Shown here piece after piece: positions 1-64,000 of a stretch of 64,000 bases of DNA. The stretch's first letter is position 1; each line of letters opens with the position of its first letter. The notes below the pieces were generated by a model, which was given only the letters and a program-made list of their open reading frames with translations, was not told the DNA's origin and did not search any database. The stretch covers positions 11,284,001 to 11,348,000 of the forward strand of contig CP075497.1 of assembly GCA_021613535.1 (NCBI GenBank), written 5' to 3'. Position numbers and translations under genes: made by a program. The stretch is from Adineta vaga (taxonomy: Eukaryota; Animalia; Rotifera).

Positions 1-1844
1 GATAGTCTTCAATCGTTGAATTTAATGATAATTTCTCAGCTTCAAGTTGTTTACGAAGACGATCCATTTCCACGATACGTGTATTCAAATCAGATATTTG
101 ATTTAATTGAACATCCATTTCATCTAAACAAGATTTCGAAATTGTTAATACGAACGTTAATCGAATGTATTATCTATATGTAAGATGATCCAAAGATCTC
201 ATAAAACGATAACTTTGTATATCGTTCGAGGTCAATTTTATTCTCATATATTAGTCATTAGGATAAAACCAATGTGTTTCCGTGAAGAATAGTCAACAAA
301 CCTTGTAGACGACGTTTGTCACGTGTAATAATTTCAATTTGTTCAGCAAGTTGTTCATTTAAACTTTTTACTTTCACCAATTCACTTTGATAATTACGAT
401 ATGCTTGTAAAGCTGATTCTAATTCAGCATTCAATTGATTTAAACGTTGTCGAGCATCATCAGCTTCCTTTTCTAATTGTTTATTACGACGGGTTGCTTC
501 ATCAGCACGTTTACGTTGCTTAATGAAACAAATCACATAATGAAAAGGTTTTTTATTAATTGATTTTTATTTACTTTATCAAATTCATCAGCAATTTTAT
601 CATATTCACTTTGAAGACGTTGTTTGATTTTTTCAAGATTACTTGCTTTGGCAAGAACATCAGTCAATTGCTCTTGAACTTCATTGATACGTGCATTAAA
701 TCGACGTCTAGAGTAGCAAATAGAAAAGAATTGTTCGTTAAAAATCAATGATTATACCTTTGATCTTCAATTTCTTCGTTTTTAGATTCAAGTTCTTTTT
801 CATAACGATCACGCACATGACGTGTCTCTTCTTGAATTTTAATTAATGCTTTTTGTAATTCAGTTTTTGCTTCTAATTCATCATCTAACTGTAATCTTGT
901 TGATTCTAAATCCATTTGAAATGTTTTCACTGATGATTGTAATGTACGATTTGTCTAAAGACAAGAAAGAATATCTTCAATTGAAATGAAAATTTTTTAT
1001 TGAGTCTTACAGCCATTTCAGTTTCCAAATGAAGACGAGCTTCTTCAAGGTCACCTTGTGCTCGTCGATAATTTGTTTGTAATGTTGTTAATTCAAATTC
1101 TGCAGTTTCAAGTCGACGACTAAATACTAGATTTTCTTCCGCGAGACGAGATTTTGCTGTATTAGCATCCGTTAATTGACGAATAGCATCATCGATTTTA
1201 TTACTCATTTCAATTAATCGTGATTCAAGTTCTTTATTCATTGATACAGCTTGACTTTTTCCTTTGGCTAATGATTCAACTTCCATTTTCAATTCTTCAA
1301 TTTCGATGATAAATGTTTTACTTTCCTTGTCATGTCTAAAATAGAACAAATCAATCGAATTTTCAAGTAAAATGATACGATGAATATGAAAATATTGACC
1401 TGGCTTTTCCTTTACTTAAAGCTTCAACTTGACTGGTCAGATCAGAAACTGTATCCTGAAAACGACGACGAAATCCACTTTGCGTTTCATCATGTTCGGT
1501 TGATTGAAGTTCAAGTTTTTGACGTAAATCATGAATTTCCTGTTTTAAACTAAAGAAAATTTCCTATTGATTCCGGCTCTATTGGCTTAATCAAAATATT
1601 TTACCGTTTATTTGCGTCAACTTCTCGGTCACGAGCATTGGTTACTTCGTCAAATTGTTGTTCCAATTCATCGAAATCAATTCGTAAAGCTGTTAATTCT
1701 TTTTCTTGACGAAATCGTACATCACGTTCCGATTTCATTTCTTCTTCAATATCACGAAGACGAGTCTAAATCATTTGATTATTTTCATAATAACAAAACT
1801 ATTTCTTTCATTCGAAAACTTACAGCTAATATGGCTTCAGTCAT
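1..1844 (-). CDS. Paramyosin (myosin-tail coiled coil), 5' part; runs off the left edge of the window
   Basis: Spliced manually from ATG at 1844 (MTEAILA|gtaagt): TRLRDIEEEMKSERDVRFRQEKELTALRIDFDELEQQFDE...LKQEIHDLRQKLELQSTEHDETQSGFRRRFQDTVSDLTSQVEALSKGKAR, then ORFs 927-1349, 745-930, 533-748 and 258-536. Heptad pattern typical of paramyosin; no motor domain. Confidence 0.85.
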
Positions 1845-2916
1845 CTTTGATTGTCTAAATAGAAATCAACAAATGTTACATAGAAAGAAAACAAGGACAA
1901 GGAGTTAAGAGTGATGACAATACATTCTTCTTGTAATGTGATGAGTTGTGATAAATAGAAAGATATACATTCACAAACGATTATCTCATCGCTGATCATC
2001 ATTCGGTCAATGGAGAGAAAAGAAAACAACAAATGGATAAGAATCTCTAATGTCTATGATCATTAACAATAGTATCTATTGAGTAAAACGACGACTCGAT
2101 ATGATTCTTATTTTGATCACTTGTCAATTATATTCGAAAACAATCGTGTTTCTATACCTTCTGATATTCAAATAAGAACTATATTCTGCTTGCTGCTAAT
2201 AGTCAGACATAAAAAAAAAGAAGAAAGCCAAAGAACGACTGACTGCTCGAATGTATCTTCTTAGCCTCGATCTGTACGAGAAGAAGAAGAAGAAGCAGAA
2301 GCAGAAAGAAGAGAAAAAAAGCGATCCTAAATGCGACGCTTGTCCTATGTATATATATTTAGTTCTTTTTTTTTCTATATTGCTGCTATTCTACCAATGA
2401 TCTAATGTTACATATCCGAAGAAGCGTTATCAACAAGGAAGACGGATTTCTTTTCCTTCTCTGACGATAACTCTACGACACATATACACGCGCCTAAGCA
2501 AACAAGCATTTTTTTCTGCAATACATCTTCAGAAACAACAACAGACCTTTATTTCATCTTCCTATCTCCTGATTGTTCTTTCGAGATAGGAAAAGAAGAA
2601 GAACGATGTTCGTCACCAATGTCTATGTTGTAAACCTAAATGAGACAAACGACTGCTCCTATCTGATATTATATTATCCATAACCTTGAGAATCATTCTG
2701 TACATCGAAGCAAGAAGAAAATTTCCTATGCATAATCTATTCTTTCTTTTTTTTTCTCTCTCGAATCGGAACACAAAAGAAAAGAAGAAAAAAAACCGCA
2801 AAGATAAAAAATAAATAAACAGAACTGCAGAAAAACATAAAAGAAAATTTTTTTCCATAAAAAGATAAACATAAAATTGAAAGAAAAGAAAAACAAAGGG
2901 AAATTTTCTGCTTTTT

Positions 2917-5900
2917 CTAATTTTGGTTTTGAATTTTATCAAATTCATTTGACCATTGTTCGATATCATAGGTAACAATTACATCAGTATTGTCACTTTC
3001 ATTTGTACTAATACGACGATCCCAAAGTTCAGCACGTGCAAGAACAGAATTTCTTCCAACTGGTGTTATGGAACGTGTAGAAAGATTTGATGCAGAACCA
3101 GATGTTAAGTCAAATGAATTGTTGTCGGTCAATTGTATTTGCATAGATTTTGCTGGAGTAGGTAAATTATCTGACAGTGGTGTTGATCGATTTATAGAGT
3201 CTTTGGTTAATGTAGAATCTTGTTGATTGTTTTCGTTGTTATTATTAGAATCCTTCACCTAGAAATGAAAGAAAAATGTATAATTCAATTTTTCTGAGAA
3301 AAGAAAAAGATCTAAAGCTAAACTATAAGAAAGAGAAAGTAAAAGCTTATATCCTCACTGATTGATATTATTCAAAATCTAAATGAAGAATAAGCGTGTT
3401 TTTGTTTTTGATCTATCGTTATTTAATCAGAGAAAAGTTTCGTTCATTAAGAGAAAACAAAATTAATAGGATTAGTTGAAAAACTCACATTAGAATTGGA
3501 ATCTTTATTATGAATTAATTTTGTGTTACGTGTTGAAGATGGATTAGAATGTATTTGTCGTTCGATTAATGTTAAGGAAGTTCTATTAGTAGAATTATTA
3601 TTAGTAGTAGTTGAATTTTTAGTTAAGCTTTCAGTTATTTGTTCAATTCGCACATGCTCTTTGCGTTGTTGTTGATATTGATGATTGGGATAGTATTGAT
3701 GTTGAAATGAAGGAGCAGGTGAAGGTGAAGTTTTGTTATTTGGGGTTAAACTGTCATAAACAAGTGTAGCACCACCACCAATTATTTCTTTTACAACATT
3801 TGTTTTAGAACGTTGGTTATCAAAACGTTGAGGAGAAAGCACGGGTGATTTGTTATTACCTTTATCAAACGAACTTTTATTTGCTGATAAAGTAGCATCG
3901 AATGAGACACTCGTTATTGGATTTGCGTTTTTTTCATCTAAAAAGAACAAAATGAAGAATTGTATGCAAAATAGAACAGTTCATTGATTTACGCAATGGT
4001 TGCATTGGTAATACAGGACGAGATTTTGGTGTTGAACGTTCGCCATTATTCGATGTTAATCCTCGACATGTCAAACTAGCTACCTAAATGTAAAGAAATT
4101 AGTAAAAAAAGAGATCTCGAAATAAAACGTTCAATGCTGAACAAGCAAAGCTAATATTTATACACGTGTGAGCAAAACACAACTTTTAATTATTTTAATA
4201 TCCATCACCGTTGTTTTGTTAATACGTGAGAGAAACAATGTGATAGTTTTACCTCCTTATCATTATCTTCTTCATCAGTCCGTCTATAAGCTTGATCCTT
4301 TTTTTTTATAAAGAGAGAGAGAGAGAGAAGAAGTTATCAATAGATTTGTATGATTTAAAGCATGAAAAGAAGAATAATAATCAAAAGCAACAAACCGGCA
4401 AGAGCGGATAAGCACCATCATTTTCATCATGTCCTACTCGATGAATATGGGATTGCGAATGACTTCTCGTATAATCATGAGCTAGATTAGTAGAAGACAT
4501 GCGATCAAATTTCTGTTTTAATTGTCTAACAAGTGGACTTGAAAGATCAACACCATCCGTTTCAGCAGACATTGCCAATGAGGAATATGATTGAGAAGCT
4601 GGATTGAACTAAAGAATAATAATAATGATGAAGAAAAGAAGAATTGATGGTTTCTTTTACTTCTGTATTCGATGGACTTGCTATTGTAGATTGTTGTTGA
4701 TTTTGTTGAAAAACAACATTAGTTGTATGTCGTCGAGAAGAATCACGTTTCTTAAATAGGAAAAAAAACAAGAAAATCATGACATTTTTTACATTTATGC
4801 TTTCTTCTCACTTGACGATCAGGACCAACAGTACTATTCAATAACTGAGGTAAACGTATTTCCCATTTCGGTTTTATAACATTACGTTCAGCTTGTGGAA
4901 GTATAATCGGTGAACGAGGTGTTTCTTCTAGTAAATCATAAACATATTCTGTTTAAAAAAACAAATAAATAAATTTGTTTCGTTTTACCTGCTGGTTTTT
5001 CAATCGATGAACTTCGTTCAAGATAGTATGGTTTTTGATGTGATCGTACAGTTCTTAAATCAACATCATCTGTTTCTAATGATTGTACACTTGCTTCATA
5101 AAGATGTTGCCAATCTTTTATGTAAGGAAAAGCATAGAAATATTTAATTGTATTTAGTTAAACTTACTTTCAAGTAATTGACTTGATCGATCACTTCGAA
5201 ATTTATCCATATAACGTTTTGCATTAAGTTCTTCATCATCACTTTGAATTGGTCTTGGTACTGGTGATAAGGGAGGAGACATTGTCAATGGAATACCTTC
5301 TCGATTTTCGTCATCATCATTCATATTGGAATTTTCTCGTGTTGCTTGTTGTTTTCTCAATGTTCGTGGTAAACTTCGAACAACTGGAGAATCTCGCGGT
5401 ATGTCGATAACTTCTATATATATTTAAAAAAAACCGACGAATGGAGGATGAATATGTTAAATAAAACGTTTGTAAATATCTCTTTTCTTGTTCTCTTCTT
5501 AGTAAGATAAAGATAAAAAGAAAAAGATGAGAGCCTTACCTTTTTCGTGAACAAACACGTCGGCTGTAATTTGCACGCGGCCAGCAGCATTAAGTGCCAA
5601 GCACGTAAATGTCCCATTGTCATCTTCAATCGTTGCTTCATCAACGTGCAATACATGTTGTCCATCACCATAATAATCTGTTGACAAATAGATAATATAA
5701 AAGAAAATGAATCTTTTTTTCACGACATTTAGTAGTCTTCATCGCTGTTCGTAATGTCAATACAGACACGGAAAAGAATTCAAAGGTTTCGGAAGCATTT
5801 TTGAGAGAGTAAAAAAAGGTAATGTACTGTCTATGATTATTGTTTTCTAGATAAACATGATCTATACTAAATGAAATGAATTTCACCTCAAGCAAAATTT

Positions 5901-8900
5901 TAAGCTGTTTTCAAGACATGAAAAAATTAGTTGAAATTTTTCGTAGACATACATAATTTATAATGACCATTGGGTTGAATTAATGTATTTTCTTTATACC
6001 ATACAACTCTTGCTTTTGGATAACCTTGATCAAGTTTACATTTCAATGTTAACGATGAACCTTCATAAACATCTGTATCAGTAAATTCTGTAATGATACT
6101 TGGGGGATGAAACGTTCGTTTATTATCTATATGAAAGAAGACGATAATATTGTATTAGTTTCCAATGAAAAAATGACTTACCTTTGACATATAGTTTCGC
6201 TATATCAACATTTTGTGCTTTATCATTGGCAATAACACATAGATAAGCTCCTTCATCTTCTTTACGAGTAGAAAATATTTTTAAATAATGATATGAATCA
6301 TCATGACTTAATTGATATTTTTCATCGTTATTAATTTCATCATCAGTACCAAAACGAAACCAAAATACATCAATTGGTTCGGTACCTTGAACTTTCGTTT
6401 TAAATCTTGCGGTTTCACCATGACGTGATGTTGTATCTTTCGGTCGTAGGATGAATTTAGGATCTGTAATCGATGGATCCATACGAAATTTATCTTCATC
6501 AATAAATGGTTTCATTTCTGTAGAACTTATATTCGATGTTGACGTTATAGAGTCGTTATCGGATTCATAAGTATAAGAAGGTCGTCGAAATGAACAAGAA
6601 GAATGATTTTGTAGAAGAAGATTGGCAGGTAGAGGAAATAATTTTCGATTAGCTGTTGAATCGTTATCACTTATTTGAGAATGTTCACCAAATGTGATTG
6701 TATTTATTGGAATTGGATAGGATAAAGATGCATCATCAGCATATAAATCATCATCAGCAAGATCTTCAAGAGGTCTTTTGAAAAGAGAAACGTTGAATTT
6801 TATGAATAAAAGACTAGTTGATCTTACTTATCACCAATACGAGGACTTAAATCTTTGTTTTCAGAATTTGGGAGTGTAAGGTATACAGCTTCGCGAGTAC
6901 TACGTGGTGTGTCGTCTCCGGAATGTGAAGACTAACAAAAACAAAGTTTGTACAACTTTCGTATTTGTTTCAAATGAAAAAAGAAGTTTACCTTTGATTC
7001 AATTAACGTAAAATTTGTTTGCCATTCACCAACTTTGGCTTTCGATCTTTTGATTGCTTCTAAATCTGAGTCAATAGAACGTCGATTATAATGTCGATTA
7101 GATGTTTCATCATCAATTGAACTTAAATCTAATTTGAGACCATTATCGAATTCAATACTTTCAGTTGTTGTTGGTAGTGCTTGTTGTTTATTAGTACCGT
7201 TAGTTAAATGTTCATCATCATCATCTTCTTCTTCAATATCTTCTTTAATTGTATCTAAAACATAAGATTTTGCTTTCGTTAATGTTTAAATCGACTAGAC
7301 AAGTGTACCTTCTTCTTCGTCTGCTGCTGATCTTTTTGATACGATTACTTTACGAATATTATCGTTACGAGATTTGATCTATTTCATTGAACAATAACAT
7401 TAATGAGAAGAGAAAACAAAAGCTTTTTTCTAACCTCCCAAGATGCACTTGAAGAATTACTCCACGTTGGTTGAGAAAATGAAGGTTTTGTAAGTGAGGT
7501 TAACGATGATGATGTATTCGATGTTTGTCGTAAAGGTTTTGGAGGTGGCGGTGCTGACTATACAAGAAGAAAACGAATGTAAGATCAATAATATCAAATT
7601 TTCTTTTCTATTTACAACATCAATAACATCAGGTAATTCTTGAAAGATTTCTTTGCTCACACACTTGTCAAAAATAGTTTGTGCTAATTTTTGATCAAAA
7701 TTATTCGTATTGATAGATGAATTCGGTGCTGTTAATGTCTATATTATGGATAAAAAAACCGAATAATAAGAAGATTGATTGAAAAAAATGCAATACTTTA
7801 TGAAATTGTTGAAGATTCGTTTGAAGAACTTGTTCAGTTTGTTGAACTAATAGATTTTGTAAATCACGTTCATGTGTTGTATTTGTTTTTGTATTTGAAC
7901 CTGTAGAATTAAGAAGAACAGGTTCAAATGATTTCAATGATGATAAAATGCATGGTAAAATCAAAATCAAAACACTTGTGACAATCGCCACAAATGGAAT
8001 GGAAATAAGTATCGTTTGAAGTTCATATAAAACTTGTAAAACAGCTACGTAAGATATGAATAGTATAAGAAATCGTTTCATTGATCGATGATGATTTTGT
8101 AACGTTATTTTCTTAAGATTAGACATAAATTTATGGTAATAAACAACCATTGACACAATACATTCTCATTTTTTCTTCTTCTTCTTCTTCGTTTCGTGTC
8201 TTGAAAAAGGCCAAGAGAACAAAACGAAAGAAAAACAAATGACAATGAAAGAAAAAGTAGCAAATGAAGTGTGTGTATGTGTGTTGTGTTTTTTCGTCAA
8301 CTTCTACACCTGATTACAATTGAATCACGTTGAAAGTAAAAGAACTGTTTAAACTTCCCGTTATGATACATATTTTAACATCTTCTGCGAACTTAAATTT
8401 CTTCTTTTTGTTCTTTCGCTTTGTTCTTTTCGACGGCCTTGAACAATGCCGTATGTATTTATTCATATTTGCATACAGAGTAGGTTGCACCTTTTCTTCT
8501 TCTTAAGTAAATTATGTCTTGATATGACATCGAATATCAAAAAGAAAGATTCATTTATCAACCAGAAAAGAAAACAGACGGAGAAAAAGAATTAATATTC
8601 GTCAACTTACGCCGAAGAGGACCACTAAGAGCTACGCGAGCACGAGCAATTTCAGTTGTAAGTTGCTGTTGATGAGCCTTGAGACCTTCTTTACCTAAAT
8701 ATGTATAATGAATGAAATAAAACAAATGTCTGTTGATGTTAAAACTCAAAATTTTTATATCCAAAGAGAAAGAAATTCTTCTCGTTTTACAGTTATTTAG
8801 TCAAACAAAAAGAGAAACGATTTAGAGCTGTTTGAAATGATTAGATAGCATTTATATGAGCAATTAGCTCACCGCCTCGTCGTACGATTGTCGCAACTGA

Positions 8901-10933
8901 CAAATAAGATTAAATATAAATTAATCAATTAATAAAAGAAAGAAAAATAAAGAAATTTCCTTACGTTTTTCTCGAACTGAACGATGATTGTTATATGTAT
9001 TTCGTTCACTTAAATCTTCTTGTAATTTATCAACGAGTAATTTTAATCGTGTTGAATATTCTTTCAATTCACGTTTTACATTCGTATCATAAGGTACAAA
9101 TGAAACAAGAGAACCTAAGATAAAGACAAGAAAAAATGAATATCGTGATTTATATATATATATGAAATTGAACAATTTTTTTATGTCTCGAAAGATCAAG
9201 ATTATGAAAAGATCAAATCCTTAGCAAATAAATCATTGTTACTATTTGCTTATAAAACCAACCAGAATCATTTGTTGGTAAAGTTCCATAACCGAGATCT
9301 TCCTCTACGTATTCATCGAGATCAGCTAAAATATGAAAGAAAGAAAAAATGATTAAATTATAATCTCACCTAAATGTTGTCGAGCTTTGGCTTTTATACA
9401 AGTATTTCTATGATCAGGATCGAACCATGTTAAACGAACAGAAAGGATATCTCCTTGTCCTCGAACTTTCCATGATGTCAAACGACCATCATGATAAAGT
9501 TCTTGGAGAACATTTAGAAAACTTTTCGGAATATCATTATTGATGTCAAATGCAGGCAATTGTCCCAATAAACTTGCCATTACAGTTAGAACTGATTGGG
9601 AGGAGAGACAACAATAGTTCGAGAGATGTATATATGTCTACGAACAAGCTCAACGTTGTCGTCGTCGTCGTCGTCATCAATAATACTCATCAACAATTCG
9701 GTCAGTATGTACGTAAATAGTACGTTGTCGGAGATATATATCTTCACATATTGTTCATTGTCTATGTTAGGAGAGATATGTAGGTCGATAGGCTCAAATC
9801 TATGCACTTGACATACAGAACTGACGAGGAAAAGAAAAGGGAGGGAAGAGACAAACGACAAAGTATATGGCATAAAATAAATACAAATATAAATTTAACC
9901 GATGTGAAGAAGATGAGATTGAGATAGTGATGATTAGGGGGAGAGACAAAAATGCGACGACAATGTAATGAACTGATTGACTGTTTAAATGTAACTTACC
10001 GAGTTCTTTTTCACGTTTATGAAGTTCACGAACAATTTTTGCACTTCCACATCGTTTATGTTTTCGACTTGATTCAAAATAAAACCAATCCGATGTTAAA
10101 CCTTCAAGATTTCTAAATATAACAAAACGAATAATCATCACTTTTGTTTTCATACTTATTTACAACTAAATAGTAATTTAAATAAAACATTTATCATCTA
10201 TTTTACAAACTTATTAACAAAAAATCTCATTGATCATTAACAAGAAAATGTCGTCATGTTCTTTATAATTAAAACACACAATTTTAACAACGTTGTTTTT
10301 TTTTGATTATCTACTTGGTTTTCCTTTTCTCGCATGACTAAACAAATAATATCGTAGACAATTATTCATAAGAATAATTTATGATCGACACGAAAGAAAA
10401 AAAAAGTAAAGAAAACGCGAATAATATTCATGTCTTACTTTAATTCTAAACAAGTTTTACATGCCCATGTTTTACTTGCTGATGTATAAGTTGCACATTC
10501 ATGACAAACGAAAAATTTACATTCTGTACATGATTCTTTTGGATTGAAGAAAATTCGAAATGGTTTAAAACATCTAATACAACGTTCAGCATTAAACTCT
10601 TGTGAACCACCTAAATATTGTACACGTTCATTTTCTTGTCGAACTAATTTCTTTATCTCACTAAAACCAAATCACAAAATCAATCAAAACTGATTAGAAT
10701 CTCACAAATACATACTCTAATCTTTTGTATTCTTGTTGACGAAGTTTAAAATCTCGTTCGACAACGGATAGAACACGTTTACATTCATCATCATTTAAGA
10801 TCGACAATTCAGATGCGCGCGATGTAATAGATCTTGCTTCTATTATTTAGATATTTAGTTATTCATCTATTCAAGAAAACTTATGACTTTATCAATACGT
10901 ACCAGATCCTGATATACTTGGATTTCGAGTCAT
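2917..10933 (-). CDS. MyRIP/melanophilin (Slac2)-like Rab effector: N-terminal Rab-binding domain with zinc finger, two Ig I-set domains and a long low-complexity C-terminus
   Basis: The N-terminal exons give ELSILNDDECKRVLSVVERDFKLRQQEYKRL...CIRCFKPF...CTECKFFVCHEC...WACKTC...SDWFYFESSRKHKRCGSAKIVRELH, matching the Slp-homology domain of MyRIP/melanophilin. Phase-compatible GT-AG exons were checked to about 7790. Ig domains lie at about 6180-6460 (PKFILRP...VFWF...DEGAYLC) and about 5540-6120 (DNGTFTC). The last exon is ORF 2917-3258. The continuity of the downstream exons was not fully phase-checked. Confidence 0.75.
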
Positions 10934-13900
10934 GTTGATGATGTTATTAAGTGATGTTTATCGACAGTAGTCTTTGCATAATAGACAGTTACATGTATTT
11001 TGTTTTGAATATGATTATATAGGTATATTATTGAAGAAGGTTTTACGTATCTTTCGTTTTTTTTCCTACCCGTTTCTTTCTGTTATACTAAGAGACAGAA
11101 TAAGAGGAAAAGAGCAATATGTGTAACTAATAATATATACGATAGCATGTGCTGTCGTTGTCGCTGGTTTGTTCTACGCTTTCAGACTCGTTTTTTTTTT
11201 GTATTCGATGTGAGTAATACTGATATCGAATATGTATGTATGCGATGATTGGAAAGGTAGTGTAAAGGAAAAAAAGAGTGCGAGAGCGAGAAAGTGACTT
11301 GCTTATTAACGATTATTTATTCATGTCATATAAATAACAAAATATGTTTTTTCTTTCTTTTTATGACAAAAGTGTGCCAATTAGTGTGCGTTTAGTGATC
11401 TATGGAAAACAGTAAACGTATATTAATCGTATCATAAAACGAAAAAAAAACATTATATTTACTGCTTTTTCACTACTAAACATTGTTTGTCTCTAAATTC
11501 TGAATAATCATACGATCTTAATTACACGTATAACTAAAAGAATTATTAATAATTGAAAACAATATCATTACTACACTTTTGGGAATTAGCCTTAGTTTGT
11601 GATGTGAATATAAGGTCTATGGTTTTGTTTATCAATCAAACAAGTTGAGTAAAAGAGCAAACTTTAGTTTCATGTATCATTTGACAGGTGTATTATATGT
11701 CACAATGTATTGAATACTGTTTTAATCGTTGTGATGAGCGTTTTTCTCTCAAGGAAATAATAAATAACCTTGTAAATCAATTCAAGTTTGAGATTTATAT
11801 TTTGTTTTCGATATTTGATTATAGTTTACTTCTTTATGAAATAGAACTTAATGTTTGATAAATTCTTCTACTAGACTTTATCTATATAGAGAAATAGAAG
11901 AATGGAATAATAACAATGTGTATTCGGATCTCATCGATGCACAAAATATACCATTATTCATTCATATCTAATAACTTTTGAAACCATATCAAAGAAATAA
12001 ATATGAAAATTTTATTGGAAAAACTATTCCTGATCATTATCTATATATTTATTAATGGATTTTACAATACACAAATGTCTTAGCTCGATGATGTGATTAA
12101 TACACTAGTATGAATAAACGAAATGTCACATTCAATTGATACCATATACGAAAAGAAATTCTCTATGAACTTTTATATTCTGACAATTCATTCATAAAAT
12201 TAACACGAAGAAATTATCTATGAATGTACGATCTATAGATGTCAAAAGAATCAATTATTATTCTATTTTTGTTTTATCAAATTCTTATTCAGTTGAAATT
12301 ATTTCATGAACATGCAATCAGTTTTCTTTTGTATATTATATAACCTACATTTGTATCACTTCATGTATGAATTACTCTTTTTAATAGTTTTCTTTTGCAA
12401 TCGAATATAAGATCGATCGACAGTATACTTCTGCAATAATAACTGAAATTAACAACGAGATAACTTCATGTTTATCTAGTAGAAATAATGATTAGTTCTA
12501 TCTCTAAAGAACAATATTTGATTTGATAGATCATCTTTCTTCAATCGACAAAGATTTGTTTACGAAATTGTTGTATACTGTTGACATATCATCTCTTTTT
12601 CACTTCATTTAGCAAACAATATTATCCATTACTTAATAAACCAAAAGTTTAATGTTTTCTCATCTATTTATTTTCTTCGTCATTCATTATACTACTAACG
12701 ATTGAAATGACATTAAAAAAAATAAAATTTCAATATCTTTTTGATATTATTTATTCAACAATTGACTATCATGATTGAATAGATCTAATTAAAACATATT
12801 GTTTTTACATTTCAATGAGTCTAATCATTATCTCGATGTGTTTAGATAGATTTTTCAATCAAAATTCAACAGCATATCTACATGAAGTATTTGATTGAGT
12901 AAAGATTCTTTTCTATTCAATGATAAATATAAGAGTATGTATATTTCATCTTTCTATCTACAGTTTAAGTAGACCAATCAACATACTCAACTTTATCCAT
13001 CTTTTGTATTATCTTTTTTCTTCTCTCGCTCTCTTTCTCTCTATAAGACAGAAGAACGAAAATGATTGTTGATGCTGTGCAGCGGCCAATTCTTCACTTC
13101 TTTCTTTTCTCATTATTTCGATTTCATTGTATGTGCCCTGAAAGCATCTCTCATGCGTTATTCACCTGCATTTCGAGTTGTTATACATTCTTTAAAGAAA
13201 CAGAGCGCAAAAGCAATCAACCGAAATTCATATTCCATTTCTATTCATATGAGCTTCTTATTGTCACAACACTTGGCGCGACTCTTTTTCTATTGTTGTC
13301 TTTTGCTTTTTTTCATATGATGTGATGCCGATATCAGTCTATGAGAAGTAATCATAATACATGGAAGAAAAGAAGTCGGCACGTCGGATTGAGTTTCTTT
13401 ATCTTTCTATTGTCATTCAATATTGATTCTCTATCTTTTATTTCAATTGATAAATGTCTAATCATAAAGTTGTTTCTTGGACTGATTTGGAAATTTCTTT
13501 TTTTTTTAGTAATCATGATTCATGAAGGTTGCTTATGCAAACATTAGGATTTTAATCAAATTGCTTTCTTTTTTCGAACATGAATGCATGTGAAAAAACC
13601 GAAGAAAAAGAAAATGATGCGATGCATTCGAGCGAGCATAGCATGCAAACGAAGAAGAAGAAGAAGAAGAAAATTGAGTAAAGAAGTTTGTCAAGTGCTT
13701 CCATCACCAGCATGTATGAGAGTAAGCGAACGAGCTACCTTCTTCTTCTCTTTTCAATCTTATTCGTGTGCACATACATATACATACGTCGAGCAGGTAT
13801 ACTTGGGAACGAAAAAGAGAGAGAGAGAGAGAGCGCATGCAAAGACATACAATCATCCTCGGTCACGACAACGCGATGTGGATTTTCATTTTCGCATCAC

Positions 13901-14145
13901 CAGCGAAGAAGAACAGAACATAAGAGGCAGAGAGAGAGAACGGAGATGGCAGTGGCAGAATAAATCAAAATTGATCAGAAGCAACCTGTAAACAGAAAAA
14001 GAAGAAGAAAAAGAAGAAGAAGAGAGAAAATGCCACTACCTTATATGATGACAACTTAAACGAAACACATACATAAAGTGAAAGAGAGGGAGAGAGAGAA
14101 AAGAGAGCGGTAAAAGAAAATCAGAAGCAAAAGACATTGACATCG

Positions 14146-17100
14146 ATGCGACTCAAGACGAAAGCAGCCAAACGTCGTTCGATACCTTCAACATATCATG
14201 GTAAGTAAGTAAGATGAGCAAAAAATGTGTTAATCGACAGGAACAAATCTTGTTTGATAATAAATTAAGTACACATGTTGTTAATCCTCTCATTTACTGA
14301 AGATAGAAATCACGATTGACAAACATCAACATATCCTCCATTAACATGTGTGATACATTTTCATCTTTGAATTTCATTTTCCAAAAGTGTGAACGACATA
14401 CTCGCTTTTCGTTTCTTCTCTTCTTTTTTTTCAAGAATTATTCAAAACGTGTTACCGAATGCTTTTCTTCTTCATTTTTAAACTGACACATCAAACTTGA
14501 ATTTTAATGGAACCTTTATCTATTGAATAAACATAGCAACTTCATCAGTTCGTTTTTTCTTTATTCTCATACGCTCGAAACAAAAGATGAAATTGTCTCG
14601 AACATAAAACAATATATTTTGTTGGAGGGTAATATGAGTCTTTTGTCAGTCGTTTTATCTCATATACATACTTCACTCAACAGAGCCTATTATCTGTCCG
14701 TGATGATGATAGTTATGATTGAGAAGAAAAAAAATGGACAAATATTGACCTGTGTAGGTGTGTATACTTAAAAAAAAAATTCGAGATGTGCGCACATCGA
14801 AAACTTATCTCTTTTCTTTTTTCTTTACTACATATAAATATATAAATATATATATATATATGTCTGAATATTATCTTCATCCTGCGTATGTTGATTCAGT
14901 TGAGGATTACACACGATCATAAAAAAAGAGAACCCGAGAGAAAGCAGTGTCATATTTACGATATCTATCTATATTTCGACCTCTTCTGAATGAGGTGACA
15001 AGCTCTCAGCATGGATAATCATCGTCTGGAATGAGAGTAGAGAAATGAGACATGATGCCCTGTAGCGATGTCCAATTCTTTTGATTGAGAGAATAAGAGT
15101 CAGAAACGAAACAAAAACAGCAGCAGAAGCAATGCATCCGTTCGGGTGGAATCATCGTGAGAAAAGAACGAACGAACGAACGAACGAATGAAATATGTTG
15201 GCATCTCTCTTTCTTTCTTTTCTCCTTTATACAGGTGAGAGCGAAAGAGAGAGAGAGGGAGAGAAAGCAAATCATAGAAAAGATAAAAATTCATTCGATG
15301 ACAATCTCATGTCATTCACCATCTATCATTTGAATAAGAAAAACGACAGTAAGTTAGTGATTTTCATTTTTGACAGACAATCTTCATCTTTTCCTCAATA
15401 AGATGCACATTTTTGTAGGTAGCAGCCGGGGCACCAAATGTCTGAGACACTCGGTCGGCTCATTATCATTCATATTTTTTCTTGTTGTTAAAAAACGATC
15501 GAGAGATTTTTATTTGATTTCTTTGAATCATAGGTGGACGTATCACTAAAGTGCTCATTGATGGATAATGAGTTCATTTTATCGATGTGTGAAATTTGAT
15601 TTGTATTTTTTCATTTTTAGAATCCTCAAGTGAACGAATGATTATGAAATGTACAAATGTTATTCAACAAGACGATCAAGAATCTGATGACGATAATCAA
15701 GACAGTAAGAAGAAAATCGTTGCTTTTTTTATTATTAAAACACGTGTTTGAACATCGATATGTATTTATTTTAGCGAATGAAATCATGCTAAAGAATGAA
15801 CAAAATGATCATCAACATAGGTAAAATAAACAAAATCATCTTCGCCTTCGGATAGAAATTGTTTTTTTCTCTTCTTAATTAGTGAAATATATTGAATAAG
15901 TAGATAAAAACGAATAGAGAGTGTGATGTTTTAATATACTGAAAAGGCAACTAAAAAGAGAGAGAGAGAGAGAGAACAGAGAGGACTCGAGAAACAAGTG
16001 TGCGTCTTTTTCTTTCACGAGCGATTCATATTTAATCAGTCAAACTTTAATTTTGTGAATGTATGTCGTTCGACAACTTCCGAGCCGAGTAAACAATGGA
16101 GAAAAAAAACTGAGAATGTTTGAATTACATCTGTGTCTTTTTTAGAATGTATGACCGTCCTGACATGATTATCAATGGTACAAACTCAACTAATACTTCG
16201 AATTCAAGTGAAGCAAGTGAATGTGAAAATCGTCTCTATTCATGTCATGATTGTGGAAAAAGTTTCCAAACATCATCTGGTTTAAAACAACATAGAAATA
16301 TTCATTCAAGTGTTAAGCCATGGAAATGTGAAGTAAGAAAATTTGATTTCTTTGAAATTTTTTTAAAAAGAAATTTTCTTCGAACTATTTAGTTCTGTAC
16401 AAAATCTTATACACAATTTTCCAATTTATGCCGTCATAAACGTTCACATGCCAACGCTCGAACACAAATTGAATGTAAAGATTGTGGTCAATCATTTCAA
16501 AGTCATGTTGCATTGAATAAACATCGGTAATTTAGCAACAAAAGAAAAAAAAACTGATTAAGATAAAATTTCTCTTGTTATTGTTCTTGTAGAAGTTCAT
16601 GTAAAGAACGGCATATTTCATCAACAATGGTTCCACCTAATTTAGTTGCACTACTTCCATTTATTGATGCTTCATCGTTATTAAATCGAACAAAAAAAGT
16701 TGAAATATCAGTATCACCTAATGAACCAATTGATTTAACAAAATCATACAAACGTTCTAGACAATCATCGGACGATCAACCAATTGATTACTCGATCATA
16801 CATAAAAGAAATGATTTCAATTCTCAACATATTTCACATGTATTTGGTAATGAAAAACAAGAGAAAAAGTTTAAAAAAGAAGAAGATCAATATTATGAAC
16901 AACAAATCAATGGTGAAGATGATGATGACGAAGAAGAAGAAGAAGATGATGAAGATGAAGATGACGAACATTTAATATCAATGGGAAATAAAAAACTAAA
17001 AGAATTTGATGATCATAGACCATTGACACCAATTTCATCGTCATCAAGTCCTCAAACGATTTCATCGTTGGAAAAAAAAGCCTTTTTATCAACCAATGAT

Positions 17101-18035
17101 TCAACTCTTATTCGAAGCAAAGATCGATATTCTTGTACTTATTGTGCCAAAACATTTCCACGTAGTGCCAATCTTACACGACATCTTCGAACTCATACAG
17201 ATAAGTATTCTAATTACCCGCACTCTTAACAGATTCTTTTTGATTGGAAGAGAAACATTCTATCAATAAGGAAAACTTCTCTCATTGAGATTAGTGAATG
17301 ATACTTAGATTTCATTATGTTTAACATTTGCATGAATGAGTTGTCACAGTTCATTCAAGAAGATGATAGTTTTAAGAGCTAATTATATTGAAATATTCAT
17401 TTCAATGAGATGAAGTGTTCAATAACACCAGCTGATATCGAGAGAATTGTGTCAAATCAGTATGAGATGAATGATCATTTCGTTGCTTCATCATTTCTGA
17501 CAGATGTTCTCAGACTAATCAATAGAAAAATTCTAATCTTTGTTTTTGTTTTTGTTTCTTTTTACGAGAACAACCGTATGTATGCAAATTTTGCAATCGA
17601 AGTTTTTCAATTTCATCCAATTTACAACGACATATACGAAATATTCATAAACGTGAACGACCATTTCGTTGTACACATTGTGATAAATGTTTTGGTCAAC
17701 AAACAAATCTCGATCGACATATGAAAAAGCATTTATCTCAATCATCACCATCTTCATCTTTATTAACACAATATGAACGAAATGCAACAAGTTCATCATC
17801 ACAAATTCCATACCTTTCATCCATATCATTGGCATCATTTCATCCAAATGCCAATGAAAATTTACCACAAAATTCTACTGATGACGAAGATACAAGTGGA
17901 TTATCTGAAGACGATGAAGAAGATGAAGATATTGATGTTGAAGAAGAAGATGAGGAGGATTTAGAAACCAATTCTTTATCAATTGACGGTACGGATGAAA
18001 TAGGCCAACAACAAGCGACATCATCTTCAACATAA
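14146..18035 (+). CDS. MECOM/EVI1-PRDM16/hamlet/EGL-43 family zinc-finger transcription factor (3+3 fingers; no PR domain seen)
   Basis: Exons 14146-14200, 15621-15704, 15775-15820, 16146-16332, 16393-16526, 16593-17200 and 17566-18035 are phase-compatible. Family-diagnostic fingers: [70 protein letters not shown]. CtBP-type motifs PIDLT and PIDYS; acidic tail. The N-terminus [11 protein letters not shown] resembles MRSKGRARKL. Confidence 0.92.
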
Positions 18036-19120
18036 AAAACATTAGTTAAGTTATTATTCTTGTCCATCTAATCACATTCCATGACAATAATTCTCGAATA
18101 TTTTTCTGTGATCTGCCATCAATTCAATTCCTTGTTCAATTGACAATCGTCCTTTTTTTTTCATCTTCCGGTGTGCGCACGATTCGTCTCTTCGTGGAAA
18201 AATCCTCATGATAGAAATCAATGTATATGTGTGTATGTGTCTATCGCGATATTTGTTGCTTTTTGTTTTTTTTTAGTTCGACTGATTATTAACCTCAGGC
18301 CACTATTGACATGTTCGAGAATGATATATCATAAGAATATGATCTGTATAGTTCCGACAGGAAGATACAATGCATGATCTTTGTTTTCTTTTCTTTCTTT
18401 TTTTTCTACGTCTGAAAGTTTTCTTTTCTTCTTTTTTTTTCTCATTTATTCTTACACTGAATATATTTACCGTTGCTTGTTTCTTCGCATATGATAGATG
18501 AATGCGTGTCATTTGATCATTTAAACAGAAGAAAATTTAGTTCGAATGATCCGAACGCTGGAAGAACAAGGATAAGTGGATCGAATCTCGGTAAGAGAGA
18601 AGACAAACGATGATGTTTCATATCTTTCGGGTCTGATACATTTCATGAAAGACAATTTTATAATTATTTGCTGAGTTTGTCATATTTTCTAAAGTTGATC
18701 TCACAAGAAAACTTTATTAAAACACTTTTTATGAATGTCAATGTGAATCGGAGAAAAACAAAATACAGCAAAGTTTTGTCAATTATGACTTAGAATTAAT
18801 AACAATAGTTGCCTTCTAGGTATCGATTTATTATCATTCTTTTAATTATGTGCATTAAATTAAAGAATAACATACGTCATTTGATGTATATACAAAAGAT
18901 ATTTCTGATTCATAGCTATAGTTTAAGGTGAATTTTTTCAATACCACACACGACTTTATATTTTATTATTACAAACGAAATAGAAAAAATTCATTCATTG
19001 TTAAATCAATAAAAACGAATACTATGTATAGAAAGAAAAAAAGAAGAATAAACGTGTTAAAAATAGCTTTTTGCTAGTACGAAATAAGATCAAAGAGCAG
19101 AACTTAATAAATCAATGTTT

Positions 19121-20342
19121 TCAATGACGAACGGATGTATTGTTATATGTTGATAATAATTGCATTAGTTCATCTTGATTAGACAATTGACTTTTAAACT
19201 TTGTCATTAATGATATTAATTCTTTAACAACCACATCTTTTTCTTGTAATGCTTTGTTTTTCTCTTCAATTTTAACAAGCATATCAGAACAATTGCCACA
19301 ATTTGATGTCTAGAATATGAAATCATCATTATAGAATTAGAATATGAACAGTTCACTGAGTTTATATCCATTCAATATGGATACTCATAGACTGAATCAA
19401 TGATTAGAGGGAAAGATGTTTCTTACTCCTTTCTTATTTTGATATTGAAGTAATTTATGTCGTAATGCTTCATATTCATCATGTGTTCGTTTCAATTGTT
19501 TTGTTAATTCTTCGATTTGTTGTTGTCGTTCCCTAGATTTTATTTTTGAAAAATATCGATTTCTAATAATAAAAAGAATCTTCTTACCAAGAATTATCTT
19601 TCAATGATTCACTTATTTGTTTTTTAAGAAACGCAATTTTATCATCGCGAGCTTTCAGTTCCTTTTGATGTTCTTCTCTTATTTGTTGCATTTGTCTTTC
19701 ATACTAAAATTAATTGAAGAAAATTTATGAAGAAAATAACATATCTTTCAAACCCTACATATTCTTTCAATGCTTTTAATTCAGATGCTGAATCTTCTGC
19801 AGACTTTTGTAATGTTTGAAGACGATCGATTTCGTTTTGTAATCGTTCATTTTCATCTTTCAATTGAGTATTTCCTAAACGGAATTCTTCTACTTGTTTT
19901 TGATAATTTGATTCCTAGAAAATAGAATTAAATTACAAAATTAAGATTAATAGACAAGAAAATCTACGCGTTTTTTTAGTTCATCATTTTCTTTGCTTAA
20001 TTCTGTAATACGTTTCTCTTTAGTTTTCATTTGCTTTTGTAATTCAGTAATATCTTTTTCTAATTCTTCAATACGTCGTTTAAGACGACGAATTTCATCT
20101 TCAAGATTGATAATTTTTGCTTTCATTCCATCTGTTTCATCAGATTTATTATTCACTGCTGGTTTGGGTACATTCGTTGCAGCAGGTTTTCGTGGTACAG
20201 GAACGACTACTGACCGTCGTAGGATAGGTTTTTGTGTTTCTTCAGATGAGCGACGTCGTTCGAAAGATTTCGATATTTCTTTTGGTGGAGGAACACGCAT
20301 AAGATTTCCTTGAACTTCTAAATTCGATGGCGATGCCGACAT
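19121..20342 (-). CDS. Multi-exon coiled-coil protein of unknown family
   Basis: ORF 19947-20342 followed by E/K/Q-rich heptad exons bounded by GT-AG; TGA stop at 19121-19123. Confidence 0.65.
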
Positions 20343-21732
20343 GATTTATCTAAAAACAAGACATGCGAACAAATAATTAACGTTGTACTTTTCGAACCTA
20401 GAAGATAATGAAATCTTGCTTTTCTTCCGGTATGAAAATTTACTTTATGTTACTATGATTCGTATTTAAAAGATTTCTTGATTTGAACATTGAGCAATGA
20501 ATAAAAGTTGAAGTTTCTTTTTTTTTTAATGTTATACGTAGAAGAAGAGAAAAAAACAATGAATATACCATTGCAAAAAAATCGATTGCGACATCTAGAA
20601 TATGTTCTTTCAAAGATTTTTCTATGGTTACATTAGTCGATAATGGCAAATGATTTTTTTTTTAAAAATCAAATATTAAACAACATTTTCTTTTTTTGAA
20701 AGAAAAGTTTATCTTTGCCCGTCACTCGTTCATCGAGAACGAGAACAATAGTCTGACTATTCAATGAAATGTCTGTCCTTGAATAAAACTATATAATAGA
20801 TCATTATTTGAATATCAAAATAAAAAGTTCTCGATTGAAAAATACAATACTTCTAAATTGTCTCAAGGTCTAACTGTTCGATTAGAGTCGAGACACTTCG
20901 ATTAAATAATACCATTCTTTTTCTTTTCCGATATTGTTTTATTATTGAAAAAAAATTATAAGCTTTAAAAAACACCATTAAAACGTAATGGAAATTACTT
21001 CAGATTTTCTTTACTAATCGGAAAAGAACTACAGTAATTTTCTAACAAAAGAAACGGAAACGGAAATTATCGAATAGCACGCGAGCGAAAGTAGATCGAG
21101 AAACAATTAAAATATCTTCATTTTTCTTTTCAAAATAATTTAGTCTTGAAATATTTAAGATTGGAAATCAAAAATAATGAAGTAAATCGATCCAATTTGC
21201 TTGTCTTTGACCTTTTTAAGACTATAATCTAACTGCCTGATATTTTTCGTTAGACAAACAAAACGTTTTCTTTTTCAAATCTATTTATTATCATATTAGG
21301 CGACTAAATGTCATCGATTTGTCTTGAAAATGATTTGTTAATATGTTAAAATAAACATAACGACTAATGTTCGATCCTTGATTTTCCTAATAGAACAACC
21401 GTTCGATTATGTCCATCATTCATTAGTCGAGGACAAAGACGGAAGTTTGTCGAGAAAAATCAAAGTATCAATGATGATTGTTTTCTTTCGGATGAGTATT
21501 CATTTCTCGCTTAAGATAGTTTATATAATAGCTTGAAGCAAGTGATGATAAAAATGTCACATATTGTTTTATATGTGATAATTATTACGTGTTGACATAT
21601 TTGTATACAGAAAATATCTTTTTTTCTATCATTTCTTTCTTTTTTTCATGATTATCCAAACAAACACATGCAAACAGGAAAGCGAGAAAAAGAGAAGAGA
21701 GAAGAAACACAATCGATGAGAAAAGATAACTT

Positions 21733-23597
21733 TTAACGTTTTTTTCGTTTAATTTTTTGTCGACGTTGACGAAGAATTTCAGTTACCTCATCGACTGTAG
21801 GTCGACCTTTGGATAAGGAAGTACGACGAATACTTTCGATTTGTTCTAAAACCGAAGCTGTCGGAGAAAATGTTTCATTTGACGAACGTCGACGAGTAGG
21901 TGTTGGTGGTACAAGTAATTTGGGTGTATTACGAAGAGGATCGTCTGTTGTTGTCGCTAGACTAGGAAGAAGCATACTAGTATTTGAAGTAGTGACCATT
22001 GAAGCCATTCCACCACCTAATGCACTAGCCATTTTTGGATCGGACATAACGGGTAGAAAAAGTAATTTGCCTAGACTTAATAAACCCTGATCAGGACCAA
22101 GTGTTGACATCATTTTAGCAAGTCCATCAAGAACGACTGGTTGAGAAGCTTTTCTTTCATAGGAATAAAATAATTCTTCGATGACATGTGTCACAACAAA
22201 ATCTGATGTATTAGTTTCTAATAACCGAAGAACGAATATGCCATCACATTTCAAATAATTTCGAGCGAAATCTAAATGCGAATCATCACGATATAATAAC
22301 GAATCTTCCGGTAAATTTTGAGATGTTTGATGATCAGGCATAGGTTCATCGAAATTCGTCACCGATTTTCGTACATGTCTTATCAAGATTAATTTCAATC
22401 GAGTTGTCACATATTTAATTCGAACTGATCGAATAAATGAATATGACCATGTAAATAATGAAATAAGATTTAAAATAACTATCATTGTATACCAGAAAAA
22501 TAAAAATGTAAATAATTGTTCAAAAAGAAGATTATTTGGTAGAACACATTCAACTGTATATCGATGTGAATTATATAAATGATTAGGTTCACGTACTCTA
22601 AAGAGAAAGAAAGAAAATCTTCATGAATTAATATCTTTGCACATTATTGACTTACTCAAAATCGCATAATGTTACTTTAGGAAAATATTTCGAAAGACCA
22701 CCTTGTTGTTTATACGATTGTTGAAATGATTGATTTTGTATAAGTAAAATTAATTTCTGTAATAATTCTAATCCATAACGATAATATTTTATTCCAAGCA
22801 TTTCATTAAATAATGCTAATTGACCAATTGAATTAATAACATAGAGAATTTTTGTTAATAAATAAACCATCATAAAATAATTGCCTTGAAATTTACCATA
22901 CATACAACAAAAGACAGCTTGAATACGTTTAAGTATACTGATATTACGATTTTCTCTTCCACGTCGAGGATCATCAATAAATTCATCAATGGATGCAATA
23001 ATATAGTTCATAATTTTTCGTCGTTTATCTATTCGATCAATTGATTTATAACTTTTTCCCGCTTCAATTATGTCTTTCAAATCCAAACCACTTCGAGTCA
23101 TTAAAGATTGCCAAATGAGATTTGGAATATAGAACAGTATACTATGAAAACAAAGGAACAATATGAAATGTAAAACCTTTCCTATCTTTCTTACCTAAGG
23201 AAGCACAATATGAATGGTATCCATTGATAATAAAGTAATTGTAAACTTTGTCGTTCAGAGCGTGTACCTGGGATCTTTTGCGTTTGATTAACAAAATAAG
23301 TATTAGTAATATAACAGATATGATTTGTATAATCTTCATAACCAGATGTAAACATAGCTGGTACCCAACCTAAAATAAAGTTTTTAGATTTCGAAATAAA
23401 AAAAGAAAAAGATGAATTGTATTACATTGGATTTGTTTTGAACTGAATTGTCGATTGGTAACAATAGCTGAGAAAACATTGAGTAAAATAACTGTATAAC
23501 GATAATTTAATCGATCAACAAAATCATCTGGATCAGCTTGAGGCGCTTGATTTTGACCGGCAAGACTCGGAATGCCTTTCAATAAGAGAAACGCCAT
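21733..23597 (-). CDS. Innexin (invertebrate gap-junction protein)
   Basis: DDFVDRLNYRYT; IQC/WVPAMF; ICYITNTYF; YYQWIPF; FPKVTLCDF; YTVECVLPNNLFEQLFTFLFFWY; YLKCDGIFVLRLL. Four exons. Confidence 0.96.
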
Positions 23598-26500
23598 ACG
23601 TCAACGTAATCGAACAATTGAACGTCATGATTCCGTCAGCACGTTAAAACGTGTTCGCGTTCTTGCTGAACATAAACCACTTTTACCAATTCGTTTTGTT
23701 CATAAATCTACAAAATTATAAGAATGATTGGAATATCGATCGACTAGTTGAAAAGAGAGAAAATGAAAAAAACATTTATGTCTGTGTATACATAGATATT
23801 AGTCTGATAATCATCATACAACTGATGCTGTTACTCGCATCAGCAAGATCTGCGACTGTAAAACTGGTCGACGAGTCTCTCTCTCTCTCTCTCTCTTTTT
23901 TCATTTATTACAAACAAACGCACAAATGTGTTTCTATAATTGTCGACAATCGTTTGATGACAATTACAATGGAGAAAAAAAATAGAATTAGATTTTTTCT
24001 ATGTATATTTAGAAGAGAGAGAGAGAACGCAAAATCGAAAGACTACTAGAATCATTGGTAACAGCTTGTGTTAGAAAAAGAAAAGAATACGATAGGGAGA
24101 GAGAGAGAGAATGATGACGATATCATCTCCTTTCTAAATAGATGTAACTCGATGCAATATGCTTCTGATCTTTCATCACTTTAATATATATGTCTACATA
24201 TATACATATATATATATGTGTGTAGATAGATAGTCAAGGGATTTCTATAATATCTGATCATTAGTGACTGGATGTCTATCTGTTTGTAAGACACAACGTG
24301 TCGATTAGTACGATTTTACTCACACAAATATGCGTCGACTGACGTGCGTATACACATAAGCACGTTTACTTTCTCCCATTGCAAACTGATATGATGATGA
24401 CATTTCTCATGGGATATAAACGAATGCGGTTTCTTTGTTCAACAAACAACTGTTGATTAGAATGACTTCATATCTACATAGATATTTCCTACAAGATCAT
24501 ATAAATCAAAATTCAACTATCATACCTTAAGACATTAAATTTCACTTTCATTTCCTAATATTCTACTAGATAATCAATCTAAATCGTTTGTACATTCTTA
24601 CTCATTGAGATCATTCTCCCTATATACAAATATGTATTTGTTAACCTGCCTTATTTCTTTTCCTATCAATATCGCATATCCTAGTGATAATGTTCGTGTT
24701 GTTATTTTATAGCATCGTATCTAACTACTTCAAGACATGCCGGTCTCATTGAGTTGAGAAAACATAACACTCTAAGTGGCATTCTTAGTTACAATTCTGT
24801 CTGACATTGTCACAGACAAATACACGTACATAAGATTGGCAAGAGTTTAATCTGTTTTTTTTTCATATATATGATATTACAAATTGTTTTAGTTGAAGAA
24901 CTAATCTCTTAAGGACAAACAAGAGCATTTTTTGACATTGTCTGAAAGAAAGTAAAGTAGAAGAAGATGGAAAACGCATTAAGAAAAGTAAATTATAGTA
25001 TGTGTTACTATTTGATGGATTTCTAATTAAAAGTCAACGACTGTTTGATACCAGTAACGGTGCTTGTTATTAATAGCAATAACAAAATCTAATCGAAGGA
25101 AAAGAAACGAGCAGGAATGTCATCGACAACTGGTTCTGAGCAGGTGACGCATGATTTTCTTGCGTCTTTTTTTTAGTTTGCCGCTTTTCTTTTTCTTCTC
25201 CTTCGTCTTCTTCACTCTTTCTCTTTTCCTTCTTTTTCTTCTCTTTCTTCTTTACAATCTTTTCTATCTAAGTGTCGATTAGAATTATGTCCGTATGTGT
25301 TGGAAGTCGTTCGCATGACTTCCTGTCTCTCATTCATTCTTCCATCATTCTTTGTATATGTGTTCGGCATGCACTGATCGAATCCGGCACGACGCCTTTC
25401 TTCATCTTTTTTTTTCGGGGAAATTGAATAGAGACATAATTATGTTCTATTCTATTTTTATAGACTGATGCGCAAATCTTTCTATCTGTTCGATTGAGAT
25501 CTTAAAGATAAATTTGCTGCACAATCAATTTCTAAACATGCTATTGATTTAAGTTGACTAAATCCCAGCAGTCTTTGAAAAAGAAGGTGTAACACGTCTC
25601 AATCTTTCGTCTATGACACGCAATGGGATGTCTATATCTTGAGGAAAAATAAAGAACTAGTAGAAGAGAAAATAACGGATAAAAAAACACGAAAGAATTG
25701 TTTCTCTTCAGATAGAGATAAAATGAACTTTTTAGTTGACAGTCTAAAGATCGACGGAGATGGAAGAAAACGCCCTTGGGTATAATGTGTTTGTATTAGT
25801 GCCAATAGAACATAGTGAACTAAATATAGATAGAGTGAGAAGCAAGATCATCGTCTTGACAATGAAAAATTCTCGTTCGCGACGGATTTATATGTCTTTA
25901 GCAGAAAAAAAAAGATCTTCAATTAATTACTCATGTAGTTTAATAGAAATAAGGTTGGTTTTCTAAATCATATTTAGAAGAAGAAGAAGAAAAAAGTAAA
26001 CAGATGAGAGATATTAAAAATGTAGAAGAACATTGACTAAATTAGGTTGTTCAATTGACGTAATGCATTTGATGAAATGTGTTACATGCAGAGAGAACGG
26101 AAGTAAAAGAAAACTTGTTTCTGATATAAAACAAGACAAATATTTAATCAATGAATATCTAAATCGAAATTTGAAGATTGATTAAACGATATAATCAATT
26201 ACATACTCAAGTTCTAAGTTGATTATGCATTTCCTCTTATGCTAATCTTTTCATTAATCAAATGGAAGAACATGCAAAAAGAAACACTATGACATAAAGA
26301 AAGAAGTACGCTTGAAGTTATCTCTAAGTTTACGTTGAACTTGTATATGATTTTGTATACAAAAAAGAGAAGAAAAAGAAGATTACACTTACCATATTGA
26401 TATTCTGGTTTGATTTGGATAGAGAAAAAAAAAGAAAAAAAGAAGAAACGAGGAGGGAAGGGTGAGAGACAGAGAGAGAGAGAGAGAGAAAAGAAAGATT

Positions 26501-26651
26501 TATTCATCATCAACATCTATAAACAGAATATTCATAGAAGTGACGAGAAGATATGTTACTTTATATAAATAATTTTGACAATATCAATCTGTTTTGCACA
26601 TTGTTCTTGTATTAGGTGATATATTATGTTTATTCATTGACATTATTTCAA

Positions 26652-27295
26652 TCATGATAGATGAATTTTCTTTTTCTTTCGATCACAATAAATATCGAAA
26701 AGTGTACGAGATTGACGAATATTAAATGAGACATTTTCAAGTAGAGATTTTCTTTGTAGATAAATATCTTTAAATGTTAATAAACGATGTGTACTTTTCC
26801 GAGATGATAAAGATGAATCAACGAATGATTTATGTATAGGAATTGTATTGTTTAATGAAGACATGACACGAGTTATTAAATCTTCAATAAGCAAATAAAG
26901 AAATCATCATTCGAATAGTCAAGATTATATCTTAATCTGATTGACCTACGTGTTGAACTCGTATCTTTATGATTAATTTGTTGATATTTCCACTGATTTC
27001 TTTTAGTTATTGCAATCTTGCGTGAGGATAATTGATTAGAACATTGTTTGTTTTTGAATCGCTTTCTCATTGATTCGAATGACAACGAACAAGACTCATT
27101 TTCATCGATTTGACAATCTTTATTATTATTAATTGTTTGAAAGTTTTCATCAAATGAATCTGATCGAGATTGATTTTGACAAGATTGCTTATCGAAATCT
27201 AATGGCGATAAGTAAGAATCGATTGGAAATTTCGTTTTTCCATCAAGTAAAAAACAATGTTGAGAAAGATATGGGTAATTAGAAGATGGTGACAT
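26652..27295 (-). CDS. Uncharacterised two-exon protein (basic, Ser-rich)
   Basis: ATG at 27295. A 68-nt GT-AG intron (26882-26949, phase 1) joins ORFs 26876-27409 and 26652-26894 in frame. Confidence 0.5.
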
Positions 27296-28596
27296 AGAGA
27301 AAATGAAGAAATAAAAAGAGAACAATTGTTTAAATGAGCGGCAAAAGGAAATAATAAATTTTAGAATTTTGAGATCGATCAAGGTCAAAGCTTTGACGAA
27401 GAAAAACACATTTAGTTTTGTACGAAATAGTTAATCGATCCTGTAGGCAATTTGAAATAACAAATTTTACCGTTAAATAATATTTATCAACGGAAGAATA
27501 AATAAAACAACGAAAAATCATACAATTGTTCGGATAGCATGACTGTGTTATCAATTACAGATATGGCAAAGTAATAATTTTCGAAGCCGAGAAAGAAGGA
27601 GTGGTCTTGTCATTTTGATTACAAAGTTGTTTAGTTTAGTTTAGAAAAGTCAATTGCTGTACTGATTCATCCTCATGATATAATGCATTTACCATCGAAA
27701 AATGACCTTGAGAGATGATTTATCTGTCAATTGATCTTACACATTGTCTATAATGTTTTTTTTATATAATAATATACAATTGAATAAAAGTATTTACGGA
27801 ATGGAAAATGTAAAGGAAAATCTTAAAATTCTATTCGCATGATGAGAAAGAAATCTATCGTTAAAACTAAGAATAGTTTCTAACGTTTAAGATTATAATT
27901 ATCAATAACCTATAATTTCTTGTCAATGTGTTTTGTTTCTGTTTCGAAAGAAAACAAACCTTCTAGGAAGGACATTGGTAAAGATTCCTAATCGGATTAG
28001 ATGATAAAACTTTGTCAATGAGATTCTTTTCTCTTTCTTTCTCTAATTGAGATGTTAATGTAATTAACAATGCATTTAACTATAGATGTCAACAATCATC
28101 TTAGTTTTCCGAATCTAAATAAGATAATAACTCTCATGTCATATGAGTAATTTGTTGAAAGAAAAGAATATTTTTCGGATAGATCATTCAGTTATTTTAT
28201 GATAGTACCCAACGCATAACATAGAATGACCTGAGTAGAATATTTTACACTTTATGAGTATTGTTATTTGTATCAGGGAAAAACAGAATGAAGTAAATGC
28301 CGAAATTTTGACCTATTTTGATTGAAAAATGCTTATCTATATGCTAGTAATCAACTATCTATTGTATTTTTTACATTCGTATTTGAAGAGAAGTATCAAT
28401 GTAGAATACGTAATCACGTTTTAGTTTTACATTCCTTTACATAGTTTAAAAAAAGAACATTTTATTGAAAAGAGAACACTGAGTATCGAAATAAACATTT
28501 ATTAAAAACAAAAAAGTTTACTAGAAATTCTCTGTACAAATGTAAATGTTACAACATTATATGATTGAATATTTAAAAGAAAAAAACAATCATTTC

Positions 28597-30171
28597 TCAC
28601 CGTCGTTTTGTAATCTTACTAAATAATCCAAATTTTGGTCGCATAATTATTCGAAGATCCATTGCGACTTCTTGATTTTTTGGTTCAAGTTCAACATTAC
28701 ATCGTTGTACGAACATTGCTATGATAACTTTCGCTTCGATCAAAGCAAAATTTTGACCAATACAATTTCGTGCTCCTGAAGCAAATGGTAAATAACAATA
28801 TGGATGTGCTAATTTTGGTTTAAGACCTGTCTTTGGATCACGCATCCATCGTGTATAATCAAATTCAAGTGGTCTTGGCCAATATCTTTCATCTCGATGA
28901 ATTAAATAACTATTGATGAGAACAGTTGTATCGAGAGGAATATATAATTCATGATTATGACTTTTAATTTTATGTTCCTGTACACATTGACGAACAAAAT
29001 ATGGTATTGGTGGATATAAACGTAATGTTTCATAGATAACAGATTCACATATATTTAAATTACTTAAGTTTTCATATGTTGGCATCATATTATCTGGTAA
29101 AACTTCATCAACTTCCGTTTGACAAGCATGTAAAACATGAGGATTGGTCATTAAAATATACATAACCCATACCACTAAATCACCTGTTGATTGATGACCA
29201 GCAAGAACAAATGCCATTGCTTCTTGTTTGATTTCTTCATCTGTAAAATGTTCACCTTGATTATCAACAGCTTGAAGAAGTAAATCAAGTATGTCAGCAT
29301 TTTGACATAAGTTTTTTGTTCGACCTTGTTTTCGATCATTGATGATTTGTTCAACGAAATGTAAAGCTTTTTCACAACCACGATCAACTATATCTTTTCC
29401 CCAAAAAGGTAATCGAGAAAAAAGAGGTATCTGATCAATTAATAATAATGAACGATTTACAATCGCATCTAATGCTGAAATAAATGCTTCGGATACAATT
29501 TCTCTTGCATCGACAATTGTTTCAAAACTTTCACCAAATGCACTTGATGCAATGATTGTTAATGCAAGAAGACTCAATTCTTTTTCTAAATTAATAATTT
29601 TTTCAGATGATGTAAGAAGAATATCAATAGTTCGGGCTGTTCGATCTGTCATGATTGATACCATTGAACGAAGATTTTCAAAATTAAAACCTGGATTCAG
29701 CATTTTTCTTGCTCGAGTATGTTCATATCCATTACTAATTAAAAGATTATGCAAACCAATCAATGGTTTCAAACGACAAGTAAGATCGGTTGGTTTTTGA
29801 TAATACTGTGAATGTGCTCGACCAAGTATATCGCCAATTAAATCAGCATCTTGAATAACAAGACGAGGATAGATACCAAGACCAAATACAAATACTAAAC
29901 CATGTTTTTTACAAAGTTCTTCATGAAAATTCATGATTTTATTTTGCTTGCTATATTGATATAATTGTGGAATTTGACCTATTATTGGTATAAAAGGTTC
30001 ACTCGGAATACCTTGAGCTCGTAGAATATCATAAATACGTTTTCCTGGACGAATCAATTTCCAATAGATAAGAAACAACGAAAAACAAATGACAGTCGAA
30101 GATGTGCATAAAAATTCAAGAAACATCGGAATGTTTAAAATGAATACGATGTTTAAAAATGCTTTGTACAC
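28597..30171 (-). CDS. Cytochrome P450, single exon (start may be the later Met of MFLEFLC)
   Basis: 524-aa ORF with N-terminal TM anchor, I-helix AGHQST, K-helix ETLR and heme motif PFASGARNCIG. Confidence 0.97.
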   Translation of the reverse strand: MYKAFLNIVFILNIPMFLEFLCTSSTVICFSLFLIYWKLIRPGKRIYDILRAQGIPSEPFIPIIGQIPQLYQYSKQNKIMNFHEELCKKHGLVFVFGLGIYPRLVIQDADLIGDILGRAHSQYYQKPTDLTCRLKPLIGLHNLLISNGYEHTRARKMLNPGFNFENLRSMVSIMTDRTARTIDILLTSSEKIINLEKELSLLALTIIASSAFGESFETIVDAREIVSEAFISALDAIVNRSLLLIDQIPLFSRLPFWGKDIVDRGCEKALHFVEQIINDRKQGRTKNLCQNADILDLLLQAVDNQGEHFTDEEIKQEAMAFVLAGHQSTGDLVVWVMYILMTNPHVLHACQTEVDEVLPDNMMPTYENLSNLNICESVIYETLRLYPPIPYFVRQCVQEHKIKSHNHELYIPLDTTVLINSYLIHRDERYWPRPLEFDYTRWMRDPKTGLKPKLAHPYCYLPFASGARNCIGQNFALIEAKVIIAMFVQRCNVELEPKNQEVAMDLRIIMRPKFGLFSKITKRR

Positions 30172-31636
30172 GTCTATAAAGATATCTCTCTCTCTATATA
30201 TATATATAACGTACGTACATCTATATATATATATTTTTCCTCTTTTTTATGAGAGAAAGAAAGAAAAAAAGTTATTTTGTTTACCTACTATACAGCCATT
30301 GATAATATATGTCCTTGGTATTCAACAAGTTACACGCATTTCTCGAGTACATTTTTAGCTGATTAATTTGTTTCCATGAGATTTTTCTATAACGAAATCT
30401 GTACAAATTTTCGCTCTCACTACGTACGATTGATAGTTTATTTAGGATCAATCTCATTGTAACACAATGCTTATGTTGTCAAATGAATAATATTTGTTTG
30501 CTTGTTTTTGTGTCACAAAGACTAAGTTGACATTCTAAGCTACTCAATCTCAATATATTCGATTTTGATGAATAAATAGTATTCAACAATTCCTCTTTTT
30601 GGTATAGTCTTGACTATTTTCATATTTATAAATGAAAATATCTTATTTTTTTGTCATGACTTTCAATGTAATCATCGGGTACTTCTGAACTATTTAAAAT
30701 AGTACGTCAATACGAGATAAAAGTCCACTTTTCTTTTACTAATGAGAAAAATATATAATAATCATGCCGAAAGAAGTTCTTTTAATATTATAAAAAAAAA
30801 CTTCTTTTTTACTCCGTCTGAGAGAAATGTTTTTTAATAATACATAGAATGTTACTTATTTTGGCAGAATCATATTTATTCGTCGAAAGAATAAAAAAAT
30901 CATAAAAGTTTTCATGTCACATGAATAACAAATCAACACTAGAATAATAAAATAGAATGGTCTCTAGAGAAAAAAATAATTCGAAGTATATTTACCTAAA
31001 TTGTTTGGTTTTTCAGGAAAAAAAGGAAGTTCTGTTATTTATCTTTACAAGTAAATTTGCTGGATGTCTGACTTAACATAAATCACAGTATGTTTTTCTT
31101 TTTTCTCGTGTAACAAACTGCGTATTAGGAAAAGGGCTTTTATTTTTTTTATGTCTCTTCATATGCGAGAAGCAAAGATAAGAATATACTATATTGACTC
31201 GGTGAATGAGTAAATCAATTCGACATTGGGTTTTTTTCGCCTCTTACGAAATAATCATTATGTATTTCGTGACCTTGTAAACATTTACTTCACCTTTCAA
31301 TATTCGTATTGTAGTGTGAAATTATGTAAAACCATGATCAAAAAATATGTATTTTCTCGATCGATTTTTCTGAATGTTAGAATATTTATTAAAACAAATA
31401 TTCGCAGTAGAAATGAACGGAATGATAATTATTTTCTATGATCACACCTATTTAATAACACAGAGAATTTATCGTGATATTGGTATGTATGATGATTGTT
31501 ATTTAATAGAAATAGCAATTAGTTAATTAGTATGATATTTACTTCATAATAGTGAACAAATACATAGCTATTTCTTTTCCATTTATTAGGTTTTCAATAA
31601 AAAGCGGAAATTAATTATAAATATGAAGACACACCC

Positions 31637-32517
31637 TCAAAAGATTTGAAAACCTGGAAAAAAAGAGAAATAACCTGGAGTCATGTTAATTTCTTGGATA
31701 TCTAAGAATATATGCGTGAAGTATTTGAATAAGAGAATTGTTTTAAAAGTAATTCCATTTAGACGAGCAATGGTTTCTTGCGTATTTTTCATATAGAATT
31801 TCGATTCTGATATATCAACAACGAGAGTTATTTGTATTTTCGTATAACGAAAAGGTTCATTTTCTTCGGAATGTAAATGTGTTGTTAATGTTGGTGACGA
31901 AAGTCCACTAAATGAAGGATCCTCATCATCATCATTCTTCATATTTCCTGTTCACTTCAAAACTTTCGCCATTTCAGTATATGTTGATGAATCGATCACC
32001 AACGTTTGACTGGGAGTGAAGAGAATTGAGAAAATTTATTGGATGGTCTTGTCAAATTGAATTGTGTGCTAATATGATGTTGCGAAAGGTGAGGAGAAAC
32101 AGAAGTTCTAATGGTATCACATGAGAAACCTGTACTAATAAAATGGTAGATTAAAGTAAGTGATTGTTTATCAAGCATAGTGAATATAGGTTTTTCTTGA
32201 GGGTGTGGATTTCTTTTACATTCTCATTCATATTGACCCACACCCGAAATTATTCGACAAAACAAAATGAACCAATGAAGAACAGAAACAACTTTTCATT
32301 TTATTTCACGGTTTTTTTTAAAAGGAACCAACCATAACTGTTTTAGATTAACGTATTCGAAATAGTAATGTATTTTATGTGTAAAAGAACAACGAGAATA
32401 TGTATCAATTATTGGTAAAGCAGTAAAATCACCAAAAACAACCAATATATAATTGATATAAATCAAACAAACTTCTAAGATTTGAATGTCAAAGATTGTC
32501 GATGAATAAAACTTCAT
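31637..32517 (-). pseudogene. Possible decayed coding remnant
   Basis: Three consecutive same-strand ORFs with coding-like composition, interrupted by stops; no family recognised. Confidence 0.2.
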
Positions 32518-34137
32518 ATATGATCAGTTGTATTCTCGAATTATTCATAATTATGAAAATTGCAGAGAGGAAAATATAATCTTAACTGAACATCATTGTT
32601 GATTTAAAATATTGATGAAAACGAACAAAAGGGCATATTGTATATGTTAAGCCTAATACAATCGAGATTTCTTTCTGGATATATAGTAGATATGTTGATA
32701 GTCGCTCGAACAGTTTATTCGAAAGTATTGGAGACTAATATCACATATTTTATTTCTTACTAGAGACTTCGTTGTTTTCTTAAATCTAATCAAACTAATA
32801 TTCAATCTTCAGTGGATTGAAGATTTTCATGTAATATTAAACAGCACAAAGAACTTGAAAATATTTCGAAAAGAAAAACAAGAATGCAAAATTTATGCGG
32901 TCTTTATTGACTTCACATTTTTTGAAGAAATCAAACAAAATCGTAAGATAAATTCTGTTAAGTTTCTTTCGCGAAAAGATTTTATATTCACATTTCTTCA
33001 TAAAATGTGTAAATTGTCTATATTCAGAATTCAATAACAAAAACTTCTTGATTTTTGCCTAATATTTCTTTCAATGAACCAATCATATTTTTTATTGCAG
33101 ATAGTTTTGTTGTAAAATAATGAAAAAGAGAAGAACAATGATTAAAACTCTTTTGTTACTGCTGCCGTCATCCCTTCAACGTACTACATATCTCATCTTG
33201 AATATGAATCTACTTTTGAAAAAGATTTGATTTCTCGGTACGAGCAACCTTTGAATTTGAACAGAAGAGATTTTACGGAAATTTTTTCGCACTGGCGATT
33301 CTCCATCGCAAACAATAAGAGGGTGTGGGTGTGACGATTTTTTTCTCTCGGTTATCCTCTTCAAAAACTACATCATTTGATAGATAATTAAATTCTAAAT
33401 CCAACACATCCATTCTTACACACAGCACAAGTTCTCAAGCGAATCCGGGCAAGAAATACAAAAGTTTTAAGTCCAAAAAATGGGTGAAAACGCCGATTTT
33501 TCGTCGAGAACTTCAGTTTTTGGACGGTTACTCCTATTAAAATTGGCATCATTCGATTGAGAATTCAATTCTGCATCCAACACAACCTTTTCGAAGACCA
33601 GCACAAGTTTACAGGCGAATCCTGACAAAAAGTACTCGAATATGGTGCTAACTTTACCTACGTCTCTACATTGACGGTGAAATACTATTGTATATCGCAG
33701 TTAGTGATCCAAAATTGATTCTGTTAAGAATCATCGTTCATCAAAACCCATTGATTCATTTTGATGGATCAGTTGGAAAAGCACGTTATGACAATTAACA
33801 TAATAATGAATTGTCGCGTCTCTTGCACAAACACATATCTTCTCAATTCTATGAGGGAGAAAAAAACGAAAACTTTAGAATATCTCCTTCGATACAAACT
33901 TCTCATATGAGTGAGAAAAACTATGAAAATACCAGCATAGTGAAATATCGAATGATTTTCTTCCTTTTTTTTACTCAATTATTAAAACGTCAAGTTATCC
34001 CGAAAAAATAAATCTTATTTTTAACTTTGATAAAACTATGATAATCGTTTTGTTTTTTTTATTTTTTTCCAGATTAGCCTTGAATGTCATATATATTGAA
34101 AGAAAACAAGATCTGATTCTTAAAGAAATTTTTTTTG

Positions 34138-34732
34138 TTAAACTTTAGTCGATAAAATACAAATTGCTTGAGACACCATTATTTGAAGATGATTGATAAA
34201 ACAGTTACGTTGTATTTCAGCAAAACGCATGGAAATGAGTAAAGGTATTTTAACAATTATTCTTATATTATAATCTATATGATATTGATTAATAAAATGT
34301 TCCAAATTAAAACATCCCACTTGTGAAAGCAATGCTTGTGAAATTAATGAAGATTCAACTAACCAACGAAGAATGTTAAAAATTGTTATTTGAGAAATAA
34401 TATTAAATAATGTTAATGATAACCGTGTAGATAAGAAAATAATCATTAGATAAATTATTGTAAATTTTATTTATTTTTTTAATATAAAAATTAATGATGA
34501 ATATACATCTAAATCTATTCTAGTCGATTACGTATATTAGAAAATATTGATAAGAAAAATATTGGCATCGATAAGCTTGTGAAAAATACGATTCAATAAC
34601 ATATATCACAAAGATATAACTAGCAAATCGATATTTCATGTTCAATATACATAACATTGAATTATAGTCAGGTAATGATGAATGATTCAATAGTAAAACA
34701 TTTGTTTGTTCAATATGTGCCATTCGATTCAT
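34138..34732 (-). pseudogene. Possible decayed multi-pass membrane (GPCR-like) gene fragments
   Basis: Two broken ORFs with hydrophobic helices and a TM3-like LC...SYFSQAYR segment; no coherent spliced model found. Confidence 0.25.
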
Positions 34733-35317
34733 AAGAATTAGATAATTTTTCTCAAAGTGATTATGTTGAATAATGATTTATGTACGAAAGAAAGGTCATC
34801 CTATATAGAAAAATATCATGTTCGTCTATTCTTTTTTTTAGAAATGGATGGAATATGAGTGCATAAACAATGAAGAAAAAGAATAGATGATTTATAGTCA
34901 AAATTGTTGGTATGGAGAATAATAGACAATAACCATTAGAATGATTGCGATGATAAAGAAAGCACGATGTAAAAAGTACACCTTTGATATAATTCATATT
35001 TTCATGTAAATACTTGACACTATGGTCTTCTTGAATTGTTTCTGAATTCAAAATCACAAGTCACGAGCATTTTTTTCCACATAACCCTGGGTATACGGGT
35101 CTAAAGCAAACATTTGGTTCTATTCAATAACCGACAGTCATTGTTATATATCCAGACGGTGCAACACACAATTGTTCACGATTTTTATCATTTCATTTGA
35201 CCATGACCAGACATAAATCCAGTACTGTGCTCATTGACTCGCCTTAATTCATCACTAGTGATGAAAAATGTGTATACACAGTTAGATATTTTCACCTAAA
35301 TCAATTTGAAAGACTCA

Positions 35318-35418
35318 GGGTGTAAGGATATAAGGGTCATAGGGTCGAAAGGTATAAGACCCTTAGACTCGTACACTCTTATATCCTCACACTCACATAC
35401 TCTTACACACTTAGACCC
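35318..35418. repeat. Degenerate 8-bp tandem units (GGGTNTAA-like) in two oppositely oriented blocks
   Basis: The + strand reads gggtgtaa ggatataa gggtcata gggtcgaa aggtataa. The following block reads on the - strand gggtctaa gtgtgtaa gagtatgt gagtgtga ggatataa gagtgtac gagtctaa. Confidence 0.6.
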
Positions 35419-35748
35419 AAAGATATGACGACTTCCGAAGTTATGAAGGACGAAGGTATGCATGTCTATATGTATATAATTATGAAGATTCGAAGACTCA
35501 TGATTTCAATCGGAAATGATATCTGTTTCTTCTTTTCTTAGTTCAGAACGAATTCAAATAGACCATTGTATGCAACTATGTGAATCAATATCTAAAAGAG
35601 GATAAACATTAATCATTCAAGTGACATCTTATCTATGACCTTAATCATAAAACTTGGTACAGGTATGTTTAATGCAGTTTTATAATATAGGAATGAAGTC
35701 AATACTACCTACGTCAATTATCTATAGATGTAAATTTTATTTTAGATG

Positions 35749-36097
35749 AAAGTGTTGCTCTGGCAGATCAGTGTTGCCACCATTCCGCACGATTTCGTCA
35801 TCGCAACATGTATTCTCTCCGTAAGAATTTTTACCTCTTGGTAATTTGTAATAAGCAATTTATCTTCACGACTTGTGAAGCACGACATCTACACTGTCTC
35901 TACACTTTGCACTTTTCGTTTGCTTCCTCGAAAACAATAGATGTAGAGACAAGAAAAACGTCTTGCTTCGCACCTCATCTAGACAAGTTGCTTATTACAA
36001 ATTACCAAGAGGTAAAAATTCTTACGGAGAGAATACATGTTGCGATGACGAAATCGTGCGGATCGGTGGCAACACTGATCTGCCAGAGCAACACTTT
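35749..36097. mobile_element. Foldback/MITE-like palindromic element, 349 bp
   Basis: The left arm 35749-35858 is the reverse complement of 35988-36097 with about 2 mismatches. Imperfect pairing continues inward to about 35904/35942. Higher GC than the flanks, no transposase, no clear target-site duplication. Confidence 0.8.
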
Positions 36098-37800
36098 TCT
36101 TTTTAATCAAAAAAATATCATCACTTCTCTGCATTGCGAAATTAAAGACAGTTCAACTGGAAAACGTTTGATTAATTTCTTTCTTTCTCGCATACACATG
36201 GAAAAATTGGTGAGGCTGAATTCAGTTTACTCGAATCTCTGTCGTAGATCAGTTTTGGGAAAGAACTTCGATTAGAAAATCTTACTGCATCGAAATACGG
36301 ATATATTCTTTGCGAGACTAAAGCAATAATGACAATTTCTCCTTTTGCTTTCAATTCAAAAACTATATTGTCCTATACCATTCTCTCGAACATGTAAAAT
36401 CAACTATAGGAAACTCTGTATTATAATTATTAAAATAAAGTACAGTCATCTATGAACTGTCATCAAAATCATCCTATTTAGCTTCTCTGATGTATAAGAT
36501 ATATAATCATTAAACAACACAGTATTTACCGTTCAAAGGTATTAATTCACTTATAACCAAAATAACATATTATCTCGATGAATCTCATATACACTGGTTA
36601 CAATCCACTTTTAAGCAGTTCATTTGAAAATCTACATACAATCACAATAATAAGACGACGTTATTGAATTTATATGTATTTGTTGTTCAAATGGTGTGTA
36701 AAAAATGAAGTGCTATTGACAAAATCATATGAAACGATCTACGTGTTATCCTATACATTTATAACACGTACACACTTTTAGCTGCAGGTATGAATCCTGC
36801 TACATTTATTTCGAAATGTCTTTAAAAGCTAGTGATAGTGATATAGAAATAAATTTACCATCTTACTTGAATGAAGATGGAGTATCGTTTTCTTTTTTCA
36901 TCATTTCTAGATAATTTAACTTGGTAAATTGTAAGACATTCAAAACTGGTAACCAGAGATGAATAAGAAAAGCACAGTACTAAGTAGTCAACAGTCATAT
37001 CAAATCAAAAATTACTATTCTAAAGAAAAAATGTTTTTCGAAGTGATGGATTCCAAAGTATTTTTGATAGGTTTTAGATCCGAGCAATCGCACAAATATG
37101 AGTAAGTAACAGAACGTTCGCGTTACTCAGTTCTTCATTCAATAGATTCCGTGCCGTTTCATTCTTCTCAAACACCAAGACTTGCACTTATTGCACTTAT
37201 GATACGCCTCTCAAATCAACGCCTAGTCGTTCACTGATCTCTCTAATTTCGGTCATATATACAATTTAATACAACAGTTATTCTATGTGATTGCCTTGAC
37301 AATCTTATTGGAGCTTATGGTTTACTACCAAACGTGTCGTGTTCAAAAGATATTGAAATATTTCACGGTGATATACATAACATCTGTTCGTTATTTCTTT
37401 TTAGATACCAAACAACGTTTTTCGGATGGTACAGGCATTACATTCCTTTTTTATTTATTTATTTATTAAAATGCATATCACTTTATGAATATATTGAGAT
37501 GATTTCTCTTGCAATTAATAATTGTTTCATCAGAGCAGAATTAATAACCAAATAATTGGTAGAACATTTATATTTGATGGCAACGAAGAAAAGGTACCTC
37601 GATACCTCTTTTCCATTGATTAAATCCTCAAAAGAGCGGAAAATAATCATAGAAATGCATACAAACACTAAGATGATTTAAAAATATCTATTCATATTCT
37701 TTTTCTCGAAATGCACATGTCATGATTTGAAATTACACTATCACAAAAGAAAAAAAGTCTTTGGAATATTAAAAAAAATACTAATCTCATTTAATCCGAT

Positions 37801-39157
37801 TTATTTTTTAACAAAATAGTCCTGTTCATTCGTTAGTAAATTTGAGAATTGTTGTTGATCAATCGCTTGATTTTGTGCTGTTCCATTTGACATTGTTCTC
37901 TTTCGTGGAGGTAAACTATTTCGCTTGTCTCTCATCACATTTCGTCGTCGAATAACACGTTTACGGACTAATCTCGCTAATTCAAAGCTTGTCTCACGAA
38001 ATTTATCTCCAAATACATAATAGAAGAAGAGATTAGCAGATGCATTGATAACTTGTAAGAAATTAACTGTTGTATTGAATAAATGTCGAAATCGACAACT
38101 ATCTAAATAAAAATGTTTTGCCGATGCTGAAACCTTTTTGCTATTGGTATTGTATGATGTTAATGAGAATTTGGTTTCAAATATATGATTAATTAACATT
38201 GGAAAACGACAAATAAAGAATAATAAAACAACACCAATTAACATTAATGTTATATCACGTTCATGTTGTTCATGATTTTGTGTTGATAATGGTGATGTTA
38301 GATGTAAATGTTGTCGACGATTTAAATAGAATTTATGTAATAAATTCATTGTGAAAAAATTAACAAATATAAGTAAAAGAAATGGAACTGCATAGACAAC
38401 GGGAATGTAAAGCCAAATATGAATGATTCGACGAAATAATTCATTTTCACCAATTTTTGTTACTAGAAAAAACCAACAAGGGTTTCAATGAAAATAAGCA
38501 AAAGAAAATTTAGATGGTATTACATCTTAAATGAACGCCATGATGTTCAGTAAATTCAACACGATATTTAAACCAATGTGGTAAGATAAATAGAATTGCA
38601 AACATAGTTATTAAAGCAATTGTACGAAGAGAATTTCGAACCGTACAAATTGTTTCAGCTTGTAAACCATATGATAAATAAAGAAAACGATCGAATGATA
38701 CAGCGACAGTGTAATAGATGGAACAAAGTTGTAACGTATTCATTAATGGAATAACATATGGAGTGAATCTAAGAAGAAAAAAAATGACATAGGAAATGGT
38801 CGACAATAATCAAAATAAGACTTACCGTTGAATTATATCATCATATACATGCTGATCATTTTCATGGGAATTAACCAGAAATTTCGGTACAATTAATGTA
38901 AATCGAATGGAATTGATAGCTAAGTAAAGAATTAACCATACGAGATTAACAATTGAAAGGGCAAGAAGATAAATATTCGTTGAAAGATAACGCATACGGT
39001 GATTGCCTAATATTAATATGGAGAGACCATTACTAATGATTCCAAGAAGAACGACAATGCATGATGTCCATCCTCCAAGAATATATTGAACAAGAAGAAC
39101 ATGTCGTTCATCTGTTTCACTACATGTGTAATTATTTTGATCACTATTATTTGTCAT
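37801..39157 (-). CDS. Class A neuropeptide GPCR, FMRFamide-receptor-like
   Basis: Three exons. GIISNGLSILIL, STNIYLLALSIVN, SIYYTVAVSFDRF, ERDITLMLIGVVLLFFICRFP, INASANLFFYYVFGDKFR. Confidence 0.88.
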
Positions 39158-40584
39158 TTTATTTGATTCGAATCAACAAATCGAATAATAATAATAATCT
39201 GATTTGTAATAGTAAAGTAGAGAAAAAATTGAATTATTTTTCTTGTTTAAACGATATTCTGAATGCAAAAAATAAAAATAAAATATTTACTCATATTTCT
39301 TCCGGCTGCTTTGTTGTCCTAGTCTTCAAAACTGTTTTTGCATAACTAATATGATGTTTGCGTAGGCGATTAGAAAATGAGAAAAAAAAGAGAGGAAAAG
39401 AAGTCGATCTTCACTCACGCTCTTTCTCTTAGCAAAAACAAAAGACAAGTTGGTAATCGAATCGATTTGATGTCTTTATGTTGTTTTGTTCTTCTGTTCC
39501 ACGAGGAAACCATTATAGAATAAGAAGAAAAGAAGAAAGATTGACAGTCTGCTAAAGAATAGATTCCTATTCATGATAATTGATCGCGTTCAGTAGGTCA
39601 ATCTATAAACATTGTTATATACGTTATTGATCAAAAGAAATTACTAAAATGAGTTTTTAGTATTTCAATTAGAAAGAGAGATCTTGTCGAGTTTTCCTAA
39701 GTAAGAAACAGCTGGAACTATTCTAAAATAGATAATCTATCCTTGAGTAGCTACTGAATCAACTGTGAGTGGCATTAGTATATTGCTAAGATCATCTATT
39801 TTCCTTTTTTTTTCTCTTCACGGCTTCTGTTATCATTCTCGAAATATGTTCTGTGATCTTTGTGTGTGCGTGTTTTTCTATCTATCACAAAGATAATCTG
39901 TATAGTTCCGCATGTATTCTACTAGTGACATTTACTAACAAGATCGATTTATCTACATATTACAAGCAGTATATATTCTATTTATTTCATCGAGATAAGA
40001 TTTCTTGTAAAGCATCTCACGTCTTCTCTATCTCTTCGGTAAAAGTTTGCAAATATAAAAAAAAAACGAGGAAGCAGATTGTCAAGAGAATATAATTATA
40101 AAATCAAGAAAAATTTTTCTAGTATTTCTCGGAAATATTTACTGTAATGAAAAAGAAAAGAGAGAAGTATTTCTCATCGCGTTGTTTTCCATCTGTTCGT
40201 GCTTTCTTTTTTTTCTTCTTTCTTTTTTCTTCTTTGAATGATTTATTTTCAAGAGGAAAAAAAGAAGAAGAGAGGATTAGATAAAGAGAACAAGCCATAC
40301 TGATCGGTTATGAGTTTCTTTTTTCTTGTATTAGTATAATTCTTTTGATAAAATAATTTGTCTTACAAGGACATGCATAAACAATGAATAGATATTTTCT
40401 TGTCAACACATCATAGAGACGAATTAAATCGCAATAAAAGTATTCGAGCGAAAAAATAAAAGAATTTGCCTGACAACAATTACTATTTGAGTTTCTTTGC
40501 CTTAATCTAAATGTCTTCTAAATCTATTCGTTGATCCAACAGTGATCGTTTTGATTTTTTTGTCTCTAATCTAAAATTAAAAGA

Positions 40585-41700
40585 ATGGAAGAAGAACACT
40601 CAGTAAATAATAATAATAATAATGAAAATATTCCAATCACATCTGATTCTCGTCATTTACAAATTCGTCGAAGTGTTTTAAGACAAACAAATGCATCACG
40701 TTCATCACCGTATGATTCAACATTGTCAAGTATAGAACAACGACGAAGAAGACAAGAAACTTCTCATTCAATTAATAATCTAATCACGAATTTAGAAAAT
40801 CCAATCGAAAATAATATCTCATCGATTGAACAAGAACAGATTGAGTTTATTCATGAGAATGATGAATATGAAGTATTACTTGAATATACAGATACAGTAT
40901 CAGTTGATGAAATTCATACAGGTGTCAGATTTATCGTTGAATACGTTCGTTATTTTTGCATATTTGTTTGTTTATTTTTAAAGAAAATGATATTCTCAAT
41001 CAAGAGCAAGATGCATCTTATCAATCCTTATCGACCATTGATTCAGATCCAAATGATGATGATGAAAATCATTCTCGATTTTATTATACATCGACTGCAA
41101 TACCTGTTTTTGAATATTCATCATCGACTGAATCGTTAATTATCGAAACACACCCAATTGATATCTCAACATCCATATCATCCAATATATTCACCATCTG
41201 TAGATAATGATGAAGATTTAAGTATTGAAATTATTTTAGAAAGTTCACAAAATACTTCCTTACCGCCAACACCACGACAACGACGTTCAATTCTTCCATC
41301 AAATATTCGAACAAATCGAGGTTTACGTTCATCAGATATTTTTAATATTCCTCAAAAACCTTACAGTTCACTTAAAGAACAATTCGATGATAATTATTCA
41401 TCAATTTTAATTAATACACAATGTTATATTTGTTTAGAAGATTTTCAATCCATTGATTCAATTAAAATTCTCAATTGTCAACATGTTTTTCATAGTGAAT
41501 GTATCAATGAATGGTTACGACAACATTCTACTTGTGCTTATTGTCGTACACCTGTTCTTATTGATCTATTACGTTCAACAACAGGACGCCGACAAAGGAC
41601 ACGTACTCGACAACATAATCCTCCTCTATTACGTTCATCTATCAATCATCCAACTCAACAAACTTCTTCGCCTGAATCTTCCATATTAGAACAAGAATAA
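40585..41700 (+). CDS. RING-H2 E3 ubiquitin ligase with acidic disordered N-terminus (internal exon structure uncertain)
   Basis: CYICLEDF...LNCQHVFHSECINEWL...CAYCR (C3H2C3) in ORF 41158-41700; upstream ORFs start at 40585 and 40956. Confidence 0.8.
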
Positions 41701-42347
41701 TACAACTGATATTCAAATGAAATTTTCCAATATTATTAATCTTTCAAATAAAATCAGTATCTATGTTCACTTATCATACTGGATTTAATATAGATAATAA
41801 AACAAAGTAAATGTGACGTGCTGTCAGTATTCAACAATGGCAGTCTTTATTTTGATTCATAGAAGATAAGCGTCATTATAATCTCGAAATCAAAGCATTC
41901 CCAGGTCTATTGAAAGAATGAAGATTGTCAAATATATATTCGTTGTTTAATGAAAGAGAATTTTCAATATTGTCTATGTTTGTAATTAAAATAATGCAGA
42001 AATATCGGATTTTAAAATTACAATGAATAAGACAAATCTATGAAATATATTATTCTTAATTTTGATTATCATACTCAGATGATATATATATTTATATTTG
42101 TAGGTCAAATAAAAGATTCCTAATGTTTTCAACGGTTGATGAAAGTTTATCTTACTCATATTTTCAATCCATTTGTCAAAAAACTTGAAAGAAATAAGAT
42201 TGTTTTAAAATATGGTATGTGATTGAACAGACGTATGAGAAACATAAAATCTCTAGATTAATAAATATCGCGCAGTACACATAGAATATTAGAAAATAAA
42301 ATGCTTAAGAATTAGACGAACAGGACATAAAATCTCCTATAAATTTC

Positions 42348-43401
42348 TTATTTTTCTTCTTCTTGCGGCCAATCAGCTAGACATACAGATGCATTTGAAT
42401 TATATAAACCATGTTGTCGAATAACATTTATTGCACCATCTGGTACAATATATTTCACACTACAACCTTTTTCTAATTTATTGCGTATATTTGTTGATGA
42501 AATATCATTAACAACCCAATCTTGTATAACATCAATATTCTTCTTCCAAAGATCCGGCATACCTTCTTTCACATCTGGTATTGTCGCACCACCTTGACCA
42601 GTTTCGGGAGCACTTAAACGAGTTATACAAGCAACACCATAATTTGTCATTATATCATCGATATCTTGTGGTAACCAAACTTTAGCATTTAACATTGTAC
42701 GTACAACATCAGCGCCTGAATTACCAAATAAAAAGACAATAAGTTTTCGAGATTCATGTCAACTACCTGAGAGATAACGAAGTCCAGTATTTTCACCATA
42801 CTTCTGTTTTATTTGTTCGTGATGGTAATCAAGTACGAGTTTAGTTCGTGTCCATGTTGTTTGTTCAGCTTCCCACGTGTCAAGTCGAATCCATTTGTCA
42901 TTTTGAATTGCAGCTTTTAACATTTCAATACGATAGTTTACTTTGATTAAAGTTGATTTACCATAATTATCACTTACAGGAGAGATAATTCCTATGAGAA
43001 GTAAATTCATTGTTGAAAAAAAAACAAAATCAAAAAATTTCCTTTTACGAACCTTCAAGAACTTGAATGGAACGAAGATGATAATAATCACGAACTAATT
43101 CAAACATACGTAAATGTGCAATTGTCACTGGATTGAATGAACCGGTTAGAAGTATCACAATACGTTTGATCGGTGGTGAAACTAAAACAATCAGATCATC
43201 GTTTCATTTAAAGATTTTTGAGAAAACAAAATTTCATTGGAGAATAAAACGATAGGAAAGAAAAGACAATTCACTGTTCTTTTCTTTTTTTTCTAATGGT
43301 CAATTGTAACTGTGACGACTACCGTTTAGAACAAAAAAAAACTAAAGAACACATTTACATGACCTCTCGTCTAAAGTATCGATTGTCACTATACTCTTCA
43401 T
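42348..43401 (-). CDS. NMNAT: Nicotinamide/nicotinate mononucleotide adenylyltransferase
   Basis: TGSFNPVTIAHLRMFE, GIISPVSDNYGK, DTWEAEQTTWTRT, NDISSTNIR, SVKYIVPD. First exon 43359-43401; an alternative first coding exon lies at 43583-43697. Confidence 0.95.
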
Positions 43402-43487
43402 TTGTGACCTGACACGCTCAGTTGATACAAAAAAAAGGAATCTTGTTTCGATTTTTCCGGGAATTTTTCAAGGTTAAATAATCGAGT

Positions 43488-44291
43488 ATGTTACGATTAT
43501 TTTTATTTGGAATATATTTTATAATGTTTTCTACTGGACAAAACATCAATTCAGGTAAGAAAAAAAATGTATTTATATTTACATTTATCACGAGTTATTG
43601 AGCACTCTTGTTGATCGAAAGGTTCAGGACCATCTTGTCGAGCTTGAACGGCTCTTTCAGCTTCGTTAATAGTCTTCTCGGATTTTATTGGTTCCATCTG
43701 TAAGTAAAAAAGAAATACAACGGTTTTTTTTTCTTCTGTCGATCACACAACCATTATAAATAGCAGGGAAGTAAGAGAGGGAGAAAAACACCATTAGTTT
43801 TCGGCGATGCATCGTGACAAAGAATGATTGTACATAGTGACTTATAGAATAAACATTTTCAAGTATGGAAATTCTTTTTCATTTGTCATTTAGTTCGTCA
43901 ATCCTACGATCAATCATCAAGTCGTATTCGATCTTCAAGTACGACTAATAATCTTCTAAATTTTCAAGAATATGCTAAACAACAATATAAAGCAGCACGA
44001 ACACGTGACATATCTCCAACATTCGTTCAATCACGTCGTTTTCAGTCTGATCAATTAGTTCGTGATTATCGCGAACTTGGTCGAATAGTTCCATCACAAT
44101 CTCAGCTTTCTCTATCGAATCATTATTCATATACTGGATTGGGTTCAAATGCAGCTGTTGAAACCAGTCAAGAAGGATGTCGTTTAACAAATAATTATTG
44201 TTCACGTGATTATCAATGTTGTTCAGGTAAATGTCGATGTGTTCGATGGTCAGTTATAGGAAAAATGTCATGTTATAAGAAATGTTTCTAA
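43488..44291 (+). CDS. Secreted precursor (154 aa) with C-terminal 8-Cys knottin-like domain
   Basis: Exon 1 (43488-43554) encodes the signal-like MLRLFLFGIYFIMFSTG. The GT-AG phase-1 intron is 43555-43893. Exon 2 is open for 398 nt and ends CRLTNNYCSRDYQCCSGKCRCVRWSVIGKMSCYKKCF*. Confidence 0.85.
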
Positions 44292-44472
44292 AATAATTGT
44301 AAATCTTTCTTTTTTTTGTGTATTCAATTAAAATAAATTAGTTAAGAAGAAATTCCTGTTTTATTCGATCGATTAACAAGTTGAAGAAAAGCAGAAATAA
44401 AATATGTGTTGTTTTTTTATACATGAAGAAAAAAGAAAGGTTTCATCAGTCTATTAATACACAAATAATCAT

Positions 44473-45533
44473 TTAATTTCTCATGCCCGATGCAGGAAGT
44501 TTTGGTAAACCGAATTCATCTACCATTACACCATCCTATTCAAAACAGAAAAGTGAAAATAACATCCATAGAAAAATCCTTCATACCTTTGTTGTTGAAG
44601 CTGCTGCACCACCTGCGTCAAGTGGTTGGACAGGAACACTTGGTGCATGTAAATCATTATACATAGCATTTGATTCCATACCAAATTCTTGTTCAGCAAG
44701 ACCAGCCAATTCTTTAAATAAAAATCAAGATTAAAGAAATCAAAAAGAGCTTGTTTCGAAATTCTACCATTTTCAAGATCAGCATCAGTCATATATGTAT
44801 CTTGACCAATAGGTCGACTAAACATATCATTCATTTCTTCTTGATCAAGAAGTTGATCATCAAGATCATCCATCAATGACTAATTTAATAGTTATTTAAA
44901 TAATTTGATTGAATTAACAAACTTACTTCAACTTTATCAGGTTTCAAATCTTTATAACCTTTTACTAATTGTTTTTTCGCATCTTTAAGTCCAGTGAACT
45001 ATAACAAAGAAATCTTTTTGTTTTCAAAAAGCAAAATAAAACATAAGTTTTATATTCATACAATTTGTTTTTGTGTTTCAATATTACTGACAGCAAAAGC
45101 TGTTGCTCCAATATTACTCGCTTGACCTTCTAATGTCATACGTTGTCTTTCATACCTCGAAAAATTCATTTATAAAAAGTAAACTTTTTTTTCAACAATA
45201 TATCAAATCTTCTATTTACATTTTCTTTTTACTTAACAGAGCCATAGCTCGCGATTTTTGTCCAGCCTAAATTCACAGAAAAATGTTATTTTTCGTGCCA
45301 GAAAATCTTTACTTTTTTAGCAGGTGGTAATCGGCTGTATGCTTGCAGTTCTAAATGTTCAAAGACGATCATATGAAGGAACTATTTCATAAACAAACAA
45401 AAAATAAACCTTGATCAACAGATGCAATTTGTTTGTTCAATGTTTCGACACGTGAATCGATAGTTGATGCTGTATCATTTAAAGTGGGCTTTGGCACTGC
45501 ACTACCTTTTGCTTGACCGAAAAGTCGATTCAT
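44473..45533 (-). CDS. CHMP5: Charged multivesicular body protein 5 (Vps60, ESCRT-III)
   Basis: MNRLFG start, PKPTLND, IDSRVETL, YERQR, Snf7-type acidic half, C-terminal DGVMVDEFGLPKLP. Confidence 0.9.
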
Positions 45534-46831
45534 TTTTGAAGAATTAATAAATAAGAAAAATTCGTAGTAAACTGTAGGAGAAAAATCTATAGAAAAAAAA
45601 GAAAAGAAGTTGTTTTATTTATCGTTTGAAAATGATTCATCTGTGAGAAAAATAAAGAAAGAAATATTTGAGTAATACATGACGCTAGTAACTTTAAAGT
45701 AGAAGATATGCAGTTTGTTTTGGCCGATCGAGGAAAAAAAAGTATGATTGAGAGAATGTGATTATCATAATGACTCATGAATGGTTTTATTTCTATATCA
45801 ATAAGAAAAAATAAATTATAGATGTCGCTAATTGATTCAATTTACCGTATACATACATTTTCAACAAGACAGATGCCGTATGAAAACCTCTCACAGCTAC
45901 AGTAATTGATAAGACTACTGAATGATGTGAGCTCTACTTTGTCTTGTCGAAACAAACATATAAAAGATTATTTTGATGATACCATGGTATAGATTGTTGG
46001 GACCTTGTTGAGATTAGAAATAAATCTTTATAATTCATTTGCTTAACCTTAGAAAACAAGGGTGATACAAGGATTCAGTTCTTTTTGTTTATATCAATTG
46101 AAAATAAACATGCGATTTAAAGTATTCCGAGGAAGTCTCCTTCGGTATTTTGCGCAGATCATTGTTTTTTTTTCTACGATGATGTTGTGTATTGTCATAT
46201 GAAAGGAATAAAGTTATTTCCTGTTTTGATTGCTAGAATTCTCATCTTTCCTCACATATTCATCTAACAATCTCGTTTTTCTACGTGATTATTTTCTAAT
46301 TGAGAATTACTTTCTCATTCAAATGACATAACTATACTGATATTATTTTGAAAGATTTATTGCATAAGATATATCTAAATGATCTTAAGAAGAGTATTTT
46401 CTATTTTGTTCTGTACACTGAATAAGGCGAATTCGTGTGTAGAATTCATAATAATATATCCCAACTGTCTTGAGATCATCACGCACTGTCGTTTCATATT
46501 GCGTTGCTAAGAAAAAAGAAGTCATCGATTTTCTAAATAGTTCGAGATTTTGAGAACAATAATATAATCTTCTATTGACATGATTTATGTTCAATGGTTT
46601 TATCTTTAGGACATCCATTAAGCACTTAATGTAGTGTTCATTCGTTTGTCTTATTAACAGTTTATTTGCTGTTTTTACAATCGATCAGATTAATATATGC
46701 GTTTTTTCTTCTTCTTCTTCTTCTTTATTTGCTTATAGATGTTTTTTTCTCGATGAGAAGAATATATTAATTTGAATAACTAGAGTTATCATTGCTTTAT
46801 GGTATTATCAGTGAATTGAAACTGAATCAAA

Positions 46832-47833
46832 ATGTCATCACATCCATTCATTGGTTCAATTTCATCATCAGTTCGTTTGAGTGTTATTTTGAAATGTATT
46901 ATTGAATCTCTTGTTTGTTTCTATGCGATTCTTATCAATATACTTATTATTATAAGTTTACTTTATATTAAACGTCTTCGTACAACACAAAATCTTCTTT
47001 TAATCAATGTTTCATTTGCATGTATCTTATTTTCTGTCTCATGTTTATTATCGATTAGTTTAACAATATCAATACTTTATTTCAAAACAATTCCTTCATT
47101 TGCTTGTCAATTTATTGGTTTTATTGTTATATCAAGTTGTCATTGTTTAATGTTTTCATATACATTAGTAACATTCGTACGATTTCTAACAATAATTTAT
47201 CCATTTAATCGAAAAATTACTTCGATTCAATCGATTAAAATCTATTTATTATTCAAATGGATTCTCGCTTTTCTTTTACCAGGAATCAGTTTAATTTTAC
47301 CAAAACAACAAATTATATTTCAACCAAAAGCAAAAATTTGTACAATTAATCAACAATCACCTATTTTATTCATAACATTTTGTACAGGATACATTATTCC
47401 TCTTATATTAATTTCTCTAATGAATTTAATCACATATATCAATGTAACACGTTCACGACAAATTCTTGGTCTATCTCAAACAAAACTTTCTCGTTTAAAT
47501 AAACGTAAACGTCGAAATCTTCGTTTATTAAGACAATTTTCTCTTTTTACTGTAATTTTTCTTCTTGGATGGACACCATTCATTATCATTGAAGTTATTG
47601 ATAAAGAAGAGAAATTTTCCGATGCTTACTATTTATTTACACTTATCTTACCATCAATATGTGTTCTAATTGATAGTCATGTGATATTATATTGGAATAA
47701 AACAATTCGTCATCAAATTGGTGTATGGTGGCGTATTTTAATAAGAAAAAGTGAAAGAAATTTACATAATCGTGATGATCAGACACGTAATGTTGACGAA
47801 CTTTCATGTACCTGCATGCATTCCGATGTTTAG
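46832..47833 (+). CDS. Orphan class A-like 7TM GPCR, single exon
   Basis: 333 aa with seven hydrophobic segments; LRTTQNLLLINVS, Cys at the top of TM3, TFVRFLTIIYP, FLLGWTP, YWNKTIR. Confidence 0.85.
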   Translation: MSSHPFIGSISSSVRLSVILKCIIESLVCFYAILINILIIISLLYIKRLRTTQNLLLINVSFACILFSVSCLLSISLTISILYFKTIPSFACQFIGFIVISSCHCLMFSYTLVTFVRFLTIIYPFNRKITSIQSIKIYLLFKWILAFLLPGISLILPKQQIIFQPKAKICTINQQSPILFITFCTGYIIPLILISLMNLITYINVTRSRQILGLSQTKLSRLNKRKRRNLRLLRQFSLFTVIFLLGWTPFIIIEVIDKEEKFSDAYYLFTLILPSICVLIDSHVILYWNKTIRHQIGVWWRILIRKSERNLHNRDDQTRNVDELSCTCMHSDV

Positions 47834-48137
47834 TAAAAATCTTTCGCAATTTTTTCCAGAACAATTATCAAATGTAATGGCATTATATGTTTTGTTAAGC
47901 AGAAATTTGTTTGATGTCTAATCGATTCTTTCTCATTCGTGTCCAATTTTATTTCTTTTCTTTTTCTTTGAATTATTGTTGTATTCTTTTGTTTTTCTAA
48001 CGATTTGTTTTTCAAGTAATGAAAAATGGCAACATTTTCTGTACTTCAATTTCGAATTGTTGGTTTATGAATATAAACACAAATGTAAAAATCGTTTCTT
48101 TATTTCAATTTCAAAACGTTATTATCGATAAGACAAA

Positions 48138-49012
48138 ATGGAAAATGATCCTGAATCATTACGAACGATACGATTTTGTAATGAAATTGATATTCGTGAA
48201 ATTCCAAATAAAGATTATCAAACACGATTAGTACAAAATGGTATTGGAAAAAAACCATCACAAGAATCAAAAGAAACTTGTTGTGTAACTAATTCTCATC
48301 TTGTGTATATTTAAACTTCTTATCGTGATTGTTTTAGCCAAAAATATTCAAGACAAAACAAAATATTATTATTGGTATTGTTCTTATATGTGTAATTGTT
48401 GGAACAGTTGGTCGAATTCTACTTAGTGAAGAAGGTATTTGGAATCATTTGAAGAGATTATACAAAAAAGATGAATTTGTTTGTAGATACAATTGTTGAT
48501 AAGAATTCACGTACATATAATGAAAGTTGTATAAATGAATGTGATAGAAGAAAAGATCTTTATTGTAATAATAATCGATGTCAGTGTGATTATTTAACAA
48601 AATATTGGGATATGAATACACAGACATGTGGTTAGTCAAATATTTATTTAGAATTTTATATAGGAAGAAAATTTATTTAGTTTCACGCCGAAATTATTCT
48701 CAAACATGTAAAAGCAATAATCATTGTTTATCAACATTGATTTGTTCGAGAAATTCTAGTATATGCAAATGTAGTTATAGAAAATATTATAATCCAATTT
48801 TATCACAATGTGGTAAGAATTTATATACATAACTTTTCTTTTTCTTTATCTATATGTTTGTAATAGTTAATCGATCTACTTTTGGTCAACCATGTGATAT
48901 ATCAGTTAATTCAACATGTCTTCTTTCACTTTCTTGTAATTTGAATAAATGTATTTGTCCAACTGGAAAGAAATGGTTGGCATCAAAGATGATTTGTATT
49001 ACTAGTGCTTAG
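48138..49012 (+). CDS. Type II membrane protein with three Cys-rich EB-module-like repeats
   Basis: Spliced: MENDPESLRTIRFCNEIDIREIP...; TM ILLLVLFLICVIVGTVG; repeats YNESC..EC..LYC..RCQC..YW..C, YSQTC..HC..LIC..ICKC..YY..C and FGQPC..TC..LSC..KCIC..KW..C; TAG stop at 49010-49012. Confidence 0.75.
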
Positions 49013-49314
49013 TCTGGTTTTTTTTCTCTTTGTCTTTGTGTACAATATCTAATATATATATGATTACATTCTTTTTTTATCATTATTCATATATCTGCAA
49101 AATGATCTTTCTGGTAAATTGATTTCCGTATCTTTGTACTTTGTGTTTAATGAGCGATGTTTTTATATCTATAAACCAGATATCATTGATGATTAATATC
49201 GTATAGAAGGAAAAAAAGAAGAAAGAATCTCGATGAGTTAATCGCATATTGACGACAGATAATCATAAATATCTTTGTCTTAAGCAAACATATCTCTACA
49301 TTTTGATCATAGAA

Positions 49315-50449
49315 ATGTGTGGAAAACTTCTTCTATTTGAAATTCTCCTAATCATTTATAATTTCTATTTATGCAATGCATCTATTCGTGGTACACGTGA
49401 TCAGGTAGTACGAAAACTACATTGAAAAATCAATGTCTTTTATGTTTTGAATGTCTATAGATTGTTCTTGCTAATTTCAAAGCACAATTATCAAAAGCTC
49501 GAACAATAAAGCAAGCTCTTGCTATTTATGCTGATTCAAGTGTTAATAACAAACATCAAGTAGCTATGCAAAGTATTGTTTCAATTGAAGAAGATTTATG
49601 TATACAATTATGTCTTCTTTTTTCATTAGCGGATATTCGTAAACTCGAAAAAAACATCGATACACAACTTGTTAATTTGGGAATACAGAAAGGTTGATTA
49701 CATATAAACGCATTTTTCTTTCTAATGAGTCTTTTCCTAGATGATGAAACTGTTCCATATGTGAATGGTGGTTGTTTACCTCGTATTACATGTGTTCCTG
49801 TTTATGATCAACAAGTAGCTGCAGGTGGAATTATTTTTCCCAATTGTGTTGAAGTTCATCGATGTTCTGGTTGTTGTCAAGAAACACAATTTTCATGTGA
49901 ACCAACAAAAATCGAATATCTTTCATTTAGTCCTGTAAATAATTTCTTATCTATTGATTTGGTTTTTCAACAAAACTAGAATTTTTCAATATTTAGATCA
50001 TTAAATTCGAACAAGGTGAAGAATCAAATCTACCCATATCTGCATTAAAACCTTTCAAAACTGAAAATCATACTGAATGTACATGTAAATGTAAACTTGA
50101 TGAAAATGCTTGTCCAAGTAGTGCTCAAGTATGTTGGAAATCTTTGATGTTTGGTATATTTCAAAGAAATTATTTTAGGTTTTGGATCGTGAATTATGCC
50201 GATGTCGAGAACAAGCTTGTTTTCCTCAATGTCAAGCTATGCAACGTTGTCAATTGCTTAGTACACAAGAAAAACCATCATGTGTATGTAAACGACCAAT
50301 CCCAGGTCAAAATGGTGCTTATTCATGTTCGTCAGGTTATCAACCTGATGCTCGTTGCAAGTTAGTACATTATAAATCGATTAATCATTCTCTCTTATAT
50401 TTCAACAATTTGACTTTTTCTTTCTAGAAAATGTATGAAATACCCATGA
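49315..50449 (+). CDS. PDGF/VEGF-related ligand, copy A
   Basis: Signal peptide; cystine-knot CLPRITC...PNCVEVHRCSGCC...SCEPT...NHTECTCKC; Cys-rich tail. Confidence 0.92.
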
Positions 50450-50700
50450 AGATAAAAACAAAAGACAAATGGAAACTAGCTTTATTCTTTTTGACAATTA
50501 TTTGTTTGTATGATAAAATGTATAATACAGAAAAATAAATAAATTAATATGCGAAATATCATGAGTCAAAGAATGACAGCTGGCTTATCTATCATCAGCA
50601 AAGAGATTTATATATATATATATATACGTATGTAAGTAAGGGAAAATTCCCCATAGAAAAGATTGTATAAGAAAGATTTATTCGATAAAAAAAAGCAAAT

Positions 50701-51809
50701 ATGACAAAGATGCATTTGTTGATGGCATTTGTTTTTATTCTTTTGATTAATTCTATGAAATGTGATGAGGTAAGAATATTTATTTAATGAATTTCAATTT
50801 GATTTGGAAATATTTAGAATAAAAATCGAGCTGAAATTCGTGCGCGATTGGCAAAAGTCAGATCCCTTGAAGAAGCATTGCTTATTCTCAAATCTTCGGG
50901 CAAAAAAGGTCGAATGTGTATGTAAAGAAATATTTGAATCAAATAGGTACGAATCTTTCTTTCTTTTAGCAATGATTACTCCAGATGTACTGAGAAAAGA
51001 CATGGACAATATTCTTACGACTGCACGAAAACTTAATCGAAGTATACAGATCGATTTTGTTGATTGTATCGTTTAAGATGAGATTTTGTTTTCTAGATGG
51101 TCGATTAGCTATTATGCCACGAAATGGTGGATGTGAACCACGTGTTATATGTGAACCAGTACCTGTCGATCGTTCATCAGGAGATAATCTCGTATCTGTT
51201 CCGCAATGTCTTGAAGTTCATCGATGTGGTGGTTGTTGTCAAGAAGGTCAATTTACTTGTGCACCCGTTGAAGAAAAACCAGTAACATTTAGTCCAGTAA
51301 ATTGAATAGAATTTTCAAATTTATTTCGATTGAAACTATTCTTTTTGTTTTATTTAGCTTTTATTAGTCTCTTTGGATGATACTGACAATGTGGAAGTCA
51401 ATCGTCCATTGACATTAATGAATCATACAAAATGCGAATGTAAATGTAGTAAAACAGAAGAACAGTGTCAACGAGAAGGCAAAGTAAGTTTAGAAATTTT
51501 ATCGACGAAATTCAAAATACAATTTTATTTACTTTTTAGGTATTAGATTATACATTATGTCAATGTATTCAACCACGTTGTACACCTGAATGTCTTATAT
51601 CAGCTACATGTTCAATGATACCTGGAAATAGTGAACCACGATGTACATGTCGTCGACGTTTACAAGGACAATCAAGTAACTATTGTGCAAGTGCCAATCA
51701 ACGACCAAATGCAATGTGCACGTAAGAAAGAAAACTTTTTATATAACAAAATATCAATAATAAGATGATTCTCTGTTGTTTTAGACGTTGCGAAACGGTT
51801 TCTGGTTAA
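50701..51809 (+). CDS. PDGF/VEGF-related ligand, copy B (tandem paralog)
   Basis: Signal peptide; CEPRVIC...PQCLEVHRCGGCC...TCAPV...NHTKCECKC; Cys-rich tail; exon layout like copy A. Confidence 0.92.
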
Positions 51810-52130
51810 AATAAAACTACAGCATGATGAATGTACGATGATGGATAGACTCGTTCTGTTTGTTTTAAAAAATGAATAACTTATTTTTTTTTCGAATAAA
51901 ATATTTAAAATGAGAAAACAGTATCGTAAGAAACAGTTTTTTTTTCTCCATAGATTTCATATTTTACTCGATTAGATGTAAATTATGGCTGAAAGGTATT
52001 TAATTAATAATGAAAAGAAGAACAAGACACAAATAAGAAATAAGAAATAACATATTTTGAAATCACCATATTGCAAAGAGAAATATTTAGAATATTGTAC
52101 ATATTTCTGAGCGTGATTAAAAACATGAAT

Positions 52131-55100
52131 CTATTGATTTTCTTCATTTAGATTTGTTGTTGATGTTGATGGCCGTCGACTATCATTCTGAACAATCATA
52201 GTTGGTGTTTCTGGTCGTGAACGTAATCGAACTCGTCGTCTATAACGTTTAGCACCACCACCCATCGTGCCCAACCAACGAGGTGTTACATGTGAAGCTT
52301 TTCTTCTTCGAGGTTTTGTATTACTGGATATTGAAGTATGAGAGCCGTCTGTAGTTGTCGTTTCTTAAAATAAATAAAAAGTAATTGCTGACTAAAAAAA
52401 ATAATTGTAGTTACCATTTTCATCATCATCATTATCATCATCGTCATCATCATCATCTTCGCCTTTGGTTGGATCACGTACACGTGTAATTAATTCTGCA
52501 AGATCAATAAATTGCGTTGCAGTTGATTCTTGTTTACGCTAAATGAAACATTTAAATATAAAAAATTCTATGAATAAGCTTTTTTTGTTACAAGTCGTGT
52601 TTGTTTTTCTCTTGTTGATTGAAGTTTTTGTTTGAGAAAAACAACATCATATGATTCCAATTTCGACCACCCATGAAAAACAGCTTTACCATGATGATAT
52701 CCAACATCCTACAAGAATAATTCAGTGTCATATTCGTTCATAATCTCAATTGAATCAAAACAAACTCGAATCTCATCAAATGCATTAAACTGTAATGTTC
52801 GATATCGATCAATTGGTGGACGTAAATATTCACAAAAATTAGAATTCTTTACTATTTCTAATTGTCTTTGACATGAAACATAGGCTAAACGTGTTTGAAT
52901 TTCACTCAATTCAGGAACTTTTACTGGTGTTGACCAAATATTCCAACGTTTATATAAAAGCCACCAACCTAAAACATCGATATTTCTTTGTCAAAATTGA
53001 CTCTTTTTGTTCTTCTCTTCCTACCAGACAATTGATCACCAAAATTATAGAAATTCTGTTCATCTTGCGCACCAACATCAACAGCAATGACTGTATGAGC
53101 ACCGAGTTTATACATAACATCAGCTAGAAGAAAGAAATCATATATTTCAATATGGCACAGTACATAGATTCCTGGACAGTTTTATTTTCTTTTCCAAAAA
53201 AGTAAATTTCACTGTATTCTTAATTTCTATCGAGCAATTACTGTGGAATAGATTACACTCAGTTACATGAATAACATCGATCAAAACGAGCATATCTTAC
53301 CGGGTAAATTATTTACATATCCACCATCAAGTAATAAATGTCCATCATTTGGATCACATAATCTAACAGATCGAAAAAATGTATTTGTACTTAATCGATA
53401 ATCGATGAAAATAAAAATGAAATTAACTTACGGAGGAAAATAACCTGAAAGACTCATGGATGCTCTCACGTATCGCCACAATGATCCTAGATTTATATAA
53501 TTAAGAAAATCTCATTAATAAAGACACAAACAACATTCAAAGAAAAAGATCACTCGAGAAAAAAGACGTATATTGTGTGCGCGAAAACTGTCCAGGAATC
53601 TGTCAAATAAAATCAATTTAAATGATTGAATTCATCATTTTGTTTTGTTTATTCGGAAACCTTACCAGGTAGATTGTTCATATAACATCCATCTGAATAA
53701 AAACAAAAAATAAATGTATCAAATTTCTTCTCATATTCTTTACGAAGTTGAAATTTCATTCGAGAATGTCTCACCTAAAAGAAGATGTCCATCGTATGGA
53801 TCACACATAGGTGGAAGATAACAACCATAAGTCATTGATGCACGTACATAACGCCAAGCACTTCCTGTAGAGAAAATATCGGCATTCTCGTATTCTTGCA
53901 ACAATATACGTCTTTTTTCGTCGGTTTCTTTGTTTTTGTTTTGAAGAGAGAAGGAAAAGAAGAATAAAGTTTACCTGTCGTATGTACACGCATCTTTGAT
54001 GCAGATATATCTGTTGTTATACAAAAATATGGAATCCATAGATCTTCGATTTGAACATCGAGAAGTGCTTCTTCAATTGTTTCATTAAATCCAGCTCCTA
54101 TATAAAAATCCCAACAATTTGACTCTTTTCTTTCAACATAGAAAACATCATCAAATTCTTTCCTTACCAGTAAACATACTAGTAATTGGATATGTTAAAT
54201 CAACTAATTTCCTCCAGAAAGATTGCATTTTCTATAAGTAACAAAATTAATTCATAGAAAATGAACATATAAGAATAATTACTTTGCACCATTCTCGTGC
54301 TCGTTCAATATAACCTTTAATATTTAATTCATCTGCCCATAGAGCACCCATAAATGCTCCAATACTTGTTCCTCCAATCAGATCAATCGGTATACCAGCT
54401 TCATTCATCGCTTGAATTATTCCAACATGAGCACAACCACGAGCTCCACCTCCACCCAAAACAAGGCCAATTGCTGTTCCAGTTAGAAAACGTGCCATAC
54501 GAGCAAAATCAGTTGTTGGATCAGGATCTGGATCAAGTAAATCGGTATAATCATTCTAAATAGTAAGATAAATCTTTCCTGTCAAAGGAAGAAAACGAAA
54601 ACATTCAACATACCCAACATTCTAAATTTACACGTTGAAAAACACGATCGGGACATCGAACATGATGATGAAATGTACACCAATTACGTTCTTTTAACCA
54701 TTGAGCAGTACCCTTTGGTTTTAAACTACCCATACGATGCAAAAGAATCAATTCTTTCTGTGCTCGAACTGCTATTCGTTCAATTTCATTTTCAACCTAT
54801 GTATAAAAAAAGAAATGTTATTTTTTCTTCTTCAAATAGAATATAATTCGTATGTAAAAACTCACAGATCCTTTCACTGGTTCTTTCCATCCAATGCCAA
54901 CAATAAGAATACAATCTGCTTGTCGAAGCGATCGTTTTGTCCACGGTGTTAATTGTTTATCACATTGATACACAACAATTTTATGTAATTCTTCTTGTTG
55001 ACCAAGCCATGCACTTAGACGATAATCATTAATACTTTCAAATGCACTATCACCAAAGCGATCCATAATTAATTGTTGAGTTAAATGAAGTGTTGGACCT

Positions 55101-58100
55101 AGAATAAATGCTTCAATAGAAAAACAAAATCGAAGTGATCCATTGACTTTCTACCGATCGCTAATAAACTATGAACGAGTTCGCAAGTGAATGCATCAAG
55201 TGGAACATCGGATGATGCAGCAACAATAGCGACAGTCGATAAATTTTTATTTAATGCAGCTGCTTGCTCTTGAAATTCATCTGAAAATAAATTCAAATAG
55301 AGACATCTTCATTTATATACAAATAGAATTACCATCGGCTAATGGCATTGTTAAACTGACACTATTAGTCAATGTATTTTGCATTGTTCCATAGATTTTT
55401 TGTGATAGAACATGAATTAAATGAGAAACAACACGTGGATGACGCCATTTAATATAATTTAAAAGACCCGACGGAATAACAGCTAATTCCGTATCACTAC
55501 AAATCAAACCAATATATTTTTTTGTTCAATTATATTACATTGAAACCTACCGAACTGCGATTGTTGTCGATTGTCGAGGCATTTCCATAAGCACTTCAAT
55601 AAGACCAACCATTTCACCACGACCATGTTCGCCAATCAATTCACGTCGTTTTTTATCGTGTGTTAATAATACACTTCGAACACGACCATTTAGAACAATA
55701 TAAACATTTTGTGGTTTATAATCTTGTCTAAAAGATAAAAGAAAACAATGATAAAGATTTTCATATCAAATACATAATTTGTCATCTACCGATATAACGC
55801 TTTTCCAGCTTCGACTAACATCCATTCCAGAGCAAAATCAATTTGCCGTACTAATGGTGACATTCGTTGAACCATTGCTGAAATAAACAGAAAAAAAACG
55901 TGCATAAAATATTTTGGAATCAGAAGAAATGAACTGACTAGCTGCTATTGATAGAACTAGATTTGGTTGAATACGCATTAAATCATAAATGCTTTCTTTT
56001 GTCAGTGTACAAATATCTGTCAAACCATGCGTTCGATATGAAAATAATGTTGGTTCTAAAACAATGTCATAATATTCTTGATAAAGAAAAGTCTCTAATT
56101 AACAATACGAACCACCCGTGAGAACGCTAACGAGACCACTAATTTCATGTTCACGATTAATAAACATAACCCCTTAAATAATAGGGAAGACAATGAAGAT
56201 GTTTAGTCATGTTTCTTAAATAATTTTCTTACGTTCTTTTTTTGCTCCACTTATTTCTTTCATATAAGCTGATATTGCACCATGAATAACAAAAAATAAT
56301 TTATTCAATTGTTCGCCTTCTCGAGCTAAAGTATATCGATCAGGTAAACGATGTAAATGAATCTTATCATCAAGTAACGTGTTATCTCCTTCGAATCCTA
56401 TTCAAAGAAAAATAAATAGATATGTTTTAGATGACGATTGATCAAAACAAACCAAGAGCTTTTGCTAAAGCTTGCCGGATTTGTGGCCATTCATCTTGAA
56501 GATTCGAATCATCGGCACGTTCGTTATATTCACTGCCAGCACTATCACTACCAGATCCTGCTGATCGAGAATATTGATGTGCATAATCAGGCTAAATAAG
56601 AAATCCCGTGAAAATGAAATGAATAATGATAAGAAGTTTTACATCTGAAAAACTTGCTCGGCGACGTCCAGTTGAGGAATTTGATGTTCGATTATTTGAT
56701 ACATTTGGATAACTGATTTTATGCTTTTCAAAAAATGTTGTATCTAAAGAATTCTTCACTCGAGCACGTGCTGCTGCTTCTTCGAAATCTGGTTTCATGT
56801 GACTTTTGTCAATAACACTCATCGATCGTTGAGCAGCAAAACCTAATGCACGTTTCTGCATTGGTATAGAAACTGATACAGTTCGTTCCGTCGTTGGTGG
56901 CATAGCTAAACTTTCGAATTCATTTTTCTGGTCACTAATTTCTGGTGTTACTGTTTGTGTATGATCTGATGATGGTGAAGTATATGATGCTGTGGAAATC
57001 GATCGTGAGAATGGAGCATTGTCATTATCTTGTAGATCATCCGTAGAGAGAGGAGGAAGAGGAGAAGGATCAACAGTAGTCATTGTGTCGATTGGAGTTT
57101 CAGTCGTATGACTAACAGATTTTGGTTGAATAAGACTTTGTTGACGTTTTATTTTCTGCTGATGGGGATCCTTATTAGTTTTCTGTGGTATTTGACCATA
57201 AGAAGGATCATCAACAGAACGTGTTAATTCAGTTGTTAAACCAAGATAATTATGAAGTGCAAGAAAAGTTACACGTTGAAGACGGATCATCAGAATCTAA
57301 ATAGATAACATTTTTTACAATTATGTTGAAATCTTTGAAGAGTTATAAATATATTCTCTTCGTACTAAATCTATTTTGATCAAAGAGAACTTACTTGAAT
57401 AATTCGAACCATACATTCGGGATATTCTTTGAAAACATTTAAGAAAGCGACTGCTGGTAATTTGAGCACAATACTATCTTCAATTGCTTTGCAGCTAACA
57501 CTTTTAAATGGTTTACTATGACCCTAGAATATCAATCATAAGTAAAATTCTTCTTCCGAATTTAGACTTACTGTCATCACATCCACCATACTAAGCAGAG
57601 AAAATACTGTATCACCTTCGACACATTCCTTAATTAAATGCCGATGATGTCTCTAGAAAAATATAAAGAATTTTTTTGTTTTTCTCTTTCTCACTAATCA
57701 ATAATTCATTTTTTTGTTATTACTTCATCGGTAATAAAGACATGTAAAAGTCCTTTTTGTACAATATATAAACTGTCATCAGCATCACCGATACGAAAAA
57801 GATATCCACCAGCAAGAAGTGTTTTACTTTCTAAATATTTGCACAATTCAAGAAAAATCGGTCGTTCAAAATGACCAAAAACTCTACAAAGAATAGAAAA
57901 CAAATGATTCGATGAATTAAGATAAAGCTCTATCAACAAACTTGACACTTTTCAATAAATAAAGTATTTCTGGTGGAATCTGATGTTGATTCGATCGATC
58001 ACCTATATCACCATCTGTATCTAATAAAAACTCGGGAGGTTTACGTGGTAATGCATAGCTTTGTTCTGATGGAGATTTTTGTTGATGAAATCTAAAAGCG

Positions 58101-58609
58101 ACACAAAATTTCAATGAATTTTCTTTCGCTATTATTTCATGTACCTTCGTGTTCTTCGTCGAATTCGATTGCGAGCTGTAGATGAATAGGATCGCATCTT
58201 TTATATTGAAAAACGAGAAAATTAATTATAACGAAGAATTTAATGTTTCTTACTGTACGAAGAAATCGTTTTCCATAATAAAGTACTTTATCACGTTTAC
58301 GAAATCGATTCGCATTTTCCGTAGCTAAAATCAATCGAATTCTCTCAAGAAATTTACATAATATTGATCTTTACTTCGAGCTTTTGCTTGAGATTTCCGA
58401 ATAAGATAATAGAGAAGAACAACAACAATAAATAAACAAAAACCGACAATCGTCGTTTCAATACGATCGCCGAATATCTAATCGAAAAATTGATTATAAA
58501 TGAAACATGATTTGAACAATAGACAATAACTCACCAAGCGTCCATTTGGAGACGATAAATGTTGATAAATAATATTCAAATTTTCAGAAACAAATTGAGT
58601 AATATTCAT
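52131..58609 (-). CDS. sws: Neuropathy target esterase / swiss cheese (PNPLA6/7 family)
   Basis: N-terminal [14 protein letters not shown], cNMP-binding-like domains ([14 protein letters not shown]; [18 protein letters not shown]), patatin GGGGARG, GTSIG and DGG motifs, [20 protein letters not shown]. Confidence 0.96.
53166..53919 (-). promoter_or_regulatory. Two interleaved intronic inverted-repeat pairs flanking duplicated exon cassettes (putative splicing-control RNA pairings)
   Basis: 53901-53919 (acaatatacgtcttttttc) is the exact reverse complement of 53558-53576 (19 bp). 53584-53601 (aaaactgtccaggaatct) is the exact reverse complement of 53166-53183 (18 bp). Confidence 0.85.
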
Positions 58610-59044
58610 TTTTATTCACATCTATAAAGCAGATTGATAGATCATTGTCGGTTTTTTTTAAATAAATAAAATACACATGTAATTCACAGTCAATATGATC
58701 TTTCTTCTCTTATTCAATTTAGATATTTTCTGTATAAAATACTTCGGAAAAACAAAATTCAATTATTTGTCATAAGAAAAGAAAATCGAACAAAACACGT
58801 TGGACTTTCTTTTTGTTTTTTTGTTGTTTAGTTGCAACTCATTAAAGCATTGTTAAATGCAAGCACACAGAAAAACTGAAGTCATGTAGAAAGAATTAAG
58901 GATCAAAAGCAAAACAAACATGTCAAAAGATTCGCCATTAGGAAGATCTGAGATATAGAGAGAAAAAAATAATAATAATTGAAATTCTCGTTTAAAATTC
59001 AACAAATAAATGATAGAAAAAGAAAAAGTGTCATTTGATGAAAA

Positions 59045-61013
59045 TTATTTTCGTTCATAGAATAACACATAAGCATTCGAGGAGACGATTTTCGTTTCGT
59101 TACTAATTGGATGAACAGATGAATCATTAAATTCATGCCATTCATGAGTAAATGGATGTTTACATTCAGCGACATAATGACCAGTATAAAGTGAACCACT
59201 ATGATTTGAGATACCGAACAGATTGTATGTTGGTGATGGGTCTAAACGATTGGGAAAGTCATATACGGACAAAAATAAGGACGAAGAATAACAAACTTTC
59301 AGAACTTTCTGACATGAAATCCGTAAGTTCGAGATTTTGAATTGGAAAATCGACAAAATTATTGAGTTTTCCCCTTCCGAAAGATTGTGTAAAACGTTTG
59401 AGATGAAGGACAAGAATTTCCGGACATTTTTGAATTGAAAGTTGCTTTGTACATGGACGTTTTTGTTTACATTTAGCACACATCTAAAATAGTAGAACAT
59501 CTATGAAATAAAATCCAAATTTTCCTTTGCTTACAGGTTTTTCATCACCATCAAGTTCTTCTCTACTCATAAATAATTGAAAACACTCTTGTAAAGTTGT
59601 TGATGATTTATTCTAGAAAATAAACTTGTTCAAAAGATTTCAAATTCTATTGATACTTTACACGTGGTAAAGGTATTGATAAATCCCAAAACATGTCAAA
59701 TGTTATCGATTGATATTGACAATAGGAACATTCCAAAGTACTTTTTAATTGTCCAGCAAAAATATCTTGATAAAACGAAACAAATTAATTGATATAGAAA
59801 TAAAATAAATTCGAATTAAACATACCAACAAGTTGACTATTCTCGTATCGTAAACATCGTTGCCAACTTGCTTTAGCTCGATCGATTTCTCTAGAAATAA
59901 AACACTTTCATCTAATTTAAACATCGAAATAAATAACGATCTTTTACTTCATTCGTTCTTCTTGTTTTTCATCAACTTTAATCAGTACTGGTTTTTCTCG
60001 TATTCGATTAACATCTTCACTTAAACCTTGCAAGAGATAACGTAAGAATTCTTGTGAATCTTGTTCTCTAGAAATACAAGAAAAACACACTGAATGGATC
60101 AAATTCAATCAAACTTTGTACATACGAATAACCAGTAAAACGTGGAGCAAATTTTCCAATCGTATTTTTGAATGATGATGGACTAACAATCGATCGATTT
60201 TCTGACGGTAACCACATCTTACGAATTAAACTAGCATATTCTAAAGCATATGAAATGACATATAAATTTAAAAAATAAAGAGAATGTTTGACACAAACCT
60301 TTCATTAACACTCCTTTCATAACACTCGTTGTTGATGTATTCAATTGATTTTCAAGCTTATCATCCAAACAATATAATAAAAGAGGTTTTGTATTAGATA
60401 AACATTGAAGCACCGAATTCATAAAACACTAGAAAATAAATTATACAACATATATATATATATCCATGTGAAAGAGAAATATTTTACTGTATTTCCAAGA
60501 TTCTGTAATCCACATAAACCACCATTTTTTAAATCTAGTTCATTAGTTGTTGCTATCACTGATGATTTTGAAGTTGTAGATTGATTATTTGAATAACTTG
60601 TTTTTTGATTTGGAGTTGATGCTATACTATAAACAGTCACTGTAGGATTTATTGTCAATTGTTCTTTATAATCATGAGTAGTTCCATTTGTTTGAACATT
60701 CTAAAGAGATAATAGTTTCAATTGAATAATCATATACAAAACATACTGATCGATCTTGACTTGATAATCGTGTTCGTTGGAGAGTTGTTTGAATCGGTCG
60801 TTCAGTTGAAGGTTGAGTGAATCGACTTGGTTGTCTTGTTCGAGTATTACTTCCATTGGAGATATTCATACTACCTGAATTGATAGATTTTGCAATTGCT
60901 GCAACATTTGTTGTTGTTAGGGGTGGCATTGGACGTGATGTTGTATTGTAACTATTCGAATGAGTTGATGACGAAGGTATTGGTATACCATAGTTAGTTT
61001 TTGGTCGACTCAT
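59045..61013 (-). CDS. Ubiquitin-specific protease, USP2/USP21-like
   Basis: Cys box GLQNLGNT|CFMNSVLQCL, QDSQEFLRYLL, LVLHLKRF, His box NHSGSLYTGHY, WHEFNDS, AYVLFYE; Ser/Thr-rich N-terminus. Confidence 0.93.
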
Positions 61014-61779
61014 TCAATGATCGAAATAGGCGGCACTGATGGCCACCTGATGATCTAATTCATTGTAATATAAAGCAATTCTTGTTGTTTTTTATTTGAT
61101 GAAACATAATTCTCTCCTTCTCCATATAAACGACGTAAGAATATGATTGGTTACATTGATGAAACGACGAACGAACGGAAAAAATAATTTCAATGGTTAG
61201 TTTATCTTGATCAATAAGTATGATTGAATAAGAGATGTCGTCAATTTCTTCATCTAGCAATGAGTTGATTGAAAAAGAAGGAAGTTATGCACGTTTATTT
61301 TTATTGATATCAATAATTTAGTTGATTCAGTTTAGTCATGAAATATAAATATATTTTTCAACTGTCGATTTGAAGAAGAAATTAGTGAGGAAAATATCTT
61401 GTAAGTTATCTTCTTGATCCAGAAAGGTTATTCAAAAGTAATATGTCGATTGTATATATATACATTGAAACTATGCTTTGTCTAATCATACTGATAATAA
61501 GAAACTCTTCAACTAGAAAATACCTGTTTCGTATTCAGTTGATTCCACTCTTTCTCTCGTCCTGACATACAACCAAATTATGGTTAACTTCATTGTAATC
61601 TAAAACAATTCTATGATCGTTTTGGTTTTTTTTCTTTGATGACAAAAGTTAATCTTTATTTTTATTCTTGTTGATCATCGGATAGTTGTTTTTTTTACTC
61701 TTCCACACTTCGTCAAAAACAATGCAATACAAAAAAAACAATTTAGATGTTAGACTATATTTTCATTGTATTGATTGCT

Positions 61780-62377
61780 TTAAAAATATGTGTGAGGACG
61801 ACGAGTTGTAAAACGTGGATGATGTAAACGTTTTGTTGCTTTGTTAACCATTGGAAATCTAAGACACGAGAGAGAAAAAAGACAATGTAAATATAAAAGA
61901 AAAGCAAAAATTTGATTTGACATACTTAATTTTCGAATCATGAAATTGTGTTACATGTGGTCGTCGACAATCTTTAGCAGCTAAACGTTTAATTTTCATG
62001 ATTTGAATTGTTGATGGTCTAGCACGATGTTTGGCACCCATATCTCGGTAACATTGTGTTACAGCTAATGCACGTGTTAAATCCCGATATTCACGGTACA
62101 TATTATGTGTACCTGAACGGGAATCATAACGGAGCCAAACACCGAAATTTTTCACAGTTAAAGGTTTACGTTCATTGACTAATTTACATTCAACGATTTC
62201 ACCAGCACTTTTCTTGACACGTTTAAGTTGACGTAAGAAAAACCAGAAACGTGATTTAGCTTGAACTTCATCCGGTGCATAGATATGCATTTCATAGAGT
62301 GGTGGTGTTTTCAATGCAGCGGATGGAAGTTTGCGGCCGATTATACGATATTCACGAAGGTTACCTTTTGCTTTCAT
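61780..62377 (-). CDS. RPL18A: 60S ribosomal protein L18a (eL20)
   Basis: [43 protein letters not shown]. One intron after HDSKI; the last exon ends [10 protein letters not shown]. Confidence 0.98.
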
Positions 62378-64000
62378 GATGATTGTTTTTTCTGTGGTTT
62401 TATTCTAGAGACGAAAACAATATCTAAAAGAAGTAAACGAAAACAATTAGATCGTTGAACATAGATGGTAAAATTAATAAGCAAATGTAATGTAAAAAAT
62501 AGCAAAGCAAAAAGAAAATAAATAAGAAAATGCTTTTATGGTAAATGATGGAAAAAGATATGATTGGATTTTGTTTTACGACGTTTTGTGACGATGAATG
62601 GAGGAGTCAATAATGGGTTATATGTGATACTCAAGATGGCATTAGATGACGATCATTTTCATTTATTGAAATAAAACGCGAGTGTTAATTGAATAGTACG
62701 CATGTTTGTAAGTCATTTATCACAATTCTATTTACTGGTTTGTCAACATTGGTTTGGCTTTTTTGTGTGCTGTTCCCTCTACATAATCGGTTTAGTATGA
62801 GAGTATACATATTGATGTATTATATTTACGAAAAAAAAAATAACCGAGACGAGGACTGAACACAATCATCTTTTTTTATCGTTGTCGTCGTTCCATTGAC
62901 AAAAGTGCTCGACGTTCAAAAGGAAGAACGATAGAGAGAGATGGAGACAAGTAGCTAAGGGAAGGAATAAATTACTGTTGGGCGTGGTGTTTCTTCACGT
63001 TCTTTCTCTCATTTTTTTTCTATTAGTTTAGAGTGTGCACACATTTTATATTTTCTTCTAGGATTGCTATTGTCAACTTCTTTAGCTTTTCTTTTTCTTC
63101 ACTCGAGTTATATTGTTCTACAAAATGTATTTGTTTGTTGCATGCCAGTTATATTAATGTTCAATGAATACCAATCAGAAAACATACGATTATAATCAAC
63201 ATGTTGATTACGTTTGATTATACTAATGGCAGAAAGAACAAGATCGATGCCAATGATTTACAAGTAAGTTTCAATATGCTAAAGAAAAAGAAAAAGAAAA
63301 TAAATAGACATTGCTCCTCTTTTCCTCCGGTTTTTTTTCTTCTTTCTTCTATTTTTTCCGTGAAAATCCTTTTCAATACTCTTCGTCTTTGTCGCCTATT
63401 GAGTTCATACTTTCTCTAAGGTTTCTTCTTGTATTTCGGATATGTTGTTTCTATCCCTCTCTCTCTCTCTTCCTCCTTTCCTTCCTTGCGTTTTGTATCG
63501 ATGAATAGATGAACAACAATTACACATATGGATTTCCAAGGCAAGAAGCGTAATCTAATGGTGTGTCTATCTTTGTAAAAGTAAGAGCGAAAGAAAGACT
63601 CGGATAGTCTAAAGCATAAGTAAATTGATAATAAAAGCTGCAAGAACAGACAGACAACAAGAACGCGAAGAGCATCACGAACAGAATCATAAATAAACGT
63701 TGAACTGAAAAAAAATGCAGAAAGCAAGATAACAAGAAAGCGAGCGAGCGAGCGAGAGAGAGAGAGTGAGAAAGATAGAAAAAAAAACTAAACGAAGTTG
63801 CTCCGTTAAATGAACGTCATTTTGTCGTATTCGCTTCATCCATCTTCAGATTTTAATATCGATTCCCGTGTTATTTACATTAGACAAGAGTCAAAAAATA
63901 TTATTGTTTAGTGAAGAGTGAAATAATAAATCGAGAAAGAGAGACAAAGACAAGATTCGGAAATGAATTATGGCACCATACGAAAAATAACTAGCGAACC

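Follow-up and report, generated by a model that had tools for sequence, protein, structure and literature searches.

The window, that is, the whole stretch of 64,000 nucleotides of the Adineta vaga genome that was analysed (G000:C6:11284001-11348000; the genome has 100.8 Mb in six contigs and about 30% GC), contains a zinc finger gene of the EVI1/MECOM type. The gene model, which was derived from RNA contigs, consists of seven exons with a probable start at about 14146-14200, which resembles the basic N-terminus of PRDM3/16. Exons were searched one by one, and the joined coding sequence was translated to check the frames. Pfam detects C2H2 fingers in four exons: the N-terminal cluster is formed by exons 16146-16332 and 16393-16526, and the last exon matches zf-C2H2 twice as well as zf-H2C2_2. 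The C-terminal block of three C2H2 fingers is nearly identical to that of animal homologues named EVI1 or MECOM by their sources, and the CtBP-type motif PIDLT together with DQPIDYS, at about 16690-16790, is nearly invariant across 45 relatives. This C-terminal block, the N-terminal fingers, the acidic tail and PIDLT are common to the rotifer gene and MECOM/EVI1, PRDM16, Drosophila hamlet and C. elegans egl-43. Two differences are seen in the comparison with the MECOM/EVI1 family. The RNA-supported exons of the rotifer gene contain no PR/SET domain, which is also missing from the short isoform of EVI1, and the rotifer gene has fewer N-terminal fingers than vertebrate EVI1, which has seven.

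The last intron of this EVI1/MECOM/hamlet-like gene begins with AT and ends with AC. It splits, in phase 1, the Gly codon of HTGEQPY, the linker between zinc fingers of the eighth and ninth type. The features of the region are as follows (a slash within a sequence marks an exon-intron border).

16525/16592 (cut +1): GT..AG joint upstream of exon 6, taken from assembled RNA contigs
16593..17200, plus strand: exon 6, based on the ORF, RNA contigs X10 and X12 (on 16592-17200), a zf-C2H2 match and an alignment of 45 sequences; it encodes the CtBP-like PIDLT, DQPIDYS, an acidic stretch and the first C-terminal zinc finger, and its G at 17200 is base 1 of the Gly codon
17198..17208, plus strand: 5' splice site CAG/ATAAGTAT, based on the sequence and the genome's U1 genes
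17201..17565, plus strand: AT-AC intron, 365 nt, phase 1, based on the sequence, DNA and RNA contigs and relatives
17227..17229, plus strand: TAA that is in frame upon retention (ORF 16627-17229), with a predicted product that lacks the final two fingers along with the acidic tail
17264..17517, plus strand: part of the intron under low-depth RNA contigs (X10 record 11, X12 record 17)
17531..17537, plus strand: branch-point-type box TTCTAAT; 17536 is the likely branch A, at a distance of 30 nt from the 3' end
17538..17563, plus strand: polypyrimidine tract of 26 nt; pyrimidines make up 86% of the bases between the branch A and the 3' end
17564..17565, plus strand: 3' terminal AC, unchanged in DNA contigs; YAC/GAGAAC in all 15 distinct rotifer-type introns
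17567..17568, plus strand: AG inside the Gly-Glu codons, three bases past the AC; the unused, Gly-deleting AT-AG alternative
17566..18035, plus strand: last exon, with the remainder of the Gly codon, EQPY, two zinc fingers, a Ser-rich stretch, the acidic tail and the stop at 18033-18035

Exon 6 ends in ...CATACAG at 17200, the intron opens with ATAAGTATTC at 17201, and the next exon starts with GAGAACAACCG at 17566; at greater length the text is ...CGAACTCATACAG (17200) / ATAAGTATTC ... ATTCTAATC TTTGTTTTTGTTTTTGTTTCTTTTT AC (17565) / GAGAACAACCGTAT. Reading the upstream ORF (16627-17229) past the end of the exon adds DKYSNYPHS before the stop at 17227-17229, and the downstream frame, open from 17568, continues through the Ser-rich stretch and the acidic tail to its own stop. 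The sequence T-G(G/GA)-E-Q-P-Y is restored by the 17200/17566 joint only, and therefore sequence and frame together require this joint; the predicted spliced text is ACAG/GAGAACAA or a synonymous variant of it. There is no GT-AG alternative in frame, the nearest GT (17205-6) and AG (17567-8) being out of frame, and the choice of AT-AG (17200/17569) would lose the Gly of HTGEQPY. The first-pass annotation of this DNA had claimed an intron of 365 nt with AT-AC ends, needed by the HTGEQPY linker and with no in-frame GT-AG substitute, whose retention would lead to the stop at 17227-17229 and deprive the protein of its last two fingers as well as its acidic tail. All of this is borne out: the length by positions 17201-17565, the linker and the missing substitute by the frame check, the truncation by ORF 16627-17229, and the terminal bases by the sequence, the DNA contigs and the relatives described below.

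Support from sequencing was taken from assembled contigs, namely those of DNA runs X7 and X1 from two studies and the RNA-like runs X10 and X12 from two further studies. The label of the latter is 'RNA?'; they were taken as RNA because they carry GT-AG joints. The DNA contigs of X7 (16975-17666), which span both ends of the intron, and of X1 (17225-17666), which reach only the AC end, agree with the window at every terminal dinucleotide within their range. The contigs of X10 and X12 (720 and 721 nt) lie on 16592-17200 and then on 17568-17666, skipping the intron and keeping the frame. Exactly two record letters (X10 record 10, X12 record 16) separate the 17200 piece from the 17568 piece, so that three RNA letters stand between 17200 and 17569, a length that fits the AT-AC joint and shows that the AG at 17567-8 is not the acceptor. 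A spliced transcript joining 17200 to 17566 had been called for as a check, and it is found in part: the skipped intron, the preserved frame and the length agree, but 17200/17566 is missing from the list of detected joints and the two joint letters evidently differ from the GA of the window, which is present at that spot in every rotifer relative. The RNA haplotype carries other SNPs against the window (16644, 16700, 17139 and 17178), and a synonymous strain SNP in the Gly codon is probably the explanation of the differing letters. According to the RNA contigs and joints, the five other introns of the gene are all GT-AG; their donors are weaker and their pyrimidine tracts shorter.

Metagenomes of moss, peat and sludge supplied the nearest relatives of this gene. 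When the exon was used in a word search, more than 50 rotifer-type ORFs came back in which translation continues past the exon into the intron; transcripts or proteins of the same species were not among the returns from the protein collection, from which records of the window's own genome or of a very close one may be missing. The codon following RTHT is GAT (Asp) in 54 of 55 read-through ORFs, which means that the intron starts with AT, and those readings that extend into the following exon show ...TAC GAG AAC AAC.... Twenty-seven rotifer-type loci were fetched as DNA and, with the window and the second gene copy of this genome added, gave 14 distinct introns; a further locus, L093, provides the 15th. 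All of the 14 are AT...AC, and with L093 included 15 of 15 end in AC and 14 of 15 begin with AT; the 13 that lie beyond the window and the other copy are from metagenomic relatives. Conservation of such odd ends in 15 distinct rotifer-type introns excludes chance. Twelve of the 15 (bdelloid-type, 57-872 nt) share CAG/ATAAGTAT, TTCTAAT, the pyrimidine tract and YAC/GAGAACA. Within these 12, ATAAGTAT is invariant, TTCTAAT always lies 20-33 nt from the 3' end despite the wide range of lengths, and the pyrimidine content after it is 81-97%. Nested or recursive GT-AG splicing was also considered and is ruled out, since in some relatives the intron, with identical ends, measures no more than 55-57 nt.

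The other gene copy (L086, G000:C3:5655731-5659285, minus strand) has an exon at G000:C3:5657231-5657785 with 54% protein identity. Its intron is likewise AT-AC and agrees with that of the window in the codon, the phase, ATAAGTAT, TTCTAAT, the pyrimidine tract, a YAC end (CAC) and the flanking coding sequence, but is 97 nt long instead of 365 nt. The protein tree supports the clade of the second copy (95/99), and the position of a divergent group, L025-L031, and the root are without support. In this divergent Adineta-type copy the intron is 55-57 nt long and reads ATATGTTG...TCTAC, with an ATATGT donor and a CTAC end. The group was at one point regarded as a non-bdelloid rotifer, which would have made the intron older than Bdelloidea. 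Both ideas were dropped, because the adjoining gene for the short coiled-coil protein SCOC (L029:4627-4929, minus strand) is 98% identical to that of Adineta ricciae and places L025-L031 within the bdelloids, in Adineta. The proposal to look for the same intron in relatives is thus answered by its AT-AC form in the bdelloid relatives, and since both copies and many bdelloid lineages keep this form, the AT-AC state is older than the divergence of the two copies within bdelloids. The intron of L093 (L093:540-615, from a metagenome) reads CATACAG/AGAAGT...TTCTAC/GAGAAC, that is AG...AC, without TTCTAAT; the contig is 811 nt long and of low quality with poly-G junk at its end, and AG...AC may be an error.

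The exon bases next to the intron also show a bias. Of 14 distinct rotifer sequences, 13 have ACA as the Thr codon on the 5' side, and GA follows every rotifer intron whose 3' end was read, giving the Gly codon GGA, whereas the same two codons vary freely in other animals. This fits a constraint on exon bases beside splice sites, although part of the bias could stem from the AT-rich composition. The Gly itself is invariant in HTGEQPY of every homologue read. Outside the rotifers, one GC-rich animal (L052:612-882) has an intron of 267 nt in the same phase-1 position; it splits the same Gly codon, but its ends are canonical GT-AG and it has no pyrimidine tract. No intron is present at this position in most other animal contigs, in a barnacle or in a fly. 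The human MECOM intron that is misused in SF3B1-mutant leukaemia was considered as a counterpart and rejected, as it is located at the end of the second finger domain and not in this linker (PMC9412007). A paralogous zinc finger gene of the same genome (L087, G000:C6:10137756-10140854, minus strand), which encodes the same protein text, carries a GT intron that lies 8 nt further downstream, following GEQ and in phase 0; loci of the L053-L072 type resemble it, with a canonical GT intron 8 nt further downstream.

Introns with AT-AC ends are removed by either of two spliceosomes. U2-type ('type II') AT-AC introns have been known since 1997 from SCN4A/SCN5A and TAF2, according to the account that Sheth et al. 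2006 (PMC1557818) give of Wu & Krainer 1997 and Dietrich et al. 1997. They are rare: a survey of five species counted 24 among about 610,000 introns (human 15, mouse 6, fly 3, worm 0, Arabidopsis 0), and those of SCN4A/5A and TAF2 are conserved (PMC1557818). The class is characterized by a donor that follows the major consensus at all positions but +1 (PMC1557818), and by a YNYURAY branch site followed by a pyrimidine tract. The 5' end of the genome's own U1 is ATACTTACCTG, and the donor CAG/ATAAGTAT pairs with it at 10 of 11 bases, leaving only +1 (A for G) unpaired; agreement with the major consensus was judged by this pairing rather than by the published PWM score. The TTCTAAT box and the pyrimidine-rich sequence after it correspond to the second property. 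The first-pass annotation had accordingly been right in assigning the ATAAGT donor to the major type and in pointing out a CTAAT box at 17533 with a long T-rich tract.

Could the intron instead be a degenerate AT-AC minor intron removed by the U11/U12 spliceosome? AT-AC ends are typical of minor introns, and bdelloids, which have lost nearly all of their minor introns, retain a few (PMC10639083). The suggested search for U11 and U12 genes was positive, and all four minor snRNAs exceed the Rfam cut-offs (U12 78 bits, U6atac 83, U11 81.7, U4atac 92.8). Hence, the terminal dinucleotides and the required snRNAs in the genome are what the rotifer intron has in common with the U12-type class. The signals of the intron point in the other direction. 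The U12-type donor ATATCCTT or ATATCC is absent; the intron reads ATAAGTATT, as do its relatives, and has only ATA and the two final T's in common with ATATCCTTT. The U12-type branch box TCCTTAAC does not occur 10-26 nt from the 3' end, the sole CTTAAC being 24 nt from the 5' end, and in its place there is the 26-nt pyrimidine tract, with the candidate branch box 20-33 nt upstream of the 3' end in relatives. The recognition sequences of the minor snRNAs are standard (U11 AAAAAGGGC; U12 ..GTAAGGAAAAT.., also ..GAGTAAGGAAAAT..; U6atac ..AAGGAGAGA..), so that a true minor intron in this genome should look canonical, and these canonical U11, U12 and U6atac sequences could not pair with the intron. 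Removal by the minor spliceosome is therefore improbable.

Two further explanations concern the ends themselves. The mature mRNA might use another joint, either AT-AG at 17569 with loss of the Gly or canonical ends present only in the expressed strain or allele. An AG does lie at 17567-8, and both the deviating joint letters and the SNPs of the RNA haplotype could be read in this way, but the three RNA letters preserve the frame and one codon, the Gly is invariant, and AT and AC are kept in the DNA contigs of two studies and in the relatives other than L093, which leaves this explanation with very little probability. The least probable explanation takes the intron for an ordinary GT-AG one whose ends were misassembled or wrongly sequenced: it has the general rarity of AT-AC in its favour and nothing else, and it is refuted by the recurrence of the same bases in independent DNA runs of two studies, in this gene's second copy and in another 13 distinct relatives, whose assemblies are the work of other groups. 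Given the major-type donor, the absence of U12-type signals and the standard minor snRNAs, 17201-17565 is very probably a genuine AT-AC spliceosomal intron of the U2-type ('type II'), removed by the major, U1/U2-dependent spliceosome.

We infer the choice of spliceosome and the role of the terminal A and C from the anatomy of the signals and from the literature (PMC1557818). U1 would recognize the donor CAG/ATAAGTAT by near-perfect pairing, and U2 would take the conserved TTCTAAT box about 30 nt before the 3' end, with the long pyrimidine tract as an aid. During the second catalytic step, A1 of the intron may pair non-canonically with the terminal C, in place of the usual contact between two G's, and it is proposed that owing to this pairing the AC is used and not the AG three bases downstream. 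The strong auxiliary signals would thereby offset the weak terminal bases. Splicing may nevertheless be somewhat slow, leaving some unspliced RNA whose frame ends after the first C-terminal finger. In work cited in PMC1557818, a first-base change of G to A is rescued by a change of the last base from G to C, although less efficiently than GT-AG is spliced.

With the known type II introns of SCN4A/SCN5A and TAF2 the rotifer intron shares AT-AC ends, a donor that is of major type except at +1, a pyrimidine tract and conservation among orthologues. It differs from them in the gene and the phylum, in the unusually strict set of signals in bdelloids (ATAAGTAT, TTCTAAT) and in that the spliceosome is here judged from sequence. 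The literature searched contains no description of AT-AC introns in Adineta or of such introns in rotifers, and the rotifer EVI1 intron adds a new and well-supported member to a class that, although rare, had been described before. It offers a clean natural case of the major spliceosome tolerating an A...C terminal pair when the other signals are near-perfect, and one that has been kept in both bdelloid gene copies across many lineages. There is also a practical consequence. Gene predictors limited to GT-AG and GC-AG introns would truncate or misjoin this developmental regulator and its other copy in every bdelloid genome, with the loss of two DNA-binding fingers.

RNA contigs also fall inside the intron: X10 record 11 (17264-17512) has a depth of 4.85 and X12 record 17 (17353-17517) a depth of 7.3, against 29-47 for exon contigs. 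Intronic RNA thus amounts to approximately 14-25% of the exon word depth in two studies, contig depth being a poor measure of RNA level, and the depth is about 0 over the 1420-nt and 325-nt GT-AG introns of the same gene and over intergenic DNA. The low-depth intronic RNA hints at slower splicing, retention or a stable excised intron. As an addition to the U2-type reading, it is conceivable, if rather doubtful, that the weak terminal bases make the intron a regulated retention switch, in which the unspliced form yields a truncated protein with one finger or a degraded mRNA. On the one hand, intronic contigs occur in two studies at this intron and at neither of the two GT-AG introns just mentioned, the stop is located 27 nt into the intron, and according to PMC1557818 introns with A1 that are rescued by a terminal C splice less efficiently than those with GT-AG ends. 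On the other hand, the intronic contigs stop short of the exon borders and could represent the excised intron, contig depth says little about the amount of RNA, and the position of the stop is not conserved, the divergent Adineta-type copy having an in-frame intron of 57 nt without a stop.

A wider and equally tentative proposal is that bdelloids carry a whole set of major-type AT-AC introns, defined by CAG/ATAAGTAT, TTCTAAT, a long pyrimidine tract and YAC, some of which could be minor introns converted while the lineage was losing nearly all introns of that type, and that the EVI1 intron may be a slowly spliced member which tunes the amount of the full-length three-finger protein. This proposal is weakened by the pattern census of the genome, which shows no clear excess. 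The loose form of the census gave 34 matches against 77 in the reversed control, and the strict form gave 6 AT-AC, 2 AT-AG and 2 GT-AC matches against 4, 9 and 4, respectively, in the reversed controls; neither form is informative. The same proposal is supported by the fact that the other EVI1-like copy and an M1 aminopeptidase gene each have an AT-AC intron. Should bdelloids have further introns of this kind, these would provide useful material for studying the origin of the type II class, that is, conversion of minor introns as opposed to paired mutations in GT-AG introns. The M1 aminopeptidase intron (L094, G000:C6:7245037-7245097) is 61 nt long, carries the same set of signals, reads AAG/ATAAGTATTC..GTTCTAAT..TTTTCTAC/GT and splits the Gly codon of WLNEGFA.

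What the first reader, a model, noticed from the sequence alone, without database searches (positions are those of the whole stretch)
53166..53919. Interleaved intronic RNA pairings forming a putative bistable switch for mutually exclusive splicing in NTE/sws
Seen: on the pre-mRNA the order is element I (53919-53901), cassette A, element II (53601-53584), element I' (53576-53558), cassette B, element II' (53183-53166). I:I' is a perfect 19-bp duplex, extendable with bulges, that loops out cassette A. II:II' is a perfect 18-bp duplex that loops out cassette B. The pairs cross (I-II-I'-II'), and II and I' are only 7 nt apart. The host introns are longer than the usual about 55 nt. Known: competing or bidirectional RNA pairings govern mutually exclusive exons in arthropod genes such as Dscam1. 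Inference: two crossing helices of nearly two turns each should exclude each other sterically, so exactly one two-exon cassette is included. I am not aware of this being described for NTE/sws or for this lineage.
Basis: partly seen in the sequence, partly recalled or inferred. Interest (0 to 1): 0.95.

Follow-up and report, generated by a model that had tools for sequence, protein, structure and literature searches.

The report
RNA bridges choosing NTE alternative exons
Two pairs of matching intron sequences in the rotifer Adineta vaga's NTE/PNPLA6 gene are real and conserved across bdelloid rotifers. They most likely steer the choice between two alternative versions of the enzyme's catalytic segment, which makes this a well-supported new example of a mechanism already known from insect genes.

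Summary
On the minus strand, a perfect 19-bp pair (I:I') and a perfect 18-bp pair (II:II') cross in the order I-A-II-I'-B-II'. No dinucleotide shuffle out of 2000 reached 16 nt, and both sequences are unique in the genome (Adineta vaga, chromosome 6).

Both two-exon cassettes (117 nt each) are intact and under purifying selection in nine bdelloid loci from Adineta, Rotaria and Didymodactylos. Apart from the 5' splice site, the only invariant intron blocks are the cores of I, II and I'. II' is conserved as well, at a fixed distance from the downstream acceptor. The helices show compensatory and G·U changes and lineage-specific extensions.

RNA-derived contigs show the B-only isoform as the main form. 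A minor A form also appears, but its last donor joins an acceptor inside element II and meets a premature stop. The predicted productive A junction was not seen, and neither was an A+B joint.

The architecture matches the "bidirectional RNA pairing" model published for Drosophila srp. The exon pair itself is the PNPLA6/sws mutually exclusive cluster already reported for human and fly. What is new is the RNA pairing for this gene and this phylum, plus the acceptor embedded in a selector. Steric bistability remains untested. The scan had not noted this before on other DNA.

The parts
53975..54096 (-). Constitutive upstream exon (patatin domain); its 5' splice site is at 53974
   Evidence: GT-AG joints 54096/54167 and 53974/53485, 53974/53863 in RNA contigs; translation matches NTE
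53901..53919 (-). Element I (upstream docking site), 55 nt downstream of the upstream 5' splice site
   Evidence: Perfect 19-nt complement of I'; its core is the only invariant run in this intron across 8 Adineta/Rotaria loci
53926..53943 (-). Imperfect extension of helix I:I' (5' side)
   Evidence: pair I3; MFE helices 53941-53936/53533-53528 and 53932-53926/53544-53538
53775..53864 (-). Cassette A, exon A1 (DGC-type variant)
   Evidence: Joints 53863/53974 and 53692/53775; open reading frame conserved in 9 bdelloid loci, pN/pS 0.21
53666..53692 (-). Cassette A, exon A2
   Evidence: Joints 53692/53775 and 53599/53666
53600..53665 (-). 66-nt GT-AG intron from the A2 donor to an acceptor AG that is the first two bases of element II (decoy/poison acceptor); contains a weak local hairpin
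   Evidence: Joint 53599/53666 in runs X1 and X2; the frame then reaches a stop near 53551; the AG is GG in Rotaria socialis; hairpin
53584..53601 (-). Element II (upstream selector), 64-69 nt downstream of the A2 5' splice site in all Adineta/Rotaria loci
   Evidence: Perfect 18-nt complement of II'; 12-bp core invariant in 8 loci including Didymodactylos
53558..53576 (-). Element I' (downstream selector), 55-73 nt upstream of the B1 acceptor
53527..53545 (-). Imperfect extension of helix I:I' (3' side)
   Evidence: pair I3
53432..53486 (-). Cassette B, exon B1 (DGG-type, canonical variant)
   Evidence: Joints 53485/53974 and 53362/53432 in X1, X2 and X5; pN/pS 0.05; this is the cassette in the annotated A. 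vaga protein
53301..53362 (-). Cassette B, exon B2
   Evidence: Joints 53362/53432 and 53123/53301
53166..53183 (-). Element II' (downstream docking site), 51-78 nt upstream of the downstream acceptor although this intron varies from 109 to 935 nt among species
53025..53123 (-). Constitutive downstream exon
   Evidence: Joints 53123/53301 and 52966/53023

Best explanation
The region is the ancient mutually exclusive exon cluster of NTE/PNPLA6, here in Adineta vaga. Each alternative has been split into two small exons, and the choice is governed by two long-range intronic RNA helices arranged as in the 'bidirectional RNA pairing' model.

Helix I:I' loops out cassette A. It brings the upstream 5' splice site (about 55 nt from I) next to the B1 acceptor (about 70 nt from I'), which favours the B isoform. 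Helix II:II' loops out cassette B. It brings the A2 donor (about 65 nt from II) next to the downstream acceptor (about 55-65 nt from II') and hides an acceptor AG that lies at the start of II, which favours a productive A isoform. Each helix reduces a long exon-containing intron to an effective length the short-intron bdelloid spliceosome can handle.

The two helices cross, and I is removed once the upstream-to-A1 intron is spliced, so only one route is taken per transcript. If A is included but II:II' does not form, the A2 donor uses the nearby acceptor in II. The transcript then carries a premature stop and is presumably degraded.

Shown here: the elements, their conservation and covariation, their fixed distances to splice sites, B-only and A-containing transcripts, and use of the acceptor in II. 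Inferred: that pairing causes the exon choice, that the helices exclude each other, and that the acceptor in II acts as a fail-safe.
For: Perfect 19- and 18-bp complements, far beyond chance and unique in the genome. Both cassettes are intact in nine bdelloid loci with pN/pS 0.21 (A) and 0.05 (B). The only invariant runs of 5 nt or more in the two introns, besides the 5' splice site, are the cores of I, II and I'. The II:II' 12-bp core is present in all 8 complete loci, including Didymodactylos, with different complementary extensions per lineage and two G·U one-sided changes in one Adineta. I:I' shows A-U in A. vaga where seven other loci have G-C, plus further two-sided changes at the helix ends. 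In Didymodactylos a different-sequence helix of about 20 bp sits at the same place. Distances from the elements to splice sites stay constant while the downstream intron varies 109-935 nt. The nested-fold ensemble splits 0.79/0.21 between the two helices. RNA contigs show upstream>B1, B1>B2 and B2>downstream joints, and upstream>A1, A1>A2 and A2>acceptor-in-II joints. They show no A2>B1 joint and no skipping of both cassettes. The layout is identical to srp exon 4, where disruptive and compensatory mutations shifted exon choice (PMC4691838; PMC6071210).
Against: No experiment or structure probing ties these helices to exon choice in rotifers. The helix cores are mostly invariant, so covariation rests on few positions, and I:I' has an internal mismatch in 5 of 8 loci. 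The productive A junction was not seen, so the A route may be mostly unproductive in the sampled conditions. That evidence comes from assembled contigs, which drop rare variants and give no quantities. The 0.79/0.21 split is forced by a folding model that cannot form pseudoknots, and a long-range pseudoknot with both helices is not excluded. Spacing between II and I' is about 125 nt in Didymodactylos, which weakens the steric-adjacency argument.
Confidence: 0.65

Rival explanations
1. The helices act only as 'intron bridges' that make two long exon-containing introns spliceable. They do not decide between the cassettes. Exclusivity would come from kinetics, splice-site strength, trans-acting factors and decay of mis-spliced RNAs.
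For: Fixed distances from elements to splice sites despite 109-935-nt intron variation. In srp one helix worked mainly by approximation. Use of the acceptor in II gives a premature stop.
Against: Both bridges are conserved together in a crossing order in all lineages, which is what a choice device needs. Nothing tested here separates this reading from the main one.
Confidence: 0.17
2. The conserved blocks are binding sites for splicing regulators, and their complementarity is incidental.
For: The helix cores are invariant, as expected for protein-binding motifs.
Against: Two independent pairs of blocks are exact reverse complements. Changes are compensatory or wobble. Flanking extensions differ by lineage yet stay complementary. 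Didymodactylos keeps a helix with a different sequence.
Confidence: 0.07
3. Cassette A is a decaying or regulatory 'poison' cassette. Its inclusion always leads to the acceptor in II and a premature stop, lowering NTE output, and the helices tune that unproductive splicing.
For: The only A-containing RNAs seen end in the acceptor in II; no A2>downstream joint was found.
Against: Cassette A keeps an open frame and pN/pS 0.21 in nine loci. It corresponds to the DGC-type alternative exon found from vertebrates to arthropods. The acceptor AG is lost in Rotaria socialis.
Confidence: 0.08
4. The inverted repeats are leftovers of the duplication or of a transposon, with no function.
For: Tandem exon duplication can create complementary intron copies.
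Against: The elements are unique in the genome. They are conserved across Adineta, Rotaria and Didymodactylos while the surrounding intron sequence diverges.
Confidence: 0.03

Closest known systems
Bidirectional RNA pairing in Drosophila serpent (srp) exon 4 cluster (Yue et al. 2016, PMC4691838); also Dscam exon 4 in Hymenoptera and exon 9 in Lepidoptera
   Same: Same order: upstream docking site, first alternative, upstream selector, downstream selector, second alternative, downstream docking site. Two non-overlapping helices cross like a long-range pseudoknot, and each brings splice sites together and activates one alternative.
   Different: Different gene and phylum (Rotifera rather than Arthropoda). 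Each alternative is a two-exon cassette with its own internal intron. The helices are short and perfect (18-19 bp) in a genome with very short introns. One selector begins with an acceptor that is used in vivo. No mutational evidence exists here.
PNPLA6/sws mutually exclusive exon cluster (Hatje et al. 2017, PMC5740500 supplement; Hatje and Kollmar 2013)
   Same: Same position in the patatin domain, same 117-nt length and phase, and the same two variants (DGC-type and DGG-type around the catalytic aspartate).
   Different: No RNA-structure mechanism for this cluster was found in the searched literature. In rotifers each alternative is split by an intron at a different place. In arthropod gene models the order of the two variants is reversed.
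Docking site/selector competition (Dscam exon 6, 14-3-3 xi, Mhc, MRP1)
   Same: Conserved intronic complements flanking tandem duplicated exons direct the choice of a single exon.
   Different: In those systems several selectors compete for one docking site. Here there are two separate helices with unrelated sequences, and cross-pairings are weak.
Vertebrate structure-controlled exon pairs (human ATE1, dynamin 1; recalled from memory, not checked here)
   Same: Competing or looping long-range intronic helices around a two-exon mutually exclusive cluster outside arthropods.
   Different: Those involve much longer introns and overlapping competing sites. No relation in sequence.

Membership tests
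Bidirectional RNA-pairing control of mutually exclusive exons (srp type) | Tandem homologous alternatives of equal length and phase | tested here: met
   A and B are each 117 nt in the same phase, with 30/40 residues and 66% of bases identical
Bidirectional RNA-pairing control of mutually exclusive exons (srp type) | Upstream docking site pairs with a selector in the middle intron, looping out the first alternative | tested here: met
   I:I', 19 bp perfect, extended to -43 kcal/mol; conserved
Bidirectional RNA-pairing control of mutually exclusive exons (srp type) | A second selector, upstream of the first in the middle intron, pairs with a downstream docking site, so the helices cross | tested here: met
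   II:II', 18 bp perfect. The order I-A-II-I'-B-II' holds in all 8 complete loci
Bidirectional RNA-pairing control of mutually exclusive exons (srp type) | Conservation with compensatory change | tested here: met
   A-U versus G-C at one I:I' pair, G·U one-sided changes, lineage-specific complementary extensions, and a replaced helix in Didymodactylos. The number of covarying positions is small.
Bidirectional RNA-pairing control of mutually exclusive exons (srp type) | Transcripts contain exactly one alternative | tested here: inconclusive
   B-only is seen in three runs. There is no A+B joint and no double skipping. The A form was seen only joined to the acceptor in II, not to the downstream exon (assembled contigs, not reads).
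Bidirectional RNA-pairing control of mutually exclusive exons (srp type) | Exon choice depends on the pairings (disruptive and compensatory mutations) | not testable with these tools
   Needs minigenes or genome editing
Single docking site with competing selectors (Dscam exon 6 type) | Two or more selectors complementary to the same docking sequence | tested here: not met
   I/I' and II/II' are unrelated sequences. I with II' gives -9.8 and II with I' gives -18.3 kcal/mol, both only with long loops.
PNPLA6/sws mutually exclusive cluster | 117-nt, 39-residue alternatives at the catalytic-aspartate segment, one DGG-type and one DGC-type | tested here: met
   human pair listed in the PMC5740500 supplement
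Poison/decoy splice site coupled to mRNA decay | Use of the site introduces a premature stop and the product is decay-sensitive | tested here: inconclusive
   The junction is seen at low depth and an in-frame stop follows in A. vaga and the relatives read. Decay sensitivity was not tested.

The most novel reading that the evidence does not exclude
The two-bridge RNA architecture may be an ancestral part of the bilaterian PNPLA6/sws exon pair, not a bdelloid invention. The acceptor embedded in selector II may be a decay-coupled fail-safe. It would enforce exclusivity for alternatives whose joint inclusion stays in frame (117+117 nt) and so cannot be policed by a frameshift.
Probability: 0.15. 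Interest if true: 0.7.

Novelty: new member of a known kind. Interest (0 to 1): 0.5.

Why it matters
NTE/PNPLA6 is a disease gene, and its alternative catalytic segment is one of only five exon clusters reported as shared between human and fly. How that choice is made has not been described in the literature I could search. Bdelloid rotifers offer an unusually compact version: about 850 nt, with 18-19-bp perfect helices. Here the published bidirectional-pairing model can be tested cleanly outside arthropods. The system also suggests how a short-intron spliceosome copes with skipping exons. The acceptor inside a selector suggests a simple link between RNA folding and transcript quality control.

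Tried and rejected
- **No second NTE copy.** A. vaga has none, either by DNA or by protein exon, so no within-genome comparison was possible.
- **Not a repeat family.** Pattern searches found no other copies of the elements, so a transposon or repeat-family origin is rejected.
- **No known RNA family.** Rfam gave no match.
- **Whole-intron RNAduplex scores** against mononucleotide shuffles were uninformative, because very long artificial duplexes dominate. I replaced them with anchored pair tables.
- **The local hairpin** between the A2 donor and II has only weak consensus support of -1.4 kcal/mol and is not relied on.
- **Didymodactylos copy 1 (L003)** has an assembly gap at the expected place of I, and its contig lacks II', so it was left out of the helix counts.
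- **Other phyla.** The Tribolium protein had no locus on record. An RNAduplex test on the stickleback locus timed out and was replaced by a run-length test.
- **Joined-exon searches left out.** I built no spliced (joined) model and did not search for the joined A2/downstream junction. The count of structure pairs was not used because it would have needed a very long typed structure string.

Full report
**What is there.** The window lies on chromosome 6 of Adineta vaga. The contig length of 13,893,210 equals that of the record carrying the annotated A. vaga NTE protein P0156. On the minus strand runs an NTE/PNPLA6-type gene with cNMP-binding, NTE P-loop and patatin domains in its relatives.

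Between the constitutive exons 54096-53975 and 53123-53025 lie two homologous cassettes. Cassette A consists of exons 53864-53775 and 53692-53666. Cassette B consists of exons 53486-53432 and 53362-53301. Each is 117 nt in the same phase, with 30 of 40 residues and 66% of bases identical. Their internal introns sit at different positions. Cassette B carries the canonical DGG catalytic-aspartate motif and cassette A carries DGC.

**The observation.** Both inverted repeats are exactly as described: I 53919-53901 with I' 53576-53558 (19 bp) and II 53601-53584 with II' 53183-53166 (18 bp), both perfect.
- None of 2000 dinucleotide shuffles of the 851-nt stretch gave a perfect inverted repeat longer than 15 nt.
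- Neither element has another exact copy in the genome, so they are not transposon ends.
- The 64-kb window holds only six inverted repeats of 15 nt or more within 1.5 kb, and these are two of them.
- I:I' extends with bulges to about -43 kcal/mol. With 25-nt flanks, II:II' reaches -31 kcal/mol.
- A nested-structure ensemble gives I:I' 0.79 and II:II' 0.21. This split is partly imposed by a model that cannot form both helices at once.
- Rfam finds nothing.

**Transcripts.** I laid assembled contigs from four runs on 52700-54600. They skip GT-AG introns throughout, so they derive from RNA.
- Three runs from two studies show upstream>B1, B1>B2 and B2>downstream. This is the B-only isoform, and it is also the annotated protein.
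- Two runs show A-containing RNA at lower contig depth, with upstream>A1 (one run) and A1>A2 (both runs).
- In both of those runs the A2 donor at 53666 is joined to 53599. This removes a normal-looking 66-nt GT-AG intron whose acceptor AG is the first two bases of element II. The reading frame then meets a stop near 53551.
Neither were A2>B1 (double inclusion) or upstream>downstream (double skipping).
- Contigs drop rare variants and give no quantities, so absence is weak evidence. The contig running through the end of A2 into II without a branch does suggest that this is the main A-containing form in those samples.

**Comparative evidence.** Through exon-wise searches and a database protein I fetched orthologous loci:
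- an Adineta from a metagenome (L004) and a partial Adineta (L005);
- A. ricciae (L008) and A. steineri (L009);
- Rotaria sp. Silwood2 (L010), R. sordida (L011) and R. socialis (L012);
- two Didymodactylos carnosus copies (L013, L003).

All nine loci that span the cluster (counting the window; the partial L005 stops just after cassette A) have both cassettes with open frames. Pairwise pN/pS is 0.21 for A and 0.05 for B. Cassette A is therefore a maintained coding alternative, not a decaying copy.

In alignments of the two introns, the only invariant runs of five or more bases apart from the 5' splice site are the cores of I, II and I'.

The II:II' core (12 bp, GATTCCTGGACA with its complement) is present in all eight complete loci, including Didymodactylos.
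- Its flanks pair differently in each lineage.
- One Adineta has two one-sided changes that keep G·U pairs on the sense strand.

I:I' has 13 invariant pairs in Adineta and Rotaria.
- One pair is A-U in A. vaga and G-C in the seven other loci.
- There are further two-sided changes at the helix ends.
- Five of eight loci have an internal mismatch.
- Didymodactylos copy 2 has a helix of about 20 bp with largely different sequence at the same place.

The distances are constant. I lies 43-57 nt from the upstream donor and I' 55-73 nt from the B1 acceptor. II lies 64-69 nt from the A2 donor. II' lies 51-78 nt from the downstream acceptor, although that intron ranges from 109 to 935 nt. The AG at the start of II is present in most loci but is GG in R. 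socialis, and the sequence after it is not conserved as coding. Pairing, not that acceptor, is therefore the conserved feature.

**Mechanism.**
- *Shown:* two conserved crossing helices, each placing one donor within about 120-145 nt of the acceptor that lies beyond the cassette to be skipped.
- *Inferred:* I:I' promotes upstream>B1 and II:II' promotes A2>downstream. Because I' is transcribed before II', and because I is lost once upstream>A1 is spliced, the choice is probably a race that usually favours B. When A is chosen and II:II' fails to form, the nearest acceptor (in II) is used and the RNA is non-productive.
- *Not tested:* whether the helices exclude each other sterically. In Didymodactylos, II and I' are about 125 nt apart, so close adjacency is not universal.

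**Comparison with what is known.** The order of elements is the same as in Drosophila srp exon 4, where Yue et al. showed by disruptive and compensatory mutations that two such pairings control the choice. They also discussed the possible long-range pseudoknot (PMC4691838; summarised in PMC6071210).

The exon pair itself is known. Hatje et al. list a 117-nt DGC-type candidate next to the annotated DGG-type exon of human PNPLA6, and they count PNPLA6/sws among five clusters homologous between human and Drosophila (PMC5740500 supplement). Most arthropod and vertebrate gene models retrieved here carry both copies in tandem.

I found no paper connecting this cluster with RNA pairing, and none on mutually exclusive exons in rotifers.

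**Verdict.** The finding is real and well supported as a conserved RNA-pairing device. It is a new member of a published kind, not a new kind. The new points are:
- the gene and the phylum;
- the two-exon cassettes;
- the short perfect helices in a short-intron genome;
- the acceptor embedded in a selector that is used in vivo.

**Rules.** Exons were searched one by one by reference. I made no joined spliced model and did not search for the joined A2/downstream junction.

Noticed in passing
L008, L010, L011 (gene models P0152, P0153, P0154): The deposited gene models of A. ricciae, Rotaria sp. Silwood2 and R. sordida include cassettes A and B in tandem. The A. steineri and one D. carnosus model contain part of A. 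Given the A. vaga transcripts, these are probably annotation errors.
   Followed up: partly
Proteins P0158-P0267: Nearly all arthropod and vertebrate NTE/PNPLA6 models in the hit list carry both 39-residue copies in tandem. Arthropods have the DGG type first, while vertebrates and rotifers have the DGC type first. This hints at a reordering of an ancient pair or at independent duplications.
   Followed up: partly
L014:13810-13826 with 15880-15896; also 15447-15461 with 17139-17153: In stickleback pnpla6, a 17-nt complement with one mismatch links the intron before the DGC exon to the intron after it, and no shuffle out of 40 reached that length. The best complement between the middle and downstream introns did not exceed chance. 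A weaker pair (15 nt, 87%) would complete the same crossing order; it was found only by the repeat scan and was not tested against shuffles.
   Followed up: partly
L003:7128-7265 with 7357-7494: A 138-nt inverted repeat (91%) lies in the intron downstream of cassette B in Didymodactylos copy 1. It looks like a foldback insertion, and the expected II' was not found on this contig.
   Followed up: no
window 35749-35858 with 35988-36097: A large inverted repeat (75 + 33 nt perfect arms, about 130 nt apart), unrelated to the NTE gene.
   Followed up: no
This layout resembles a docking site with several selectors, though the sequence is low in complexity.
   Followed up: partly
window 53997 and 53890: All four runs show T>A at 53997, in part of the depth in three of them (the only contig there in X6). 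One run shows G>A at 53890 in the intron between I and A1. These are probably allelic differences, and neither touches a helix.
   Followed up: no
window 53604-53655: A local stem-loop fills most of the 66-nt intron between the A2 donor and II. A similar hairpin exists in relatives but has weak consensus support.
   Followed up: partly
window 49725-51305 and 59045-59500: PDGF/VEGF-like cystine-knot genes lie downstream of NTE and a ubiquitin hydrolase upstream. The same neighbours occur in relatives, and in R. socialis the hydrolase is fused to NTE in the gene model.
   Followed up: no
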